Made by a program: the position numbers and the translations under genes. Of a DNA stretch of 22,973 nt, positions 1-22,973 are shown piece by piece (position 1 is the stretch's first letter; each line of letters begins with the position of its first letter). This DNA is from Trichoplax sp. H2 (lineage: Eukaryota), in assembly GCA_003344405.1 (NCBI GenBank), contig NOWV01000102.1, forward strand, positions 248,001-270,973, given 5' to 3'. Below the pieces are notes generated by a model. It made no database searches. It was not told the DNA's origin and worked only from the letters and a program-made list of their open reading frames with translations.

Positions 1-3000
1 CGCGATTTAGATTCCTTTATATTTATACCATAATATACTTGTAGTTGTTAAATTAGTAAAGAATCAATAGATTGCTAAACTGAATTATTATTTTCCATTG
101 CTCCGAGTAATTTTGTGTTATTTTGTCGAACCAAAGTCAATCTTTTATGCAATTTTGTGATTTTGATTGAAGGCAGGATATGACTGTAACTGCTACCGTA
201 ATGACGTAAATAGCTAGGTACATGCCTGATTGATTAAGTAATTATTTGTGCGGTCTTATAGACATATAATATTGTATAACTTTGGAAAACTTGTTTTTAT
301 ATGGATATAGTATAAAGCAACCATACTAACTGGCACATCTAGTCTGCCAGAGATAATTATTTAACTAGATTTCTTATGCCGCTGCTTAATTTTTTAACTT
401 CCTTGGAAGATTGTCTGGTTGAGAATTCAACGATATCATATCCAGCATTAACATTTAAAATTAATTCTCTTGATTAATAACAACTATGTAGTCCAGTTGC
501 GTAACTTTTTCAAGTCTAATTCTGAAATTAAGGAGATATTATTTAAATAACCGTGATCGTGGAGGAATTAAAATTGTTCTTTAAAAATATGCCACAATAT
601 ATTGTGATTAATAAAATACGCGATAAAAGCATAAATGCCATTCAATTTTTAATAAATGCTGGTTAACTTGTCTACAATAACCTCTAATTTAAACGTATAA
701 AGGTTCTTTTAATATCATATGCCTTAAAAGTTCTACTAATCTCAGAGTCAAAATTTTGATTTAAAGGATATATCCTATTGAATATTTTAAAATCTATATA
801 ATCAGCAATATTTTTCACGGAAGATTATGCTCGTAAATTCCTACATGAAAAAGTTCAAATCCTTTTAACAAACTGTGGGTTCGCTAAAGCATAGTACTCT
901 ACAGTTCGTGTTTGCAATGGTTAAAACTACTATCATGCAATCAATTAATAATTTATCAACAATTTAAATGGTTGCCGATATTCATTCAGATATTACCCTA
1001 TCGTCAACCATAGTATTTTTAATATTGCTATAAATATACTATATGGTAGTGATTTCGTCATATACTGCGGGCAATGAGTAAATATATTTACAATGTGCAC
1101 TTAATTTTGTTCGTTGATATCTCGATCACCAATATCTTTGGTTAACTAATTACGAAATCGAATCTATGACAACAGTATAATTTGATGGAGCCCGTAATAG
1201 GAATAAAACATTAATTTAAATTCTTAATACTATACTACATATTTATCATCCCCTGATAGAAAGTCTCTTCTCAGTAAATAGTTCTCTTTCATTTAATATT
1301 ATTCTTCTTGTATTTCAATACTAATTAATACAATTTTTCCCTTACCATAAACACATCACGAATTTCAAATCGTATATGAAGAAATCCATCGATCCAACGA
1401 CAATCGCATGATTAGGATATACGTACGCCTAAAAAATTAAGTAAATGTAATCATTTGATTCTGTAATGATCTCAGCTAATTGTAGTAGAACAGTATGTGG
1501 CTAAGCAAACCTAAAATGATAGCAGGAGTCTATTATATGTTCATTACAGATTCATTAGCATTTCGCTTCTAATATTTTGCCGGAAAAATTTTAATTATTT
1601 TCATAGTATGTAAGTAAAATATTATTTACGTAGAAATAGATTGCCGAGGCCATCGTTTGTAGTTATTCTGCCAAGAATGTAGATAATGCAATTGTACTTA
1701 TTGAAACCTTGTCACGGCAAAAACTCTGTAAACTTAAACGCTGAAATATCTAAAACGCCCTCTGAAAAACCTACATATTATTCGCACTTTTAACAACTGC
1801 CATGCTTTATCATATTATTGCAAAATTTCGACTTTTACAGTATGTTCTTTATTCAGATGATTGAATATTTTATTACGTTCTAAGCTTCTGTAAATATTTC
1901 AACCTTCTATAACGGCGTTAAAGCTCTTTCCATTCGAAACCTTATTTTAAATTTTTAGCTAGAATTTTTAATTGTTTATATGAGAAATTCATTCCACTTC
2001 GAAGTGCACCTTGCCCAAATATTATTAACGGCAAATTGGGCTTAAATTGGGATCGTATACAGAATAATAAAAATCATTTCCTGATGAAAAATTATAGGGT
2101 GTAGCCATAAAAATGGGCAAAAACAATCGCATTAAGCAATATCGATGCTTTATTTAATTAATTGGACGATGTATGTTCAAAATACATCGTTATGATTGAT
2201 ATTAGCGATAGCAGAGGATCTGAATTCAAGTGGGAGAAATATTTTATAGCAAAATTAGGCGCTAGAAATAAACAGTAAGATTGAGTTTACTCATTGTTAA
2301 TATAATAAAGTCTTTATACAGCAACATATTTGCGTTATTTGGACTTTACGAAAGTGTTACTACAGTAATATCTACTGGGAAATATTGCTATGTAACGCTA
2401 TTCAATCTACAGAGCATGTGTTTAAAATTGATGTAATCAGCCAATTTCTATTGTAAAATACTTTTAATTGAAAATTCCATAAGAATTTGATTTGGAACAA
2501 ATGTAATAAAATTTGGAATTTAAAATAAAGGCAAGAGAGGAAGGTAGTTGTTATGGCTATGATGACCTATGATAATATTAAGATATTAAGACACCACCTA
2601 CCTATAATATTAAATCTCATAGATTATTAGCAAACTATTACACATTAGATTTCTTACAGTCATAATTTTCATATGTACCAATGCATCATATAATATGTTA
2701 TTCTTTTATTATTTCTTTCTTAACATTGTACGGTGCTGTGTGTAAGCCATATACAGTACTATAGTATAGCAAAGATAGTTTTGATTATCAAGACTAACTG
2801 CAGAAATTCGATATTAATGTAGTTTAATCTATGTCTGTTGTAATCGTTATTTGGTTCCTTGCAAACTAGTACTACATTAAGTAAGCGCAGCAAATATTAT
2901 ATTACCATTTCATTAAATCCAGTACACCAAATCTGGATTTGGAAACTGATTCAATTTTTTTCTTTATTAGCGATTATCGAGTATATCTAGATATCTTTGA

Positions 3001-3458
3001 GAGTGAAATTAGAAGACTTAAAATCCTAACGCAAGCTGTTGCGACTAGATCAATATCCTAAACATCCATTCCCGCTATGGCCACTGCAGGCAAGTTCATC
3101 TTTATGGGGATAAATAATTTTATTAAATCACGATGATGCTGTTACGACCAAACTCTTTCAGACTAGTACTTCCTAAACTACATTATTCTGCTACGCATCT
3201 TAGTCTCTATGCAAGCTATTATCGAAGATTAGGTTCTTGATTTCTTTCTAGAGTATCATGAGCAATCAGGATTTAGCGAGATTTTACTTCCAGAATTAAT
3301 CGTAGGACTTAAATTTTCGCAGTTGAGACTATAATTCCTATTTAGATATTGCTTCGAAATACTAGATAATGAAATTATTTCATTATTTTCGTTACTATTC
3401 AAAATTTAGGTACTTTTCAGTCGCAATTATGAGTTCTAGTCAATACTTCGAGCATCAA

Positions 3459-3821
3459 CGGTCGTTAGAAATATTTAAAAGTAAACTTAAACTCATTTAA
3501 TGTTATAATATCAGTTCAATCACAGATTTATTTACTCTGCGATGTGTAATTCACCATAAATTAGTTATAACTACTATGATTTATACTACTAGAGTAACGA
3601 ATATTTATACAGGATGTAATATATGATCAAAAATAACCATTACAATTAGATGCTATAACATTGTAGTAACTGTAGAATACACTTTATAAATTAAACAATT
3701 ATGGCAATTTTTAACCACCCATTATACTTACAGTAGCGATTTAAAGTATACCAATAAATATGTCTCTTATATTTTTATAACATTGCAAACTCTAAAAAAA
3801 TATATACATTAAGACATACAT
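3459..3821. repeat. Empty-site haplotype copy of locus A (allelic duplicate of 3842-4645 lacking the insertion)
   Basis: 3459-3613 matches 3842-3996 and 3614-3821 matches 4438-4645 with 4 substitutions. There is a single ACAGG at 3609-3613. The copy ends at an N gap. Its 363 bp equals 804 bp minus 436 (element) minus 5 (TSD). Confidence 0.93.
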
Positions 3822-3841
3822 NNNNNNNNNNNNNNNNNNNN
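3822..3841. other. Assembly gap (20 N)
   Basis: Run of N separating two versions of the same locus. Confidence 1.
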
Positions 3842-3996
3842 CGGTCGTTAGAAATATTTAAAAGTAAACTTAAACTCATTTAATGTTATAATATCAGTTC
3901 AATCACAGATTTATTTACTCTGCGATGTGTAATTCACCATAAATTAGTTATAACTACTATGATTTATACTACTAGAGTAACGAATATTTATACAGG

Positions 3997-4432
3997 TGTC
4001 ACAAACCAACTTCGTGACAAGTATAACGTAAAAACAAATCTCTAAATTACTATAGTCTCCGGGATTCAGTATCCCTACTTACAAGAATTTAGACGCCTTT
4101 GATTCTACGTTAAAACAACTATACAATTGAGAACTGCTTTATTCAACTATCTGACGGGTTTATATACCCTTCTACAGCAGCTAACATTCACAAGTCATCT
4201 TATAATAATACTTGGGTGAGAACATCTACTAACTAATTTTTCACAGTCGGACTACAATATGTCCATTCACAGAATCATTTCAGCACACATTACAGCACAG
4301 CAATAAATTTACTGTAACACATTTATAATTAGAGTAATTCCTATTGTAAGTAACTAGTTGTAATATAATATCACTATACTATATTAACCAAATTTAGATA
4401 GCTATTTCTTCACGGTAGTTCGTACCGTGACA
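3997..4432 (-). mobile_element. Solo-LTR-like element, copy 1 (436 bp), 5-bp TSD ACAGG
   Basis: Starts TGTCAC, ends GTGACA, flanked by ACAGG at 3992-3996 and 4433-4437. The empty site is seen at 3609-3613. Minus-strand TATATAAA (4159-4166) lies 15 nt before AATAAA (4138-4143). About 93-94% identical by manual alignment to 9405-9845 in inverted orientation. No ORF. Confidence 0.92.
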
Positions 4433-4726
4433 ACAGGATGTAATATATGATCAAAAATAACCATTACAATTATATGCTATAACATTGTAGCAACTGTAGA
4501 ATACACTTTATAAATTAAACAATTATAGCAATTTTTAGCCACCCATTATACTTACAGTAGCGATTTAAAGTATACCAATAAATATGTCTCTTATATTTTT
4601 ATAACATTGCAAACTCTAAAAAAATATATACATTAAGACATACATGATATCACTATATGTTCATAATTCTCAATTACAGCTATTTTGCTATTATACCAAG
4701 GAACAATAAAGACTTTGTCCTACGGC

Positions 4727-5124
4727 GGCTGTTATTTAGGATAATCATTTTCGACTTTACATATATATTAATATTACTATCGAAGACTGTTTCTAGTTAT
4801 TAACAATGTAATAATGATGAAAATCATCGCAGCTGGAATCGTAATATGTATTGTTACATCTATCTATATCTAATACCATTTGCCTGGAAAGATTTCTAGT
4901 AACATTTATGAATAATAGTATTAATAGCTATTGGCTGTTATAGAGGATAATGATTTTCGATTTTACACATATATCAACAGTGCTGTTAAATATCGTTTTT
5001 AGGTATTGTACGATGTAATAACGGTACAAACTGTTGCAGCTTGAAACATGACATGCTTCGTTACGTCTATATCTACTATCACTCTCTGGAAAGATATCTC
5101 ATGACATTTCTGTGTAATATTATT
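4727..5124. repeat. Diverged tandem duplication, 2 units, period ~206 bp
   Basis: GGCTGTTAT..AGGATAAT.ATTTTCGA.TTTACA at 4727 and 4933; colinear anchors ATGTAATAA, GCAGCT, GTTAC.TCTAT, CTGGAAAGAT, ACATTT. Confidence 0.85.
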
Positions 5125-8100
5125 TATTTATCGTTTAAGCAGAAATACGCCTAAATTATTCCTATGGATCAGCCTTAAACCAAAAAATATCAGATAAGTG
5201 CCAACTTTCATCCCCAAAGCAAATTAATCACTTTAACATTACAAATAATATTAAGAGAACAAAATATAGACCGATCTACTACACATTATATCGCTTCATA
5301 CTAATATATTACATTTAATACTACATATACTCAATGAAACATTCATGATAAATTCGTACATTTTGTTATAATTTGTAACTAAAAGATTATGCTATACATT
5401 CAAAATTGAGAATTTACCATTACCTCGAAAAATTAAACTATAAGTTAGATCAAAGGAACAGAATAAGAAAGCGAAACTAGCGCAGATAAGTTAATATCAT
5501 TTCAAAGGCCAAAAATTTTAATGAGTATTGTCTAATAAAAATCCTAATAATTACGGTATGAAAGTAGTGACTAATATTTATGTAATTACTATAATTCCAA
5601 ACAAAAATATTGCATTCGACTTATCTCTATGCAGATGATCCAATTATATTATTTAACGAGGGGACAACTATGAAAATCTTTCATCGTCATGGTAGCTATT
5701 GTATTCTAATGAAATTATTTCGTTAGCTCACATTAAATTCTTCGTCAATAATTAATTAGGTAAGGAAAGGATTTCTCTTAGTCTTCTTATTGTACTCTAA
5801 GAACTGGCAAAAGAACTTGGTTCAAAACCTCAATTAATCAGGTAATTAACATAAAAATTTATGAATTAATACAAAAATGGAAATAATAAAAATGACTATA
5901 ACAAAAACTAAAAATAACGACTTGCGTTTCCTATGACGCATTTATCAATTCTATGTACAGTATAAGTCCTACAATTATCTGAGAAGGCAATAAACTCATA
6001 TATTCTTACCCTAAACTGTAAATAGGCTGTAAAGTGTTAGGGATCATCAATTCGGTAAGGTAAGATTTGTTTCACAAAACCAGTTTTCCGACGATAATTT
6101 GGCCTGATTTAACTTGCAAGCGAAAGAGATCAATACAACACCCTTTTCATTATGAATTATTTTGTAAACTAAAAGATTTTTTACTCCGCGTTCTTATGAC
6201 TTTTCTTATAATTTTTAAATAAATGATAAGAATACAATTTAGATTTTTGCTCGATGGAATCATGAATTTATGATTCCTCTTCAAAGTATGTATAAAGCTC
6301 ATGAGTTATCCATATTATTACAGGATAGATAACTACTTTTCCCCTCAGCAAGTTCATTATATTTTTTGTCATGTCTGACGGAAATATTTATTCAGAAGAA
6401 TCTTTGCATCATTATAGATGTATCTATACAGAAGGTAAACGGTTTTTGTCAGATTAAAACTAATAACTGAAACGAAATTATTCTTATATTAATTGAAAGA
6501 AAATAACTCCAAAGCACTAATGTTACTATTACACAGCACTAGCTTGAGGCAAATAAAGACTGTAAAAGCGAATAACATAAGATGTTCACCTAATATTCGG
6601 TAACCAATTCGGTGATACTAGCTAAGATTAGAATATAGTGAGGTATTTGCAATAATTTATGCATTCATTTATATTTTAATTATTATTAGCTTTTTCAGCA
6701 GCAGGGTTACTAACTTGACATTAAAAGTAGATAATACGCTAACTATCGCTTCTGTAAATAAAATGTAAATTAATAATCGTTACTCATCCACCTATTCCTA
6801 TATTTTATGTCAAACTTATCTAGCTGAGCTAACCCCGAATAATACATAATAAGGGTTAAGTAATTATTTACCTGACAAAAACAGGTTGCAGATTAATTAT
6901 CTTATCAACCAAACAGCTTGTTCATGCACAATACTACTTTCCTACGCTATTAAGCAAGCGTACTTATTGATAATAGCACTAAGCATATTATAATAAGATG
7001 TCTTCCTGAATTTGGATCGTTATAAAGGAATCATCATTTCATCAAACGAATAAAATTGTACGAGCTTTGGCCAAGTACATTTCAGATGCTATCAAATTAA
7101 CTCTAGAAATGATTTTATAAATTCTTCTATTCTTCAAAATGGAACTTTTTCAGCAGTTATGAACGTATAATGTTAATATTAGCCTTTATAAATATTTCAA
7201 GAAGTAATATTGTCATATACGGTACTAGATTTAATTATTACAAAATTGAATTATTATAAAGTCAGGCTTTCTTCAAAAAACCTACAGTATATACTAAATA
7301 CCTTAATGCCTCTGTTGATGTGTATCATTCTTATAGTTGAAAAATTTTTATAGCTTATTAACAACCCACCATACTAGTGTATTATTTTCTAAATTAGACA
7401 ACGATTTCAGTGTAATTTCTTTCACGGTTCTAGAATTTAAATTCAATGTTTCGGTATATAAGTGTAATCGATTTAGCATAACCAACCTTTCAATACCAAT
7501 ATCTACTACCTAGCTGAAGACATGTATTAAAATCATGTAGCACCTGTACGATAAATTTATGCCATCTGCAAGATTTTTTACAATTGGTAGCACATTTCAT
7601 GATAAGAAAGTATTACGACGAATTTTTCACTATCTAGCTTTGCATATATATTTATAAAGTACACTACTGCATTGCTTCGAATATCGACGTAACTTTGACA
7701 CTCATACATCATTGATAACCTTAGAAAATTTTTAGCTCCAAAAAGTGAACAGTTTTGCATGTATTCTGTAATAACCACGCAATAGTCTACAGCTATTACT
7801 GTATCCTATATTTGGCTATCAGATACGGCTTAACTAGAGAATCCCAGTCTTATACTCGAAACAGTACAAGTGTGCCGCCTCATCTTATTAGCCACCTACA
7901 GTACTACTACAATTAGCTGAAATCATTACATATTCATCTAGCAATCGCGAAATATAGCATGTACTGGAACTAGTTACTGTCTAGTACTAATGCTATATTA
8001 TGATTCATACCTGTAATTCCGTTCTTTTATAACCCCTCGTTCAAATTTCTCTATAAAAGATAGAATTCGATTTTTTGTGTTTTCATTCTCCGTAAGCGAG

Positions 8101-8178
8101 CAGTACTCAGCCATTCCATACACTAGGACTAGTTAAGATCTAGTAGTCATGTTAATTAGCGATTTTTACTTTTAAATG

Positions 8179-8748
8179 TAGTCGTTTTTCGATCTGTTTT
8201 CGAATTTCTTTGCGAATATGATGCAAATATGTCAATGATGAAGTTTATTTTAAAATTTCAGCTCGGCACAGTAAACACTATAGTATTTATTTAATAAGGA
8301 TGAGAGACATCTTAACGTGAGTTTTGTGTAGAGCTATCGTATTTAATAGGACCAAGGACCCTGATATCTGGATTGAGTATCACAACTCTTTGATGCCGAG
8401 TAAGTACATCTATATAATAGATAGATGAATAAAGTTGATAACGAGATAGACTAGAATGTTTATCGTCTACAATTGTCGCTTGGCGATTTTATTATTATTC
8501 AGCCGTTTTTGATCTGTTTTAAAATTTTAATAAAAATAGCCGTAAATATATCAATGATAAAGTTTAAAATTTTAGTTCAGCACAACAAAGATACGAAATA
8601 CCTTAATATACGTCCTGTGTAGTCCTATTGTATCTTAATAGGACTAAGTGCCTTACTATCTAGATTGAGTATCATAACTATTTGATGTCGCGTAGCTAAA
8701 TCCATGATAGATATTTTTATGAAGTTAATAACGAAGTAGACTGAAATC
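8179..8748. repeat. Diverged tandem duplication, 2 units (~8179-8457 and ~8501-8748)
   Basis: Colinear anchors GATCTGTTTT, TCAATGAT.AAGTTTA, TGTGTAG, TTAATAGGAC.AAG, GATTGAGTATCA.AACT.TTTGATG, AAGTT.ATAACGA, TAGACT in both units. Confidence 0.85.
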
Positions 8749-9380
8749 TAGCCATTTTGCCACACAAAATTTAAAATATTACGGTAAATACCGTAATAGT
8801 TTTCATCTAGAAGCGTATTCAATACGAATAACTTTGGGTTCACTTGCATCTCCAATTTTGTTGTAAAAAATGCGAAAGATGTATTTCTCAAAAATTAGCA
8901 AGATTAGCAATTTAACTTGACCTCAGTTGAAGCAAAAAGATATTTATATGTATTAAAATATACCCTACGTTCCGGATGAATAGAATTTTAAATGAAAATT
9001 GAAGTTAATAACGATAATAGCAGAACAACGATTATAATGAATCGATGTTTTTACGGTCATCGCATACTGTGGAACAAATACTACTGCTACAAATCCCTAT
9101 CAAATCCACTCGCTAACAATAACGCTATTCCGATAAAAGACCAAAAACTGTAGATAAATAACATTTTTAAAACACTATAATTTTATATTAAGGCGTTAAC
9201 CTACCATTTTTCAATAATTTCAATCCAGCCATTGATTAATCCTTATTTTCCGGTCGTTTCTATATGTATTTTATATTAAGACATTCACCTATCATTATTG
9301 TATAGTTCCTATCCAACTAATGATCAATCCGTATTTTTCGGTTATTTCCATGTTAGGAATGGCCAGAATATTTACTTGCA

Positions 9381-9404
9381 TGTATATGTATATATATATA
9401 TACA
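9381..9404. repeat. (TA)n microsatellite abutting LTR-like copy 2
   Basis: TGTATATGTATATATATATATACA; its last 5 nt (ATACA) form the left TSD. Confidence 0.85.
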
Positions 9405-9845
9405 TGTTACGGTACGAACTACCGTGAAGAAATAGCTATCTAAATTTGGTTAATATAATATAGTGATAATATATTACAACTAGTTACTTACAGTAGGAAT
9501 TACTCTAATTATAAATGTGTTACAGTAAATTTAATGCTGTGCTGTAATGTGTACTGAAGTGATTCTGTGAATGGACATATTGTAGTCCGACTGTGAAAAA
9601 TTAGTTAGTAGATGTTCTCACCTAAGTATTTTTATAAAATGACTTGTGAATGTTAACTGCTGTAGAAGGGTATATAAGCCCGTCAGAAGTTGAATAAAGT
9701 AGTTCTCAATTGTCTAGTTGAGTTTAACGTAGAATCAAAGGCGTCTAAATTCTTGTGAGGTAGTTAAGGGATACTGAATCCCGGAGACTATAGTAATTTA
9801 GAGATTTGCTTTACGTTATCCTTGTCACGAAGCTGATTTGTGACA
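9405..9845 (+). mobile_element. Solo-LTR-like element, copy 2 (441 bp), 5-bp TSD ATACA
   Basis: Starts TGTTAC, ends GTGACA, flanked by ATACA at 9400-9404 and 9846-9850. Reverse complement of copy 1 with roughly 20 substitutions and 4 indels (net +5 bp). Confidence 0.92.
9671..9698 (+). promoter_or_regulatory. LTR TATA box (TATATAA 9671-9677) and polyadenylation signal (AATAAA 9693-9698)
   Basis: The same pair with 14-15 nt spacing is conserved in all three element copies, including the divergent one. Confidence 0.65.
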
Positions 9846-9891
9846 ATACATTACGATAGAAAGCGAATAAATAGAATCAATATAATGTTCG

Positions 9892-9899
9892 TGACGTCA
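9892..9899. promoter_or_regulatory. Consensus CRE/ATF palindrome TGACGTCA
   Basis: Exact octamer ~590 bp upstream of the GPCR 1 ORF; function not shown. Confidence 0.3.
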
Positions 9900-10293
9900 T
9901 TAATATTTAAACAGCGACGAGCCAGTCGATAGCTGTGAAATATTTGATATTTCTTATTATTAATTCGAAGATAGATAGTACAAATAGCAAGTACATAGCA
10001 AGTGATAATTAAAGTAGCGTATTAATATTTTCCATGCAACCATATATTCCATGGCAACGAATATAAATATAATATTATGCTTGTTACGTATTTATGAGTC
10101 CTACTGACATTTCCAGTTCAAATTATTCCTACGGTTAGTCTTTGATTTTTATTCCACCCATTAAGTTTTAAGTATTGTCGTTGATGGTTACATTTCTTCT
10201 GATCTTTTTTGACGTTTTTTATTATCATGTTCTGATGCTTGAGCAAATTAAAAGAATTGCATCGCTATTCGGTGGAAAATCTCAAGCAATCAA

Positions 10294-10312
10294 TTCATTT
10301 TTTATCTTGCAG
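10294..10312 (+). other. Candidate 3' splice acceptor in the 5' UTR of GPCR 1
   Basis: TTCATTTTTTATCTTGCAG|AT: pyrimidine tract plus CAG, 170 nt upstream of the first in-frame ATG. Confidence 0.45.
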
Positions 10313-10481
10313 ATACATTATAAGAAAATTAAACTCATAAAACTTTAATAGCTTATCAAAGGTATCTTCATGATAATGCTCATTGCCCTGCTACAATCGA
10401 ATTTCTATTCTGCTATAATATTAGAGTGAGATTTCTCTCCCCAATTGCTAGTTGTAATTGAGTCGTGAATTTTATCATCTT

Positions 10482-11546
10482 ATGCAGAAGGTTAGACGGC
10501 AATCGATAATTCAAAATTTAGTGAGACCAAACTATCAGCTCTACAGTATGTTTCAGTTAGCTACAGTTAGCTTTGATAATACAAATACTACTTTATTGCC
10601 TACTTCCGATTTTAAAACTAATCCGTTACAATTAGTCACTATTGCAACACTATCAATTATTGCAATGGGCTCAGTAGTAGGCAATTCCTTCTGCCTGGCA
10701 ACTATTTACGCTACTCCATCATTACATAAAGTTAATAACATCCTTTTGGCTAATATGGCTGCTGCTGATCTTTCTATCGGTATGATAGCTTTACCAGCCA
10801 TGGTGGTTGTTGTTTGGCTAGATTATCCGATTCCAACTATTTTATGTCAATTTCAAGGTTTTGTCTTAGTCTATTTATATCCAGTATCATTATTGACGGT
10901 AACGGCCATTACCGTCGATCGAATTTTAGCTATAACTCGGCCATTGCACTATTCGGATGTTATTACTTATAAATTTCGATGGATCTTAGGGATCATCTGG
11001 ATAGCACCATTTACTATAGCTTTAATGCCAGTGATGCAATTAGAGCAATTCGGATTCGGAAATTACGATAAGGTAATGGTTTGTTGGATAGATCTACATC
11101 ATAGAAGTCACCGTCCATATACCTTCTCTGCTATATTATTGACCTTTATTATTGGTATTATCCTAGCTATTATTGGCTGTTATACTGCTATCTTTATTAT
11201 AGCTTGCCGAAAAACCGTCTATATACCCCATAGATCAAGCCAAGATATGGTAAAATCAATTCGCACTACTGCTCTTATTGTTGGCACAAGTATTTTATGT
11301 TGGATTCTATTGGCAATTGATTATTTTATTGATTTAACTCGAGTTTCTTTATCCAAAAGGTTATCGATCATCGAAATCCTTGTCTCTTTTGCCGCAATAA
11401 GTAACTCGATGATTAATCCTATCGTTTATGTCTCTACAAATACCATCTTAAGAAGGAAATTTCTAAGCCTGTTTAAAGTATTTCCTACCGCGACAAATCG
11501 AATTCAAAAAATTACAGTTAAACAAAGTAGTACCTGTCCTTCATGA
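10482..11546 (+). CDS. Class A (rhodopsin-like) orphan G protein-coupled receptor, single coding exon (GPCR 1)
   Basis: Seven hydrophobic segments with GN (TM1), MAAAD (TM2), C3.25 and ECL2 Cys, DRI (TM3), W (TM4), CY (TM5), CWIL (TM6), NSMINPIVY (TM7), LRRKF helix 8, and an N-terminal NTT sequon. The ORF-track start 10458 is TTG. The first ATG is 10482; ATG 10548 has better context and may be the true start. Confidence 0.93.
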   Translation: MQKVRRQSIIQNLVRPNYQLYSMFQLATVSFDNTNTTLLPTSDFKTNPLQLVTIATLSIIAMGSVVGNSFCLATIYATPSLHKVNNILLANMAAADLSIGMIALPAMVVVVWLDYPIPTILCQFQGFVLVYLYPVSLLTVTAITVDRILAITRPLHYSDVITYKFRWILGIIWIAPFTIALMPVMQLEQFGFGNYDKVMVCWIDLHHRSHRPYTFSAILLTFIIGIILAIIGCYTAIFIIACRKTVYIPHRSSQDMVKSIRTTALIVGTSILCWILLAIDYFIDLTRVSLSKRLSIIEILVSFAAISNSMINPIVYVSTNTILRRKFLSLFKVFPTATNRIQKITVKQSSTCPS

Positions 11547-14079
11547 TCAAAATTATAGGCCATAATTCGTAAACATTATTGTACTTGAGATCAACATTAT
11601 CCAGACCAAAAGTTGGTGTATTCATCGTAAATAGATTAATCATACGAGTAATATAATAACAAGCAAGACAGCACAAGCTAATATTCTCTCTTCTTTCGTC
11701 AACGCTTGCAAGCTTAAAATTAATATTATCTTGATCACAATGTTAATGCATTCATCGATTTCATTAAATTCAGAATACTTGCAGTTCTACTTGTCTCCCG
11801 AAGTATTCTAAATACAAATAATTAAGCATAAAGCTTAACGATATCAACATTTCATTTTTTATTTTCAAACTAATATTGCCAAAGCATTGACTAGCATTTT
11901 AAAGTTGTATTAAGTACATTACTGTTCCAAATTGTATGATATGAAAGGTTGTGCAAGAGTTATTTTCCACCAGAATCAGAACAAGAAATTATATAATCTT
12001 ACTATAACCAACAATACCTCATCCAAGATTTCTCTGTTTGTAATCATTTTTCTTGAAATAAACTAAAAAGCGTCAGAGCCGATCCTTTACCCTTAACAAA
12101 GATAATATATTGCCGCTTTTAATAAAATAAATTAAATAATTTAATTCTAAATTACAACTACCTCAATCAGGAGTTTCTTGGCAAGTAAGGATTCTTCTAG
12201 AAATAAACTTAAAGTCACCAGGGTTAATCATTTTATCCAGCTAGAGATAATATTTGTCGCTTCACTAGAAGTTATTTTAAAATAGCTAATGAGCATAGTA
12301 TGTCTTGTTATTGGAACAAATACACTAACACAAATAATATTTCCAAGAAATGAGGCTATTGCAGTAAATCTACACTAAAAAAGTTAGCTTTTAAACTTTA
12401 CTCATAGACTATAATCACATAACTTCTATTACAATACTGATTAATGATTTACTTCATAGAATTCAATTATACTTATAGACAATTCTCTCCTGAACACTTT
12501 TTTAACAAAGATACTCCTGGTGTTAATTAAAATCTTGTTAAAGTCACTTTTTAGCTCATGTAGCTAAGCTAGTCAATCGACAACGTAAACCTTGTACTTT
12601 TGACGCAGATTGCCTAAAATTGCGATTTTAAAAGTGTTAGTAGCGCATCTTTTATATAATACATTAGTCTTATCGATAGATATTCGCTAGGCTAATTGTT
12701 TCCTAGTGTGATGGAGGGTTCGAAGAGTCAGATAATGTGGTTTTAGTTGCCATGCAGAGAATTGCACAAAGCGCTTAAGAAAAGAGGATACTTTATTTTA
12801 GATAGTAGTTAGGTATAAAGTGTGATAATTACGGTAGGTCTGCGTGGTAGCTGCCGTGAGTAAAGTGCGAATACTAACTGTGACTAATAATGGAACTTAA
12901 CAAATCTAAGGTAGAAAACGGCGGTATTTATAGCTATGGCATTAGAACACATGCAGAGAACATGATTGTAGGATTAGATACAACATATACCATAACAGGT
13001 TATAGAATAGCAGATGATTGTAGAAAATAGCGAGGACTGTAATAGCTAAATGTAGTAAGCCATATTTGAATGTAGAACGAACAGACTGTAAATATGTCTA
13101 AATATAAGATCAATACAACATGTCTATATTTAACAGTAGAATATAGTTACAGTATATTCTAAATACACTACACCTAAAAAAGAATTTTTAAGATACGGAC
13201 CCAGAAATGCTACCTAATTAAAGATATATTATTATCATCCTCTTATTAGCACTGTCGAAGATATATTATTTTTATCGATGAAATACATAAGAAACGTAGC
13301 TACTTTACGGTAATGTTTTTCAAATCAGTAGCATATTCTTAGGACTATCTTGACATCGATTATTACAAATATTGGAAAGTGATCTAGTTAGAAAGAATAT
13401 AAGTTAGAACTAACCAAAAATGAATTTCAAATAGCTAGGAGTAAGTTCATATCATGGATCCAGTACATTATTTTGTTGAGAAACAAGACTTTAGGAAATT
13501 CCAATTAATTTTCAATTTACTATCTAATCTTGTTAAAAATCGCAGAAAGTTTATTTCCGAAATTTAGATGAATAATTGACTTGATGCATAACGAAATTAG
13601 AAGGCCCAGTATTAAGATACTACACACTTATATAGAGTACGGTAGTAATTAATTAACTCTTATTTAAATAACATAGAAATTATAAATACCTTTTCCTGTA
13701 AAGCACTTCCATACATGTACAAATAAATTTGATATACGTTTAATTAAGAATAAAATACCCACCAGCGTAATATTTCCAGAAATTCAAGAAAGCAATAGAT
13801 TCATGGGAAATCTATCTGATAGCAAATGCAAGGATATTAAATACTGTTCCCCTTAAACAAATTTTAAATATAAGCTTTAGAATGGAGCACAGCAAAAAAA
13901 TATTATGTCATTTTTTATCTTTATGTAATGAAATGAAAAGTGTAGAGATCAAGCTACAAAACTTTAATAAATTTTGATTCTACTTTCGTTACACTCCGGT
14001 CGACTTAACGAAACTTTGACACCAAATAAAATCTGGGTAAATAATCGATCAACAATTTTATTAAACAGTCTGACTACTT

Positions 14080-14330
14080 GACAATCAACACAACCTCTGC
14101 CAATTTCCATCTTATTTTCTATTTTCCTAACTAAACTTTCCTAATGTGACTTTCATGTCACATCATAAAATTCCAAAGTTTCAAATTCATTACAAAAAGT
14201 TCAAATTTCAAAAATCAACTCTTACGATATTTTTCATAAACTAAAATCCAAAAATTAAAACAGAAAAATTATATATGACATAAATCCAACCGGTTCCGGG
14301 ATCCAAATCCCGAAAAATCCGGATTTTATA
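14080..14330. promoter_or_regulatory. Promoter-like patch: G-poor A/T-tract region followed by a CCGG-rich palindrome cluster
   Basis: Repeated AAATTC/AAAGTTTC/AAATTTC tracts, then AACCGGTT (14288-14295), CGGGAT-N4-ATCCCG (14297-14312) and AAAATCCGGATTTT (14314-14327). The promoter role is inferred only. Confidence 0.3.
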
Positions 14331-15255
14331 AAGATCACAGTAATCGCTTATCAACAAATTTTATATGGCTACTATGACTACTTTTCTGACATTAGTATCG
14401 CTTAGTATTGACAGTTGATGTTTTAGCGTTAGGTTGTACGGTAACTGCACGATTATAGACTACATTACAGTACTTTACTGTCGTGTTATAAATCCCCTTT
14501 CTCTATGGATAGGGTTTTGCTACTAAGTCAAACTCATTTACAATTTGAATAGACTATCAAATACCCTTTCTTTAGATTAGGCAATTGCTCTAGGGCTATT
14601 TCTATAGTAATCTATATAATACCTTGTAAAATAATGAAGAAGAAAAGATGGCGACGTGATGATTTGGCAGGGCAAAACTTAAAGACACTATCACTTCATC
14701 GGTATTTTCTATAGTAAAATAATACTAGTTACATACTAAAAGCTATAAAGGACTCTACTTTTAGTCCTTTACTACATTTATAATAAACGATATATTTATG
14801 ATCTTTCTTATAAACTGTTTTTACACCTGAATAGCATGAAAAATTAACCAATTTGATTATTTATACTACTTAAATATTGTCTATCAGAAGAGATAATCAT
14901 TAAAAAAATATCTATAAATACTTTTCATATAAGAGCTAATGACATACTCATACATTCAGAAATGAAAAATTTGAAATGAAATTCTTACCTTTTACCGATG
15001 AAAGTATTAGTCTCTACACAGTTACTTTTCATAAGTAACTAGTAATGGCAATATCCTCCTTATTATTATAGCAAAATTAATCCAATATAGTTATTTAATA
15101 CTATATCATCAAACTAAACAGCAAGATAAAAAGAAATCTTCATACTATGATAATATTAATCAGTCGAAATAATAAAACTCCATCAATATACAAATTTAGA
15201 TATCCGTACAGTAGTTCCATTTTTTAGTAATTATCAAGGTATAAAATATTACCGT

Positions 15256-15263
15256 TGACGTCA
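15256..15263. promoter_or_regulatory. Consensus CRE/ATF palindrome TGACGTCA (within TTGACGTCAA)
   Basis: Exact octamer ~3.4 kb upstream of GPCR 2; function not shown. Confidence 0.25.
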
Positions 15264-16018
15264 AATTAGATAGAAAACACAGCTTTAATTTTTACGATAA
15301 CAATCTAGGGCTCTCAGTACTCCAGTTACATGTGTATAGGTACTCCTCCTTCCCTCCCATTTTTTTAATGTACACTAATTGGTATAACAACATTTTAAGT
15401 AGGCAATGATTTGATTATTAACTAAATTATAGTCTGGCCCTGTAATCTGGTGGATTATCTACACGAAAATATCAATCTCATTACAAAGCAGCATAAGAAC
15501 CAATTTTAAATGAATTCATAGTTTCTGAAACTGTATAAATTTTAATATTTGCGATACAACAATTGGACAATTTTAGTATCAAGAGCGAACAGATCGATAA
15601 GTAATGTAGATAGCTTGTTACCTCCTGTCACAAAACAGCTTTGCAACAAGATAACGCAATATACGATCAATAAGTCAATTCCTTGAACCACGTATCAAGG
15701 AACGATATCTGCACTATCACAAACACTTTTGCTCTACTAGCAGACTACACAAAGACTTAAACGCCTCGTATTTTACGTTAAACACTAAGTTGGACAATCC
15801 TTCTTTATTTCACGATATACTGCATTTATATACTATTCCTCAATAGTTCATGAGTCATAGTTAATACAATTAACATTAGAATCATTTACTGAATTAGATA
15901 TTAATTTTAGCTACTGCTCCCTTAATGCAGACAACAGTATTTACGAACATAGACATATAATGACTAATACAGAATAGTCAGATTACGATATGTCCTATCA
16001 CGGAACATTTCCATGATA

Positions 16019-16038
16019 NNNNNNNNNNNNNNNNNNNN
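16019..16038. other. Assembly gap (20 N)
   Basis: Run of N. Confidence 1.
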
Positions 16039-16371
16039 CCTGTAATCTGGTGGATTATCTACACGAAAATATCAATCTCATTACAAAGCAGCATAAGAAC
16101 CAATTTTAAATGAATTCATAGTTTCTGAACTGTATAAATTTTAATATTTGCGATACAACAATTGGACAATTTTAGTATCAAGAGCGAACAGATCGACAAG
16201 CAATGTAGATATCTTGTTACCTCCCAAGTAAGAACGTTATCTATTTTATCATACTTTTGAAATTTATTCACAGAATTAACATAAAAATCTTCCATTTTTA
16301 TTAACAGTAACAGCATTAATATTCAGTTCCAATGCGCTACAAGACTATCTTGGCATAATTTACCGATGTGA
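16039..16371. repeat. Empty-site haplotype copy of locus B scaffolded between two gaps inside copy 3
   Basis: Matches 15439-15625 joined directly to 16698-16844, with a single CCTCC, about 6 substitutions and one 1-bp indel. Confidence 0.93.
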
Positions 16372-16391
16372 NNNNNNNNNNNNNNNNNNNN
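16372..16391. other. Assembly gap (20 N)
   Basis: Run of N. Confidence 1.
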
Positions 16392-17875
16392 TATAATGAC
16401 TAATACAGAATAGTCAGATTACGATATGTCCTATCACGGAACATTTCCATGATAATTTACAGTCTACTATAAGTAAATTACAATCACAATGATTCGAACT
16501 GTAAGCAGATGATTTGCATTCCCTATTATAACTATTAATTTCAGTATGTGTATAAGTGTCACTGTCATAAAAAGTCAGTGCTATATTAAAATACAGTATA
16601 TCCAAATTAGAAGTTAACTAAATAAGGATAGTCTAATAGAATTATCCTAACATTGATATTTTTACTGTAATACAGTTTATAACACTGTAACACCTCCCAA
16701 GTAAGAACGTTATCTATTTTATCATACTTTTGAAATTTATTCACAGAATTAACATAAAAATCTTCCATTTTTATTAACAGTAACAGCATTCATATTCAGT
16801 TCCAATGTGTTACAAGACTATCTTGGCATAATTTACCGATGTGATCAAGAAAATTTTTAGCCCTCATCCAAGTATGAGTAATGGACTTAAATTTTAAATG
16901 AGACTATCCAGTGGCAAGTAAATAATAACTTTAAATTACACGTAGATGTAATTCTATCAAATGAATTCGTCAACATCGTATCCTAACTGGCTAAACATAA
17001 CAACTTTATTTCACAACTAAATGATATCGATGAATGAAAATTACTACACTAGTATTCCTTCATAGCTCTTTCATACAAATATATAGAATTTGAATAATGC
17101 ACCTATGACATATTTCCCATAGCTAATCAATAAAATTTTTTCATTTTATATTTGGCTACTTTTTGTAATAATATCATGTCTTTCTATTAGCAATTAGGTC
17201 AATTTTTATCATATAATTAATTCTCTCAACATCAATTACCTCCCCTATTGGCCATAACTATTGGATAAATTTTACATAGCAGCTAGATTGTATTTTTGTA
17301 AATTAGTAATCTAATATGGCCTAATTATTGCTTGAATAAGTTTTATTTTGCTATTAGACTTTATGGTAATCGATACATAATTGATGAGAACAAAATTTGT
17401 AGACAATTGAAATTTCTTGGAAATGGATTTATAAAACAATACGATGACCAGCATAATTATTTCTATAACTAATTCCATCAGTGGTAAATTAGTTTTCACA
17501 GCTATTAATTAGCTTTAACTTATTTTTCTCATCAGTATTAATTTATCATGTGAATTTATAACACTCACTTTTGCAGGAATTCCTTAAAACGAAATTCCGT
17601 CATTTTATTTTCTGTACTTAATATTTTTCTAAAGTCAAAAAATCATATGATAACTGCAGAAACCCGTGAAATATTGACTCCTGTTAAAATAATATTATTA
17701 TTATTCATATCAGAACAAGCCGCTTTTCCAGTTTACCCGTAAATCAATATAAAGAAAATGTTGAACAATCATAAGGCTATCATTTTGCATATTACATAAT
17801 GAAAGAGTTAACCTTTTCCCATTGACCAATTGTGCATATAATTTCGCTACTGCCTGGTACAATATTCCACTTCTA

Positions 17876-18062
17876 CAGTAGAGTTTAGTTAGACATTCGA
17901 TGCAATATAGTAGAAATCATTTATTTTTCTTTTATGTCCCCCTCTTTCTATGCAAATAATAACATTCAAACTGCTGTAGAATTTAGACATTCGATGCAAT
18001 ATAATAGACATCATTTATATTTTCTTTATATCTTTTTTTCTATCCCAATAATAATGTTTAAG
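17876..18062. repeat. Tandem duplication, 2 units, period ~94 bp
   Basis: TTAGACATTCGATGCAATATA is exact at 17889 and 17983, followed by shared TAGA.ATCATTTAT.TTT and TTTCTAT...AATAATAA. Confidence 0.88.
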
Positions 18063-18606
18063 CCATGACCTATTTACTCGAAAAAAGCTTTTTTTAAAGA
18101 GATTCGATCTATTCATCGGTAGTCGTCCTACAGCAAAGTGTTTATCGTATTATTGTTTAAATTAACGATAATAAAGCAAATAGAAACCTTCCCATCCTTT
18201 GTCATAATGTCGATATTAGTCGCCGCCTTTTAGTCAAACAGATTAGTTGATAGCGGATATACGGTATTTGAAATGTTAATATAGTACCTCCGGATCTAGA
18301 ATATATTTATCGTCGAAAAAAAGATAACTCTTTCGATACTCATCATACAACACAATTTTAGGCCAAAATTTTCGATAGCACCAGCGCAATATAAGATGGT
18401 ATACTAATATTAAGCCATTAATTCTATAACTTTAATTATTTGCAATAGCTTGGAAAATTACTTTACCAATGCTGAAATAACTATAAACATTTCTAAATTA
18501 TTGGTTGAAAAAAAGCTCTAAGAATATTGAAGCTACTTCGATTGAAATTATCCAAAATTACATATACTAAATTCCAGCTCATCGAGATATACTCATAAAA
18601 TTAATT

Positions 18607-18627
18607 TATTACTTTTTCTATATACAG
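18607..18627 (+). other. Candidate 3' splice acceptor in the 5' UTR of GPCR 2
   Basis: TATTACTTTTTCTATATACAG|AA, 77 nt upstream of ATG 18705. Confidence 0.45.
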
Positions 18628-18704
18628 AAAATTATTTAAAAACAGTTGATTTCTCCTTCTGGAGAAGCGGATGAAGTTATTTACACTATACCTAATGCTC
18701 ATTG

Positions 18705-19766
18705 ATGTCAAGGATGGATCCTATCAACGTGCTAGTTAATGTGAGTAATCACTCGCAAAATCTTGCGAGTAATATTAGTCAGAACCAGTCTTATGCGAAT
18801 GCTCCTGTCAACTTTATGTTCATGATTCCGGCATTATCCATTATTAGCGTAATTGCAATAATTGCTAACATATTTTGTCTTACTACAATCTACCATACGC
18901 CATCCTTACATGACATTAGTAATGTTATGATAGCCAATTTAGCCATAATTGATCTTTTAACGGGGATGACAGTTATACCTACGATTATTACAGTACTTTT
19001 ATTAGGCAATGAAACTCCATCATGGTTATGCAAACTTCAAGGATTTTTAACGGTTGCCATGTATGGTGCTTCATTATTTGCAATTGTTGGTATAAGTATC
19101 GATCGTTTTCGAGCCGTTACCAGGCCGTATCATTATTCCTCTATAATCACCAAGACAATCATTGTAAAATTGCTGATGACAATACCTATCCCCATCATTG
19201 TTGCATCCCTACCATTATTCAATTTGGTCAATCATGGATTTGGCAGCTATATAAAAGAATTTGTTTGCTGGTCCCCCGCCTGTAGGCACAATCAACCAGC
19301 TTATATCTCAAGTGCTGCCACCGCTGTATTCATAGTTATATGCATTGGAATTGTTTTATTCTGCTATATCACAATTTTCATCATCGCCTATCATAAAAAT
19401 AAGAAGAATATCCATCTAAAGCGAAATATCAATATAAAATCTATACGCACAACGGCATTAATAGTCGGCACCAACCTCATCTGCTTTTTACCCCAACTTA
19501 GTGCAATTACTTCGGCTCTCATTAATTGTAATAATAATTCTCCGGAATTTTTTCAAGCTGTATTTTACACTATAACACTAAGCAATTCTGCACTTAATCC
19601 TATTGTTTATATCTCGACCAACTCAATTTTGCGGAGAAAATTAGTTCAATTAATGCTCGTTAAAGCTTTGAGTAAAAAAGATCCTTACAGCCAACGCGAT
19701 CATTTACCGCAAAGTAGAAGTCTAGAACTTAGTAACAATACTTCAATTTTAACAACAAGATTTTAA
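18705..19766 (+). CDS. Class A (rhodopsin-like) orphan G protein-coupled receptor, single coding exon (GPCR 2), paralogue of GPCR 1
   Basis: Seven hydrophobic segments with AN (TM1), LAIID (TM2), C3.25 and ECL2 Cys, DRF (TM3), CY (TM5), CFLP (TM6), NSALNPIVY (TM7), LRRKL helix 8, and four N-terminal sequons (NVS, NHS, NIS, NQS). Shares TPSLH, QGF, TRP.HY, GFG.Y and KSIRTTALIVGT with GPCR 1. 18702 is TTG; ATGs are at 18705 and 18714. Confidence 0.95.
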   Translation: MSRMDPINVLVNVSNHSQNLASNISQNQSYANAPVNFMFMIPALSIISVIAIIANIFCLTTIYHTPSLHDISNVMIANLAIIDLLTGMTVIPTIITVLLLGNETPSWLCKLQGFLTVAMYGASLFAIVGISIDRFRAVTRPYHYSSIITKTIIVKLLMTIPIPIIVASLPLFNLVNHGFGSYIKEFVCWSPACRHNQPAYISSAATAVFIVICIGIVLFCYITIFIIAYHKNKKNIHLKRNINIKSIRTTALIVGTNLICFLPQLSAITSALINCNNNSPEFFQAVFYTITLSNSALNPIVYISTNSILRRKLVQLMLVKALSKKDPYSQRDHLPQSRSLELSNNTSILTTRF

Positions 19767-19795
19767 TATCCATTCTATGTAAGTTCAGGTCTACG

Positions 19796-19823
19796 TATAT
19801 ATATAGACATATATATATATATA
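19796..19823. repeat. Interrupted (TA)n microsatellite in the presumed 3' UTR of GPCR 2
   Basis: TATATATATAGACATATATATATATATA. Confidence 0.85.
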
Positions 19824-22800
19824 CATTATTTTTATCACCTTCTTTCAATTTCCTAAAATTACTGATAGCTCATATTCGCATTATCTTATTACCGCGATCA
19901 CGGAAAATTGGATCATTTTATTCAGACTAAATCATTACATTATTGTTCCTTGTTCCTATAAATGCTAAAAAAGAAGGCAATCGTACGAAATATTTGACCC
20001 TCTTTCATATTTTCAACTCTGTTCCTTTGGTTTTATTAGAAAAAGCCAGTACCTCCAATTTTAATTATAAATTATAACAATAGATCAATTGCAATACCTA
20101 AATTTAGCGACGTTATGATTACAATTATCACAAGCTAATATTTAACAGTCCAGTATGATTGTTGTTTCCGAAATAGTCATGTACATGGAATTCAAACTTT
20201 ATTGTATCAATCAGCAATTTTAACAATAATAATAACAATATCCTGCCAAGATTTCAAATTAATAATTGCTATGTTTCAAAAGAATTAAACTATATCCACA
20301 GAATGCCAATGATAATTTTCTTTGGCATTTCAAATCATTTAAATTATTTAATTCCTAACTATCAATTAACCACGAAGACTGCGATCATTCTAACAGTCTT
20401 AAATATAATTTTCAATTATGTCCTACTCTGCCGTAACTTATTGGTTATATTGACATGATTCCATTCTTAATAATCGCGAAAATATAGTCATGTAATTATA
20501 CCCATGTGTTCGTATTTAGTGCTACCATTCGTACTGTTTAAGAAGCAGTACAATTATAATTACCAGGAGAATTGACCTAATATTATTCGTCTTTCGTTAC
20601 AAATAAAACTTACCATATTAATAGGCCAATATGCACTCTATTCCATATTGTAACTGTTGTCTCCATATACACTTGTAATAATACTCGTAAAATAACAGCT
20701 TGAGCTTTACGCTAAAAGATGATTTTTGGACAAGCAAGGAATAAAATTGTAAATATTGATAATTTTAATTACAACTTACAGAATTTTTATTCATCGATTT
20801 TCTAAATTAGTTAAATAAGTTAAAATATTTAAAAATTGTTTCAATTATTTAATCCAAAAGTATCTTCATGATTAGATGCTATCAGTTATTGTAAGTACTA
20901 GTAACCTTAAATCTAGTCTTATATGCTTGTACCAGGTACTACTTGTCTGACATATTTGCAGTCATTCGACGTAATTTACGAGCATCTTTATTCTGCGACA
21001 GCTAATATTTCGTTTTAATTACTTTATAGTTAAAATACTGCAATTTGATCTCTTTTAATACTTTACTTATATCTTATGGTATTGAATATCTGTGAGTTTA
21101 CACTTACTAGTATACACTGTCACTTTGATCACGTATTATAGCTATTAACTTCAGCCTCATTGCATCACATGTAGAGATAGTAAGACATTGCTCAAACATG
21201 TATTTTATTATACATCGGAGGTTGAGCTTGATATTCTTGTGTAATAATTTTACCGTTAGCGTTATAAGCAATTTCTGTACATATTGTATCTTGACTATAG
21301 TTACAAAATTATAATATGCACAGGAGTATCATGAGCGTACAATAAGAAAGTGTTAGAACTATTTTTTGTGCTGTCTAGGAAATATTACACTATACTAAAT
21401 TTGTGCATTACATATGGTAATTAAATTATTTAATACTGGCTATATTTTTAAATGTCCTAGTGCAACTGTGGCTGCAAATTATAAATATGAGCAGCATCTA
21501 TTAATCATAAAGACTGCCAAACATTGCTGTACGTACTACCTACAGAATTATCCATTACTGATGATACTGTCAATTATAATGCCTTTTTATTCTGCTATCT
21601 ATTAGAAATTATACTATGTTATGCCGCATATTCTCTAATACTAATTTTAAGGCTAGAATTACATTGCAGGTTTGCAGAATTTTAATAGTTTACTGCACGG
21701 ACTATGATCAAGCAGTAGCGTAGCTCAAATAGAGTTATTCCTATCTATAAGTAAACGATCCTAGTTATGCCTCTATTATCTTTATAAATTTTCCAGTTTA
21801 TAAATGTATATTACTTACGCTAGAGCTTAATAGTTAGTCTGCTATTACGATTAAACAGAGCCGGAAAGCAATTAGGCACATAGAAATTTTACCTAACACT
21901 TTTGTATATGAAAAATAAGCACAAATTGCATACCAATTAATAAATTCGTAATACAAACAGAAATTAATATTTTCTAGAGCACACCAAAAATAAATAAAAG
22001 AGAAATATCCTGTATTAAATGCTATAATAAAGTATATACTGAATAGCAGTGCAATCATTACAAACCACTTGAGTGCATGCATTGAGTTACTATTATAAAA
22101 TTAGAGCTTTCTTTACCAAACTCGTTGCTTTTTCAACTTGATGTTATCAATTCTTTGCTCAAATGGAGATACAGCTCACATTACGCTAGAAAACTGCAAT
22201 CTATTTAAATGTGTAGTAATTATCGAAAACAGACATTAATTGTAATACTTTCATGATGTACTGTATAGTCCAGTAAAATAACTTTATTCTTTTGCACTTA
22301 TTATAGTACAACAATATACTATAAAAATAACGATATAAAAAATTCTTAAACAATGCAGTGTAATTGTATATCGTTTTTGAATAAAAAATATTTGGTATTT
22401 TCGAGAATTAGAGCAAGAATAAGAATGCTACGTTACAGACTTTTGAGCCTTCTAATTCACAGATCTTAACGGACGGAATTATGGCAAATTCCCTACCGGC
22501 ACGATGTATGTTTAAACTTCTAATTTTAAATAGTACCCAAGGATTCGACAAGCCATCGTTAAGCCCTAAGTTTAAAATAAACTAGATAAGCTGATTGGAT
22601 GACTTCAACGATTTTAAATGTATATGACCGTAAACTATGGTATTGCTATCAGTCAAATACGGTACGATTAAGCTAAACGCCAGTAGATTTATTGAACAAT
22701 TCTTGTAAATATAGAAATAAATAATATTATGTAATAATTTATAAATTTATCGTAAAGCCAATTTGTTCACTACCCTTTTTGTCAACAATAATATTTACAA

Positions 22801-22973
22801 ATATGAGGGATAAATGCACATTAAATACTTATGACTTTAAACAAACGATATATGACACCTTTGAAGTGAATACTGATAGCTCTGATACTTAAATAGGAAA
22901 ACCATCTAAATTCGAACGAAATTATAGGTCTACACCTTAAATTTAACATTTAAGATTCAAATAAAGAAGGAAT

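Follow-up and report, generated by a model that had tools for sequence, protein, structure and literature searches.

Polymorphic TGT...ACA insertions around a receptor-gene cluster: probable solo LTRs of two related high-copy families

Around a cluster of GPCR genes in a stretch of 22,973 nucleotides (hereafter the window, meaning this whole stretch), three short non-coding elements with TGT...ACA ends and 5-bp target-site duplications (TSDs) raise the question of what kind of mobile DNA they represent and how such units, lacking any interior, came to be inserted. We consider it probable, at roughly 60%, that they are solo LTRs of two related, high-copy families of LTR retrotransposons, most likely Ty3/gypsy or BEL/Pao. 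The coordinates, the TGTYAC...GTRACA ends and the 5-bp TSDs described for the three elements in an earlier note on this DNA were all recovered as given (Table 1), together with its length of ~631 bp for the third element once the assembly is resolved: the two assembled pieces of copy 3 share 63 identical bases, so that the element measures 393 + 301 - 63 = 631 bp.

Table 1. Positions of the elements, their duplications, alleles and sequence modules in the window
Feature	Position	Strand	Remarks
Copy 1	3997..4432	-	436 bp, solo LTR-like, family 1; strand from TATA-AATAAA module
Copy 1 TSD ACAGG	left 3992-3996, right 4433-4437	.	perfect 5 bp
Copy 1 locus, empty-site allele	3459..3821	.	single ACAGG at 3611-3615; tandem, before 20-N gap
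20-N gap after copy 1 empty allele	3822-3841		separates alleles
Copy 1 module TATATAAA-N15-AATAAA	4138..4166	-	strict pattern match
Copy 2	9405..9845	+	441 bp, family 1; sense strand plus
Copy 2 TSD ATACA	left 9400-9404, right 9846-9850	.	perfect 5 bp
Copy 2 module TATATAAG-N14-AATAAA	9671..9698	+	strict pattern match
Copy 3, sense 3' part	15626..16018	-	family 3: putative end of U3, module, R/U5; assembly gap cuts element
Copy 3, sense 5' part	16392..16692	-	first 63 bases (16392-16454) = 15956-16018
Copy 3 TSD CCTCC	left 15621-15625, right 16693-16697	.	perfect 5 bp
Copy 3 locus, empty-site allele	16039..16371	.	single CCTCC at 16220-16224; between two 20-N gaps
20-N gaps around copy 3 empty allele	16019-16038, 16372-16391		separate alleles
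Copy 3 module TATATAAA-N15-AATAAA	15804..15832	-	strict pattern match
Fourth repeat	12707..13172	.	466 bp, TGTGAT...CACTACA; separate family
Fifth repeat	13924..14776	.	853 bp, TGTAATG...TACTACA; TTTA on either side

Element status cannot be read from the termini alone. TGT...ACA ends with identical flanking 5-mers are not above chance in themselves: the window has 18 such pairs, and 100 Markov simulations gave 15.3 +/- 4.0. An explanation by chance matching or assembly artefact could draw on the ~15 pairs expected per window and on the disturbed assembly at copies 1 and 3, with its N gaps and duplicated flanks. We give that explanation a negligible probability, and it is refuted by copies 1 and 2, which share 93.5% identity from end to end with similarity ceasing precisely at TGT and ACA, and by the borders of the elements, all of which are reproduced in independent contigs from three DNA runs under two organism labels. 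Unique contigs of these runs reach only 27-29 nt into each element; at copy 1 they enter by 27 nt (4432 to 4406), and at copy 2 an X10 contig reaches 9433 and X1 and X10 contigs begin at 9817. At position 15626, one end of copy 3, loose ends of 30 (X1) and 39 (X4) contigs carry unrelated flanks, which agree with one another at 0.44-0.48 of positions (0.40-0.43 expected for unrelated sequence). The duplicated flanks, for their part, are two alleles, one filled and one empty, and the two clean empty sites complete the proof that these are elements.

These alleles also bear on timing. Copies 1 and 3 are present in one assembled allele and absent from the other, as the earlier note had proposed for two of its three insertions; a repeat search finds the repeated flanks of the copy 1 locus 100% identical over 155 nt and 98% identical over 213 nt. 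The families were therefore mobile after the alleles split, and the flanks of the two alleles differ at 10 of ~700 positions (~1.4%). The suggestion of recent mobility stands to this extent only, with the insertions younger than a split of that depth. Both polymorphic insertions are solo (2/2), so that insertion and, on the solo-LTR reading, LTR-LTR recombination would both have to have happened since the divergence of two alleles ~1.4% apart. Neither empty site carries an excision footprint, an observation that is uninformative on movement by a DNA transposase and not contrary to it.

The three elements do not form a single family, as had been supposed. Copies 1 and 2 make up one family. Copy 3 belongs to a second, related to the first only in a promoter/polyA core and at the 3' end. 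What copy 3 and the first family have in common is a TATA-N14/15-AATAAA module, the block downstream of it and the 3' terminus, and the upstream part differs: between copies 2 and 3 it is 38% identical, which is background, compared with 64% from the TATA to ~55 nt past the AATAAA (peaking at 81% in a 30-column window) and 83% over the 3' terminal 35 nt. The R/U5-like part is thus better conserved than the U3-like part, the pattern of a variable upstream and a more conserved R/U5 region that is also found in solo LTRs of Ty3/gypsy and BEL/Pao elements.

Further likenesses to those solo LTRs lie in the ends and the duplications. On the forward strand the termini are TGTCAC...GTGACA (copy 1), TGTTAC...GTGACA (copy 2) and TGTCAC...GTAACA (copy 3); read in the sense direction, the 5' ends are TGTCACG, TGTTACG and TGTTACA respectively and the 3' end is TGTGACA in all three. 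Each copy therefore has TG...CA termini with a short inverted repeat, as LTRs do, here of 6 bp (5-6 of 6 positions complementary), beyond which the two ends differ. The part of PMC3601003 on which we draw gives the integrase-recognition consensus of LTRs as TGTTRNR...YNYAACA, which the ends of Ty3/gypsy (Metaviridae) and BEL/Pao LTRs approach. The sense 5' ends of copies 2 and 3 fit its TGTTRNR half, and the 3' ends of both families here deviate from its YNYAACA half by one mismatch. Perfect 5-bp TSDs flank all three elements, are confirmed by the empty-site alleles in two, and fall within the fixed 4-6 bp of LTR elements; a fixed 5-bp TSD left intact around a single unit is likewise what solo LTRs of these two groups show.

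Internal signals follow an LTR-like order. Along one strand, all three elements run from TATA through AATAAA to a GT-rich stretch, signals also among the LTR motifs listed in that part of PMC3601003 and shared with Ty3/gypsy and BEL/Pao solo LTRs. The module that the earlier note reported in every element was found once in each: the strict pattern TATATAA[AG]-N12-17-AATAAA, which was set post hoc and two of whose three sites are homologous copies, has three matches in the window, each inside one element and on the same sense strand, where 500 simulations averaged 0.19 matches and never exceeded 3. A looser form of the module is not enriched (8 observed against 4.8 +/- 2.4 expected). In DNA of 70% A+T, TATA and AATAAA motifs arise easily. 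Contig cover from the RNA run over the elements is indistinguishable from DNA carry-over.

Searches for coding or paired structure were negative, in agreement with the earlier description of units with neither an ORF nor an adjoining internal or coding region in the window. None of the three elements contains an ORF of at least 100 aa, Pfam gave nothing for the shorter ORFs overlapping them, and among the 25 of 41 window ORFs of at least 55 aa that were compared with Pfam only two GPCRs matched. The window contains no paired LTR, PBS, PPT, gag or pol, and four scans of sequence collections for such pairs elsewhere returned 0 hits; self-comparison of the elements (word size 7, E-value up to 1e-3) returned the self match only, with no internal direct terminal repeat, and no repeats of at least 40 nt were found within one element. 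The elements do not fit a SINE or tRNA-derived retroposon, which would have a Pol III-type head related to a small RNA, an A-rich or simple tail and TSDs of variable length: there are 0 Rfam matches and 0 ARAGORN tRNAs in the window, and the elements have TGT/ACA ends and a fixed 5-bp duplication.

Miniature paired elements of the TRIM, LARD or SMART kind would account for part of this picture. TRIMs combine small size and a lack of coding sequence with LTR-type ends and 5-bp duplications, all of which the present units share, and the three copies could on this account be LTRs of such elements that happen to be solo at three sites. We regard this as very unlikely, however, as two direct terminal repeats in one unit were not found, no PBS or PPT lies inside, and 436-631 bp is the size of an ordinary LTR and not of a whole miniature element.

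The solo-LTR reading would explain these features as follows. A retroviral-type DDE integrase would have inserted a full-length element by joining its TG...CA ends over a 5-bp staggered cut, so producing the 5-bp duplication, and LTR-LTR recombination would then have deleted the interior, leaving one LTR with its TSD intact. The integrase-type footprint recognised in the earlier note is upheld in that the insertions are real and were made with a 5-bp staggered cut, and in that their ends and internal signals are LTR-like. We infer a putative layout, along one strand, of U3, TATA, AATAAA, a very short R and U5. With the polyA signal only 14-15 nt past the TATA, transcripts from a 5' LTR would start at or after that signal, and only the copy in the 3' LTR would then direct cleavage. 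This spacing, with the very short R that it imposes, sets the units apart from Ty3/gypsy and BEL/Pao solo LTRs, as does a window without paired copy, interior, PBS or PPT. In the retroviral LTRs of RSV and MMTV the polyA signal lies in U3 and R is very short; the elements are like them in that the polyA hexamer follows the TATA box and precedes the expected start site, a likeness confined to layout.

A third difference from those solo LTRs is abundance, since the apparent copies number in the hundreds to thousands and no coding partner is seen. Across the contigs of four public runs (contig sets of ~90-140 Mb), summed contig depth over the elements is ~400-4,000 times the single-copy depth, and dozens of contigs stop exactly at element boundaries and continue into unrelated flanks, which suggests that each family has hundreds to thousands of copies in this small animal genome; these families are not rare. 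The same contigs cannot count full-length copies, because LTR-interior junctions common to many copies collapse into one contig. Surveys of Trichoplax-like placozoans report 56 matches to LTR-class retrotransposons, of which 53 are gypsy and all are degraded, and ten candidates from LTR_FINDER, none with more than two copies (PMC2871265), together with 9-12 ORFs bearing RT, integrase or transposase domains (PMC6057997). If these surveys apply here, the ratio of solo to full-length copies would be extreme, which counts against the solo-LTR reading.

The same surveys, again if applicable, report hardly any paired LTRs or coding partners (PMC2871265, PMC6057997), and would to that extent favour units that multiply as single LTRs, set in motion in trans by an integrase or a transposase resembling one and never part of a two-LTR element at these sites. 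The apparently high copy numbers point in the same direction, as do the copies in the window, all single with intact TSDs, including both that are polymorphic between alleles (2/2). Still, nothing here indicates a linear or circular intermediate, and recombination commonly produces solo LTRs and is explanation enough. We know of no reverse-transcription route, within the retroviral replication scheme, that remakes a complete U3-R-U5 from the transcript of a single LTR, and consider this origin quite unlikely.

Three insertions in 13 kb, the number first proposed, proves to be an undercount: TGT...ACA repeats there number at least five, and terminal fragments occur as well. The fourth repeat, of which no second copy was found in the window, is flanked by the 5-mers CCTAG and CCTAA, which agree at 4 of 5 positions; the bin that covers it (12774-13179) has ~200 times the single-copy depth, and unique contigs stop at 12733 and resume at 13148. 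The fifth, at ~65-860 times the single-copy depth across three bins, has a duplication of 4 bp, or 5 bp with a shared T. At its end at 14776, 27-34 contigs terminate with unrelated flanks, and loose contig ends show other genomic copies parting from it at 14058/14064.

The main rival to the solo-LTR reading is a non-autonomous DNA transposon, mobilised in DNA form by a transposase of the Ginger/TDD type. This enzyme is related to gypsy integrase, likewise acts on TGT...ACA ends and leaves duplications of 4-5 bp. According to the sections of PMC2836005 used here, TGTNR is the terminal pattern of both Ginger and gypsy elements, and it fits 10 of the 10 termini of the five repeats in the window; TDD-4 and TDD-5 make 5-bp duplications, the only length in this group with which those of copies 1-3 agree. 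All copies seen are single units lacking an interior, Ginger is reported as the commonest class of DNA transposon, at 0.3% of the genome, in a Trichoplax-like placozoan, should the host be one (PMC6057997), and the fifth repeat combines its 4-bp duplication with inverted ends that are weakly similar, by eye, over ~24 nt. However, those sections of PMC2836005 describe inverted terminal repeats of ~40-270 bp in Ginger1 and Ginger2, compared with 6 bp in copies 1-3, and, for metazoan Ginger, duplications of 4 bp with CCGG/CCGT or RTATAY as the target, whereas ACAGG, ATACA and CCTCC are 5 bp long and do not follow the metazoan target preference stated there (n = 3). Nor is there an evident reason why such transposons would keep an oriented module and the block downstream of it while their upstream parts fall to background. 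On balance a Ginger/TDD origin is doubtful.

Solo LTRs are routine, and as such the elements belong to a class already known. More would follow from the unlikely case that thousands of LTR-like single units in several families, with almost no two-LTR or coding elements, are moved singly by a Ginger-type transposase: if single-unit mobilisation were true, they would represent, in a small early-branching animal genome, a still-living transitional form that links LTR retrotransposons with DNA transposons derived from an integrase. Reported placozoan repeat content is 6.6-6.7%, mostly 'unclassified interspersed repeats' (PMC6057997), and if the host is a placozoan, with which the data are compatible, the families would fall within that category, give it a mechanism and qualify the view that transposons in the genome are few and inactive (PMC2871265). 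Promoter-like and polyA-like signals are present in every unit, and copy 2 lies near a receptor gene, the first GPCR ORF following ~640-700 bp downstream in the same orientation, so that effects on neighbouring genes are conceivable. The allele-polymorphic sites are ready-made markers for haplotypes and lineages.

We read the sequence of the window at each of the three short TGT...ACA elements (copies 1, 2 and 3), and for 3 of 3 the coordinates, termini and 5-bp duplications proposed in the earlier note hold, as does its length of ~631 bp for copy 3. Each inverted terminal repeat measures 6 bp. Aligned in inverted orientation from end to end, copies 1 and 2 share 93.5% identity, and the likeness stops exactly at the termini. 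Copy 3 is broken by an assembly disturbance; the window contains three 20-N gaps (3822-3841, 16019-16038 and 16372-16391), and because the 63 nt at 15956-16018 recur exactly at 16392-16454, the element measures 393 + 301 - 63 = 631 bp. The bare pattern, TGT...ACA 250-1300 bp apart with identical outer 5-mers, is by itself no more than chance (18 in the window, 15.3 +/- 4.0 in 100 Markov-1 simulations); with at least 5 of 6 terminal bases complementary there are 8 (simulated mean 2.8, maximum 7). That the elements are real is proved by the identity of copies 1 and 2 up to their termini, by two base-exact empty alleles and by independent contig borders.

Repeats and receptor genes in the window, with the strand of each receptor gene or, for copies 1 to 3, the sense strand, and summed contig depth in three sequencing runs
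Feature	Position	Length (bp)	Strand	Ends	Flanking bases	Summed depth X1 / X4 / X10
Copy 1	3997-4432		minus	TGTCAC...GTGACA	ACAGG on either side	first bin: 55,449 / 16,273 / 12,930
Copy 2	9405-9845		plus	TGTTAC...GTGACA	ATACA on either side	3' bin: 97,300 / 29,145 / 30,579
Copy 3	15626-16692		minus	TGTCAC...GTAACA	CCTCC on either side	copy 3 bin: 380,335 / 133,049 / 110,448
Fourth TGT...ACA repeat	12707-13172	466		TGTGAT...CACTACA	CCTAG, CCTAA	
Fifth TGT...ACA repeat	13924-14776	853		TGTAATG...TACTACA	TTTA	
Rhodopsin-type receptor ORF, intronless	10458-11546		plus			
Rhodopsin-type receptor ORF, intronless	18696-19766		plus			

Two of the three insertions had been thought polymorphic, and empty alleles are indeed assembled beside copies 1 and 3. 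The stretch 3459-3821 repeats both flanks of copy 1 (left, 155 nt at 100%; right, 213 nt at 98%) without the element and with ACAGG only once (3611-3615), and 16039-16371, between the two gaps inside copy 3, carries both flanks of that element with a single CCTCC (16220-16224). Both empty sites are clean, with the 5-mer once and 0 extra bases. These arrangements are thus the filled and empty alleles of two heterozygous insertions assembled in tandem; over ~700 aligned bases in all, the flanks of filled and empty alleles disagree at 10 positions and show one 1-nt indel. The tandem alleles (3459-4645 and 15439-16844, 20-N separated) artificially double 340-370 bp of flank per site, and a naive annotation would call them segmental duplications. 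For copy 2 an empty allele is absent from the assembly; this element was inserted at a simple-repeat edge, with a short (TA)n / ATGTAT tract immediately upstream (9380-9407), itself preceded at 9180-9351 by 1.9 copies of an 88-bp unit (78% matches).

The copy 1 locus is present, whole or in part, in 20 public runs from 7 studies under two organism labels, with contig sets of about 90-140 million letters. Contigs of four of these runs (X1 and X4 from organism A; X10 and X20 from organism B, X20 being recorded as RNA) were placed on 3842-16018 at a likeness of at least 80%; X1, guessed to be RNA, behaves as DNA because its intergenic cover is even, at a depth of about 102. Flanking contigs of X10 end exactly at 4433 and at 15625, which is how a de Bruijn graph behaves at a filled/empty heterozygote and agrees with the two alleles of the window, while the corresponding contigs of X1 and X4 run 27 nt into the element, so that the filled allele is present there without a branch at the border. 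Such contig ends hint at presence or absence run by run and do not amount to a genotype. Under both organism labels, contigs run into copy 2 (X10 from both sides, X1 from the right side). In single-copy sequence at 4646-7800, the window disagrees with X1 and X4 at 28/28 positions and with X10 at 8/28, among the 40 of 334 differences listed.

Unique contigs of the three DNA runs (X1, X4 and X10) penetrate each repeat by 27-29 nt and then end, at 4406, 9433, 9817, 12733, 13148, 13950, 14750 and 15652, in agreement with the borders read in the sequence. A dozen contigs would suffice for the unique parts of the 12-kb stretch, on which 6,210 of 434,637 (X1), 4,084 of 223,478 (X4) and 3,001 of 203,803 (X10) were placed. 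Single-copy bins have a summed contig depth of about 102 in X1, 32 in X4 and 57 in X10, and the depths over the elements, scaled to each element's share of its bin, correspond to ~400-1,200 single-copy equivalents for family 1 (copies 1 and 2) and ~2,000-4,000 for family 3 (copy 3), values that give orders of magnitude only, summed contig depth not being copy number. Both families are abundant. Among the 24 of 1,532 loose ends listed, the contigs running past 15626 (30 in X1, 39 in X4) have a consensus agreement of 0.44 and 21 further X4 contigs at 15625 one of 0.48, where 0.40-0.43 is expected of unrelated sequence of the same base composition; there are therefore many separate genomic copies with unrelated flanks. 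The same consensus was dropped as a test for a shared primer-binding site or interior, since a junction common to many copies collapses to one contig, and for that reason contig counts cannot bound the number of full-length copies.

Some joints have two element termini abutting with 0-2 nt between them at single-copy depth. Among the 15 of 92 joints listed, four (4430>15624, 9844>15628, 9845>15626 and 9847>15626) are common to X1, X4 and X10, and a fifth (9844>12710) is confined to X1 and X4; in most, two 3' ends meet tail to tail, and in one a 3' end precedes a 5' end. As the four shared joints link different families and keep a fixed single-copy depth in each DNA run, they were set aside as evidence of circle junctions or tandems. 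By a rough estimate they are no commoner than chance insertion beside existing ends would make them, and they reflect either chance landing there or a target preference for such ends.

The earlier note had placed all three elements in a single family, with at least two subfamilies; copy 3 instead represents a second, related one whose similarity to copies 1 and 2 is restricted to parts. BLASTN matches it to them only in the 3' terminal 35 nt (83%) and in one 60-nt stretch (73%). When copies 2 and 3 are aligned on the sense strand, identity is 38% in the upstream part, the background for the base composition, rises to 64-65% in the stretch that begins immediately ahead of the TATA box and reaches ~55 nt past AATAAA (30-column peak 81%), and the 3' ends are again similar. 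Three matches to the strict module TATATAA[AG]-N12-17-AATAAA lie in the window (simulated mean 0.19), one per element, all in one orientation with respect to the ends and at 146-178 nt from the 3' terminus, although the pattern was chosen after the data had been seen and one pair among the three sites is homologous. A looser pattern is not enriched (8 in the window, 4.8 +/- 2.4 simulated).

A fixed 5-bp duplication together with TG...CA ends narrows the field to retroviral-type DDE movers, either LTR retrotransposons or Ginger/TDD. The exclusion of other DNA transposon superfamilies by duplication length and termini rests on the Repbase classification: Transib makes 5-bp duplications but has CAC... 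ends, Polintons make 5-6 bp duplications but have long inverted repeats and different ends, and hAT, Mutator, piggyBac, Tc1 and PIF have duplication lengths other than 5 bp. An introner reading, for which the ACAGG duplication at copy 1 yields AG|GT...ACAG|G, was rejected by eye, as copies 2 and 3 lack such sites and all three elements are intergenic. The LTR features described in the available text of PMC3601003 are short inverted repeats (consensus TGTTRNR...YNYAACA), a conserved AATAAA followed by a GT-rich stretch, a less conserved TATA box, and R and U5 better conserved than U3; at the sequence level the elements show each of them. Ginger ends, given as TGTNR in the available text of PMC2836005, also fit, but the inverted terminal repeats there are about 40-270 bp, against 6 bp here, and animal Gingers duplicate 4 bp at CCGG/CCGT or RTATAY targets, whereas the duplicated 5-mers here are ACAGG, ATACA and CCTCC. 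Self-comparison within the window found no terminal direct repeat pair inside an element, which argues against a TRIM-type unit; Rfam gave 0 matches and no tRNA was found.

We consider it probable, at roughly 60%, that the elements are solo LTRs, one of the two options given in the earlier note, whose interpretation is supported in part; it does not stand as to one family or three insertions only. A full-length retrotransposon would have integrated with a 5-bp stagger, and LTR-LTR recombination would then have left a single LTR between intact duplications. Both polymorphic insertions (copies 1 and 3) are already solo, so that a solo-LTR origin needs reduction since the alleles arose. An unusual alternative, which we regard as improbable, is that single-LTR units were moved in trans. 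AATAAA lies only 14-15 nt after the TATA box, and a start 25-30 nt past TATA would fall at or just past the hexamer; transcripts started in the 5' LTR would then lack AATAAA, the 3' LTR would supply it, and R would be only some 10-25 nt. RSV and MMTV are retroviruses with a very short R and the same signal layout.

X20 covers all repeats at a nearly constant 0.004-0.013 of the depth of DNA run X10 (11 repeat bins, five unrelated repeats), with 0 depth in single-copy intergenic bins. A near-constant ratio across unrelated repeats is what DNA carry-over would give and says nothing on transcription; at such low carry-over, single-copy intergenic sequence would not assemble anyway. X20 has 0 cover over the first GPCR, and low-depth X20 contigs cover single-copy sequence at 6651-6948, 7182-7589 and 8866-9082, where ORFs have 0 Pfam matches and an unannotated transcript or untranslated region may lie.

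The count of three insertions in 13 kb was an undercount, as the same stretch holds at least two further TGT...ACA repeats and a terminal fragment; no second copy of either repeat was found in the window, and the five complete repeats total about 2.8 kb of 12.7 kb. The fourth lies in a bin of about 200 times single-copy depth. An X10 right-flank contig begins at 13178, just past its mismatched 5-mer, and this insertion could also be heterozygous in X10. Depth over the fifth is about 65-860 times that of single-copy sequence, and among the contigs listed 27-34 stop at 14776 with unrelated flanks. Other genomic copies part from it at 14058/14064 and 14304/14409, so the window copy may have come from a longer element by internal deletion or rearrangement; its ends are weakly inverted-repeat-like, which makes a Ginger-type DNA transposon possible. 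The fragment ends ...CATTACA at 7930, where 19-20 contigs with unrelated flanks end, among those listed. This fragment (7888-7930) and 1456-1504 are related in inverted orientation (49 nt, 88% identical), and both have a TGTAATGA-type terminus; they probably represent terminal pieces of another family, one that resembles the start at 13924.

Pfam searches of 25 of the 41 ORFs of at least 55 aa matched only the two rhodopsin-type receptors. These are about 40% identical to each other and 56-59% to their closest outside relatives; they are metazoan, and Cnidaria and Ctenophora are the groups in which their nearest Atlas clusters occur most often. The G+C content of the window is 27-34%. These features and the contig sets of about 90-140 million letters are compatible with a placozoan host. 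The 23 kb have 0 matches to ACAGT, a microsatellite for which PMC2871265 (available text) reports abundance in Trichoplax, a result that weighs neither for nor against such a host.

Metagenome contigs gave 0 matches to a terminus of 25 nt and 0 to a degenerate core motif, and the core motif also had 0 in prokaryote genome contigs and 0 in viral contigs. We found no published description of these elements in the literature, a search that stopped short of Repbase, Dfam and papers' supplements; Supplementary Table S2 of PMC6057997 or additional file 2 of PMC2871265 may list the families, or they may be undescribed. For the 104-Mb placozoan genome (Table 1 of PMC2871265), the available text of the homology-based survey in that paper gives 0.13% transposons and no active ones, with 53 gypsy fragments and ten LTR_FINDER candidates of at most 2 copies each. 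A later de novo analysis, as far as the available text of PMC6057997 goes, raised repeats to 6.6-6.7%, with Ginger at 0.3% and 9-12 ORFs carrying RT, integrase or transposase domains, and the available text of PMC12221973 (2025) links placozoan promoter loops to Mutator insertions. In a placozoan host, families 1 and 3 would be part of the unclassified repeat fraction.
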